Shown piece after piece: positions 1 through 64,000 of a stretch of 64,000 nt of DNA. Both the position numbers and the translations under genes were made by a program. How positions within the stretch are numbered: position 1 is the stretch's first letter; each line of letters starts with the position of its first letter. The stretch is from contig OZ024740.1 in the NCBI GenBank assembly GCA_964016885.1, forward strand, positions 298,344,001 through 298,408,000, read 5' to 3'. The DNA is from Eledone cirrhosa. Lineage: Eukaryota. The notes below the pieces were generated by a model. The model made no database searches. It saw only the letters and a program-made list of their open reading frames with translations, and had not been told where the DNA came from.

Positions 1-1339
1 TCAAACCCCGCTAAGGTTAACTTTGCCTTTCATCCTTACGGGGTTGATAAAATAAAGTACCTGTCACGCACTGGGGTCGATTTAATCGACTTTCCCCTCC
101 CCCAAATTTCTGGCCTGTGCCTATATAAGAAAGCATCATTTACTATTATGTGTTCAGTTTCCCTATGATTATTTGAGTTATGAGAAAGAGGCAGAAGGAT
201 ACGAGTCTCAGAAAAAAAAATAACAACTTGCTTAAGCCTCCAATAACACTAGTTAATTTCATCCAGATTCATTTAATTGTTGTGGGTTTTCCTTTCACCT
301 TTAATTAATATTTGTTTTAATGCCTGGTATTTTATATACCCAAAGAGAAACATCTCACCAAATCTACTGACACTGAGTGTGTATGTGTACGTGCTGATGT
401 TTGAAACAAGTCAGAATATGAGAGAGATTGTTAACACTGACGTATATTGAGATAATGTGTTCTCTGTAAGAAGTTTATGACAGTGGAATGAATGTATCAG
501 TAAAGACTACAGACAGTATGACACATGGGTTCCAGTTAGATTAGCGAATAAATCAAAGTAGCATTACTAGTCAAGTTAACAGAGCTAACAACTATAGTTG
601 TTAGTCAGGGTTACAAAATAGTGGAGTTGACATAGTTCTTATTACACTTTTACCATTTCTAGCCAATTGACTGAGGCTAGAGCGTCAGACACTATGCTTT
701 ACATTATAAAGTTACAGCCCTTTTTGTTCTGATTTCAAATCCCGCCTAGGTTAGCTTTGCCTTTCATCCTTATGGGGTCGATAAAATAAAGTACCTTCCC
801 CTCCCCCAACAATTACTGGCCTTGTTCCTAAATCAGAAACCATTATTGCTTGCTACACTTTCTATAGCCGCCCATCATTTATTTCTTACTTATCATGTTT
901 CAGCTATCATTCCGATTAAGGCTGTGCTGTGTTTACTCTGGTTAAATATCTTAGCTATGAACTGGTGTTCCTTGCAGATTGTCACTCAACTTAAACATAC
1001 TTTGCTATCAGAGTGGAGTTGGCCGTCCACAGGTGCGAGCCCCGCAAGGTGGTGTGGCTGCTCTGGCATCTCCCTCACCGTCCTCCAGAGCAATGTATTT
1101 TTCATCTTGTTGGCCGGGACCCAGGGGCAGAGGGGAAGTCAGTTGAGGTACAGGATACTCATTCAGACGTCACTTTCTCTCTATTTCTTGTGGAGGTGCA
1201 TGACCTAGTGGTAAGGGTGTTGGACTTACGATTATAATGTCATGTGTTTGATTCCTGGGCTGGATTGCATGCTGGTGCTTTTTGTCATGAAACCAAAACG
1301 ACCACTTTACAGTGTGAACTGGGGATATGTCATTCATAA

Positions 1340-2113
1340 TGAAAACAATAAAAATAAGATATTTGCTAGAATTTCAGATGGATGTCATAGAAAAACTGAA
1401 ATCCTCAAATGCTGGTAACTTATCTGATACAGAAATTGAAGACACTTCCCACTCTGTAGAATTTAGAGTTTTCAAAAGGGATGTCCCAAGGAGATTAAAA
1501 GGGGGATCCAAAATGCACAAAGCAGCATTGTTTCCACCTGGTGTGGAAAAGAATTGCCTGCAGAGAATGAAAGATGTAAAATATACTTACTACGAAAAGA
1601 TAAATATTTCACCACCTACTATCAACCACTTTAAGGATGGGGCAAACGATGCAATGGACAGCTGAAAACTTGGCTGCACACCCTGAAATGCGACATCTAA
1701 ATACACCTGGGATCAAGTTTCTTCGGTACCTGTGATAGAATTGCGATTGATTATCCCTCATTTATTCAATTGCCTCCGATTGTCACGTGTGGTTTGCATT
1801 CGTGAAGGACAGTGAATTCCTTTGATGGAGCTGGCTAAATTCCCCCTGGGTGAACACAGCCACAAGTACAAATAAGTATCATAAGGCCAAGAAGTATTAT
1901 TGACCTAACAGTACTTACTTATTTGTATTATTGAGCTTATATTGTGAAGCAAATAAATCTAATTTGATAAAAATACCTTTATCTATTTTTAAAAGATTGT
2001 TAAATCAACATGTAAATACCTCTATTTTACTTTTTTTACAAAATTGTTATATCAATGTGTAGATTGAACATTGGGAAATTAAATGAAAATAGCTTTGGCT
2101 CCCAAAGAGTTAA
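1340..2113 (+). mobile_element. Decayed piggyBac-like transposon, 3' part
   Basis: ORF 1327..1665 (LLEFQMDVIEKL...VPRRLKG...KHKAALFPP..EKNCLQR) resembles the piggyBac/PGBD4 C-terminal region; ends CCCAAAGAG-TTAA at 2101-2113. Confidence 0.5.
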
Positions 2114-2173
2114 ATATATGACACATCTTGCACATTTGTTCAATGACAAGACACAAGCTTCATTCATAAGTCC

Positions 2174-2308
2174 TCAATGATTAATACCATTCTGCAAACA
2201 AATCTGATTTTGTTGGATGTAATTACTGTATTTGTCTTTGTAAGGTGTATTCTCCACAATCTGACTTAAATTTTCTTCCATTATTAACTGGAAAATTGAT
2301 CCCATCAC
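2174..2308 (-). CDS. KNTC1: KNTC1 probable terminal exon [44 protein letters not shown]
   Basis: atttctag acceptor, 44 codons then TGA (2174-2176). Confidence 0.78.
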   Translation of the reverse strand: MMGSIFQLIMEENLSQIVENTPYKDKYSNYIQQNQICLQNGINH

Positions 2309-5300
2309 CTAGAAATACAAGTAAGGGAAACAATAATGAAGCAAGAAAAACAAGTTATTCTCATCACAAATTCATGTATTTAAAACCTAGTAACATTGTA
2401 TATATTGGTGTACCATCAACTTTATGATTCTAAACTTAGCAATAGAACTCATCAGCTATCGATATAAGCACCAGTCATGTACTAAGATAGCATTAGAACT
2501 CATTACCTATCGCTATAAGCACCAGTCATATACTAACATAGCAATAGAACCCACCACCAACTGATATAAGCACTAGTTATGTACTAACATAGCATTAGAA
2601 CCCACCATCTATTGATATAAGCACCAGTTATGTACTAACATAGCAATAGAACCCACCAACAACTGATATAAACACCAGTTATGTACTAATATAGCAATTG
2701 AACCCACCATCTATCAATATAAACACCTGTTATGTACTAACATACCAATAGAACTCACCACCAACTGAATTAAGCACCAGTCATGTATTGGAGTTATTTC
2801 AAGTAACTTCAACAATGTCTAAATGTGCCCATGTTAGTGTTATTATGTTATTATGAACACCACAGAGTGATGGAAATGCCAGTATCAGTAGAGCTCCAGA
2901 CAAAATGATTTGCAGTATTTGGTTACAACTTTGCCTTTCATCCTTCTGAGGTTGATAAAATAAAGTACCAGTCAAGTACAAGAGGTCGATATAATCGACT
3001 TTACCCACTCCTCAAAGTGCTGGCCAAAAATGAATTGTTAATAACACTGCAACTGTTAACTCCTTCTTAATGTGAAGGTGCATGGTATAGTGGTTAGGGT
3101 ACTGTCCTCACAATTGTAAGTCTGTGGGTTTGATTTTTGGAATGGTCTGCATGTTGTGCCCTTGAGTGAAACATTTCATGTTGCACCAGTCCACTCAGTT
3201 GGAAAGAATGATTTGTGACACCACTAGTGCCAAACTTTACTGTGATATGCCTTTCCCTTGAACAACATCAGTAGTATGGAGAGGACAAACTGCTTTGTTT
3301 TCCTCAAAACACCTTACTCATACTTGTATCTTGGAGAGGAACTTTCCAACTCTTAATCCATTGTTAGTTATGATGGGGGTGGGGGGGGGGGGGCTATTTT
3401 AATATCATCTTTAACGCTTTTATGACCATATTTCTAATGAAATACACTATTTTAATTAATTAATGAAGAATTTTGAAGGTTTTACTAAAATCATTAATTA
3501 TTTCATTAATAAGATAGTAACTTAATGTCTTACATAATGTCCCATATAAAATGATGTTGGAAGATTTTAATTTAAATTGGAAACCTTTAAAATGGGAGGT
3601 TTTATTTCATAGAACCAGAGCCAGTTTTGGTCAGGTTGGTAACAAAAGGGTTAAAGAAGTAAGATCTTTCAATAGTTACATCTAAAGTATATATCGACTG
3701 ATTTATTTATTAACTGTGAATATCATCAGTTATTTTATTATAAGTACTAGACCGAGTTCAAATCCAGGAATAAAACACAATCATTTCATTTTCATTTTAC
3801 ATCCACTTTTTCCCTGCTTGCAAGGGTGGGACGGGAACTGATTCTGGCTTGATTTCTACAGCTTCCTAACACCAACCTCATTTACAGCGAGTGCTGGGTG
3901 CTTTTTTGCCGTGGAATGATATGGACCCCAGTCCCTATCATCTCATTTCTACAGCTGAGTAAACTGGAGCAATGTGAAATAAAGTGTCTTGCTCAAGAAA
4001 ACAACACATCACCCGGTCTGAGAATTGAACTCACAACCTTTCGATTGCAAGGTCAATGCTCTAACCACTAAGCCATGTGCCTCCAATGTGGATGTAAATA
4101 GTTTTATTACCATTTAACTCCTTAGCATTTACATTACTCTATATTTACTATAGTATTTTCATGGTAAACATCTTATCTCACATAATATTGAATTTACGAG
4201 ACTCGAATAGCATAGACTTAACCCTTTAGTAAATATAGAGTAATGTAAATGCTATTGTATTTTTGTGGTAAAGGCTTTATCTCACATAATATTGAATCTA
4301 CAAGATTTTGATATTATTTATATGAGAACAATACCTTAACGTCAGTATGAGTGGCTGGTTACAGCCAGTTTGAACAGAAAGAGGTGAAAGAATTCTGGCT
4401 GGATATGGCTGGTTTCAATGCTAAAGGGTTAATCTCCTTGATCTGCTATCAGAAGAAATGTTATACTAACTGAACCAATTGAAAAAAAAAAACATTCACT
4501 GACCTGATGAGTTATGGCAGAAGCAATACATTTATTTGTTGTTGATAGTAAAGAACTGAACAACTTCTTTGCACCAATAGAAATAATTTTCTGCACAAAA
4601 ATATAATCAAAATATAATTCTTAGCATTTTGGAATAAAAATAAATAAAAGAAGAGGAGTAACAAAACAGTGCATGTCTTTTTTTAAAACTTATATACCTA
4701 TAATAGGTTTGATTGAATAGCATTGCAAATGTAGACATTCAACTAGGTACTCTCAGGCCTTGAATAATCGCCCCTCTCTCGCTTATTAATTTTTCAGACT
4801 TTTTCCACCACTTGTTGCTCTTATTCCACCCCTCACCACTTATTAAATGTTTCTAATCTATCTCAGGCAAAATTTTATTTTAAGTGGTAGCATTCCTACG
4901 ACAATTGATTTTCTTTAGACATTAAAAATATTATGACAAAAAAAGTACATTACGTTATAATATAAATAGGATAGGTTGGGGTCACAATATGTATATTAAA
5001 AAACTAATTCTGGCTTTAAAAAAAAAAAAATCAATGGAGACAACCTAGAAAAATGACCGATTTTCCACCCCCACCAACTCTCTTATTCTAACTCTCACCT
5101 CCTATTATTTGGGACCTGAGAGTTAAAAAAAAATATAGAGATTTCTCAGTCAACATGGAAAACTAATCAGATATATAATGAAAAAGTAATCTGTGAAATA
5201 CCTTGAGTAATTTATCATTAATGTCAACTGACATCAGGAGACAGGAAAGTGCACATACAGGAAGCTCTAAATTAAGGAAATGCTTCGCAAATATATCAAG

Positions 5301-8300
5301 ATCCAAAGACTGAACATCTGGACATCTGGAAAAAAACCAAACAAAAACATTGTTATATCTGATCAAGATAAAGCGAGAGAGTATTTGAATTCATAAAAAA
5401 ACTCATCGCTAGAACAGCTCTTAAAACAGCCAAATACTGTCAAAGACAGCGATGGGCAAAAATGCCTCAGAGGACAGAGACCAGCAGCAAGTAATTTAAA
5501 CTTTAAAATTACAAGCCAACAAATGAGTTTTAACCTAAAAGAAATAGCAGTCAAATCTCCTACGAATCTATCCTACCATCTTAAAAATGAAAGAACACAT
5601 TTGGTTTTGGAGTTCTGGAAAAATATAACATAACAAAATAACAGGATGGTCTGTTTTATCAGAATGACTTAAGGCTACACAACAATAACCAGCTTTAAAA
5701 TTATTTTAGAGCAAGTTGAAATATATATAACCATTTTATAATGCACAAACCTTTGGATTAAGTTGAAAGCATGTAGGCATTCATCTAGCTGCTCATCTTT
5801 ATCAATAGTAGCTGGAAAAACAAAAATATAAATAATTTCTAACAAACACAGAAGGTAACAATTTATGTGGATGGAACAGTCAAATTCACTCCAGTATAAG
5901 ATAAGTAGTAATGAAAGATAAAGAGTGAAGTTGATTCGAGCAAGATTTGAATACAGAACACTGTAAGTCATTTTCTCTGTAACTATGAATTCTATAATCC
6001 ACCATCCACAACAAATAACAGTAATAATATCTACCATATCTCCTGGCACAGAAGACACTATTTTTCTCCTAAAATAAGTCTTGAAAATCTACTATGAGTC
6101 CTGGAGGCCAAAGGTTGTGTTTCTCATAGGCATATCCTAACACCAGAGGAAAATTACCTATACTAGACAGTAATCTGAATTCCTGTATATGACTTCTCAA
6201 TGAAGTGTATAAATTATACTTAGTTAAAGTAAATTAACAAAATATCATAAAAAATTAGGTAACAAGACCCGAAGTGCTAAGACCTTATTTTTATGTTTAT
6301 TATTATTTTTCAAATTTGGGGTCATCAACGTTGAGGTGTGCCCTTGAGGGCAGAGCATCTTCGACGATGGGAAATATGCTAACTTTGGTGCCATGCTATG
6401 ACTTTGTAGGTGAAGGTATCATCATCACAACTAACAACATAACCATCACCATTTAATGTCTGCTTCCAATGCTGGTATGTAATGGAAGGGGTTGTTACAG
6501 TCCGAGACAGTATTTATTTCAAATTACTGCTTTCCTAGTTGGGTTAAAACTATGTTCCAATTTTTGGTATGGTTGCTACAGCTGGATGCTCTTCCTAACA
6601 CCAACCACTTAATGTATTAGATGCTTTTCTACTTTAGGCACAAGGCCAGCAATTACCCAGTGCATTACTGGTACTTTATTTTATCGACCCCATAAGGATG
6701 AAAGGCAAAGTCAACCTCGGCGGGATTTGAACCCAGATCGTAAAGGGACGTAACTATGCTGGAAATGGCACCAGCATTAGAGAGAGGTTTTCATGCCTGA
6801 CAAGACTAAAGAGCATCTCTAACTTATGCTTGCTTTGTTCAAGCCTCAACCCTTTTATAGAGTGTATTGGGTGCATTTTGTCATGGCACCACCACAAAAG
6901 TTGATGCCTTGCTTACTCCTCGTATATGGCAAGAAGGGTCCTCTCCACACTATGCCATCTTGGTTCTTTCAAGGCAAAAGTGGCCAATTTGAATGTTGGG
7001 GGATAGTGATAAGATAAAGAGAAAAAGAAAAAGAAGAGAATATGTCTCAAAACAATATAAGGAAATAAAAATAGAAGCAATGTTTTTTTTATAACAAACT
7101 GCAGAAATGTTGGAAAAAAAAAAAATAGAAAAGAGTTGTAGAATTCTAAAAACAACTTACATTTATTCAAAATGGAAACAATAACAGTTTGCCAAGCTGA
7201 AGGTAATGATGGCATGAAACAAAGTGAAGGAATCTCAATAATGTGCAGCAGAATATTTTGAAGTTCTTTCATCTATAAAAATAACAATACAGAAAGTAAT
7301 AAACTATCCTATGAAGAAGCTTCTAGATGCTTGTTGAGCTTGTTTAATATAGCAGCCAAATCTTCCTTACAAACTGACTGTCATAGATTGTACATATTAG
7401 ATAATGCAGTCATAGATTACAATATATGTGAAAAACAAAATGATATGTACTCTCGAGGTCTCACTAGCGATGGCCGTAGCAATTTATTTGTGACCTCTGC
7501 TGGGTTTTTTAATTTTAGGCTGGTTAGATTTTTTGAATTTAATACCTATATGTATAACTTTTCAATTCCAATTACTTGCACCAAGCTGACTTTGATATGT
7601 AAAATTGGGGGTTTGCTGTGTATCCTAATTTTGTTGTGTATGGGAACCCCACCCAGATTGGATTGGACTGGACTGTATAGAGAGAAAAGGACAGAGAAAG
7701 AGAGAAATTAAGTCTATTACATACCATATTTAGATTCTTCATTTTTGTAATCAGAGATTCCCACAAGGTTAGGCTGTACATTTTATAATCAAGACACAAC
7801 CAACTGACCAAACTAACTGCTTGTTGAGCCTGAAAAAAATTATGATATATTTACTTGTTGGTTAGACACAAAGACACATTTGTAAAGTAGGGTTACAGTT
7901 AATAGTTAAACCAATATATTACTGGTACATCAAGCATGATATTCATGAAACTTTGATACTTCTATTGTAGAGGATTAATAAACTTAATATCAACAATATC
8001 TTTCTTAGGCAAAAATACATACACCATATTTTGGGGGCAGTAGAAGGGAGAATGTCATTTGATATTGGAGTCATCCTTTACTCTTGTGTCTCGAATAATA
8101 GTCCCCCACCCCCAACACTTATTAATTTTTCAGATTTTTTTTCCACCCCACCCCTGCTCTTATCAAATTTTGCTAATTTATCTTTAGCAAAAATTTATTT
8201 TAAGTAGTAGCATTCCTGTGATAATTAATTTTCTTTATACATGACAAAAAGTACATTACTAGAAATCCCATACATTATAAAATAAATAGGATGTGTTGGG

Positions 8301-11300
8301 GGTCTCAATATGTAAACTAAATGACTAATTTTGCTTTTTAAAAAAATCAACAGAGACAACCTAGAAAAATTACCAATTCCCTCCTCCCATTATTTGGAAC
8401 CTGAGAGTATAACAGTAATGAAAGTGAAGTGAAATTGTTTTAAACAGAGATTGAAATTGCATAACATATTCAATACAATAAAATTTCATCATCAAAGTTT
8501 TTACACACCATGAAAATATTCCTGAAATATCATCTTTATTACTATTGGCAGAATTTTGAACAAAATGCCTTGTTGTATTTAGCTACGTCCCTTTCTCCTG
8601 AATTCAAATTCCACTAGAGTTGGTTTTTCCTTTAATTCTAAAGGGGTGTTGATAAAAAATGTACATTATATATGGGGTTGATAAAATAAGTGCTAATAGA
8701 GTTACTAGAACTATTTTATTTGACAATAGTTACTCTCCATCAAGATTTGATAGTGTATATAAAAACAAAAGAAATCACTAACAAACTTAACCAAAACTGC
8801 AGAATCAATATCCTCATTGAAAAAATGTTTTTCATATCTGTGAACATAGTGGAAGAAATGCAGTGTTGAGAATGACCCATCAAACCCATGTAAGCATGAA
8901 AAAACGGATGTAAAAACGATGATGATGATATAAGCTACAATTGTTTTCCATCATTTTTCTTTTTTTTAGTAGAATTCAAAATAGTCTTATCAAATTTAAA
9001 TAATTATTGAAATTATTTTTAACCTTATTTCCATTACTATGATTCTTCCAAACGCTTTTAGCCAGTTTTTCTTTGTTGCAGTCTTCAAAGCTCTTTGCAG
9101 TCATGGCAATACTCATTTTCTCCAGGTTAACAATATACAGCTGGTTTCGAATTAATCTCCTTTTAGATAGGAACATTTTGAAAATTATTACATCAATTTA
9201 ATGAATGTGGTTGAGATTAAAGAAAGGAATCAAGCAAGACAAGTATGTTACATAACCAAAAGACACAACTGACCCAGCAATTGAATTGATACAGACATTT
9301 TTATCAACATATGTAATCCATGTTATAAATCCATTTTGTACTACTAACTATGATAGCCACTAATATCTGAAAGAAATTCTGTTGCTATATATGAATGAAG
9401 TCAACAGCAGAATTGCTAAAGCCAATATTTGCCAATTTTCCAGTATGTTAGCGAAATGTGGAAATCTTTAGAACAGGCTTGATAAGAAACTTAATAGATT
9501 GTACATAAACTACTTGTGCAAAACACTGCACATTCACTGGCAGGTACTGAAGTCTCCAATTGCATGATTTTACCAGGAACCACTCTCTCCTATTTAGGTC
9601 CAGCTGCACTCATCAGATCATATTGTCAGATTAAATGATTAAAGCTTTCTGAAACATCAATCTTCAGGTAGAGAACAAATGCCACAATCAGTGGACAGAA
9701 CAAATGCCACAAGAACATTGTCATTGTTTACCAAAAGACTTTATAGCACCAGTTGAAAGAGCCTTCCTGCTAAGATCATCTACACGATGTAGCAGCCTCA
9801 TCAGGAAAGGTACGAAGATTAGAAAATCTGAACAGAAGACAGAGATATGAGAGTCCTGCATTAGCACATGGTGCTGAATATGTCTTCCCAGCAACAGAAC
9901 GTGTTATAACTATATTGGATTTGTCTGTCAGCCCTGCACACAGTCTTCAGTCGTCTGTCTCATAACTGATGTTATAGCTATCATGTTTAGGATGAACAAA
10001 CAAAATATAGCAAGGAAATCTGTTCATAACACCTTAGCCGAAATATTGGATTCAGAAACAACATTAAATCTACCAATAGAGTAATTCAAGATACAGGTGT
10101 TGTGAGAGTTAAGTGTGAAAGGTTTCACAGCCATGGATTTGTTGGGTCTGTAGTAATGGCCACCACTCAGATTTTCTTTGAACTCACATCATCTCAAATC
10201 TGTGAGGCTCAATTTCTTAAGGTTTGATCTCATCACTATTTCCCAATATGATGATCATTGTCATTGTTAAAATGACAACGGAAATTTTATCAAACACACT
10301 GACACAAACACCAAAAAGATTAACTACTTTATATTCACAAATGATATTACTTGTAATGGCACAAACCTGATTTCTTCAAGGCTCATTGATGTGATTTTTG
10401 TAATTTCCTCGATTGATGCCACATCAAACAGACAGAGGAGAGCCTGTAATTGGTATACCCTTGACATGGTTGAGTTTTCAAACTATATAAAAACAACAAC
10501 AGATATCAAATGAATGATGTTCTCTCCAGTAATGATATTCAAATATCTAAGATAATTTTCACTTTCATCCCAACATCTGTTTTACATACTTGCAGGGGGT
10601 GGGGTATTTATTTATTGGAACAACTGATATTTTTAGAAGTTGATTCAACTTATGTCCTTGTTCAACTTGAACTCATGAAAGTTAGTAACCAAGAGGAACC
10701 AGTGTTTTTATGCAAGAGATATAAATCTGCCACAGACTACCTGGCTAACAGCAAGATATGTTTCTCTTCTCTGAATATGATCTCAGCAGCAGAAAGAGAA
10801 CGCAGCTGTTTAAACAGTTGCTACAACCGTTCACTGTTCAACATCTATCTTTCCATGCTTGCTTGGGTTAGATGGGTCATTCACATTATGAGAAAAGTCT
10901 GGCCAGTTGGCAGCCTTGTACCTTGATCAAATGAACTGTATTTTGGGTGTATTGTTTTACAGCTGGATGCCCTTTCTAACACCAACCACATTTACAGTGT
11001 GGAACTGGGTCTGACCAGTTGACTGCGCTGTACCTTGCTCATAACACACACACACACACATATATATATGCAAAAGGTAAACAGAAATACCAAAGCAAAC
11101 AACACTGTACAATGAATAAATATATTAATTTATATAAAATATCAAAAATATTACCCCAGATGCTTTGCATTGAAAACTGATTATACAAGAAGAAAAGAAA
11201 AACAATGAGATGCTGACGTTGATACTATCATCACCATTTAATGCCTATTTTCTCTGCTAGCAAGAGTTGGACAGGTCATCATAGACCAAGTCAGTAACCA

Positions 11301-14300
11301 GCTGGAGCCATTGATGGAGTTGGGTGCACCTTACATACATTTTTGCACTTTACAGAGTGTACCAGGTGCATTTTATGAAACGAACACAATGGAGGTTGTC
11401 ATGTCTTTGACACAACTGAAGAGTCTACTTAACTCCTTGTTTGGCAAATTTTCTATGGCTAGATGCCATTCCTATCAGCAACCACTTTATATAGAGTACT
11501 GGATGCATTTTATCATGGCACCAGTACTAAAGTGGTTATTATGCTGTGACTAATGAGTCCTCTCAGCCCTTTATGGCATAGTTGCTAAGGCTGCAAGCTA
11601 GTCCTAACACCAACCACTTTACAGTGTACTGGGTGCATTTTTAATGATTCACAGGCATTAGGGAGATTGCCATCACTGAATGAACTGAAAAACCCTCTTT
11701 ATATGGGAAGTGGGAATGACGACTTGTCCCAAGTGAGAGGGGGCAATAGGATGGAGAGAGGCAAGGAAAATGACAGGCCTGATGTCATGGGAGTTGGCAG
11801 TGTGATGTGAGAGTGAATCAGGAAGGGGAGATTCTGGATAAGTGGTGGTGGGGCAGTGAAGATAAGATCAGTTACTAAAACTGTCAACATTTAGGGAGCC
11901 ACCCAGGTAATTAAGAGAATCTATTTCACAAATGCTCTAAGTATTATTCCTTTATATCTGTCACATTCAAAGTCTACCTTCTCCCTTAAACCTGCCTATA
12001 ATCCAAATATATCTCTTATTTATATAAATATCAAGTCTATCACTCTAGAATGCTCATTGAATAACAGAACTAAGAACTTACCTGAGCAGAATAACCAAGT
12101 AAGAAAGATATATTGCGTTTTATATCTCCACTCCTGAGGATATATGCAACACTGGTTGAAAAATATAAATATATAATTAAAAAATAAGAGCATAACAAAT
12201 GTAAAAATGAAATTACTCATTGAACATTGTCCTGGACTATCAATTTAATGGATTTTAGTTCAGCTCTAGTATATGTCATATTTTGAACAGTATCAGTCTT
12301 TATATTATAGGCATTTGTGAACAATAACTCTGTTCAAATAGGTACCTGACCTCAAAAAGGTATCAATACAGACAAGTTATCGTGTCTTTTGATGCAAGCT
12401 TTCTACAGCTGGATGCCCTTCCTATCCCAACCACTTTACACCATGTATTGGGTACGTTTATTTTGTAGATCATCTACACTAGAGGTTGTTGTGTCTTTGA
12501 CACAACTGACAGGTTCTCTCTAACCTTTTAGGCATAGTTTCTACAGTGAGGTGCCCTTCCTATCACCGACCACCCATATGGAGTGTACCAGGTGCATTTT
12601 CATGGCACCAACACTAGAAAGGGTATTGTGTCTGTCACACCATGTTATCTGTTTTCAAACTACTTGGAAGCACTGAAAGTCAAAAGAGTTTAGGAGAAGA
12701 CATACAATAAGTTTATTTTGAATGACTTTCAAACAGTAGCTTGAATTTTAAAAGAAGTGTTAACTCTTAGAGGATGAGGATCGATATAATCAGTTGTCCT
12801 CCCAGTTTTGTAAAAGAAAGATTAAATAGCTAATGACTAAGAATATATTCATATAATTTTCAGTGTCTGTTATTGAAATTGAGATTATTTTTATTACAGA
12901 ATTTAAAAATAATAACATCTGTATTGATTTTGTATCTTTATAAACATGGCTCTTTTTTCTTCAGTGTAAAAACTGAAGTAGGTTTCATTGCAAAAAGGGT
13001 TATTTTTAGTTTGGTATTTGTTCATCTTCATTAACTTTTCCATGTCAGAAAGGATTGAACACAACTTTTTGAGATGTGTGTGTATCATCATCATCGTTTA
13101 ATGTCTATTTTCCATGGTTTAAATGGGTTGTCCCGTTCGAGGCAAGTCGGGTCAGGTGACTGTGTCTTACTCATACAGAAATGTTCCTGGCTTGGTTTTT
13201 ATGACTGAATGCCCTTCATAATGCCAACGACATTTACAGTGTGTGTGTGTATACATATATACATTTACAGTTGAATCATTAAAAAGAGTAGTGATACTGT
13301 AAAAGGCTGTGGTAATCTGTGATTAGTTACTGACACACAGAAGACAAACAAAATATTTAACAAAAGAAATAACAAATCTTATGACATTAAGATACAGACT
13401 CCCATCCTTTCGTAATAAAAATGCAAGACAAGATTAACTACACTTGATATTCCCCCTCCATACACATGCACACGTGTGTATCATGATTCATACACTGTTG
13501 ACTTTCCTGACTTTTGTACATTATTCTATGTACTATACATAAGGTGGTGGATTGGCAGTATTGGTAGAGTGTCAGACACCATGCTTTGCAACAGAGTTAT
13601 GGCCCTTTACGTTCTGAGTTCAAATCCTACCAAGGTCAGCTTTGCCTTTCATCCTTATGGGATTGATAAAATGAAGCACCAGTAATACACTAGGGTAATT
13701 GCTGCCCTTGTGCCATAAGTAGAAACAATTATTCTATGTACTATACATGCACTTTTGGCTACTTTTTCTGATGAGTTGTAGTGCACCTGAAAACTGTACA
13801 TCATTTTCATCATATAAGATGTCTGATTTCTTCCAGGCTGCTTTCATGCCATAAAGAATCTGACATACCTTCTAATATCAAGTGGAGAGAGCAAGTAAAA
13901 TACTTACCGTTTGAAGTTATCACCTTCTAGCTGTTTACCATTAAATTCCATGATGGACATATTACCAAGATCAAATGTCATTGTCTGAAAAGATATATCA
14001 TATACTGTATTTGCTGTCATTGAAAACACTTCACCCTTGAGGACGTACCTCAATTTTGACAACCAAAAATTTGAAAAACAATAATAAACATAAAAATAAG
14101 GTCCTGGCCCTTTGGGTTTTGTTACCTAATTTTTAATGATATTTTGTCTATTTACTACTTTCACTAAGCATAATTTATACACTTCATTGAGAGGCCATAT
14201 ACAGGAGTTCATATTACTGTCTAGCATAGATAATTTTCCTCTGGGGTTAGGATATGCCTATGAGAAATGCAATTTTCGGCTTCCACGGCAAGTGGTAGAT

Positions 14301-17300
14301 TTTCGAGATTTATTTTATGAAAAAAATAGCGTCTGCCACACTGGGAAACATGGTAATTGTAGAAAATACTCATATGTATTTAGTAATATTCCTTACATTC
14401 TGAATTCAAATACCGTTGGAGTCAGCTTTACCTTCATCTTGGAAGGATGAAGGACAAAAGTACTAGGGTAAAAAAAAAAATTTCTTTTTACCACCTTGAA
14501 AAAAATGTGTGGCTTTGTGCCTAAGTTAGAAATCAATATTACAAATATTCTAGGTTGATTATTTTACTCAGCAAACCAAATCAAACTACAAGAATGTTCA
14601 CAATGCAGACCCATTATATCCACAAGCAGAAGAACCGCTCTTCGGGCAGTTTTCTGCTAGTATATATAGTGTGTATATTGATATACGCAAATATATATGC
14701 ACATAGATATAATACGTAAATTGACAATATGCACATAAACTGAACAAAGACTGTGTTACACTTACTTGTGTAATCAGTAAAGTAATCCATGATACATTTA
14801 AAAAAAGGCGATAATGGAGATGGAAAAGCAATGCAACTGTTGACGGAAAATGTTCATGAATCTTCACTTGAGAATGTTGATGGGAAGCTCCAAGCAGTGA
14901 ATTTGAAAATAGATGCTGCTGGTATGAATGAATGAATTACATTTACCAATATGAAGAGTTGACCTTCGCTATATTGTTGTTTTACTGTATTTACATATAG
15001 ACTTCTTAAGTTTTTGTAGTGTCCCTTTTCTAGCAGTTAAAAAGAAACTGAAATGCATTTCAACTAAAAGAGAGTGATAGCTGTTTCACATCACTGTAGA
15101 ATTTCTTTGTGACACAGTTGTCAACAAACAGACTCCTTTCATTTAATATTTTAATATTTTCTTTTTTTTTCTAACTCGTGATAATGCAACATACACCTGA
15201 CCATGTGAGAAGAATTGTGTTGGTAGATATACACCTATCTTTTCAAATGTCTGGCCTTGTGCCTTGTTGCATGTAAGGGCAAAGGCTGGTTTGACAGGAA
15301 CTTGCTTGCAAGTAAAGGTGAAAGGGAACTCAAGCTCTTGAGATACATGTGGTATCCTTGGGATTAGCAACCTTGTTCCAGCATTGGGACCCAATGCCAC
15401 TTCAGCTTCAATTAAATGATTATGTAAACTGATGATGATGTAGTGTGTACTATTGCAATGATCGTTTAGAGGATCCAGATTTCTCAGAAGCATGATGCAA
15501 CTGCCTTCAGTTTAAGTATGTGTGTTGGGAAGCCTGATGGGGTAAGTTTGTTGATGAACTTAATTGGATATTGCAGTTCATTATCTACTGTATCAGAGCT
15601 TCTGTAGATTATTTCATGACCAGGGAACTTGTTGACCATGAACTCATTCACCAATCTTGCTGCATCATTTGTTGGAGTGATAATGGCTCTATTTGCAAGC
15701 CATAGTGGGTTTGTGTAGTTTCCTGGAAGATTTGTATACACAAAATGTCCAGACACATTACTATATTCCAGACATTTGGCAGAAGAATTGGGAATGCACC
15801 TACAGTTGGAACAGTTAGAATGTTACCATTTCCCACATCAAGAAGGTAGTTTGCAATCCTCTGCATTAATTAACTGTTGATTGGTTGTCATCTCCATGGT
15901 TTCCACATAGGATCTCTTGTTGGTTGCCTCAACTATTTGTGGTCTAGCACCATGATGTACAACTGGAAGAATTTGCTTCCAGTCACCAGATAGTAATACT
16001 GTTAGACCACCAAATGGCTTTTTGCAATCTCGAACATCTTTGAAGCTCCTGTCAAGGCATTCAAAGATATGCTTATGTCCCAAACCTATCTCATCAATGA
16101 TTAGCAGGTCAGCTTGCTGCATAAGTTTACCTGTGTCATCCCTCTTTGTGAAGAAGCAAGTTGATTCAGCAGTCACATTGAGAGGAATCTTGCACTTGGA
16201 ATGAAGAGTTCTACCTTTGTGAAGCAAAGTGGCTGCTATTCCAGATATGGCAGTGGCAAGTGCAATTTTTTTTTTAGATCGGAGGTAATCCAATAGGATG
16301 TTTATGACATAGGTCTTTCCTGTACCTGCACTTGCATTCAAGCAGAAAATTCTGCCTTCATTTTCATTTACAGAGGTGATTACTTTGTGAAAAATAACCA
16401 GTTGCTCAGGATTCAATGTTGGCAGAAGTTCATTTATGTTTGCTTACAGTTGGTGTGTATTGAAATCAGTTTCTGCCATAAGAATCCTGTTGATTTCTGG
16501 TATGGCAACAATAGTTGGGTCTGGCCGAGAAAGTCCATAGTTGGCATGAATGTCCAAGCAATTATGTTGAAGTTTTTGTTGGGTCTTCTGTCGAACAATC
16601 TGCATGGTTTGCATGGACATGATGTTCATGCATGATATCCTCTGCAAGACAATTCTTCCATTTCTTCCAGAACTGCAGAGGGTCATTTGGCATGCTGTAC
16701 AATAAAATGGTGCAGAAGATCTCTCGCAGCTGAGGAACAAGCGTGATGGATGAAGCCTCTTCCATAGCTTTGTCTTTTTCTCCATCTTCATCTAACAGAC
16801 CAAGTTTCCTGCATGCTTCTTGGAATGTTGGAAATTCAACTCCTTCAATTGTCCTCAAATCTTTGTATGAAGTTGACCTAGCCTTGTGATGTAGGATCAT
16901 CCTGAGGTAATATAATTTAGATTGATGTCTACTGAGAGACACTGTTGGAATGCATCCAAGAGATTCACTAATAAATTGTTGATCACCATCCAGATGTCCC
17001 TTTTTTCTTCTTTGCCACTTTTTGTTTGTCCAAATGAAATATTTAGGAATATCAATATACAATATGTTTTGTGCCAGTGGGTCTCTAATATTCAACTTAG
17101 TCATTGGCTGTCCCCTAGAAACAATATTTTCTTCCTGCCCTCGCTCATACACGACTATTTGTTCCCCAGGTAAATGGCAAGGCAACTTTTCAACTGGCGG
17201 TTTTCGATGATGTAATGGAAATTGACAGATTCTCCAGAATGCTTCACTGGCTGAGATGTACCGTGCATTAATATAGGTCTCAATCTCATTTTGGGCATGG

Positions 17301-18987
17301 ACACAATTTCCTTGATCATCCTTAATAGTGAAAGTGATCTTGTCTGATCCTTTTGTGATGTACTTATATAAGTACTTAACAGCTTTGACACTGTGGACAA
17401 CCTCACAATTGATGTGGCACTGATATCTCAATGAGAGGAAAGGGTTGTATGGAACAATCCAACGAATATCAACAGTAAATTTTTTATCTTTAAGTTGGAT
17501 TGTATGGGTGTGACCGCCATGCTGTCTATCCCTTCTTCTATACTTCGGAAAGGAATTTTCGGCAACAAATGTGGTTTGTCTGAATGCCTTGGGATAACTT
17601 TTTCAGCAATGGCATTGTTGTCCTAGCCCTTCCATACATGAGCACATTATATTAGCTTGTCCACATGGGCCATGAATGTTGCAGGATGTGATGATCTTAT
17701 GCAGAATTTGATTGGTCTCTTTATCAGGAATCTCACAGTACACTACCTGATCAATGGCATCAGGCAGTTTTGGGCTTGCTATCTTCAGCAATTGTCAGCA
17801 GAATATGAGCATGAGTGAGGCCTCGTTTTCTGCCACTCTATTGTAGCAGAATGAGCCACAACTTTTTCTAGGACATTTTTTTCCAGTATGTCATCCATGA
17901 GGCTGTCATACTTGATCTTGAAGACTCTTGCACAAATATCAGGACGGTCTCTAGGTTCTTCACCAGGGTGCAAACTATTTTTTATTTCATCCCAGTTAGG
18001 GTTAGTTGTTACCGTGATGAAATAAGATGGCTTTCCCATATGTCGAACCACAGTCATCGAATTCTGAAAGCACTCACTGTAGAAGTGAGGGGAACCATAG
18101 ATTGAAGGAGGAAGAACAATTCTCCAGCCTGCACTTATTTCAGACGTTAGACTGTGCCCATGCTGAGGTACCACGATTAAAGGATTTTCTTGACCTCAAT
18201 TCCAGTACATATATTTTAAAATCTTGTACTTATTTTATTGATCTCTTCTATTCTCTTTGAAACGTGTGTGTCTATGTGTTCATATGTATGATGGTGCCCT
18301 ATCGCTTGCGACGAGGATTCTTCCAGCTAGGTTTCTCAAATGGAACTGCTTGAAATTAAGGTGCGAGTGTCTGAGCATTCCATAAACACGTATAACGGAG
18401 GGTTTCAGGGTGGGACTACATTGGTTCTTTGACTTACTGGCAGAGTACACCTTTTTTTACTTTAGTGGAGAGAAGAAAGGCAAAATAAAGTGTCTTGCTC
18501 AAGAACACAATGCACTGATGGGATTCGAACTCTCAACATTACAATCACGAGACACACACATGGACATAAACAGTACGCATGCACAGTACAGCCCAGCCTT
18601 CGCGCATGCACACTTCGGACAGGCCTTTGCACATGCGCAGTGTAAACCAGCCTTCGCACATGCACAGTACGGACCAGACATTGCGCATGCGCACTTCGGA
18701 CCAACCTACACGCATGCGCAGTATGAACCAGACTTCGCACAAGTGCAGTATGGACCAACATTCGTGCATGCGCACTTCGGACCAAAATTCGCGCAGGCGC
18801 ACTTTGGACCAGACATCGCCTATATATATGTCTATGTGTGAATAGATATATTTGTGTGTGTGTGTGTCCGTTAGATGTATTATTGCATTTCATGAATTAC
18901 GAAGCATTTGCAAGTTACTTCACCTGGGGAGGATTAATAATAGCTTCACTAACTTCGAAAAACGATTTGTGTGTGGTGTGGTATGTA

Positions 18988-19038
<51 letters not shown>

Positions 19039-22000
19039 TTGTGTCTGCATCAAACATAATTTATATGCTATTACATTTATATATATCTAATCAATGGGCG
19101 TACAACAATGCTTAATCTAAACTATAATAAAGTAAGAAGCGCAGGACTGCACACGGTTTATAATTTTTTATCCCCTTAGTAAAATAAGTTGGATTACTTT
19201 GAATAAATAATTGTTTCTACTTTTGGCACAAGGCCAGAAATTATTCCAGTGTATTACTGGTACTTTATTTTATCGACCCCGTAGGGATGAAAGGCAAAGT
19301 TAACCTCGGCGGGATTTGAACTCAGACCATAAAGGGCCGTAACTCTTTGCTGCAAAGCACGGCGTCTGACCCTCTACCGATACTGCCAATACACCGCCCT
19401 TACTTTGAATAAATAATGAATGAATATTACAATTTGTCTACTAAATTTTGTGGCTGTTCATTAAATATATTTTATTACTTATTTAAAGATTCATTTTTTT
19501 AAAATTTTCAAATCTCAACACTTCTGGTTAGTGATCGTTTAAATAAATATTCATATATTTCTGTCACTAATTTTCTTCTAATGCAGTTTATATATAATAT
19601 CGTCTTTTTTTTAATGTATCATGGATTACGTTACTGATTACATAAGACAGTGTAACACAGTCTTCGTTCAATTTCTGTGTATATTGTCAATTACGGTTTT
19701 ATTTGATGTATCATATATACTTGTGCATAATATCAATATACACACTACACATGCTAGCAGAAAAACCACCCTTCGGCTGGTTTTTCTGCTAGTTATATTT
19801 ATTTATTAACTTTTTTTTTTTAACTCATTTAATATAACGTTATACTTGTTTTACCCTCCCATTTCTAATTAAACCGAACGCTATCATGACTGTATGTGTG
19901 CGTTTGTGTAAATGTATATGTGTGAATGTATGTATGTTTGTGTGAATGTATGTGTATTTGTGTGAATTATGTACGTGAGTGTGTATTTTTATAAGTTTGT
20001 GTTTGCATCATTATAGTTATATACTCATACATATAGATGTATGTGCACACTCATACACGTCAGTGTGTAGAAAATCATAATCTCTCTCTCTCTCTCATCA
20101 CACACTCTCTCTTTCTATATATATATATATATATATATGGTAGTTGAAGTGGTGGTGGTGGTGGCGATGATATCCCGGAAGTGCAACTTTGAAAAGTCAA
20201 TTTTAGATTATTTAATTTTACAAAATTATTTGTTTACGAAATTTAGTACATAAATTATGTAATATTCATTCATTATTTATTCAAAGTAATCCAACTTATT
20301 TTACTAACTGGATTAAAAGAAATAAACCATACGCAGTCCCACAGCCCTTACTTTATTATAGTTTAGGTATCACGAGCAGAATGGCCCGGCGTTGCTTGGA
20401 ATTCTAAACATAGATTGGCATGTTTATCCCTCCTTTCTGAAATAGTTTCGTCGTATGTTCACCAATGGATGCAGAAGTCCTAATAAAAAGTAAGTCGCCT
20501 TGGGTGAATAGGCAAAGAATTTTCCATTAAGATTTTTCGAAAGCATGTAATTGCATTCCCTCTTTTTTTGTTGTTGTTTTTGCTGCTGTTGGTGTGATAG
20601 CGGCCGTTGGTCGTACTACTATCACAGTCTCGTCCTTCATCAGCCAATCGTGTATATCCCCTTCTGCCTCGTCAGCAATGAGAACAATATTTGCTCTAGG
20701 GTTCTTATATATTTGATATATATTTATCCTTATTGAGCCTCATGAAATAAATACGTTTGTTTATATTTTGTTATTGTGTATGCAAAAATATCTGTACACG
20801 AATATATAATTTTATATATATATTAAAATAACAGATTAAAGTTTAAGCGAAGAATCGCTGCTTTCACCCTTAACGGATCTTCTGAAACTAAAAAAAAAAT
20901 CAATCTGTGAACACAGAAGTAAATATTTCGAAAAACGTTACACACTATATATCATCATCACCGTTTTACGTCCGTTCTTCCACGCTAGCATGGGTTAGAT
21001 GGGTTGTCCTGTTGTGGGCAGTGTCTGGTCGGCTGACCATGCCTTGCTCATACAGGAACTGATTTGGCTTGATTTCTACAGCTGGATGCCCTTCCTAACA
21101 CCAACCTCATTTACAGTGAGTGCTGGGTGCTTTTTCGTGGCGCCTACACGTCCACCTTGCAGTGGGGGGTGTGGGGGGTCATATTGTCTATATGCTTCAG
21201 CTTGTACCCATGGCAGGTCGGGTACTCTGTATTACTGCGTGACGCCAGAGGTCACGGTCGTGTGTCATCGCCTTTGAGAGGTGTAATTGGGTAAGGTCGG
21301 CTTTTATCACCTCATCCCAGGTCATCTTGGGTCTCCCCACTCCGCGGTTTCCATCAACTTCTAGTGCTCTGCACCTTTTTATGCAGCTGTCATCCTTCAT
21401 ACGCATCACATGTCCATACCAGCGCAACCGCCTCTCCTGCACACAGCATTTGATTCCTCTTATGCTCAGTCTCTCTCTCAATTCATTTATGCTTTGTCGT
21501 TCGCGTATATTACTGTTACACATCCATCGGAGCATGCAGGCTTCGTTTCTCTCTAATCTACGTAAGTCTTCCACCTTCAGCGCCCAGGTCTCACTACCAT
21601 GCAACATCGCTGTTCGGATACACGCATCATACAGTCTGCCTTTCATTTTGAGGGAGAAGCCTTTTTCAGCTAGCAGTGGTAGTAGTTCCCTAAACTTCTT
21701 CCATCCCGTTCTTACCCTAGTTATTGTACTTTCTGAACACCCACCTCAGCTGCTAATTCGGTCACCTAGGTAGCAGAAGCTGTCTACTGTTTCTACAGAG
21801 CCCTCCCAGAGATTGGTGGTACTTGTTTCCTGTGGCTGTTTGCTGCTTGCTGTCCCAGCACAGCTGCTGCATGTGAAGCCTACATTCTTAATTAAGCTTC
21901 CTGAGATCCCGCTACATCTCTTGTGTACCCATTGTTTGCATTTGGGGCAGAGAATGGAGTTCCTACCTACACCTTTCCTACATACTGAGCAAGGCCATAC

Positions 22001-25000
22001 TCTGAGGGGATCTGGGTTCTGTTTTCTATATATATATATTGTTTTCTATATATATAAAAACACACTATATATATATATTCACACAAACACAAAGTGTCAT
22101 AATGTTGTAATGCAGACAGCCAGATATTATAAGGGTGCGACGTCATTGCTATCTAATGCGGTCCCTAGGGCATTGAAAATTTGAAATATTTTTTGCTCAA
22201 AACACTCACACGACCATAAGTATTACATGTGTAAAGTTTGAAAAAAAAAAAAAAAAAAATCGGTTGGGTGGTTCTCGAGTTTTAGGGAGACATCTATATA
22301 TCTAAAACAGAGAATATCTGTCTAACAGCCACATGTGTTGTGTCCATAGTCAAGAAAATTCTCAAATGGATCAGTTTATTTAGATGTAATTGTTTTCTGT
22401 AGAATAAGAACTCATCATAGGTTCAAATAATATAAAGTGTTTTGTTAGCTGGCAGTACTGAGTTCAAATCTTAGTTGTAAACAGGTTTTGCAGAATACAA
22501 ACAACTTATAGGTATAAACAATGTAGAGTGTTTTGTAAACTGGCAGTACTGAGTTCATATCTTCATAGGGGTATAGCTTGGAGGTGGATGGGCTCCACCT
22601 AACTGACATCAAAATGTTTAATAGGACCATCATCATCATCATCATTTAACATCTATTTTTCAATGTTAGCATGGGTTAAGCAAGTTGTCAAGATGTGAGC
22701 CAAGCCAGAGCAGATGACTGTGTCTTGCTCACACTGGACTGATTTTGGCTTGGTTTCTACGACTGGATGCCCTTCCTAACACCAACCACATTTACAGTGT
22801 ATGCTGGGTGCTTTTAGTTGTGACACCTACATGACCACTTTACAGTGTGGGCTCAGGACATGGGTGGGGAGAGGGGAGGTAGATCTAGTGATATAGGTAT
22901 AAACAATGTAGAGTGTTTTGTAAGCTGGCAGTACTGAGTTCAAATCTTCATAGGGGTATAGCTTGGAGATGGATGGGCTTCCCCTAACTGACACTGACAT
23001 CAAAATGTTTAATAGTACATCATTATATATGAATAGCTCTCATATCAGTTTTGATGAATTAATGTTCCAATTGTTTGATCAAAAGAATTATCTATTCATT
23101 TCTCTACAGTGTAGTAAGTGAATATACGCAGGGCCGTCTTAACGCATGGGCACGCTGGGCAGTTGCCTGGGGGCCCCACGAGGATAGGGGACCCATTTGT
23201 ATTTTTATTCCTGTGAGTGGTTGTGTAGGTAGGGGCCCCAGTGCTCTGCTTTGCCCGGGGGGCCTATAATGCTGTTAACTTGCAGCCTTAACTTAATATA
23301 TAGGCAGGCTTAGTGTGACAAGGCTTGACCTTTTGAATTACAGGTACACTATGCTATAGGTTTTCACACTCCCCAATTTCACTTATAAAGCATGGTCAAC
23401 TCGAGATTAAGGTAAAAGACTAAAAGTATGTATGTAAAACACACACACACACACACACAACCACCATCATCATCGTTTAACGTCTATCTTCCACGCTCGC
23501 ATGGGTTTAAATGGGAATTGTCCCACTTGAAGCAAGATTGGTTGTCTTGCTCCTATAGGACTGTCTGGCAGGTTTTCTACGGCTGGATGCCCTTCCTAAC
23601 ACCAACCACTTTTACGTTCATATACATACATCATCATCGTTTAACATCCATTTTTCCACGCTAGCATGGGATAGATGAGTTGTGATTGTCCTGCTGTGAG
23701 ACAAGCAAGATCAGATCACTGTGTCTTGCTTGTTTCTGGTTTGGTTTCTATGGCTAGATGCCCTTCCTAACACCAAACATATTTACTGTGTGTACTGGGT
23801 GCCTTTTGTTGTGACACCTACACAACCTCTTTACAGTATATACACACACACAAAGCTTTAAAATCAATTTTTGATAACAACGGAAGATTACCAATTTGTA
23901 GGGAAGGGATAATGTTGATAAAAATGGATGCCATCAACCTGGGAAGGCTGAATTGTAAAATTAATTTCAGTAGAATTTTATCTCAAAATATAGAGGAATG
24001 TCACTGAATAACACAATAGTGATGAAATTTACTGATTCTGTGCTGTTTATTTTTTTTAACAATAATAAAATGAAAGTTATATTTTCCTTGCCATCAGCCT
24101 ACAATGTTGGATTGGCTAATAGCTCATGTTTGTTTTGAGAGAGAGAGAGGGAGAGGGATTAAGTTGTTAAACAAACTAAAAAAGTGTAATTACCATATCA
24201 GCATCTTCGGGCTCAGTTTCTAACCATTCACAGATTAAACTGGTTTTCAGATCTTCAAAAGGCAACTGGTGTATGGAAGCTATCTGTTTGGCCATGTTAT
24301 TGATATCTAGCAATAAAAAAAGTAAACTTATTTTAGATCCCAACAAAATTTGAGAATATGTGCACATATGCACAATGAAGGAATATGGAGCTATTAGGGC
24401 AATTGCTCCTTAATCACAAGTTCAAAATTTGTTAACCCTTTTGTTACCGTATTTCTAATGAAACACATTGCACTTGAATTAATTAATGACCAATTTCGAG
24501 GGATTTACTAAAATTATTAATTATTTCATTTCTAAGATAGTATCTTTAGCATTTACATTACTCTATATTTACTATTACATTTTCATGGTAAAGGCTTTAC
24601 TCACATAATATCTTAGATACTATTGAATCTATGAGATTTTGATATTTATTTTGAGAACAATATCTTAACATCAGTATGAGTGGCCTGTTACAGCCGGTTT
24701 GAATAGAAAGAGGTGAGAAAATTCTGGCCGAATACGGTCGGTTAAATGCTAAAGGGTTAACATGTCTTTTATATTATAATTATATTGGAAAATTTAAATT
24801 CAAACGGGAATATTTTAAAATGGGTTAAAACTATTGCTTTTTCCTTAAAACATGACACACAACTGCTTACCTCAACAAACATGGTTAAAAAAATAGTATC
24901 ACTCGTATAGAGGGAATAAGAAAAATCGTAGGTGAATATAGTGAAAAATCGTAGATGAATATAGTGAATTTTTTACTTGAAAGGTTGGTAGATGAGATGA

Positions 25001-28000
25001 AAATATGAGCAATGTGTGATTTTTAGAAGGTTACAAATCTTTAGGACCGAGCCAAAGGTTTTGTGTAGGGACAAAATGGTGAAGTAATCAAAATAAAACA
25101 GTTGAGCTTTACACATGGAACAATAAAAGTCCAGTAATATATAATTTCTATAAACACCAGAAGGTATACAAACTAGTTTTGCTCAATGACGCAGTTTCTT
25201 AATTCAATACAAAATATCTTTTTGGTTTCATTTTTCTTTACATGGAGACTACATTTTAAGCTTTAAATCTTATAGCAGCATGTGAACAAATATAAACCTG
25301 GTTAGAACATTGGTGAAGGATTTTTGCATCAGATGCTGCGTTACCACAGATTATACAAAGCAGTGTTCACTGGGGTTACTCATAATCATTATCTATAGCA
25401 ATAAGGTTCTTAGAAAAGAAAATGGGTTAACCCTTTAGTATTTGCATTACTCTATATTTACTGTTGTATTCTTGGGGTAAAGACTTTACTTCATAATTAT
25501 CTCCCATAATATTGAATCTATGAGATTTTGGTATTATTTATTTTACCAAATACCTCAGTATCAGTATGAGTGGCCGGTTACACCTGGTTTGAACAGAAAG
25601 AGATGAGAGAATTCTGGCTGGATACGGCCAGTTTAAATGCTAAAGGATTAAAAGGTTTTACTTACCAGGACGTTCATCTAAAATAGAGTCCCAAATTGAA
25701 GGATGCTGGTAGAGTTCAGTTATTAGTTTCTGAGGTTCATAGCACATATCAAGAAACTCAGGCGTGGCCAGTTTGTAGTTGAATAACACTTGCTCGGTTG
25801 CTAGTCTTTGATACAATACCTTAAATTTTTGGTAAGCAGTTTCAGCTTTCTTGCATGTAGACGGCTAGGAGGAGAATATGATTATATTAGTATAACCCTT
25901 ATAAGATATGTGGAGGCACGTGGTCTAGTGATAAGGGTGTTGGACTTATGATCACGAAGTGGATTTGATTCCTGATGTTTGATTTGTGTTGTGTTGATTT
26001 CATGTTGCTTCAGTATACTCAGCTGAAAATGAGTACCAGCAGCAATAGCTGGGAGTTTAACCCTGTGATGGACTGGCATCCTGTACTCTCAGTCACTTCA
26101 CACCACAAAACTGGGATAAGCACCGGCTTGGTGAGCCTTATGGTTTGAGACAGACTTTAGACTCCAGTATTTCAGTTCGATACTTATTTTATTGATATCT
26201 GTTTGTCATACCACTAAGTTACAGAACATGCAGTGATACAACATAAAGAAACACACATTATTATCATTTAATGTCTGCGTTCAAGGTTACTTTGCCTTTC
26301 ATCCTTATGGGGTCAATAAAATAAAGTACCAGTAATACACTGGGTAATTGCTGGCCTTGTGCCAAAAGTAGAAACAATTATCATTTAATGTCTGCATTCC
26401 CTGCTACCACTAGGCCACGCACCGCCATAAAATATACTGGAGTTGATTAAATCCTTAAAGGTTTACATAATGTAGTCACAAGAGCAGATAGAGCTGGAGT
26501 AGTCATTCAACTGAAGTGAGTGTTATGATTATGAGGCAAACAAGTTATATGGATTGACTAGAGCTGTAGTAAGATTTGAATTTGTGAATATATAGTTATG
26601 ACAAAAAGCACCCAGTCCACACTGGAAAGTGGTCATGTAGATGTCGCGACAAAAAGAACCCAGTCCGCACTGTAAAATGGTCGTTTTGGTGCCACAATAA
26701 AAAGCAACCAATCAACACTGTAAAATGGTAGTTTTGGTGCCACAATAAAAAGCCTCCAGTACACACTGTATATGTGGTTGGTGTTAGGAAGGGCATCCAA
26801 CCATAGAAAACAAGCCAAAATCAGTCCAATGTGAGCAAAGCACAATCATCTGATCTGACTTGGCTCACACCTGGACAACTCATCTAATCCACGCTGTCAT
26901 GGAAAAATGGATGTTAAACAGTGATGATGACTATGATAGTCAATAGCTAATCACTTTAATTAAACAACTAGCATGTAGGAAGAGAACTACAGCATCACAT
27001 ACACACATAATTTTCCATGAAAACGTAAGGGACTTTAAAAAAAATATAATCATAAAAATAAAAAACAAAGAGCTTTTACATCGTTTAGGGATTGAAGCCA
27101 TTCATGTGCCAAGGAGACACAGTGTTTGAGAGCTAGTACTTTCTCAGCACCTGGAAAGATAAAAATATACAGATTGTTAAGATATCCCAAATTTATTGGA
27201 AATAGTTAAGCAATATTCACATTGCAAATAGGAATTCAAACAAGAAGAAAAAAACAAAAAAAATATCAAAAATATATTTTATGTTGTCACACAAAATAAA
27301 TAGCTGGCATATACGAAGACCCAGAAGATTCCTGCATAAATTTTGTATTTTGTACTCTACTTCCTGTGTAAATCAATAACAAACTCAACATTTCTCCAAA
27401 TTCAAAGATCACAGCTCCGATACTATGGACATGTGGTTAGAATGTATCAGGAAAGAATCGCTGGAGAGATTTTACGGGCAAAACTAAGCGGCAGGAGACC
27501 CAGAGGTAAGCCCTAAGCAAGGTGGTTGGATAACATTCATTAGCTGGGCCAGTCTCGCTTGGAGATCCAGCTGGATCAGTTGGAGATGGTTGCTTCTGAC
27601 AGGACCCGCTTGAAGAAGTGTTTGAGGACTTCTTATCATGCTGTGTCATGTTACTGTGGAGGCACTGTCGGTTACAACGAGTGTTCCAGTTGATCCAATC
27701 AACGGAACAGCTTGCTAGTGAAATTAACGTGCAAGAGGCTGATCATTCCACAAACACGTGTACCCTTAATGTAGTTCTCCGGGAGATTTGGCGTGATATA
27801 GAATGTGACAAGGCTAGCTCTTCGAATTACAGGTACAACTCACTTTTGCCAGCTGATTGAACTGGAGCAACGAGAAATAAAGTGTCTTGCTCAAGGACAC
27901 AGCATGCTGCCGGGAATCGAACTCATGACTTTATGATTGTGAGCCACAAAGCCATGCGCCTTCATGTTACTGTACACAAAGACTAAACAACAGATTTGAT

Positions 28001-31000
28001 GTGTGACAGTAATGCTGTGTTACATTAAAACTTTCCTATTATATGGAATGTACACAAGGTAGTTTTTTGTATATTGTATAATCAGTGGGACACAGACACT
28101 TTCTGTTGACTCTCTAATACTAAATCAGAATTACTTAAGATATATGGTGTTAGGAAGGGCATCCAGCCATAGAAAACCTGCCAGAAACAGTTCTGTACAA
28201 GCGAGACACGGTCTCTCGACCAATCTCGCCTTAAGTGGGACAAACCATCCAACCTATGCTAGTGTGGAAGATGGATGTTAAACGATGATGATATGCACAT
28301 ACTCATCACCATCACCCTTTTTACACATGATAAACATATACATTATATCATACTGAGTTAGCAGAACTGCTTTAACATTGGATTAAATGCCTTACAGTAT
28401 TTAGTTCTATTCTTCTACATCCAGACTTCAATTCCTAACTACTGTTAGAGATTAAGACCAGTAGTTCCAGGGGGGCCAATACAATCCTCCCCCCCCCCCC
28501 CCAAAAAAAAAGAACAACAAAACTTTTTGTCACAAGATATCAGCAGTCAACGTACCAATAGGCAATTCTTTCATGATATAGGTAGCTAAAGCTACGCTAG
28601 ATTCAGGGTCTTTGATTTTTGACAGGATGTTTTTAATTGAGTCAATGAGCTCCTTGTTTACTTCATCGAAACTCCATTTGCATCGATATTTCTCTTCTAG
28701 TGTATTTGCCTTTCTATCTCCCAGAGAAGACACATAAGCCCTGATGGTATTTTGAAGAGCAACTACATACAGTTGGTCTGAAGAGAGCTGAAATGAGATA
28801 CAAATCAAAGCAAATCTTATTGAAATAATAGAAATTAATGACAAAAGTACACAAAACAGTTTACATAGTGTAGGAGTTATCACATCTATTTCACACAAAC
28901 AGAAATGTTTTAATCCCATTACCGAAGGCATCAGCTTCTTTGTAGTGGTGATCTAGCATGATCAGAACCACAATGGTTCAATGAAACTAAATAATTGAAT
29001 AAGAGGGTGTTGTAAAATGTAGAAAATAGTGTTTTGCTTGAAAGCTACCACAATGTGAATTGGGTGGTAACTGTTAAAAATATAACGATGTTAGGATATT
29101 ACTGTACAGTTCTTTATACGAGGGGGTGCTGAAAAGTTCCTGGCTATGGGTAAAAGAAAATACAGGAGGATCAATTGATTATGATTTCATTGAACATATT
29201 CCCCTCTCAGATTCACACACTTATTGTAGTGGTCCTTCAATTTTTCTAAGCCCTGTAAAAAGAACTTGGCAGATTGGGCTTCCAACAAGGCCTCTGTAGC
29301 AACGATCAAGCCAGGAACTTTTCAGCACTTCCTCATAGGTCCTTATATTATGGGATGAAATCCTTTAATCAAAAGATTATAGAAGAAACTAGGTCAGAGG
29401 TGTATGTTTTTTGTTGCAGGGAATGTCTGGGTTTTACGGTCCACTCTGGAGCATGGTTTTCCTCTTTATTCATAACAGCTTAAAAGTGAAAAACAATTTA
29501 CAGCTCTGAACTAGTTTCTTTTGATGAAGGGATTTTATTTTGAAATATAAAGACCTATAAAGAACTTCAGGGCAACATCCCAACATCTTTGTTATCATAT
29601 TTTTAATATTTACTAAAGTGGTTGTGTAGGTGTCATGATAAAAAGCACCCAGCCCACATTGTAAAATGGTCAGTTGGTGACACGACAAAAAGTGTCCAGC
29701 CCATACTGTAAATGGTCATGTAGGTATCACAACAAAAAGCACCCAGTACACACTGTAAAGTGGTTGTATAGGCATCACAACAAAAAGCACCCAGTCCACA
29801 CTGTGTAGTAGTCATGGTGACACAAAAAGTGGCCAGCCCACACTGTAAAGTGGTCATGTAGGTGACACAACAAAAAGTGATGATGATGATGATGATGTCT
29901 AATTCACTTTGTGGCAGCTTTCAAACTAAATAGTTGAAGCTATCTAAAGTATGGTACAGTTATGAACTATCAATCAAATTATATATTCAACAATTATGTT
30001 CTTATCTAATTACACACACAAAATAAACAATATTCATACTTCTAACTACATTCAGCCAGAACAGTCTCTCCAACTGCTAAAAATAGCAGCCAACTCTCCC
30101 ACAGTACTACTGGATATATAAAAAGAGGAGGTGTTATGTCTGGAACATCTTTGATCAGAGTAGACCTAGGATTCTACAAAAAACAAAAACAACCTGGCTC
30201 CTGGAAGCTTTCACAGGGTCTACTCTGCTGCTAGTATTCCAACCAAGTATAGTGTTCGAGATATTTTCCTTCCTTCCTACTCTTTTCCTGCTATTTCAAG
30301 CGTTGAACTAATATATTTCTTCAATGTACTGTGTCGTTTGCTTTGTTATTTCTGTTTACCTTGTACATACATATAGATAAATCAACTTGACTTAGTAGTT
30401 ACCTTCAAGATATTTGTCAGAAGTAACCATTCTTCAACATTATCAATACTCAGCTCTTTTGCTATGAGAAAAGAAAAATTGTTAAACATTATTCTAACAA
30501 AAACAAAAGCTCCCCATCTTACCTCGATGCATATTCACAGATATATACACACACACACACCTACACACATATTCTACATACAGCTTACACTGTGGGACAT
30601 TCCCTTCATCACCTGTTGACTGGAGATCTCTATGATTCTAGCACCTTCTGACAGTATTACTTCATTCAGTGGTGCTAAACAGCATTGATGCTATCAGAAT
30701 ATTCAGATTTTATAGTCTACTTTGCAGCACAATTTTCCTCATTATTCATGTCACTGTCACCAGTATTATGATGTTTTCTCCTTGCTGAGGGTTGGTTCTG
30801 CTCTCAGCACTGGCTTTTTGCTTAAATGCTTTTGCCATATCCACCTCTCTTCTCTCCAAGTCCAATGTCAGCCAGGCAGAACATGATGGATCTAGCCACA
30901 AGTCCATGATATATATATGTGTGTATGCATGCATGCATGTGTACACACACAAATATGTTTTCTTATGTAACTAATTACATTTCCCACTCAACTCTACAGC

Positions 31001-34000
31001 AACCCCAAGACAGCTCATACACAAATATAAAAATTGCTATCTATGACCAAATTTTCTTTTCTAGTTGAAACTTTAAGGTGCTTTTAAATTAAATTTTGAT
31101 ATGGAAAAAGGCAGGCTCAAAGCATTTATAGGCCTTATAGTAGTGAGGTTGACATGAATATTTTGTTTGAATTTCTGCAGGAAAATGTGGGCAGTAGAGG
31201 ATAAGAAGTTTCAGTGAAGTGTTTAGTGTAGGGTTTTGAGAAAGATGATACACAATAGGGATACTGAGAGGAAAACAGAATGATGTATTTGGTGGTTTAG
31301 TATGCTAGTTTAGAGGGACAGGAACTATTGTAATATAATAGTAGAAGAGACAAGATATAGCATGTTAGAGTGTAATTTGTTGTAGTCTAGAAAGCTAGTG
31401 TATATCCCAAGCATGGTGTATTCACACCTTGTATATGTTGAACGGTTGTTAAGAGCTGAAGTACTTTCTGGTCTTGAAGATACAACCTAACCATTGAGAT
31501 ATTGTTTTGACTATGTTAAAGGTTATGTGGTTGATATGAATTGCTACTTCTGGTTCTGATGCACATTATTTTTTGGTTGTCTTACTGAAGTTGAATGTTT
31601 TATCCGAATAAAAAAAGATAACTTCTAGGCTATTGTTTCTCATTATAACAATTATAAAAAAAAAAAAAATTGAATTAGTATTCTTTTCAATGAGGACATG
31701 CACCAGTTAAGTATGGGGAGACATTTGTTCCCCTTGGCTAAAGAGAACAAAGAAACAGAATGGAATAAAATGTTCTAGTTTGCTCAAAGTATTGTGTATA
31801 ATATATAATGTGGAAAGTGATATATGTAAGAAGACTAAGATAATGCAAAATGGATGGTAAGATGAAGGCAACAAAAAAGTTAGTTACATGGTAATCTTTT
31901 TTTTTTCATCCTAATATTTCAGCACTTAAAATTCCCTTTGTCAGAGTATAAGGAACTCTAAACGTTCTGGTCTATTGAAATATTAGGAGAAAAAAAAAAA
32001 AAGAAGATTACCGTGTAACTAACTCTTTCCTTGCCTTCATCTTATCATCCATTTTTCATTGTCTTAGCCTCCTTACACATATCACTTTCCACATCATCAT
32101 TTCATTTTACGTCCGCTTTTCCCTGCTTGCAAGGGTGGGACAGGAACTGATTCTGGTTTGATTTCTACAGCTGGATGCCCTTCCTAACACCAACCTCATT
32201 TACAGTGAGTGCTGGGTGCTTTTTTTGCTATGGCACCACGACCACTTTGCAGTGGAATGATAGGGACTCCAGTCCCTATCATCTCATTTCTACAGCTGAG
32301 TAAATTGGAGCAATGTGAAATAAAGTGTCTTGCTCAAGGAAACAACACATCACCCGGTCTGAGAATTGAACTCACAACCTTTCGATTGCAAGGCCAATGC
32401 TCTAACCACTAAGCCACGTGCCTCCATATCATATATATTATATATTTACATAAGATAATGAGTAGGGTGGTAATGATTGCTGTGATAGAAGCAGTCATAG
32501 TGATGTCAGATGTTAACAGCAGTACTCAGATTTTGAAGCCTAATGTTTGAAATGTTTGTGAAGGCTTTAGATCTCAGCTGTACACAAGTTATAAGGACAG
32601 TAATATAAGTGATGGGTAAGACTAAAACAACCACAGATAGCATAGATGGTAATCCTAACATCTGTTCTTGAATAAAACACTCAATTTTACATCACTCCAG
32701 TATACTCAGCTAAAAATTAGTACCAGCAGTAGCTGGGGGCTTAACCCTGCTAAGGACTAGCGCCGTGTTCAGAATGGAGATTTATACTCTCAGTTACTTA
32801 ACACCAAGGAAACCAAGATAAGCACCAGCCTAGAGAGACTCCGGACTTGAGAGAGATTTTAGACAATGAAGTTTACTCTGTTTGCAAGCATTCAATTTAG
32901 ACATCTGACACCAACCCCATTTACACTGATGTAGCATTAATCACATCAATCTCATCTGCCTGAGTGTGCCTACAAAGGTCAAGAGGACTGCAAACCATTC
33001 ACCTGACTAACTTGTTAGAAAAAAAAAAAAAAAATTTAATGAAAGATATACAGTAGATTTTTACTGATTAATCATACAAAGAAAACAGAGAAATTTATTT
33101 TAATTTGTTTATATATTAACTCTTAAAATCCTGTAATGATTTAGTAGAAAATATTTTAAAAAATAGCTTTGTTAATTCAAATATTTATAGTGTCTTTACT
33201 AGTGGACAGATCAGTGAAAACTTGCAGTATTATAGTCAAGACTAATTTTTAATGTGGTTCAGTCACAGTGCTGTTTTATACTTTTCAAGAATGTCTTTGC
33301 TAATGAAGTTTGATGTGGTAAAGAGCATTCAGAGTTAAGAAACCCTTGTTAGCAGGGGAAGTGGATGTTAAAACAATAAAGCTGAAAGTACTTACAAATT
33401 ATCTGCCACGGATCACTGATCAGAGAGTTAAAGGCCAGCCTTGTTGAACTGACTGATGGTAAACATTCAATGATATATTGTAACTATTGAGTAGATAATA
33501 AAATATTAAAGATTAAGTGTTGGATAGCATTTCAAAATAAAGGGTTGGAAACAATTGAAAAGATTATTGAGAAAACACTGACTTCAAATCAACGAGGCAG
33601 TCTTGACATGGTCATTTAACCTGCAAGAAACAACAACCAAATCACTCTCACATCACACTCCATTGATGTAAAAAAAGTAAGAACATACATAGGATAATGA
33701 CACCCTAGTTAACACAAAGCCTTATTAAAGGAAATGGGCTTTTTAGCATCTCATGACAACATTTTTTTTCACTATTTAGATTATTGTCATGAATCTTGGG
33801 TAATGACTGAAACACAAGCAGCTGGGGTTCTTCTGAAGGGTCTTTGGAGTAATGTTACCCGATAGAGTGTGTTGCTTGGAGATCTAGAAGCCACTCCAGG
33901 TAGAGTTGCTACTTCTCTGATACTACAGACGTGGTCAGAATGTCTAAGGAAAGACTCGCTGGACAGATTTTTACAGGCAAAACGATCTGGCAGGAGGCCC

Positions 34001-37000
34001 AGAGCAAGATTGATGGATAACATTCAAAAGCTTGACTGGTTTCGCTTGGAGAACCAGCCAGTTGCTTCTGACAGATCTGCTGGAAGGCATGCTTCAGGAT
34101 TTGGTTCTCATGATCCTCCCAGGAATAAGTGGGAGCAGGAGAGGAGAAGGAGAGGAGAAGGAGAAATTATAAAGGGAAGATGTATTAGTTTATCAATACA
34201 ATACTGGTTCTTACTTTAGTAATATCGGCAAAATGAAAGCTGTAGTCTGCCTCATTGAGATTTAAGGCCAGATGTGTAAAAGTTTAAACTAGTTACTGCA
34301 AAATAACTAGAGAAAATAATTGTTTCTACTTTAGGCACAAGGCCAGCAATTACCCAGTGCATTACTGGTACTTTATTTTATCGACCCCGTAAGGATGAAA
34401 GGCAAAGTCAACCTCGGCGGGATTTGAACTCAGATCGTAAAGGGACGTAACTATGCTGGAAAGCATGGCGTCCGACCCTCTACCGATACTGCCAATCCAC
34501 CGGTTCAGTAGCTTTTTACACTTCAAGGAGAAAACACAACAGACAAAGATTTATTGACAAATGATGGCCAGACAGATATATATATATATAGAGAAAATAA
34601 CTAGAGAAAATAATAGTTTGTATATAAGTTGGAAGTCAAGACTATATGATTGTAAGATACTGATAGTTTTTCAAAGAACATTACAGATTGAAATGAAATG
34701 CAATAGTTGCTGCTTGGAATTCAAAGTGGGTTGTGAAATTGGCAGACCCCAAAAACATATCACTACAATACATATAATACAAGAGAAATAGTGATTTCCA
34801 ACACAGGTACAAAAGAACTACTCCACACTTTGAAAAGAAAACTGAAAACAAAGTACTTACATTCTCCTGGTTCCCATCAGTACAGAAATGCCTTTCATAG
34901 TCACAAATATCAGCAGTTCTCTTGTAATTTTTCAACCAGTTCAGTAGCTTTTTACACTTCAAGGAGAAAACACAACAGACAAAGATTTATTGACAAATGA
35001 TGGCCAGACAGATATATATATATATGGACAAATAAGTAATGATTTCTTTTGACTCGGTACAAAGCTATTTTCAAATAAAAAAGATGGAAGAACATCTAAC
35101 AGCTGAAGCAGAAACTGCTGAGCTGAACGATCTCCACTCTGTTTCAATATCCTCAGTTTGCTTAGGGAGTTGCCACATAAAAACGAAAAAGGGGGAGGAG
35201 AATGAACACGCACATATATATATTGACATGTCATAATACAAGTGAGCAAAGAGCAATTCAACTATAATTGTTTCTACTTTTGGCACAAGGCCAGCAAAAG
35301 ACCCAGTGCATTACTGGTACTTTATTTTATCGACCCCGTAAGGATGAAAGGCAAAGTTAATCTCGGCGGGATTTGAACTCAAAATGGCAAGGACCGTAAC
35401 TCTATGCGTCAAAGCATGGCGTCCGACCCTCTACCGATACTGCCAATTCAACTATAATGATGTTGAACTTACCTTATCGAAGTATGGTGTAGCTTCAATT
35501 GCATAAGCTTCTCCCAGAATCAGACCCATAGTTTCATAATCATACATATTGATCTATTGATTGAAAGAAGAACTAATGTTATGTATACAACTTGGGAAAG
35601 GGTAAACACTTATGTCTACTGCATAGTGAAACTAGAAGAGCCTGTTGCTTTAAATTCTTACCTGGGAAATGTTCTAAATCTAAGTCTTTATTAACTCTTA
35701 ATATCTTGTAATGCTTTATCAGAAAATATCTAAAAATCAGGCTTGTTAATTCAAATGTTTAGTGTCTTTACTAGTGGACAGATCAGATTGTTGTGAACAA
35801 TTTGCAGTAAACTTAAGACATTAAAATCATTAATATAATGCAGTCATAGTGCTGTTTTGGACTTTTCAAGAATGTCTTATTAATGCCGTTTTATGTGGTC
35901 TAGGACTTAAAAAGTTAATGAGAGGAAGAGGGAGGAAACAAGAAGAAAAGATAAAGAAAATGAGTAAAAATGATGGGAGATAAAGAAAGGAGAGGTGGAG
36001 GTGGATGACGGAGTGGGAGAAAGAAAGGTAGAGAGAAATAACAAAAATAGTTGAAAGGAAAAGTTAAATAGGCTAATGAAAAAGGAAGAAGAAATACTGA
36101 CCGAATTAATTAAGTTTGAGAGCTCTTTTAGCAGTCTAGATTTTGATTTAACACTTCGTATTATTGCCAGCACTCTGTTCTGCTTATGATGATATTGTGA
36201 AGGGGTGGAGCTTGACAATTGTGCATAGGAGACAGCCATAGACTTGACCACATATTTTAAATATAACAGTAAGCCTTCATCTTCCTCAATTTGGAAATCT
36301 CTGAATAGAAAAATAATTGAATAAGTACACATATTTATTCATTTTGTTTTACATGGCCACAACTTCAGTCTATTGCTACATATATTCTCTCTACTCTCAT
36401 TTGCCAGACAAATATTACTGCTTATATGGAATATAAAACTTCAGCTTTGAATAAACTCTACCATGTCTATTGAATACTATTTTTCTATGATTGAAAAAAA
36501 TCCAAGCAAGCAGAAAACTCACTTGCAGAAAGTTTTAACAAGATCAACTCCAATTGAATTGCAGGATGCCATTTGCTGTAGGACTTTGTATTTCTCCTTT
36601 AGTGGGCCATGGAATGCAGCTTTGAAACATATCTGAAAACATGACAGAAAGATAGTCTAAATGATAAGTTAGAGTTAGAAATGTTGTCGTCTCGTAGCTT
36701 AGTGTAAATGAAAATTCTTCTTCATCGCTCACTTATTCCTGAGAGGATCGTCGGGGGAGTCATCAAACACTCTTTCAGATGGTCCTGTCAGAAGCAATCA
36801 TCACCAACTGATCTGGTTGGATTCCCAAGTGAGACCAGCCAAGCTCATGAATATTATCCAAACATCTTGCTTAGGGCCTACTCCTGGGTCTCCTGCCCGT
36901 TAGTTTTGCCTGTAAAATGTGTCTAGCAATTCTTTCCTGAGACATTCTAACCACATGCCCATAGTATCAGAACTGTGATCTCTCAATCTGGAGAAGTAGC

Positions 37001-40000
37001 AGCTCTACCTGGAGTGACTCTCTGATCTCTGAGCTATGCTCTCTATTGAGTAATGTTATTCTGCATCTACTAAATTACTCAATAATTACTTCTCCGAATT
37101 GAGGGAGCTCTGATACTATGAGCATGAGGTTAGAATGTCTCAGGAAAGAATTACTGGGCAGATTTTATAGGCAAAACCAACTAGCAGGAGACCCAGGGGT
37201 TGACCCTGAACAAAACGGTTGAATAACATCTATGAACTTGAGGATCCAACTGGATCAGTTGGAAACACTTCTGGCAGGACTCGCTGGCAGTAGTGTTTGA
37301 CGATCTGCCTCCACAAACCTCTCAGGAATAAGTGGGCGAAGAAGAAGAAAACAAATATATGAAAGTGAAACAAATTTGAGAAAAATACTGTCCAGTATTA
37401 TTCAGATAGGATCTGTATGTCATAAAAACTATTGATAACTTGACATCCTTTGCCCACCCTGAAGAGGAATTCTGCTCAAATTGGTACCATATTACAGATA
37501 TGTAAAAGAAAGAGGCTTAGTTGTTGGCTATTGAATAGAATAATAGGGTTTGAGAGGATATTTCAGTCTGGATGGGTATGTAACAATGTGTCTAGTGTTG
37601 GTACCACAAAAAACACACCCAATCGTTGGTATTAGGAAGGGTACCTAACCACAGAAACCATGTTAAATATGGAACATATGAGCAAGATGGGTCAATCCAA
37701 TCCATCTGGTCTTTGACTATGACAATGCATTCAACCCAGCAGACAGTTGATGGTGGTGATGATGATGACGATGGTGATGATGATGACGATGGTGATGATG
37801 ATGATGACGATGATGATGTCAATGACGACAATGATAGTTCTTAGTTGATCATCAATACCTTATATTTTCCAAGCTGATGTCCCCAATATGCATTGGTTTC
37901 AAGAATTCTACAGTTTAGAATGTCATCATGTTCTTTGTGAAGGAGAGCCAGAGCATTTCCTACTTTAGCTAGGGCCTGTAAAATAAATAAAAATTAATAT
38001 AGTTACACATTAACACAAACTGATATGCACTTAATAGATGATACATTCAACAAGATAACTATTGTTTGCAATAGATTTTTGGGAGAAAAATAGTTCTGAT
38101 TGAATAGAAGGAACCTACGGCTGAAATAGACCAACCTCAGAAAATTTAGTTCGATATTATCAGAGAACTTTGGATGATACACATATACATACATGCTAGC
38201 ATTATACCTCTAGGCTCACAAAAGTAGTTAAGTATATATTTATTGATTTTATGAATACACACACACAATAGTGTGTGTATTAAAGAACGTGGCTAATGAA
38301 AAGACATCTGGGTCTGTAATAGTAGCTGTGAAGTAATCAGAAGTAGAAAATTAGACATTGTTGGAAATCATCATCATCATAGTTTTATGTCCATATTGCC
38401 ACACTTGCATCTCTCCACACATCGTGTTTCTTCGTTATCTCCTATGTGAGTCTCAGTGATTTGGGGTCAGCTCTCACTACATCTGCCCAAGTCTTCCTTG
38501 GTCTACTTCTACTGCGGTTTCCTTCCACTGGGATTTCCTGGCACTTCATCACCTAATGATCTATATCAACTAAGATTAAATTAAGACTTCCAGCCTGTAG
38601 CTCACAAAATCTCAGCTAAGCTTTTGTTTTTGTTTTTCAATCATATTTCTCAGTTAACTATTAATTTTTATAAGAGTATACCTATGAACTTTCTCATGTC
38701 TTGGCAACCTGCTGCCATCTGTACATCTCTTTCTCTCTCTCATGTTCTCTTAAAATCACTATCTGTCAACCTTCTTTCACTATAATTCAACCAGCTCTAA
38801 GAATTTTAGCAGCTCAGCCTTTAGTTCATGAAATCCTAGCTAAGCTTTACTTAAAATAATTGAAAACAAACAAACAAAAAGAACAAAAAGGTTTTTTACC
38901 TTTAGTCTTCGGTAATTGTAACCAAAATCTTTTTTCATTTTCTTCACACCATCAGTGAGGTGTTTCTTTGGAAGACTCCAGGCCAAGCCAAGAGCATAGT
39001 GGTGATCCACACTCTGTTGGCTGAATACCTGTTAATAAGTGGTGAACAGAAATGACAAATAAATTGAAGTAAAATCAATAAAAGCAATTCATTTTGACGA
39101 GGCTGAAGGACAATTTTTGCAAAGGGCAGAGTATGATAAATTGAATTACCCTACCACACCAGTGCTTTTTACAGATACTATAATTAGTCCTTTCATTACA
39201 ATAAATAAAATTAAAAAAATACTGCCTATGATTTTTTACAAATCCTTTAAGAACTAATCACGAATTTGGAGGGATTCAATAATGTAACTTTCTCATTTTT
39301 AAGCTGGAGTTTGGAGCATCACTTAAAAGTTCTTATATAAAATTATGATGGAAAGTTTGAATCTTGGGTAATGACTAAACAAATATGATCGTGAATACAA
39401 GCAGCTGAAATAGGGCCTCCCTGGAGAGTCTTTGGAATAACATTACTCAATAGAGTGTGTAGCTTGGAGATCAGAAAGTCACTCCAGGTAGAACCACTAC
39501 TTCTCTGAATTGAAAGATCACAGCTCCGATACTATGGGCATGTGGTTAGAATATCTCAGGAAAGAATCGCTGGACAAATTTTACAGGAAAAAAATAACTG
39601 GCAGGAGACCTAGGGGTAGAATCCGAGCAAGATGGTTGGATAACATTCATGAGCTTGGCTGGTCTTGATTGGGGATCCAGCTGGATCAGTTGCTTCTGAC
39701 AGAACCTGTTGGAAGGAGTGCTTGAGGACTGCCTCCAAGACCCTTCACCACTTATTAAATTTTGCTAATCTATCTTCATCGAAATTTTATTTTAAGTGGT
39801 AGCATTCCTGCAACAATTAATTTTCTTTAGACATTAAAAAACATTATACATGACCAAAAAAGTACATTACAAGAAATCCCATATGTTATAAAATAAATAG
39901 AATGGGTTGGGGTTTCAATATGTAAACTGAAGGACTAATTCTGTTTAAAAAAAAAAAAAAAAAAATCAATGGAGACAACCTACAAAAATTACTGATGTTC

Positions 40001-43000
40001 CACTTCCCCTATTATTTGGGACCAAGAGTAATAGAAAATAAGGGAAGAAAAACTTACCTTGCGAAGGATATTAAGTATCAATGAGGGAAATTGGTTATTG
40101 CTAGTTATTTGATTGTGATATTTCATGATGTTCTTCATATTACAGCCTTCCTATCAAATCAAATAAATAAAAAATATTAATGGCTATTTCGTACCTCCAT
40201 AAAAAATACACTTGCAAGCAGGGAAAAGCAGACGTAAAATGATCATATATTTTACTGTATTACTGGTTTCAGTTATTATACTTCAAGGGTTTATTTAATC
40301 AATCAGTGACTCTAATAGCATAGACTTAACCCTTTAGCATTTATATTACTCTATATTTACTATTGTATTTTTGTGGTAAAGGCTTTATCTCACATATCGA
40401 ATCTATGAGATCTTGATATTATTTATTTTGAGAACAATACCGTAACATCACTATGAGTGGCTAGTTATGGCCAGTTTGAACAGAAAGAGGTGAGAGAAAT
40501 CTGGCCGGATATGGCTAGTTTAAATGCTAAAGAGTTAAACAGACAATGACAGACACACCACCACCACCACCACCACAAAGGGGTTCAGTTGATCTAGCAG
40601 AGTAGCAACTTGTTGGCGTAAGAAACACCACCACAACAATGTTGGTAACTGGTTCATTGTTCAACTTCACTGTTAAGTTGACCTGTCTTAAATACATGAA
40701 GGCTTTGGAGGTGTAAACTAACAAATGAATGTCAAATAACTGGAATTTAGACACACAAACCATTCACTTCAATACTATAAAATCATCAAATGTAGTTGTG
40801 ACAAGTTAATAGAAAAAGATGAAAGCTAATCATCATTATCCTTTTACAACAGCTTTCCATGCTGGCATGGGTTAGATGGTTTGTCAGGGTCCATATTTGG
40901 CATGGGTTAGATGGCTTGTCAGGGTCCCTATTTGTCATGGGTTAGATGGCTTGCTATAGTTCATATTTAGCATGGGTTAGATGGCTTGTCAGGGTCCATA
41001 TTTGTCATGGGTTAGATGGCTATATGATCTTCCTAAAGCCAACAATCTTACAGAGTATACAGGGTGCGTTTTCTGTGGCACCAGCACTAGAAAGGCTGCT
41101 ACATGTTGATCCAGACTGAAGGGTCTTCTCAGACCTTAAATTGCCAACACATTAGCCTCTTGTCACTACATTTACTTTTTTGTTGTTGCAGTGTTTGTAA
41201 AGGTAGGTGGGTCTTTTGTATTATGGCTTATCAACAGTCAGCTAGGTGGTAAAAGAAAACAAAAAATATGTGAGTTTACCTCATTAGTTAATTTCAGATT
41301 AGTTGCACAGTTGCTGGAATATTCAACAATAGTAAAGAAGAAATGCAAAGAGTATTGATAGACAAGTTCCAAGCCCCGGTTGAGCTTCAGATAATCCAAC
41401 AATGGTGGTAGTGTTTCACTATACCGTTTTAACACTTCATCGTAGTACTGTTTCATGTAATTATCAACTGACTCTGCGGCTTCACTGTTTCCATCAGTTG
41501 CAGCAATATCAACGGGAGGAGGTGGTGGTGCTGGAATTAAAAAACAAAGTATCTCATCAACATTAAGAATACTTAACCCTTTCATTAACATATTTCTAAT
41601 AAAAGACACTGCCTATGATTTTTAAATAATTTTGAAAATAACCAAGTATTTGGAGGCTTCTAATAATATAACTTTCTTATTATTAAGTATGTGTTTAGAG
41701 CATAATTTAACAAAGTTTCTTGCATAAATTATAATGGAGGGTTTAAGATAAATGCATCCAGCCCACACCGTAAAGTGGTCATGTAGGTGACATGATAAAT
41801 GCATCCAGCCCACACCGTAAAGTGGTCATGTAGATGACATGATAAAAGCACCCAGCCTACACTGTAAAGTGGTTGTGGAGGTGACATGAAAAAAAACCAC
41901 TCAGCTTACACTGTAAAGTGGTCATTTAGGTGTCACGACAAAACACTCAGCTGAAACTAAAGTGGTTGCGTAGGTTTCATGACAAGAAGCATCCAGCACA
42001 CACTGTAAATGTGGTTGGTGTTAGGAAGGGCATCGAACCGTAGAAACCAAGTCAAAATCAGTTCTGTATGAGCAAGACACAGTCATATGACCTGGCTTGT
42101 CTCACAATGAGACAGCTTGTCTAACCCATGCTAGCATAGAAAAATGGATGTTAAACACTTTAAGATAAACAGTTTTTTATTGTAAAACTAGAAGTGGTTT
42201 CAGTCAGTTCAGTATCGAAAGGGTTAACACATCTCAAAATTTTAGGTATAACATTCCATCATAATGTATTTACAAATAAATAACAAAACTAGTTAAAAGA
42301 TGGTAGTCTGGTATGAGAAATCTAACATATAACATGAACGACATATTACCCGGATTGTCCTAAATGAATTAACATCACTACAGATTGATCTAGATAACTT
42401 TAATATAGTACTTTCAGATGACAAAACTTCTTACATAACAGAATTTATTCCTCCACAAACATTTAAAAAAAATTATGTTTTTAATTGAGTTGATCAAAAA
42501 GAGACCGATGTACTCTCAGGTCCCAAATAATAGGGTGGGTATGTGTGGGTGGAATAAGACGGAGGGTTTGGAAGATCGGTAATTTTTCTAGGTTGTTTCC
42601 ATTGATTGTTTTTAAAAACCAGAATTAGTCATTTAGTTTACATATTGAGTCCCCAACCCATACTATTTATTTTATAACATAACCCATTCTAGTGTGGAAG
42701 ATAGACGTTAAACGATGATGATGATTTCTTGTAATGTACTTATTTTTTCTCATGTATAATGGTTTTAAATGTATAAAGAAAATGAATTGTCACAAGAATG
42801 CTACAACTTAAAATAAAACATCACTGGAGATCATCATCATCATCATTTAACGTCCATCTTCCACGTTAGCATGGGTTAGACGGGAGTTGTCCCTCTTGAG
42901 GCAAGGTTGGTTGGGTGACCGTGTCTCGCTCATATAGGACTATCTGGCAGGTTTTCTACAGTTGGATGCCCTTCCTAACACCCACATTTACAGTGTGGAA

Positions 43001-46000
43001 CTGGGAACTTTTTACCGTGTTACCTACATGGCCACATTACAGCGTGGACTGTGTGTTTTTTTTGTCGTGACACCTACACGATCTCGATCTCATTTATTTG
43101 GACTGGATGTTGTGGTACCAACTTTACAGAGAGAGGGTGGTGTTCGCGGGAGTGGGCGGATAGGGTAGGGTAGCGGATTGGGGTATATATTTGGTTAAGA
43201 AGTGCCTACTGACTGTAGGTTTCGTTTTGTACATAGGCAAGGCGGATCTTCTGTATTACTGCGTAGCGCCAACGATCTCGGTTCAGTGACATTATCTTAG
43301 AGAGGTGCAAGTGTGTAAGGTCGGAATTTATCAGATCGTCCCAGATTTTTCTGGGTCTACCTACACCGTAACTACCATTAATTTTGATCGCCCTGCACTT
43401 TTTATACAGCTGTCGTCTTTCATGCACATCACGTGGCCATACCAACGTAGTCTTCTCTCAAGTAAACAGCATCTAATCCCTCTTATTTCTAATTTCTCAC
43501 TTAGTTCATTTATGCTTTGCTGTTCACGTATATTACTATTACACATCCAACGGAGCATGCATGCTGCGTTCCTTTCCAGTCTGCGCAAGTCCTGTGCACG
43601 TAATGCCCATGTCTCACTGCCATGTCGCATTGCTGTTCGTATACAGGCATCATACAATCTGCCTTTCATTTTTAGAGAGAAACCTTTTGTGGCCAACAGC
43701 AATATAAGCTCTCTGAACTTTTTCCATCCAGTTCTGACTCTGGCTACTGAACACCCTCCACCACTGTTGATTTCGTCACCTAGGTAACGGAAAGTGTCCA
43801 CTATTTCTATAGAACCATCTGGGCAATAGAAGGAGCTAGTATCCTGTGGACACCTGCTACTTATTGCACCTGAGCATTGGCCACATATAAAGTCTACATT
43901 CTTAGATAGTTTACCTGTGATCCCACTACATCTTTTATGTACCCATACTTTGCATTTGGGACATAAAATGGAGTTTCTACCTACTCCTTTCCTACACACT
44001 GAGCATGGCCATTTCCCTGAGGGCACCTGTGCCCTATTTCCCTTTCTACAAACTAGAACTTTAGCCTTAGACAAGTTAACTTTAAGGCCTTTTGATTCTA
44101 GGCCATGCTTCCATGTTTGGAATTTCTTCTCTAGTTCAGCCATTGATTCAGCTATGAGCGTTAGATCATCTGCGTATAGGAGTCCCATGGGCAGCCGGTC
44201 TTGAAATCTAGCAAAATTTAATAAGAAGATGGATGACGACGATGATTATTCAAGACTTGAGAGTATATGAACAGCCATACTGTTGACATTATTATATTTA
44301 TAAACTTTAAATCTTGATGCAGAAGAAAGAATAGTAATAGAATTGTATATGGAGTAGTTGACTCTGAATGTATCTAGAAACCTCACACTTCATACCTAAA
44401 TATTGGAAAATATTTACTGAACTATTGCAAAAACTTCACACAACATACCTGAATATTGGGAAGTACAAACTAAGCATCTGCAAAAACTTCATACATTACA
44501 CCTAAATATTTGAAAATATTTACTGAACTTCTGAAAAAACTTCACACAAAACACCTGAATATTGGGAAATACTTACCGAACTTCTGCAAAAGTGGATCAA
44601 GCTGAATACTACTTGCAATCAAAGGAATAAGGGCAGATGATTCAATGATAAAACAATCTTCTTTAAACTGAGAAGTTAAGCTCCATTTCTTATCCACATT
44701 GGACTTGTCTTGGTTTTCACCACTATTATTCAGTGCCTAAAGCAATTATTTTGCCAATTATAAAAAAAAAACTGTTGTAGAGAAGAGAATTAAGATCAAC
44801 AAGTTCTTGTTAGTGTTAAAAAGACTGAACCCCTTGGCAACTGAGTGTCTTGGTCATGAACAGCCATGGACATAGTTATGGTAACAGGTTACTAACTGTG
44901 ATTTCTCTGTTTGGTCATCCTATCATAGTTTTCACTTAGCCATTCAGCTTTGCCATTTATTAATCATAGTAACATTATGGTCAAATCAGTTCAACATCAG
45001 CCAATACAACAAACAGTTTTTTTTAAGATGAAATCTTATTTTGAACTGTTGGTCATCACTTTCTCCAACCTCACAGACATTTTAGAAGCAATGAGGGAAA
45101 CTATGTGGTTGATTAAGCTGCAAGAAAAAGCTGCTAAATTTTCCTTGTCCCCTACTGTATTAAATAAGGAAAAGGCATTAGATAATGTTGTCATACAAAG
45201 TTAGGATGGTCATGACAGCAATGTCTTTGATCACAGGTTTGTTCAATCAAAGGTAATCTCGATCTCAACAAGAACAACAATATTATCCCAATCAACTAAT
45301 GAACAAGACTGCAGGTTTTCACAGAATAAAATGAATCAATAGTTTTCAAATAACTCACGTATGCTAGAGACATGTGTTCAGCCATATCGGTTTGTTGTAT
45401 TGCGGCTGCAGCAAGTCGAGTATTCTTTGCTACTTGGAGAAATTTGATTAGAGATGCTGAAATATATAACAACAAACTAGAAATGAATAAAGAGAAAAAA
45501 AAAAAAAAATTTTTTTTTATCCAATCTCCTTGTTTTCTGTGTTTTAGTAAAACCCAACTGAGGCAATGAAGTGGCCTCTATGTAGCCATTCAACCTGCTA
45601 GAAATAGCAAGCAAATTTTCCTCAAATCTCACCGTACTGACTCGACCCTTTCATTAACATATTTCCAATAAAAGAAACAATTTTCAAATAATTTTGAAAA
45701 TAATCAAAAATTTGGAAGGAATTAGTAATATAACTAACTTACTCATTATTAAGTTATTGTTTGAAAACTGTGGTGGAAGGTTACAGTTAGAACAGGATGG
45801 GAAAAAGTTCAGAGAGCTACTATCACTGCTAGCTAAAAAAGATTTTTCCCTCAAAATAAAAGGTAGATTGTATGAAGCTTGTGTACAAAGATCAATGCAG
45901 CATGGAAGTGAGACCTGGGCAATATGTGCAGAGGGTCTACGAAGACTAGAAAGAAACAAAGCCCACATGCTCTGATGAATGTGTAATATGAAAAAGCATC

Positions 46001-49000
46001 AGAGAACTGAAAGAGAAACTAGGCATAAGAGGGGTTAGATGCTGTGTACATGTGATGCATATGGAGGATCACAGGTATACAGTAAAACTCCATTGTAACA
46101 AAATTCATGAGGTATAAAAAAAATTTGTTGTAATGAAAAACTCTTTATAACAAGATCGACCAAAACACATCAAATGTGTGGCCAGGGATTGAAGATAATT
46201 TTGTTATACTGAAAAATTTGTTATAATGGTATTCTTTATAATGGAATTTTACCTGTATAAAGAGGTGCAGGACACTCAAAGTTGATGGTAACTATGGAAG
46301 AGGGAGACCTAGGAAAACTTGGGATGAAGAGATAAAAGCTGACCTAGCCCAATTAAACTTCACAAAAGAAATGACACAGGACTGAGACTTCTGATGCCAT
46401 GCTGTATTGTACAAGACCGTTCTCCACCATGTGCACAAAGTGAAACAAACAAACATGTAAGGGATACACTAACCTGCAGCAATCCTTTGCACCCTGCCTG
46501 AATACCCTGATTACACTTAAATATTCGATGCACCTAATTGGTGTTAAACTCATTCACAGCTGTAGAAACCAAGCCAAAATACAGATCCATATGACTAAGA
46601 CACGGTTTCTGGACCTCACTTGTCTCAATGTGACAACTCATGTAACCCATGCAAACATGGGAAATGGACGTTAAACGATGATGATGATAAATATTAACAT
46701 AAACAGTTCAGTATCATAGAATCAGACTGTTTCAGGCAGCTTGGTATCAAAAGGGTTAAACAAGAAAATACACAGTGGAGATAAATTTTGGATATAAAAA
46801 GGTAGGATGGGTTACAATTTTAGGACATTTTTTTGTTTTGCTATTAAGGTTTTGATTCCCTGTTATATTTTCTGTATTTATGTTTTATATGGCTTTTTAT
46901 TTTATTTAAAAAAATTCATTATTTCTTATTGGTACTTGTATCGTCCTAATCTCTAGTCTAGAGTGGTATGGGTGATTTTTGTCATGGAACCAGTATGGCC
47001 AACTTCCAGAGTGGTCTTGATGCTTATATACTCATTACAACAATTTGTAAGCAAATAATCAAATTTGTCAATGGAATACAAATTCAATAAAACAATATGA
47101 TGAAGTCTAACTATAAATATAGAAAAACAAAAACAATGTATTGTTATATTAAAGCAGAAATACTATGAATAATCCAATGTGGAAAATAGATGTTAAACGA
47201 TGATGATGAATAAAACACAGTAAACAAATATGGGAATGACCACTTACTTGGATAGCATGAAGTCAGAGCTAAGCTGATTAGTCTGTATACCATGGCAGGT
47301 AAGTTGTAATCATCATTCATATTTTCCTCCTCACTTTCCTCTTTGTCAGTTTCAGTGTCAGCTATATTTTCCAACAAGTATGTACTCAAACAATAAAGAG
47401 TTTCAGCTGTTTTAGGACAAACTTCACATTGTAGAAGTTTCCTGCAAATTAAATTGACTTGACTCATAAGAAATTCCTAGAATCATTACACTTTGCATAC
47501 TATATATATGTAAATAAGAATGGTTTTGAGGAATATTGGTTTCTAATTTAGCAAACTTAGGGGAAGGGCAAAGTTGATTAAATCAAACCCAGTACTTGAC
47601 TGTACTTTATTTTATCAACCCCGGAAAAATGAAAGGCAGAGTTGATCTTGGTGAGATTTGAACTCAGAATGTACAAAGCCAGAACAAATGCTGCAATGGT
47701 ATTTTATTTGATGCTCTATCAATTCTGTCAATCCACCAGTCTATTTGATGAATATTAAATAAGAACAAATGATGGGTTTTTTACTTACTTTTCTTTTTTA
47801 ATATTTTAATTATATAAAGAATGATTCTCAACTGGAACCTCCCAATATTTGAAGTTGACATGGGAGTTACCATAAAAATGTCTAATGAACATATGTAAAG
47901 TAAATGGATCTTAATTGGTTTTAATGATGAGCATTGAGTGTTTTGATCAACTAAACTCCCTGCTCATTGAATTAGAGAGGCAGACCACAATAGTTATAAT
48001 AGTATGTAGGTAATTCCGCATCAACGTAGACAAGGTCTGACACAAATGTCATTGTAATTTGATGAAATTTAGTCAATGTTTTGACTTAGTAAAGATATAT
48101 GAAAAATTTTTTTTTTTAAATTTGAGCATGTGGCTATGTTTCGTTCTCGAAATATCACATTTCAAAATTTCACCAGAAACCAGCAATTCCAGCTAACATG
48201 GATATCTCAACTCTCCATTTCTCAAGTTCTTCATATTGAATCATTGAAATTTGGTACCCAATACAATCTTTGTGTGAGGAATTCAAAAATATCATAGGAA
48301 TAATTCATAAGACAAAAAATTCAAAATTTTGAGAACTGATTGACTGGTTTTGAAATTTCTCTTGATGTTCTAGTTTAATTCGGGTCAATTGTATACTGAA
48401 TAAAACATACTTATACTTTAATCCATGCCAAACTTACTTGCATAGTTGAAGGAAAACCTTGTTATTTTTACATATAAATGCCTTCATGGTCATTTGGGAA
48501 AGGAAGTCTATTTGAGGAATTTTCAAGATATCAGACAGTCTAGAAAAAAGAGAAAAGTAAAAATAAAATTAATACAAATAATAATTTAAAGTAATCTTGG
48601 GTCCCAAATAGGGAGGGGGTGGAGTTGGGGATGGAAAAGCGGAAACTTTTTTTAGGTTGACCCCGTTGGGTTTTTTAATGTATGGGATTTCTAGTAATGT
48701 AATTTTTTTTGTCATGTATAATGTTATTTTAATGTCTAAAGAAAATTAATTATCACAGGAATGCTATCACTTAAAATAAAATTAATATGCGGGGAGTGGA
48801 CAACACTGATTATTTGAGACCCGAGAGTATACTACAAAGAACCAATTGGAAGTAGAAAAAAAAAAACAATAACCAAACACAGTTACCTGTATAACTTGCA
48901 CTGCATATCAGGCTGAAAATAAAACAAACTAAAATATTAATACTAATAAATTTAGAGAAGGTTGTAGTAAAAATAGATAAACAAGGATAGCATCAGAATG

Positions 49001-52000
49001 GAGTGGAGGTGAAGTAAAAGAAACGAGGAGGAGGAACATGTTTAGCCCTAGGTCGACACAGATCCAACAGATCTATCATAAAAGTGTTTCAGCAATGGTC
49101 AATCCAATGCAGTGTTTTGTTGAAGACCTGTCTTTATACTGTCCCCTTACCCAAATACTTGATGTAATAGTTCTTTTTTCTCCTCCTCTTCTCATCAACT
49201 CAGTTTACCTGACCCTATGCTAAATACATTGCTCAATCATTCTTCCACTGAATAACATGTCACTACAAGTTTGGTCAGCCATGTTAACCAGCAATAACGC
49301 AAACTGAACATTAATTGAACAAGAGAGGATAAACTGAATCTATAGAAGTACAGAAAAGAGTTATCTGTCTATTAGCCTCATCTTTTGTATTTTATTTACA
49401 ATATTTCAGTTATTATATTTCCTGACCTGTTCTAAGACTTAAACATACACCAAGCACTCATTTCTCTAAAACTGAAAAAAAAAGACCAAGAAGTATCCCT
49501 TGCTCTCAAATTAAAGAATATCTGCCTCCTCCTCCCCAAGCAAAGACATTAAATAAAACACTTACTTCCAATTTAAATTCTGGTGCAACTGTGTTGATGT
49601 AATCCCACAAGATTTTCTCCCTGAAATCAGGCTTTTGAAACTTGTGAAATGTAGGATACAAGTGAAATTCAACCTGAATATAACAAATAGTAGAAAAAAA
49701 ATCATTTGAATACATCTTGTAAAATTAAAGATCAGCAGATATCATGTAGACAACATGCTATAAAACACTAGCCACTTTCGGGTCTCGAATAATCATAACC
49801 CCACAACTCATTAACTTTTCACTGTCTTTTTTTGCTCTTGATAATAAGATTGTTTTAATTGGATTAAATTTGTTTTTCATGAAATGTTTTGAATTAATTT
49901 ATCCATGTAGTCTAGTGGTAAGGGTGTTGGACTTACAATCATAATGTAATGGGTTCAATTCCTGGGCTGGGTTGAGTGCTGTTTTCTTGAGCCAAATACT
50001 TCATTCCACGTTACTCCAGTATACTTAGCTGAAAATGAGTACCAGCAATAGCTGGGGGTTTAACCCAGCAATGGACTGGCGTCCTGTCCAAAGGAAAGTC
50101 TTGTACTTTCAGTTGCTTCCTGCCATGGGAGAAGCACCAACCTGATGAGCCTCTTGGCTTGAGGCAGACTTCTTAGTTGTTAGATATTATCATAGGTTGA
50201 GTGGTTTATTGTTATTGCTCTGTGCAAGTGTTTAACAACTAGTGCTCTAGATAGCTGAGCATTACTCTATTGTGAGCTTTCTATACAATGAGCAACTCTT
50301 CAGGGCTGACATTCTCTAATTTGGAGAGGATAACTCCCTTTTGAAGGTGTTGCAGTTCGGCTAATTTTAAAGATATGGTGTGATAATAAAAAAAAAAAAA
50401 AGATCAGAGATTGTGATTAGAGTCCTGGCAATAAGCTTAAAAATGAATGTACAAGTGATTGCAGACACCAGTTCCTCCATTAAAAAATATGATCACAAGA
50501 ACGAGTGGGAGCAGACATCTGTGGGGGTCTTGAGATGCCGCTGTAGTAGATCCCTCGACTCCACAGGTCTATGTGGTTTGTCCTGCCACCCGAATGCTGG
50601 TCGTTTTGCCTTGAGTTAAACCTGATCATCAAACAGGCCCTGGATCGGGTAAATATCCAGTTCTGGAGCTGGTTGATTTATCAAGAAGTGATGGGAAGAG
50701 ACCAGACAGCCTTACCCTTTGTCCTTGGGTAAGAGGTAGGTGTCTCATCTGGGACGTCACAGTCAATGACTCTTTTGTATCTTCTCACATCACGGATACT
50801 GTGGTAAATGTGTGGGTCACTGCTTCCGTTGCCGAACAGAATAAAACTTGGATTTATCTAATAATTATTTTTTCCAGCCTGTGGCGTTAGATATGTTTGG
50901 TGAAGTTGGGCTGCTGACAGCGAAGTTCTTACCATTACTGGCGGCTCACATTATGGAGGAGTCAAATGATGCTTGTTGGGTGCCTGGTTATTTCAGCACC
51001 TTTACCTTGCCATCACCTGTAGTAATGTTGTGAGCGTATTGGCTTGCCTCAAAGTGTTTAGTTAACCCCTAAAATGTGAGGTGTGGCTGATTATCACACT
51101 TGGTGGTGAATTGCCTCCCCCTTTTTTCCTTTATCATTATTGTTCAATGAGTTATATAAATGTTATTTTCAGAATAAAGTTCTATAAATTAATAATAAAA
51201 AAAAAGGTTTAACATAAAGATCTTACTTGTAGGGATTGTAAAAGTTCCAAATCCTTTTTAAGTTCATCAAGTTCATTAGTTTCTAAGAAATCTGAAATAT
51301 AAATGAGAAAACAGATTTTATCATGGCATATAAAGGAAGTAATTATTGGTGGCCCTCTGTTATGATACATGGGACATATAGGTGTGAACTGTGGTAGTCC
51401 ACTCTGCTATTAGCTGGCAACTAATCGTAGAACATCCTTTAACCCTTTAGTATTTACATTACTCTATATATATACTATTGTATTTTCATGGTAAAGGCTT
51501 TATCTCACATAATATTGAATCTATGGGATTTTGATATTATTTATTTTGAAAACAATACTTTAACATCAGTATGAGTGGCTAGTTACAACCAGTTTGAACA
51601 GAAAATGGTGAAAGAATTCTGGCCAGATATAACTGGTTTAAATCACGTTCAACAACATAGGACAGATGAGAATACTCACATACCTGTTGTAAGCTGTTTT
51701 AGGAATTCAATTATAGATTTTCCAGTTATAACTGCCAATCTTTTATTTTGATTTGTCTCCTACAAATATAAACACTCAGAATATTAGTTCATGCTGATTG
51801 ACCAAATATTTTAGTGAACATTATTAAAAATAACAGATTTTGGCTGAGGATTTAAATGAATGGGCTGACTAAATCACTGACTTAATACTAGTAAAAGTAA
51901 TATTTAAAAACAAAAATTATTCATCTATTTTATTATGTGTGCAAAGTGCGATTCTGCATGGTAGTGAAACATGGGCAGTGACTGAAGAGGACATGTAGGC

Positions 52001-55000
52001 TGGAGAGAGATGAAGCAACCATGCTTCTTTGGATGTGCAATGTAAATGTGAGAGAAAGGCAGATCTTGGATGAACTGAAGGAGAAACTGGGTTTAAGAGG
52101 AATTCGAAGTGGTGTGCAAGGATGGTGATCGCTGGGTGAAGAAGTGCCAGGAAATCCCAGTGGAAGGAAGCCGTGATAGAGGTAGACCAAGGAAGACCTG
52201 GGCAGAGGTGGTGAAAGCTAATCTCAAGTCGCTGAGACTAACAGAGGAAATGAAGAAGGAATGTGGCAAGTGGACAGGTGCTGTGCTGAGAATGACCTAT
52301 ACAACCCATGCAAGTGTGGAAAAATGGACGTAAAAATGATGATAATGATGTACCAAATGTATTTTTATGTTTATGCTTTTCTCAAGGACATTAGTGGGGA
52401 AATAAATTAGATTCGAACTAAAATTGAAACTGCATTGGCAAAACAATCTTGAAAAGTACAAAACAGTACTATGACAGCTTCAAATATAAAATTGAAGTCT
52501 TTACTCTTTGGCAGCAAAGTATATAAAAGTAATTGGGACACGAGTAACATAAACCAGAACAACCTGCCACCCTCTACACACCATCATAAACTGCGAGCAG
52601 GGTACAAATTGTTGTCCTTAAATGCTCGCAGTTTATGCAACAAGATACATCTGTTCGAATCCTACGTCAGAAGCATCGACCCTGACTTCATCACAGTCAC
52701 GGAAACATGGGCACATTCCTTACTCTGTGATGGGGTTTTCACCATTACTGGGTACAACCTTTTCCGCAAGGACCGCATTAACCGCCGTGGTGGTGGTGTG
52801 ATGGTCTACGTTCGTTCAAACTTTTCGGTAATTCCTTGCGTTGATTTGAACGAATCACAGGAAGAAGTTTTTTTCTGTGACATACGTATGACCATGTCAA
52901 CACTTCTGCTTGGTGTTGTTTATCGACCCCCAAACTACCATCAGGACACACAGCTTTGCGATATCCTCAGAGTTGCTGCCAAGAAAACAGCCACTTATGT
53001 GTTTATTGCAGGTGACTTCAATCATCCTGAGATCGATTGGGAAACCTTTCGTTGGCCACAGGGTGCAAACGATTTCCTTGAACTAGTGCTGGACTCAAAC
53101 TGGTCACAAGTAGTCACCTCTCCAACAAGAGGTGACAACACTTTGGACCTGATCTTCACCACTACTCCTGAAGTGGTTATCAGTTGTACTACTGAGGAAC
53201 CTCTAGGCGACTCTGATCATGCTATGATCATTGCCAATCTGGCACTTGAGGGCAGCAACAAAAACCAGGGCCATCTCCAATCTGCTTGCTTTGATTGGAA
53301 GAGGGCGGATTGGAACTTGTACTGCACTGAGCTACAGCGCCCAAACTGGCATGAGATGTATAACTCTGGAGATGTGAACTCTATACTCCAGAGCATCCTG
53401 GACTCAATATGGATAGCGTGTGCAGCATCAGTGCCACGGAAGCGGAAAAATAACCACCCCAAAAGTGCAATCTGGGAAACTTCAGCGGTCCGACTTGCCA
53501 GGAAAGAACGTCGGAACGCTGAACGGGAATATAAACTGCATAGATCAGATGCCAACAGAAAAAAGCGGAATAAATCTTCTAACCATCTCAAGCAAGTGAC
53601 AAAGAAGGCAGTGCTTGAATTTGAACAGTGCATCGCAACCAATCCTGACAGTAAGGTGTTCTGGAAATATGTTCATTCAAAGCAGAGACCTCACTCTCCA
53701 GTTGGTCCTCTTCGCAATCCCCACACAAGCCAGATCACTGACGATCCCAAGGAATGCGCAGAACTCATTGCTGAGTGCTATGCAAGTATTTTTACTGTTG
53801 AAGACCAGAATGTACCATCTCCACCATCTCTAACATCAAATTCCATAACAACTATGGAATTTACACCTGCAATGTTGCGACGTCACCTTAAGAATAAACG
53901 CAACTATGCCTCCCCTGGTTTTGATGGTGTGACATACCTGCTTCTCAAACGTGGCGGGGATTTCCTTTTGCGCCAGCTTTCTTTTTTCTTTCAATACTGT
54001 CTCAGCAATGGTGCTACTCCGGAGCAGTGGAAAACTGCCAGTGTCATTCCCCTGTTCAAAAAGGGCAACCGCATGTCACCTGTCAACTATCGTCCAGTCA
54101 GTCTTACTAGCTGTATGGCCAAACTGATGGAATCCTGTGTCAGAGAAACACTTTGGAACTTCTGGAGCTCTCACAGCCTCATCTGGCCCTCACAGTTTGG
54201 ATTTATCCCTAACTCCAGCTGCTGTGATCAGCTTATCGAGTTTCTTGAGGACATCACCCGGATCACTGACAGCGGCTCATGGGTGGATGTTGTTTACCTT
54301 GACTTTGCTAAGGCTTTTAATTCTGTGCCACACAAAAGACTTATGGCAAAACTCTCTGCAATGGGTGTGAGGGATGATCTTTTCGACTGGCTGAAATCCT
54401 TCATTCTCAGCCGAAAGGAAGTAGTCACGGTTCTAGGACAGCATTCTTCACCATATGAGATGTCATCTGGTGTACCACAGGGATCTGTTCTTGGTCCTCT
54501 TTTGTTTGTGGCATATATTAATGACATAGATGCCAACTTACAGAATGCCACGGTACTAAAATATGCAGATGACATCAAGCTGTACCTTGAAATCAAAAGG
54601 ACTGATCCTGAAATTTACAACTCTTTCCTACAATCAGACCTGGACACAATGCAGCAATGGATCACAGACTGGCAACTGAAGCTGGCTGTGGACAAGTGTA
54701 CCACCATGCATTTTGGAAGGAAAAATCCAGCGTCCACATACTCCCTCCACAACACTGACATCAAAAAGTCCTCTTGTGAACGTGACCTGGGCATTACTGT
54801 CAGCAACGATTTGCGTTGGACAAAGCATGTCTCTAAGATTGTCAAGAAGGCCGAGGGTGTCTTGGCATCACTCAGCAAGACCTTTGTTAGCCGCTCTCCA
54901 GCCATCTATTTAAAACTGTATACAGCTATGGTGCGACCACACTTGGAATTCGCATCATCAGTCTGGAACCCCTATCTTGCTCGGAACATTGACCTCCTGG

Positions 55001-57266
55001 AAACTGTTCAGAGACGTGCAACCAAGCGCATACCCTCCATCAGACACCTACCATACTCTGAACGCCTTGCTTCCCTGGGCATGGATTCATTGAAGCTCCG
55101 ACGTCTGGCAATGGATTTGGTGAATACCCACAAAGTTTTTAACCATCTCGCCAACTGCAACCCTGAGCGCCTCTTTGATCTCCATGTGTCTAACACACGT
55201 GGACATGCCTACAAGATAAGAAAACAGCACAGCTCCCATGACTTTCGCAGACATTTTTTCACGCTCAGAGTTGCTGAAGCATGGAACAAACTGCCTGCGT
55301 CAATTGTTAGCTGCCGAGACACTGCATCCTTTAAGACACTCATGCTTCCCAAAATACGCCAAAACTACACCTGATGTACCCCTTCCATACACATGCACAC
55401 ATGTGTGTATCATGACTCGTGCACTGTTCATTTTACTGATGTTTGTGCATTGCCCTATGTACTGTACATGCACTTTTTTGATGAGTTGTGGTGCACCTGG
55501 GCACTGTGCACAATATTTCGTTATTGTTATTATATCATGACTCATACACTGTTTATTTTCCTGACATTTGTACATTATTCTATGTACTATACATGCACCT
55601 TTGATGAGTTGTAGTGCACCTGAGCACTGTACACAATAATTTCATTATTATTATTATAATAATGATGTCAACAGCAGAAATAAGAGATGAAGTGTATGTT
55701 TATTTGTTGTAGCACAAAGTAATGTTTGTTTAATTGTATAGTTGAAGTTAAACATAAAAGGGTTACAAAAGGAATGTGGCATTGTGCCAGGCCCAAGGAA
55801 GGCCGACAGACCAAAGTGAAAATCTCACCGTTACATATTGTTTGTGTTCACGGAGCAAGAGAATAAGTGGTCTTTACCTTAGCATGGTCAAGCTGCAAGA
55901 GAGATTTTTTGAGCTGACCCGGGAATTTTTCCCTCAGGGCGTCTGTAGGGATACAATCTCCTACGCTAGCGGCGATTGGCTGAGCTGAGCCAAATAACGC
56001 ACGGAGAATGTATATGAGCCCGCAGAATGTAGGTCACTACAACTCTAATACTGCCCGTTTTCAAATTGATTTGTACACTAGTAAATATACTATAAACATC
56101 TGAATTAACAAACCTTGTTTTTTTTTAGATATAGATATTTACTGTTAAATCATTATGGGATATTAAGACTTAATAAAACCATATTAGGATACTTACATTT
56201 TCATCAAAAATGGGTTCTTCATCCAAATCAACAATACAGTATTCCAAGAGACGCCAAACACAAGTTTTGGACAAATCTGGTTCCAAAGATTTCAGTAAAT
56301 CAAAGAATTCATGCAACTAATGAACATGAAAAAAAAAAAAAAAAAAAAGTGAGAGTATTTCAAGGAGAGCATCTTTTGAATACAGTTACATAGTATTAAT
56401 GTTAATATTGTATAGTGTATGTTCGTAAATGGGATTTCTTGTAATGTTCTTTTTTTGTCATAGATAATGTTTTTTTTATGTAAAATAAAATTATTAGATT
56501 CTCCAGCTGCTGTATCAGTATGAATGAATCATTTACAATAACATTTCGCAGGAGATAGATGGATAAAATTTAATAAAAGGTGGTGGTGGGGGATCTGAAA
56601 AATCATTAAGCATAGGGGGACAGTTATTCAAGACCTGAGAGTGTGTGTTTCTGTTTAATTTTTATATATATATATATATATATGGACACGTATGGACACG
56701 TGATGCGCATGAAAGTCGATAGCTGTATTACAAAGTGCAGGGCAATAAAGATAGACGGTAGCCACGGAATAGGCAGACCTAGAAAAACATGGGATGAGCT
56801 GATAAACTCCGACCTCACACACTTACACCTCTCCAAGACAATGTCACTGGACCGTGACCTTTGGCGGTACTCAGTAACAGAGAAGACCCGCCTTGCCAGT
56901 AGGCATCTCTAACAAAATACACCCCTCCCGCCGCCACCCCCACCCCATCCACACCACCCCGTTCTATGTAAAGTTATGTTGGTGCCGCGCCATCCAGGCC
57001 GAAACAAATGAGATCGTGTAGGTGTCACGACAAAAAAACACACAGTCCACGCTGTAATGTGGCCGTGTAGGCAACACGGTAAAAACCTCCCAGACCCACA
57101 CTGTAAATGTGGTTGGTGTTAGGAAGGGCATCCAACTGTAGAAAACCCGCCAGACAGTCCTATGCGAGCAAGACAATCACTCTTGCCTCAAGTGGGACTA
57201 CCCCCGTCCAAACCCATGCAAGCGTGGAACACGGACGTTAAACGTTGATGATGATGATGATGATGA

Positions 57267-57347
<81 letters not shown>

Positions 57348-60300
57348 TACACCAATATATTATTTATATAGGTGTTTGTATTTCGAATACTATACTGCAC
57401 ATATAATTCTTCATCTAAAAATATGTAAATATTAACAAATACTTTTGCCTCAAGGTTATAGCAATATCAAGTTATAAATAAAATTACAAAGACTGAACGA
57501 AAATTTGAAGATATTTTAATATTGTGTTATATAATAGTCGTTTATTTATAAGTAAATCAACATATCTAATGGTTATTGTTATAATTTTAGTTTTAGGCAG
57601 CCTTTTGTTCAATAGGCTGTCAGAGGAAGAATGGCAATGCCTGTCACTCTGTGTCTGTCTCCAATATTTACAATGAACAATTATACTGTACGCTAGATGA
57701 GTAGTTCCTGTTGTGAAAACCCTTTTAAAACCATATTTCTAATGAAATATACCACCTGTGCTTTTCAATTAATTTTATAAATAACCAACAATTAATACTT
57801 TTCACCTAGTAGTCATCATTCATTTTGAACTCCATGTCAAATATATTTCTTTCTCCTGTGCATGTTAGCTGATGCTTTTAATGTCCTTTAGATTACTTTT
57901 AATCTGTCTATGAAGCAAATTAACATTACACATACAACAGTTCCTTAATGAGAAAAACAAACCCAAGAAACAAAATGTGTTTAGTGATAAGACAGTGCTT
58001 ACTTTATCTTTCATCATATACTGCCTCAAACAGAAGACATAGAACTCTTTGCTTATGCAGTTGTCAACTGGTTTCAAGACAAGCAGAGCATCTTTCATAC
58101 TTTCAGGCAAATCTTTGTGGATAATGTATTTGGCAAATTGCTGGAATTATAGAATATATAAATAAATTATAAATTAATGGCTAAGGTTTTAATGAAGACG
58201 ATATCATACACCAATACGAGATATAGAAAGAGCAATGAGCAAACTGACAGGAACAAATCACAGACCTGTGTTTGTTGTCAGTAGGCCTGTAGCTTTTTTC
58301 TGTCCCAAATCAATACTTATAAGGTTGAATACTATTTAACTAATTGAAATATCAATGATATAAAAAAAATCAAGTTTTTTAATATTTAACTTTTAACATC
58401 CTATAATGATTTAACAGAAAATACCTAAAAAGAGTTTTAGTAAAGATACTATAAACGAATGTTTATCTTTACTACTCAATAGATCATTATGAAAATTGGC
58501 AATATTATTTCTTATTTTCTGCTAAATTATAGCAAGATGTTATCTAAAAACAGGCTAGTTAATTTGAATGCCTATAGTATTTTTGCTAATAGACAGATTG
58601 TTGTGAAAATTTGTAGTAAACCAATGCAAAGACATTTAATTTTTATGTGATTCAGTCATTGTGCTATTTTGTACTTTTCAAAATATTTTATTTGCTGATC
58701 TGAAATCAGATTCCAGCTTAACCCCATTTGATGGGCTTGCTGTTGAGTGCTGCAGGGGAGGTATGAAAATCAGTGCTGTGAAGATTGAGAAACTCAAGGA
58801 AGGCTGTGCTGTGCACTCTACTTGTGCATGGAGTTCCACTGAAGCAGATGGAAAAGTTCAAGAATCTTGGGGCAGTGTTCAGGAGTAATGGAAGGCAGAA
58901 GTATGAATTAAGTGCAAGAATTGTAGGAGCTAATGCAGTAATGTGCCAGCTTCAGCATTCAGTCATCAGAAGAAGGGAGGTAGGTGTAAAAGCCAAACTC
59001 GCTTTCTTCAATTTGGTGTACCTGCCAACCCTTACCTATGGTCATGAATCTTGGGCAATGACCGGAAGAATACAATCAGGAATACAAGCGGCTGAAATGG
59101 GGTTCCTATTTGGATTTACTGCCCTCCTAGACAATTTGAAAATGATTTCAAATTCTTAAGTAGTGTCTTTCATTATAAATAGGCTAATGAAAGGGTTAAT
59201 CGTACACTATTTGGCATAGTTTCTACGGCTGAATGCCCTTCATAATACCAACCACATGTTTACATCACTTCTGCTGACAACAAATGGATTTTTTTCCTTC
59301 TTTGTAGCACACAAACTGCGATAAATGTGTTAGAAGTTTAACATATTAAACACAGAAGAGAAAGCTGAAAAGTTAGAAAAGTAGGTTAAACATTTTAGCT
59401 GGTTAAAACTAAAAAATAATAATTGTATATTAAATATATAAAAAAAGCAAATAACTTCAGAACAACTGTTTTAGGAATAACTATTTCTCAGGACAAAAAA
59501 AGAAAAAAAAAATGAAAATTTACCAAAGCGTCTTCTGTGTTTGGTGAGGGTATATCCATGCCTTTCAGGTCATATTTTAAAAGGTGCAATTTCAACTCCA
59601 CAAGTTTGGCATGTTTTTTAATTTTCTCTACCCTGAATTAAAATAAAAAAGAAGTTAATAAGCTTCATCATAGGAATCAGGGAATCTTTCAAGTGTTATC
59701 AGAAATTTCGCAAAATTCCATATTTTGGAGGACATATGACCATCCCATGCCAGCATGGAAAATGGACATATTATGACGATGATGATGAATGAATGAAATA
59801 AACTGAAACATTTAAAAATATGGATGTCAGAACTCACTCTGGTTGTTTCAGTTTAGTAACATTGTCCACAAGAGACTTAATATCAGCAGACCATGGAATT
59901 GGTGCCCATTTTATGATTTCCAGAACAGCAGCGATCTTTTGCTGAAAGACATTAAACATTGAAAAAAAAAAACATTACTTCCTTGATTCATATTAAGACA
60001 TCCTCACACATAATTTACTTCTGGATGATTCAGATTGCCTCATGAAATATTCATGGGCTCGTGAATTTTTCCTGAAATCATGCCACATTTTCCAATGTCA
60101 CTCTTTTCTTGTATGTCTAAACAGGTGGGTTTGAATGACATCATTTATTACAATGCTTATTTCTGGTGGTGTGAAAGCAAAACCAAAGAGTTTGCAGGGA
60201 TCAAAAAGATATTTCAATCAATGCATGTTTCATTATAAAATTAATGATTTATAAAATTAATGATTTCTATTATAGGCACAAGGCCAGCAATTTTTTTTGG

Positions 60301-63300
60301 AGGGGGGGGGGTTCGATTAAATGTTAATGCGTTAAAAGTGCTTTATTTTATCGACCCCATAAGGATGAAAGGCAAAGCTAACCTCGGTGGGATTTGAACT
60401 CAGAACATAAAGGGCCATAAATCTATGCTGCAAAGCATGGTGTCTGACGCTCCACTGATTCTGCCAATCCAACAATAATGAAAATTATTGTGTACAGTGC
60501 TCAGGTGCACTACAACTCACCTCAAAGGTGCATATATAGTACATAGTATAATGTACAAATGTCAGGAAAGTAAACAGTGTATGAGTCATGATATACACAG
60601 AGATACATACGGGAGTGTGTATGGATGGGGAATATCAGGTGTAATGTTGGCAAATTTCGGGAAGCATGGAAGCTTTGAAAGAGTAGTGTCCCAACAGCTA
60701 ACAACTGATGCAGGTAGTTTGTTCCATGCTTCAGCAACTTCCATGCAACTCTGAGCATGCAAAAATGTTTCCGAAAGTCATGGGAGCTGTACTCATACAA
60801 AAAAATCTAATCAATAATTTCAATTAATTAATTAATTTTCGTTAATCTCATCAGGAATAAATATGTCTGTACGTGGCTACAGCAGAAGATACAGTGGATT
60901 TAAATGAAATGCGAGATCACTTATTACAGTGCTTATTTCTGGTGGTGTACACAAGATAAACACAATTTATTTGACCCCAGGAAGACCACGAGGCATTTAA
61001 TCCATTATTCTACAAATCTACTGTCCATTGCCCTTATAAAAGTGTATGAAAATATTCACTATTATAAGAGCACTGTCTGTCTGTCCGTCTGTTATGCTCA
61101 CTTTATATAGTGAGGGGGAGTACCAAGCAAGAGATATGTACATAAATAGAGAAAAAGGAACGCCGTGTGTTTTCAAGGTGACAGAAAGAGGTACATAGAG
61201 AGAAAGTTACCACATCACCCTCATCTATATAGAAAGAGGGGGAGCGCCAAGCTAGAGAGAGAAAAGGAACATCATTTTTTAAAAATGAATGTGTGTGTTG
61301 TGACAGAAAGAGGGAGAAGATGATGTCGCCCTCATCTAGTCTTCAATAAAAGTGAAATGATGCATTGAAGATAACTAAGAAAAGAGGAGAAATAAATAGA
61401 CAAAAAGATTCAACTTAACCATCTTGCCAACAACAACCTGAGCATCTTTTTGATTTCCTACAAAGTCAGAAAACAGCACAAGCTCCCATGACTTTCGGAA
61501 ACAATTTTTCACGCTTAGAGTTGCTGAAGCATGGAACAAACTACCTGCATCAGTTTTTAGCTGCCGAGACACTGCATCCTTTAAAACCTCCATCATCATC
61601 ATCATCATCGTTTAACGTCCATCTTCCATGCTAGCATGGGTTAGACGGGAGTTGTGCCACTTGAGGCAAGGTTGGTCGGGTGACCGTGTTTCGCTCATAT
61701 AGGACTATCTGGCAGGCTTTCTACGGCTGGATGCCCTTCCTAACACCAACCACATTTACAGTGTGGAACTGGGAACTTTTTACCGTGACACCTACACGAT
61801 CTCGATCTCATTATCTCATTTATTTGGACTGGATGTTGTGGTACCAACTTTACAGAGAGAGGGTGGTGTTGGTAGGAGTGGGAAGATAGGGTAGGGGTAG
61901 TGGGTTGGGGTGTATATTTGGTTAGGAGGTGCTAACTGACTGTAGGTTTCGCTTTGTACATAGGCAAGGCGGGTCTTCTGTATTACTGCGTAGCGCCAAA
62001 GATCTTGGTCCAGTGACATTGTCTTAGAGAAGTGCAAGTGTGCAAGGTCGGAATTTATCAGATCGCCCCAGGTTTTTCTGGGTCTATCTACACCGTAACT
62101 ACAATCAATTTTGATCGCCCTGCACTTTTTATGCAGCTCTCGTCTTTCATGCGCATCATGTGACCATACCAACGTAGTCTTCTCTCAAGTAAACAGCATC
62201 TGATCCCTCTTATTCCTAATTTCTCACTTAGTTCATTTATGCTTTGCCGTTCAGGTATATTACTATTACACATCCAACGGAGCATGCATGCTTCGTTCCT
62301 TTCCAGTCTGCGCAGGTCCTCTGCACGTAATGCTCATGTCTCACTGCCATGTAGCATTGCTGTTCGTATACAGGCATCATACAATCTGCGTTTCATTTTT
62401 AGAGAGAAACCTTTTGTGGCCAACAGCGGTATAAGCTCTCTGAACTTTTTCCATCCGGTTCTGACTCTGGCTACCTACTTTCAGAACACCCTCCACCACT
62501 GCTGATTTCGTCACCCAGGTAACGGAAAGTGTCTACTATTTCTATAGAACCATCTGGGCAATAGAAGGAGCTAGTATCCTATGGACACCTGCTGCTTATT
62601 GCACCTGAGCATTGGCCACATATAAAGTCTACATTCTTAGATAGTTTACCTGTGATCCCACTACATCTTTTATGTACCCATACTTTGCATTTGGGACATA
62701 AAATGGAATTTCTGCCTACTCCTTTCCTACACACTGAGCATGGCCATTTTTCTTTCTACAAACTAGAACTTTAGCCAAGTTAACTTTAAGGCCTTTTGAT
62801 TCTAGGCCATGTTTCCATGTTTAGAATTTCTTCTCTAGTTCAGCCATTGATTCAGCTATGAGCGTTAGATCATCTGCGTATAGGAGTTCCCATGGGCAGC
62901 CGGTCTTGAACTCCTCTGTTATAGCCTGAAGAGCAATAATAAATAGGAGGGGGCTATGGACTGAGCCTTGATGAATGCCAACTTTTACACTAAATTCTTC
63001 ACAATATTCATTGTTAATTCTAACCTTACTGACTGTTTCATTAAACATAGCTTGTATAGCTCTCACAAGCCATTCATCTAAACCTAGTTTTCTAAGAGCC
63101 CACCAGATAATGTCCATGCTTCCTGAAATTCGCCAACACTGCACCTGATATCCCCCCTCCATACACACGCACACATGTATATCATGACTTATACACTGTT
63201 CATTCATTTCCCTGACACTTGTGCATTATTCTATGTACTATACATGCACCTTTGATGAGTTGTAGTGCACCTGAGCACTGTACAGAATAATTTCATTTCA

Positions 63301-63509
63301 TTATTATTATAATAACATGATTTATCATCATTTAACAGATGTTAAATGATAACGATTTTAACACAAAAGTCCTAATAATTAAACAGTTAGTAGAATAAAT
63401 TAGTAGTACTAACCTTTACATCAGAAATATAACCAATGACAGCTAAAGCCTTTGGTTCCCAATGAGCTTCACCAAGATAGTTGGTGCAGTGAGTACGGTC
63501 TAATAGATC
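2174..63509 (-). CDS. KNTC1: KNTC1 / Rough deal (kinetochore-associated protein 1), 5'-partial multi-exon gene, 37 coding exons in window
   Basis: 37 GT-AG exons with matching phases give one open frame of 4257 nt. Peptides recall vertebrate KNTC1 in colinear order: [75 protein letters not shown]. Recognised from memory. Confidence 0.92.
2437..2787. repeat. Minisatellite, ~7 x 51 bp
   Basis: Unit like TAGCAATAGAACCCACCACCAACTGATATAAGCACCAGTTATGTACTAACA repeated in tandem. Confidence 0.92.
3411..3654. mobile_element. piggyBac-type (TTAA) MITE family B; related copies near 24433-24830, 41576-42227, 45645-46760, 63790-63946
   Basis: TTAA-C(G/C)CTTTT...AAAAGGG-TTAA termini and shared internal sequence. 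Confidence 0.6.
3781..4088 (-). mobile_element. Composite SINE: tRNA/CORE-type head plus RTE-like 3' tail; near-identical copy at 32095-32427
   Basis: Head GGAGGCAC(A/G)TGGCTTAGTGGTTAGAGC...GAGTTCAATTC (A/B boxes), CTTGAGCAAGACACTTTATTTCAC core, tail shared with RTE 3' UTR. Confidence 0.7.
4218..4432. mobile_element. piggyBac-type (TTAA) MITE family A; copies at ~24545-24760, 25428-25651, 40326-40538, 51439-51640
   Basis: TTAA-CCCTTTAG...CTAAAGGG-TTAA inverted termini, ~210 bp, repeated in window. Confidence 0.75.
4504..4590 (-). CDS. KNTC1: KNTC1 exon [29 protein letters not shown]
   Basis: ttgtgcag / gtcagt, 87 nt. Confidence 0.82.
4749..5123. mobile_element. TA-flanked Tc1/mariner-pogo-type MITE; copies at 8079-8409, ~39750-40030, 42511-42820, 48597-48829, ~56420-56643
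   Basis: TACTCTCAGG..AATAAT / ATTATTTGGGACCTGAGAG inverted termini and conserved internal AT-rich sequence. Confidence 0.65.
5202..5325 (-). CDS. KNTC1: KNTC1 exon [41 protein letters not shown]
   Basis: ttttccag / gtattt, 124 nt, phase 2-0. Confidence 0.9.
5751..5811 (-). CDS. KNTC1: KNTC1 exon [19 protein letters not shown](R)
   Basis: tttttccag / gtttgt, 61 nt, phase 1-2. Confidence 0.85.
7161..7272 (-). CDS. KNTC1: KNTC1 exon [37 protein letters not shown]
   Basis: ttttatag / gtaagt, 112 nt, phase 0-1. Confidence 0.88.
7725..7829 (-). CDS. KNTC1: KNTC1 exon [35 protein letters not shown]
   Basis: tttttcag / gtatgt, 105 nt. Confidence 0.9.
9024..9159 (-). CDS. KNTC1: KNTC1 exon [17 protein letters not shown]...[17 protein letters not shown]
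   Basis: ctaaaag / gttaaa, 136 nt, phase 2-0; WKNHS motif. Confidence 0.87.
9390..9960 (+). mobile_element. Old RTE (BovB-like) LINE fragment
   Basis: Degenerate RIAKA..., LHIHWQ...TEV, QL..SDHIVR motifs with stops and frameshifts. Confidence 0.45.
10367..10482 (-). CDS. KNTC1: KNTC1 exon [38 protein letters not shown](R)
   Basis: tttatatag / gtttgt, 116 nt, phase 0-2. Confidence 0.86.
12082..12151 (-). CDS. KNTC1: KNTC1 exon [23 protein letters not shown]
   Basis: tttttcaaccag / gtaagt, 70 nt, phase 2-0. Confidence 0.85.
13436..13810 (+). mobile_element. CR1 3'-UTR fragment interrupted by a tRNA-SINE (13541-13727)
   Basis: Matches the 3' UTR of the LINE at 55360-55660; 21-bp TSD ATTATTCTATGTACTATACAT at 13520-13540 and 13728-13748. 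Confidence 0.8.
13908..13984 (-). CDS. KNTC1: KNTC1 exon [25 protein letters not shown](R)
   Basis: ttttcag / gtaagt, 77 nt, phase 0-2. Confidence 0.84.
15080..18180 (-). pseudogene. Helitron Rep/PIF1 helicase (RepHel), frameshifted
   Basis: Rep motifs [23 protein letters not shown]; SF1 helicase motifs [49 protein letters not shown], spread over several broken ORFs. Confidence 0.93.
18576..18818. repeat. GC-rich tandem array, 9 x 27 bp, inside the Helitron
   Basis: Unit like CGCATGCGCAGTACGGACCAGACTTCG with no indels; produces the 9-aa repeat in ORF 18410..18841. Confidence 0.92.
19116..19792 (+). mobile_element. Non-autonomous Helitron nested in the larger Helitron
   Basis: A|TCTAAACTATAATAAAG 5' end; hairpin CTAGCAGAAAAACCA...TGGTTTTTCTGCTAG|T 3' end; A/T insertion site; 5' part homologous to the reverse complement of 20226-20367. 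Confidence 0.8.
19212..19399 (-). mobile_element. tRNA-derived SINE family A (Nin/Deu-like central block); other copies near 1-140, 660-850, 6625-6765, 13541-13727, 34321-34502, 35269-35443, 47540-47740, 60265-60470
   Basis: Head TGGCAGTATCGGTAGAG...GAGTTCAAATCCC, core TTGCCTTTCATCC..GGGGTCGATAAAATAAAGTACC, tail AGAAACAATTAT; 18-bp TSD at 19194-19211 and 19400-19417. Confidence 0.85.
20951..22012 (-). mobile_element. RTE-clade LINE, 5'-truncated
   Basis: ORF 21197..21646 [20 protein letters not shown]...[11 protein letters not shown]...GRPK; (GAT)n tail at the low-coordinate end. Confidence 0.9.
23128..23280. mobile_element. GC-rich hAT-like MITE fragment
   Basis: Begins CAGGGCCGTCTTAA, with internal GGGCCCC subterminal motifs typical of hAT MITEs. 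Confidence 0.45.
24194..24306 (-). CDS. KNTC1: KNTC1 exon [37 protein letters not shown]
   Basis: ttgctag / gtaatt, 113 nt, phase 1-0. Confidence 0.88.
25666..25864 (-). CDS. KNTC1: KNTC1 exon [27 protein letters not shown]...[16 protein letters not shown]
   Basis: ttctcctcctag / gtaagt, 199 nt, phase 0-1; strongly KNTC1-like. Confidence 0.92.
25910..26160 (+). mobile_element. tRNA/CORE-type SINE family B; copies near 1190-1270, 3075-3210, 18290-18550, 27655-27965, 49905-50170, 63585-63780
   Basis: GGAGGCACGTGGTCTAGTG...GATTCC head, ACTCAGCTGAAAATGAGTACC core. Confidence 0.65.
27080..27150 (-). CDS. KNTC1: KNTC1 exon [23 protein letters not shown]
   Basis: ttccag / gtaaaa, 71 nt, phase 1-0. 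Confidence 0.85.
28556..28787 (-). CDS. KNTC1: KNTC1 exon [13 protein letters not shown]...[18 protein letters not shown]
   Basis: tttcag / gtacgt, 232 nt, phase 0-1; within ORF 28530..28931. Confidence 0.9.
29117..29337. mobile_element. Mariner-type MITE
   Basis: TA-CGAGGGGGTGCTGAAAAGTTCCTGGCT ... AGCCAGGAACTTTTCAGCACTTCCTCA-TA terminal inverted repeats. Confidence 0.8.
29615..29880. repeat. ~42-bp tandem repeat derived from the RTE 3' UTR; similar arrays at 26600-26770 and 41750-42010
   Basis: Repeated AAAAGCACCCAGCCCACACTGTAAAGTGGTCATGTAGGTG(T/A)CAC units next to a (GAT)n tail. Confidence 0.8.
30403..30461 (-). CDS. KNTC1: KNTC1 exon (S)[19 protein letters not shown]
   Basis: ttctcatag / gtaact, 59 nt, phase 1-0. 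Confidence 0.85.
33396..33483 (-). CDS. KNTC1: KNTC1 exon [29 protein letters not shown]
   Basis: caatag / gtaagt, 88 nt, phase 0-1. Confidence 0.85.
33788..34150 (+). mobile_element. Rex3/Expander-like RTE LINE 3' fragment; related pieces 27390-27640(+), 36715-37030(-), 37095-37350(+), 39358-39745(+), 58730-59110(+)
   Basis: [15 protein letters not shown] motif; ORF 58785..59159 [21 protein letters not shown]; purine-rich (GAA/GAG)n tail. Confidence 0.7.
34861..34956 (-). CDS. KNTC1: KNTC1 exon [32 protein letters not shown]
   Basis: ttctccttgaag / gtaagt, 96 nt. Confidence 0.86.
35473..35553 (-). CDS. KNTC1: KNTC1 exon [27 protein letters not shown]
   Basis: caatag / gtaagt, 81 nt; YDYE motif. 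Confidence 0.87.
36102..36300 (-). CDS. KNTC1: KNTC1 exon [16 protein letters not shown]...[11 protein letters not shown]
   Basis: attcag / gtcagt, 199 nt, phase 2-0. Confidence 0.87.
36523..36632 (-). CDS. KNTC1: KNTC1 exon [36 protein letters not shown]
   Basis: tttcag / gtgagt, 110 nt, phase 0-2. Confidence 0.86.
37859..37975 (-). CDS. KNTC1: KNTC1 exon [12 protein letters not shown]...[13 protein letters not shown]
   Basis: tttacag / gtattg, 117 nt. Confidence 0.88.
38900..39028 (-). CDS. KNTC1: KNTC1 exon [22 protein letters not shown]...FGYNYRRLK
   Basis: taacag / gtaaaa, 129 nt. Confidence 0.88.
40058..40150 (-). CDS. KNTC1: KNTC1 exon [31 protein letters not shown]
   Basis: ttgatag / gtaagt, 93 nt. 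Confidence 0.82.
40864..41020. repeat. ~4.5 x 35-bp tandem repeat within an RTE tail
   Basis: GGCATGGGTTAGATGGCTTGTCAGGGTCCATATTT units. Confidence 0.85.
41280..41530 (-). CDS. KNTC1: KNTC1 exon [10 protein letters not shown]...[20 protein letters not shown]...LTNE
   Basis: attccag / gtaaac, 251 nt, phase 1-0; within ORF 41238..41609. Confidence 0.85.
42830..44206 (-). mobile_element. RTE-clade LINE, 5'-truncated
   Basis: ORF 43361..44188 with LYADD RT motif, Cys-rich CSVC..CPKC.VWVHKRC insert, RRLRWYGHV; 3' UTR and (GAT)n tail. Confidence 0.92.
44378..44590. repeat. 4 x 53-bp tandem repeat overlapping a KNTC1 splice donor
   Basis: Units like AAACTTCACAC...CCTGAATATTGGGAAATACTTAC.GAACTTCTGCAA; alternate units are more alike. 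Confidence 0.85.
44577..44736 (-). CDS. KNTC1: KNTC1 exon [11 protein letters not shown]...[23 protein letters not shown]...LLQKF
   Basis: ctttag / gtaagt, 160 nt, phase 0-1. Confidence 0.87.
45359..45456 (-). CDS. KNTC1: KNTC1 exon [32 protein letters not shown]
   Basis: tttcag / gtgagt, 98 nt, phase 1-0. Confidence 0.85.
45790..46690 (+). mobile_element. RTE fragment interrupted by a Tigger/pogo-like MITE (46058-46257), inside a TTAA MITE
   Basis: [20 protein letters not shown] peptide; TACAGTAAAACTCCATT...ATGGAATTTTACCTGTA inverted termini; (GAT)n tail. Confidence 0.7.
47248..47441 (-). CDS. KNTC1: KNTC1 exon [18 protein letters not shown]...[19 protein letters not shown]
   Basis: tttgcag / gtaagt, 194 nt, phase 2-1; within ORF 47144..47467. 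Confidence 0.9.
48438..48539 (-). CDS. KNTC1: KNTC1 exon [33 protein letters not shown]
   Basis: tttctag / gtaagt, 102 nt, phase 2-2. Confidence 0.85.
48887..48912 (-). CDS. KNTC1: KNTC1 microexon PDMQCKLY(R)
   Basis: tttgttttattttcag / gtaact, 26 nt; needed to bridge phase 0 to phase 2. Confidence 0.75.
49566..49673 (-). CDS. KNTC1: KNTC1 exon [36 protein letters not shown]
   Basis: attcag / gtaagt, 108 nt. Confidence 0.85.
50440..51050 (+). mobile_element. CRE-clade (restriction-like endonuclease) non-LTR retrotransposon relic
   Basis: Degenerate [49 protein letters not shown] motifs: zinc knuckle plus PD-(D/E)xK endonuclease. Confidence 0.7.
51227..51291 (-). CDS. KNTC1: KNTC1 exon [21 protein letters not shown]
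   Basis: tttcag / gtaaga, 65 nt, phase 1-0. Confidence 0.82.
51684..51759 (-). CDS. KNTC1: KNTC1 exon [25 protein letters not shown]
   Basis: ttgtag / gtatgt, 76 nt, phase 0-1. Confidence 0.78.
51935..52350 (+). mobile_element. RTE LINE 3' fragment
   Basis: [15 protein letters not shown] peptides and GGACGTAAAAATGATGAT tail. Confidence 0.75.
52471..55374 (+). CDS. CR1-clade LINE ORF2 (APE endonuclease + reverse transcriptase), uninterrupted 967 aa
   Basis: LNARSL, VTETW, VYRPP, GDFNHP, LDLIF, SDH endonuclease motifs; [32 protein letters not shown] motifs; CR1-type C-terminus [14 protein letters not shown]. Confidence 0.95.
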   Translation: MTASNIKLKSLLFGSKVYKSNWDTSNINQNNLPPSTHHHKLRAGYKLLSLNARSLCNKIHLFESYVRSIDPDFITVTETWAHSLLCDGVFTITGYNLFRKDRINRRGGGVMVYVRSNFSVIPCVDLNESQEEVFFCDIRMTMSTLLLGVVYRPPNYHQDTQLCDILRVAAKKTATYVFIAGDFNHPEIDWETFRWPQGANDFLELVLDSNWSQVVTSPTRGDNTLDLIFTTTPEVVISCTTEEPLGDSDHAMIIANLALEGSNKNQGHLQSACFDWKRADWNLYCTELQRPNWHEMYNSGDVNSILQSILDSIWIACAASVPRKRKNNHPKSAIWETSAVRLARKERRNAEREYKLHRSDANRKKRNKSSNHLKQVTKKAVLEFEQCIATNPDSKVFWKYVHSKQRPHSPVGPLRNPHTSQITDDPKECAELIAECYASIFTVEDQNVPSPPSLTSNSITTMEFTPAMLRRHLKNKRNYASPGFDGVTYLLLKRGGDFLLRQLSFFFQYCLSNGATPEQWKTASVIPLFKKGNRMSPVNYRPVSLTSCMAKLMESCVRETLWNFWSSHSLIWPSQFGFIPNSSCCDQLIEFLEDITRITDSGSWVDVVYLDFAKAFNSVPHKRLMAKLSAMGVRDDLFDWLKSFILSRKEVVTVLGQHSSPYEMSSGVPQGSVLGPLLFVAYINDIDANLQNATVLKYADDIKLYLEIKRTDPEIYNSFLQSDLDTMQQWITDWQLKLAVDKCTTMHFGRKNPASTYSLHNTDIKKSSCERDLGITVSNDLRWTKHVSKIVKKAEGVLASLSKTFVSRSPAIYLKLYTAMVRPHLEFASSVWNPYLARNIDLLETVQRRATKRIPSIRHLPYSERLASLGMDSLKLRRLAMDLVNTHKVFNHLANCNPERLFDLHVSNTRGHAYKIRKQHSSHDFRRHFFTLRVAEAWNKLPASIVSCRDTASFKTLMLPKIRQNYT
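52540..55660 (+). mobile_element. CR1-type LINE, 5'-truncated (no ORF1), antisense in a KNTC1 intron
   Basis: ORF2, then a 3' UTR with an internal ~130-bp duplication and an (ATT)n tail at ~55644-55660; 5' boundary approximate. Confidence 0.88.
55705..56044. mobile_element. Possible solo LTR
   Basis: ~340-bp GC-richer island bounded by TGTTGTAG...CTACAACT inverted termini; no TSD found. Confidence 0.3.
56197..56316 (-). CDS. KNTC1: KNTC1 exon [40 protein letters not shown]
   Basis: cattag / gtaagt, 120 nt. Confidence 0.85.
56688..57268 (+). mobile_element. RTE LINE 3' fragment inserted in a (TA)n tract
   Basis: YGHVMRMK...GRPRKTW peptide, 3' UTR, (GAT)n tail; TA repeats on both flanks. Confidence 0.85.
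57268..57349. repeat. (TA)n microsatellite
   Basis: Long near-perfect TA run. Confidence 0.95.
58003..58140 (-). CDS. KNTC1: KNTC1 exon [20 protein letters not shown]...QYMMKDK
   Basis: ttccag / gtaagc, 138 nt; overlaps ORF 57865..58110. Confidence 0.88.
59524..59632 (-). CDS. KNTC1: KNTC1 exon [36 protein letters not shown]
   Basis: attcag / gtaaat, 109 nt, phase 2-0. Confidence 0.85.
59838..59941 (-). CDS. KNTC1: KNTC1 exon [34 protein letters not shown]
   Basis: ctttcag / gtgagt, 104 nt, phase 0-2. Confidence 0.88.
60475..60790 (-). mobile_element. CR1 3' fragment
   Basis: Reverse complement of the LINE end at 55225-55650 ([12 protein letters not shown]). Confidence 0.8.
61588..63112 (-). 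mobile_element. RTE-clade LINE, 5'-truncated, inserted into a CR1 3' fragment (61468-63310)
   Basis: [27 protein letters not shown]; very similar to 42830-44206; CR1 sequence resumes on the far side with TCCAT duplicated. Confidence 0.9.
63414..63509 (-). CDS. KNTC1: KNTC1 exon [32 protein letters not shown]
   Basis: ttctccag acceptor, gttagt donor, 96 nt, phase 0-0. Confidence 0.88.
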
Positions 63510-64000
63510 CTGGAGAAAAATAGAAAAATCAGATGAACAATTACAGAAAATCAACAAATACATAAGGAGATATTAAAGAAGTGTACAGTGTGAAGGCAAG
63601 TGGCTTAGTGGTTAGAGCATTGAGCTCACAAATGTAAAGATCAGTTTACTCAGCTGTAGAAATGAGTTGTGATGTCACTGGTGCCAAGCTGTATTGGTAA
63701 TTGCCTTTCCCTTGGACAACATTGGTGGTGTGGAGTGGGGAGACTGGTATGCATGGGTAACTGCTGGTCTTCCACAAACACACTTTCAAAATTATTAATT
63801 ATTTCATTAAGCTATTAACTTAATGTAATGTTCTTATATAAAATTATATTGGAAGATTTTAATTTAAATTGGAAACCTTAAAAATTAGTAATTTTATTTC
63901 ATAGAACCAGAGTTGGCTTTGGCTGGATTGGTAACTAAAGGGTTAAGCTGGTGTTTGGAACATAATAAAGATCCTTAGATAAATATAGGCACTTTAAAAC

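What the first reader, a model, noticed from the sequence alone, without database searches (positions are those of the whole stretch)
34300..35025. SINE insertion that co-captured a copy of the host gene's own splice acceptor, creating a possible new in-frame KNTC1 exon
Seen: a 21-bp direct repeat AAAATAACTAGAGAAAATAAT (34300-34320, 34594-34614) brackets a full tRNA-SINE (34321-34502) plus an ~88-bp copy (34503-34590) of 34939-35025. That source is the intron end, AG acceptor and first 18 nt of KNTC1 exon 34861-34956. On the minus strand the copied acceptor leads into an open phase-0 frame that runs through the SINE head to GAG|GTTGAC, giving a possible 108-nt cassette 34413-34520 ([36 protein letters not shown]). 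Inference: the reverse transcriptase switched template from SINE RNA to the nascent pre-mRNA or to DNA ~440 bp away, so one event delivered both the SINE and a working acceptor. The donor is weak, so use of the exon is unproven.
Basis: partly seen in the sequence, partly recalled or inferred. Interest (0 to 1): 0.72.

Follow-up and report, generated by a model that had tools for sequence, protein, structure and literature searches.

The report
SINE insertion copied a neighbouring acceptor
A young jumping element in an intron of the cell-division gene KNTC1 carries a perfect 87-base copy of the gene's own splice signal from 436 bases away, likely picked up in one untidy insertion of a kind known from human LINE-1; the one spliced transcript seen skips it, so it likely makes no new exon.

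Summary
The structure is real. A 21-bp target-site duplication (TSD) brackets a very young SINE, an exact 87-bp copy (not 88) of the upstream intron end plus 18 exon bases, and a 4-base slipped re-copy of the TSD. The copied stretch occurs only twice in the genome. Short-read contigs support it, and a second organism's contig lacks the copy. The gene is KNTC1 by Pfam. Co-capture in one insertion is likely (~0.9). The geometry fits a switch of the cDNA onto the upstream DNA end; nascent pre-mRNA cannot be excluded. This is the known 'templated insertion' class of LINE-1 (22 among about 3,600 insertions in one preprint). No clean case of this size was found among 90 position-ordered sister copies. 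The exon claim is poorly supported. The proposed donor scores below all 21 inferred donors of the gene, and the copied acceptor is the gene's weakest. The better donors lie past an in-frame stop, so use would more likely give a poison exon. One spliced contig skips the cassette. This scan has noted a similar SINE-plus-local-copy insertion elsewhere in this genome (e1-10313550, unchecked).

The parts
34300..34320 (.). TSD copy at the SINE 3' end (21 bp); begins with the family's ATTAT target motif when read on the minus strand
34321..34502 (-). Young tRNA-type SINE, 182 bp, sense to KNTC1, missing about 4 bases at its 5' end
   Evidence: 5,635 exact matches to its 73-base head; 0 differences to 20 of 77 equal-length sampled copies
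34483..34494 (-). Pol III A-box-like motif
   Evidence: sequence; consensus recalled, not from a call; ARAGORN and Rfam give no hit
34420..34431 (-). Pol III B-box-like motif
   Evidence: sequence; consensus recalled
34503..34589 (-). Templated add-on: exact 87-bp copy of 34939-35025 (69 intron bases with the AG at 34521-34522, and 18 exon bases 34503-34520)
34590..34593 (.). Four extra bases that repeat the middle of the TSD (12-mer at 34589-34600 = 34602-34613); likely a slipped priming at the return to the target
   Evidence: similar slipped re-copies in L098 and L104
34594..34614 (.). TSD copy on the 5'-junction side (21 bp)
34861..34956 (-). Native KNTC1 exon, 96 nt, phase 0-0, weak AAG acceptor, strong GTAAGT donor
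   Evidence: spliced contig of run X4; open 13-exon chain
34939..35025 (-). Source of the add-on: intron end, acceptor and first 18 exon bases
34413..34520 (-). Proposed 108-nt in-frame cassette; frame open but donor very weak, no sign of use
34362..34364 (-). In-frame stop reached if the copied acceptor is read to the stronger donors (last exon bases 34354, 34297, 34215)
35473..35553 (-). Upstream KNTC1 exon (81 nt, phase 0-0)
   Evidence: fills the gap between the pieces of the X4 contig exactly (record positions 1638-1718)
33396..33483 (-). Downstream KNTC1 exon (88 nt, starts in phase 0); its acceptor outscores the copied one
   Evidence: X4 depth in that bin fits the same contig

Best explanation
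A very young SINE sits in a KNTC1 intron together with an exact 87-base copy of the upstream intron-exon boundary inside one 21-base target-site duplication, likely made in a single insertion in which the new DNA strand slipped onto nearby upstream DNA, and the copied acceptor is likely unused. Steps: (1, inferred) a LINE enzyme nicked the plus strand at the ATTAT-type site and copied the SINE RNA from 34321 to 34502, stopping about 4 bases short of its 5' end. (2, inferred) The cDNA end paired imperfectly (5 of 7 bases) with the minus strand at 34932-34938, which is the strand left single-stranded when the upstream broken end is resected or opened. (3, shown as sequence, inferred as process) 87 bases were copied, up to the end of an AT run. 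(4, inferred) The end came back to the 21-base overhang, primed once in its middle, slipped back 13 bases on an internal 7-base repeat, and finished, leaving 4 extra bases and the TSD. (5, partly shown) The copied acceptor is weak and has no good donor before an in-frame stop, so splicing continues from 34861 to 33483.
For: Copy exact, unique and flush with the SINE 5' end inside the TSD. TSD motif and length normal for the family. The source lies on the 5'-junction side in direct orientation. The family makes short 5' add-ons: of 90 position-ordered copies, 62 have an adjacent TSD, 12 none, 1 no tail, and 15 were flagged; by eye 7 of those have short add-ons, two being slipped TSD re-copies. 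Organism B's contig starts matching at 34608 with 197 letters before it that do not lie on the copy. Precedent: L1 templated insertions (10.1101/2024.08.27.596794, passages), flank-derived 5' extra nucleotides (PMC4245944, abstract and passages), and resection of the reciprocal end (10.1101/2024.12.14.628481, passages). Splice scores and the skipping contig.
Against: DNA and pre-mRNA templates predict the same sequence here, because the SINE is sense to the gene. The microhomology is weak: 5 of 638 nearby positions match as well at 7 bases, the last base mismatches, and the length was chosen after the fact. The L1 templates in the preprint typically lay within 15 bp of the site, not hundreds of bases away. 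No second clean case was found in 90 + 82 + 29 sister copies, so the direction rule could not be tested. The empty site was not read directly. The RNA evidence is one assembled contig of depth 7 from a sample not known to carry the insertion, and contigs drop rare forms.
Confidence: 0.62

Rival explanations
1. Same single event, but the reverse transcriptase jumped from SINE RNA onto the nascent KNTC1 pre-mRNA held at the locus, 18 bases into the exon, and copied back into the intron.
For: Orientation equals the pre-mRNA sense and the copy is unspliced. The gene is transcribed. Earlier unchecked notes report SINE fusions with U1, tRNA, U6 and an mRNA piece in this genome, so RNA jumps may be common for this enzyme.
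Against: Needs a free or annealable RNA at exactly this spot. The published local templated insertions that I read are attributed to DNA. The slipped return to the TSD is DNA-templated in any case.
Confidence: 0.2
2. Two events: a repair-type templated insertion flanked by a 21-bp repeat came first and the SINE landed at its edge without a TSD of its own, or the copy was added later at the SINE's 5' junction.
For: Copies without a detectable TSD are common: 12 of 90 and 34 of 82 among 5'-shortened copies. Zero differences in both parts cannot order the events.
Against: The 21-mer would have to begin exactly at the SINE tail with the family's motif and fall in the family's TSD length range by coincidence. 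Organism B shows no copy.
Confidence: 0.1
3. Separate question, exon use: the copied acceptor is used at low level with a donor past the stop (34354, 34297 or 34215), giving a poison exon removed by nonsense-mediated decay.
For: The acceptor and 69 intron bases, with their only AG and one branch-like motif, are identical to a working acceptor. Donors at 34354 (5.6 bits) and 34215 (8.9 bits) fall in the range of the gene's donors; for 34215 the stop lies 147 nt before the exon end. Decay would hide such transcripts.
Against: The acceptor is the weakest of 21 (-2.2 against 6.3 for the competing one). The 34215 exon would be 306 nt, longer than any of the 21 scored exons (59-232 nt). No joint seen.
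Confidence: 0.12
4. Separate question, exon use: the 108-nt in-frame cassette proposed by the first reader is spliced in and adds 36 residues between the third ARM domain and Rod_C.
For: The frame is open and both junctions are phase 0.
Against: Donor -4.3 bits, 4 of 9 matches to the U1 consensus against 5-8 for real donors; several nearer GT sites score higher; spliced contig skips it.
Confidence: 0.04
5. Assembly artefact.
For: No contig across the SINE-copy junction was laid in X1.
Against: Short-read contigs of X1 and X2 carry the copy-TSD junction without a difference and break where a two-copy repeat would break them.
Confidence: 0.02

Closest known systems
L1 'templated insertions' in human tumours (10.1101/2024.08.27.596794; passages read, supplements closed)
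   Same: A genomic segment under 250 bp near the site is duplicated into the insertion during integration; proposed SDSA-like pairing of the cDNA with nearby DNA; rare (22 instances, in a set of about 3,600 insertions).
   Different: There somatic L1 in human cancer, templates typically within 15 bp of the site; here a SINE fixed in an invertebrate-type assembly, template 325-411 bp from the near TSD copy (offset 436), and it holds a splice acceptor.
5' extra nucleotides of zebrafish L2 (ZfL2-2) derived from flanking DNA (PMC4245944; abstract and passages, citing Kajikawa et al. 2012)
   Same: Extra sequence between element 5' end and target, copied from the flank while the ends are joined.
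   Different: Described as several nucleotides; here 87 bases plus a 4-base slip.
[quoted passage not shown] S10 not seen)
   Same: Local DNA added on the 5'-junction side with TSD kept; resection offers the single-stranded template.
   Different: The detailed cases I read are inversions and inverted duplications; this copy is direct.
RNA template-switch chimeras such as U6-L1 and tripartite chimeras (PMC4476161, PMC2104539: search listing only; 10.1101/2025.02.02.635956: abstract and outline)
   Same: Two sources fused 5' to 3' in the same orientation inside one TSD.
   Different: Partners there are distant, mostly abundant RNAs; here the partner is the adjacent locus.
SINE exonisation, for example Alu (recalled; search listing)
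   Same: An intronic SINE next to a splice acceptor could become an exon.
   Different: Alu exons typically take their acceptor from the antisense element after later mutations (recalled); here a sense SINE would borrow a host acceptor at insertion. Use is not shown.

Membership tests
tRNA-derived SINE | Short, non-coding, high-copy interspersed repeat | tested here: met
   182 bp; 5,635 exact head matches, 0 for the reversed control
tRNA-derived SINE | TSD and simple-repeat tail | tested here: met
   TSDs of 10-22 bp in 66 of 90 copies, nearly all starting ATTA
tRNA-derived SINE | tRNA-like head with A and B boxes | tested here: inconclusive
   Box-like motifs by eye against a recalled consensus; ARAGORN 0 hits, Rfam 0 hits, fold not a cloverleaf, z -1.99
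MetaSINE / MESC or other named superfamily | Shared central domain | not testable with these tools
   Consensus is in figures; 2 of 3 supplements of PMC4824008 searched without a hit, 1 not searchable; resemblance is recalled only
tRNA-derived SINE | 3' tail shared with a partner LINE | tested here: inconclusive
   Tail matches only other SINE copies in the window; genome not searched for the partner
Templated insertion at a non-LTR 5' junction | Non-element sequence between element 5' end and TSD | tested here: met
Templated insertion at a non-LTR 5' junction | Added sequence duplicates a nearby genomic segment, under 250 bp | tested here: met
   87 bp, unique source 436 bp away; farther than the typical 15 bp
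Templated insertion at a non-LTR 5' junction | Absent from the pre-insertion allele | tested here: inconclusive
   Organism B's contig lacks the copy next to the TSD, but its loose 197 letters were not displayed; no same-species empty allele seen
Templated insertion at a non-LTR 5' junction | DNA rather than RNA template | tested here: inconclusive
   Both fit; no further clean cases in 201 sister copies
Exonised SINE | Junction reads into and out of the element | tested here: inconclusive
   One spliced contig skips it; contigs drop rare forms and the sample's genotype is unknown
Exonised SINE | Usable donor for the in-frame 108-nt exon | tested here: not met
   -4.3 bits, below 21 of 21 inferred donors

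The most novel reading that the evidence does not exclude
One SINE insertion copied the host gene's own splice acceptor in front of itself, possibly off the nascent transcript, and that acceptor is used in some KNTC1 transcripts, most likely as a poison exon: instant exonisation of a sense-oriented SINE with no later mutation.
Probability: 0.12. Interest if true: 0.6.

Novelty: new member of a known kind. Interest (0 to 1): 0.27.

Why it matters
As it stands, it is a clean inherited example of a templated insertion at a SINE 5' junction outside mammals, with the whole path of the copying strand readable in the sequence. It shows that such events can duplicate a splice acceptor, which is a ready route to new or poison exons. 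With thousands of near-identical copies, this SINE family would allow a genome-wide count that separates DNA from nascent-RNA templates. Without evidence of splicing it is most likely a neutral intronic scar.

Tried and rejected
No RNA holder was listed for the stretch; run X4 is treated as RNA only because its contig joins exons. A protein search for full-length KNTC1 relatives found none (59 candidates, limit 2000 residues), so exons were inferred by hand and only four were read on a transcript contig. Sister-copy survey: 90 position-ordered copies (first 90 of 5,635), 82 5'-shortened copies (90 fetched of 2,002, 8 duplicates dropped) and 29 BLAST neighbours, with 1.5-2.5 kb flanks. Apparent local sources in L065, L070, L074 and L166 continue across the empty site and are older repeats; L006, L010, L031 and L037-L039 are tandem arrays; L055 is an old inverted repeat; L076 is ambiguous. 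L112 has the same layout (21-base add-on, direct, 1,185 bp upstream), but that 21-mer has 2,001 copies in the genome, so it is only suggestive. The survey was not enlarged further, so the direction test stays open. A shorter 12-bp TSD on an empty site with an extra 13-mer was considered and disfavoured because it would not start with the base seen after the SINE tail. Literature searches listed no paper on a templated insertion that duplicates a host acceptor; only listings were seen for most, and subscription papers are missing. PMC12016303 (abstract, passages) and 10.1101/2022.08.06.500894 (passages) held nothing relevant; PMC12741127 was used only for a reference; PMC4758252 (passages) did not settle the SINE superfamily; PMC1190285 is not held. 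bioRxiv supplements are closed, so the figures on template distance and orientation were not seen.

Full report
Observation. Two identical 21-mers lie at 34300-34320 and 34594-34614. Between them, read on the minus strand, come four bases (34590-34593), an exact 87-base copy (34503-34589) of 34939-35025, and a 182-base SINE (34321-34502). The non-repetitive 72 bases of the source match only the source and the copy in this 3.0-Gb genome. Earlier notes of this scan call the genome octopus-like; I did not test that.

Gene. Flanking exons match Pfam ARM_KNTC1_3rd upstream and Rod_C downstream, so the gene is KNTC1/Rod on the minus strand. A hand-built chain of 13 exons from 40150 to 24194 is open in one frame over 529 codons. 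A 2,059-nt contig of run X4 carries 36523-36634, 36102-36300 and 34861-34959 at record positions that leave exactly 81 bases for exon 35473-35553. The native exon and its acceptor are therefore used.

Is it real and derived? Contigs of runs X1 and X2, probably the assembled sample, cross the copy-TSD junction without a difference, with 30 letters on the short side. The X2 contig ends at 34968, 30 bases into the repeated stretch, as expected if that stretch has two entries (the assembly word length of 31 is my assumption). No contig over the SINE-copy junction was laid in X1. In organism B, a contig matches 34608-34763 (15 differences, 2 gaps) and has 197 letters before it that do not lie on the copy. 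The copy is thus absent there; those letters were not displayed, so the empty site is inferred.

The SINE family. Its 73-base head has 5,635 exact matches, and this copy equals 20 of 77 equal-length sampled copies, so it is very young. TSDs run from 10 to 22 bp with a mode of 17-18 in 66 of 90 copies and nearly all start ATTA. The 21-mer here fits both. The tRNA origin rests on box-like motifs against a recalled consensus; ARAGORN and Rfam find nothing. Superfamily and partner LINE were not settled.

How common is the add-on? Among the first 90 copies by position, 62 have an adjacent TSD, 12 have none, 1 has no tail and 15 were flagged. By eye, seven of these carry short add-ons (L045, L046, L087, L098, L104, L112, L116), two of them slipped re-copies of their own TSD, like the four extra bases here. 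None has a unique local copy of 30 bases or more. L112 has the same layout with a 21-base add-on from 1,185 bp upstream, but that 21-mer is a 2,001-copy repeat. A further 82 5'-shortened copies and 29 BLAST neighbours gave no clean case. Long local capture is thus rare in this family, in line with 22 instances in a set of about 3,600 human L1 insertions (10.1101/2024.08.27.596794, passages).

Mechanism. The cDNA runs on the plus strand from the nick at 34320 through the SINE and stops about four bases short of the usual 5' end. It then continues as a copy of 34939-35025. The cDNA end matches the landing site at 5 of 7 bases, reached by 5 of 638 nearby positions; this is weak and the last base mismatches. 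The template strand is the one that would be single-stranded after resection of the upstream end, a process proposed for L1 (10.1101/2024.12.14.628481, passages). Copying stops at the end of an AT run. The 12-mer at 34589-34600 repeats 34602-34613, which reads as a first priming in the middle of the overhang and a 13-base slip back. Flank-derived 5' extras are reported for zebrafish L2 (PMC4245944), and three L1-mediated insertions with locally templated DNA in PMC11702581 (passage). Because the SINE is sense to the gene, nascent pre-mRNA would give the same sequence. I put one event at about 0.9, split roughly three to one for DNA over RNA; that split is a judgement from precedent, not a test.

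Exon use. A weight matrix from 21 inferred KNTC1 donors gives the proposed donor -4.3 bits; the inferred donors score -1.2 to 12.2 when left out in turn, and 84% of 842 intronic GT sites do as well or better. The native acceptor, and so its copy, is the lowest of 21 (-2.2; the competing acceptor at 33483 scores 6.3). The best donors behind the copy, at 34354 (5.6) and 34215 (8.9), lie past a stop at 34362-34364, so any use would more likely give a poison exon. The matrix is small and most of its exons are inferred. The X4 contig shows no piece on the copy and no joint 34861-34520, although a joint with a 21-letter side was listed for another run in that call. This is one contig of depth 7 from a sample of unknown genotype, and contigs drop rare forms. 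It shows that skipping is the assembled form there, not that inclusion never happens.

Comparison and verdict. It works like, and by the features I could test belongs to, the templated insertions of non-LTR elements. It differs in being a SINE, in the template's distance, and in what was copied. My searches listed no paper on such an event duplicating a host acceptor, but the library lacks most subscription papers. The scan has noted a similar composite elsewhere in this genome (e1-10313550, unchecked). Verdict: real, new member of a known kind, exonisation unsupported; interest 0.27.

Noticed in passing
window 35254-35458: An older copy of the same SINE family (about 90% identical, same orientation) with a 15-bp TSD sits in the next intron upstream.
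   Followed up: partly
L076 (G000:C1:48464022-48469094): A 320-bp, 99% identical inverted duplication ends at the SINE's TSD and reaches a few bases past it; could be an insertion-linked fold-back or an earlier event.
   Followed up: partly
L112 (G000:C1:72486608-72491680): 21-base add-on at the SINE 5' end, identical to a site 1,185 bp upstream in direct orientation; the 21-mer is a 2,001-copy repeat.
   Followed up: yes
L051, L094: Young SINE directly behind the tail of an older SINE, with a 15-16-bp repeat around both; dimer by template jump or insertion into the tail.
   Followed up: no
L037-L039 (G000:C1:12.13-12.14 Mb): The same SINE insertion with the same flanks recurs three times about 2.3 kb apart inside a tandem array.
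   Followed up: no
L031-L120: The family targets ATTAT/ATTAA, matching its own tail, with TSDs of 10-22 bp; 5'-shortened copies lack a detectable TSD more often (34 of 82 against 12 of 90, with slightly different cut-offs).
   Followed up: partly
window 15146-18195, minus strand: Broken reading frames that look like a Helitron Rep/PIF1-type helicase (motifs recalled, not scanned).
   Followed up: no
window 21200-22045, 43209-44245, 61819-63225: Related 3' fragments of a LINE reverse transcriptase that look RTE-like (recalled label).
   Followed up: no
window 36102: The transcript contig places this exon's donor at GTCAGT rather than the GTATTT four bases further on.
   Followed up: partly
window about 34136-34167: X1 and X2 contigs of one sample differ by 11 gaps in a GA-rich run just beyond the insertion; possibly a heterozygous indel.
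   Followed up: no
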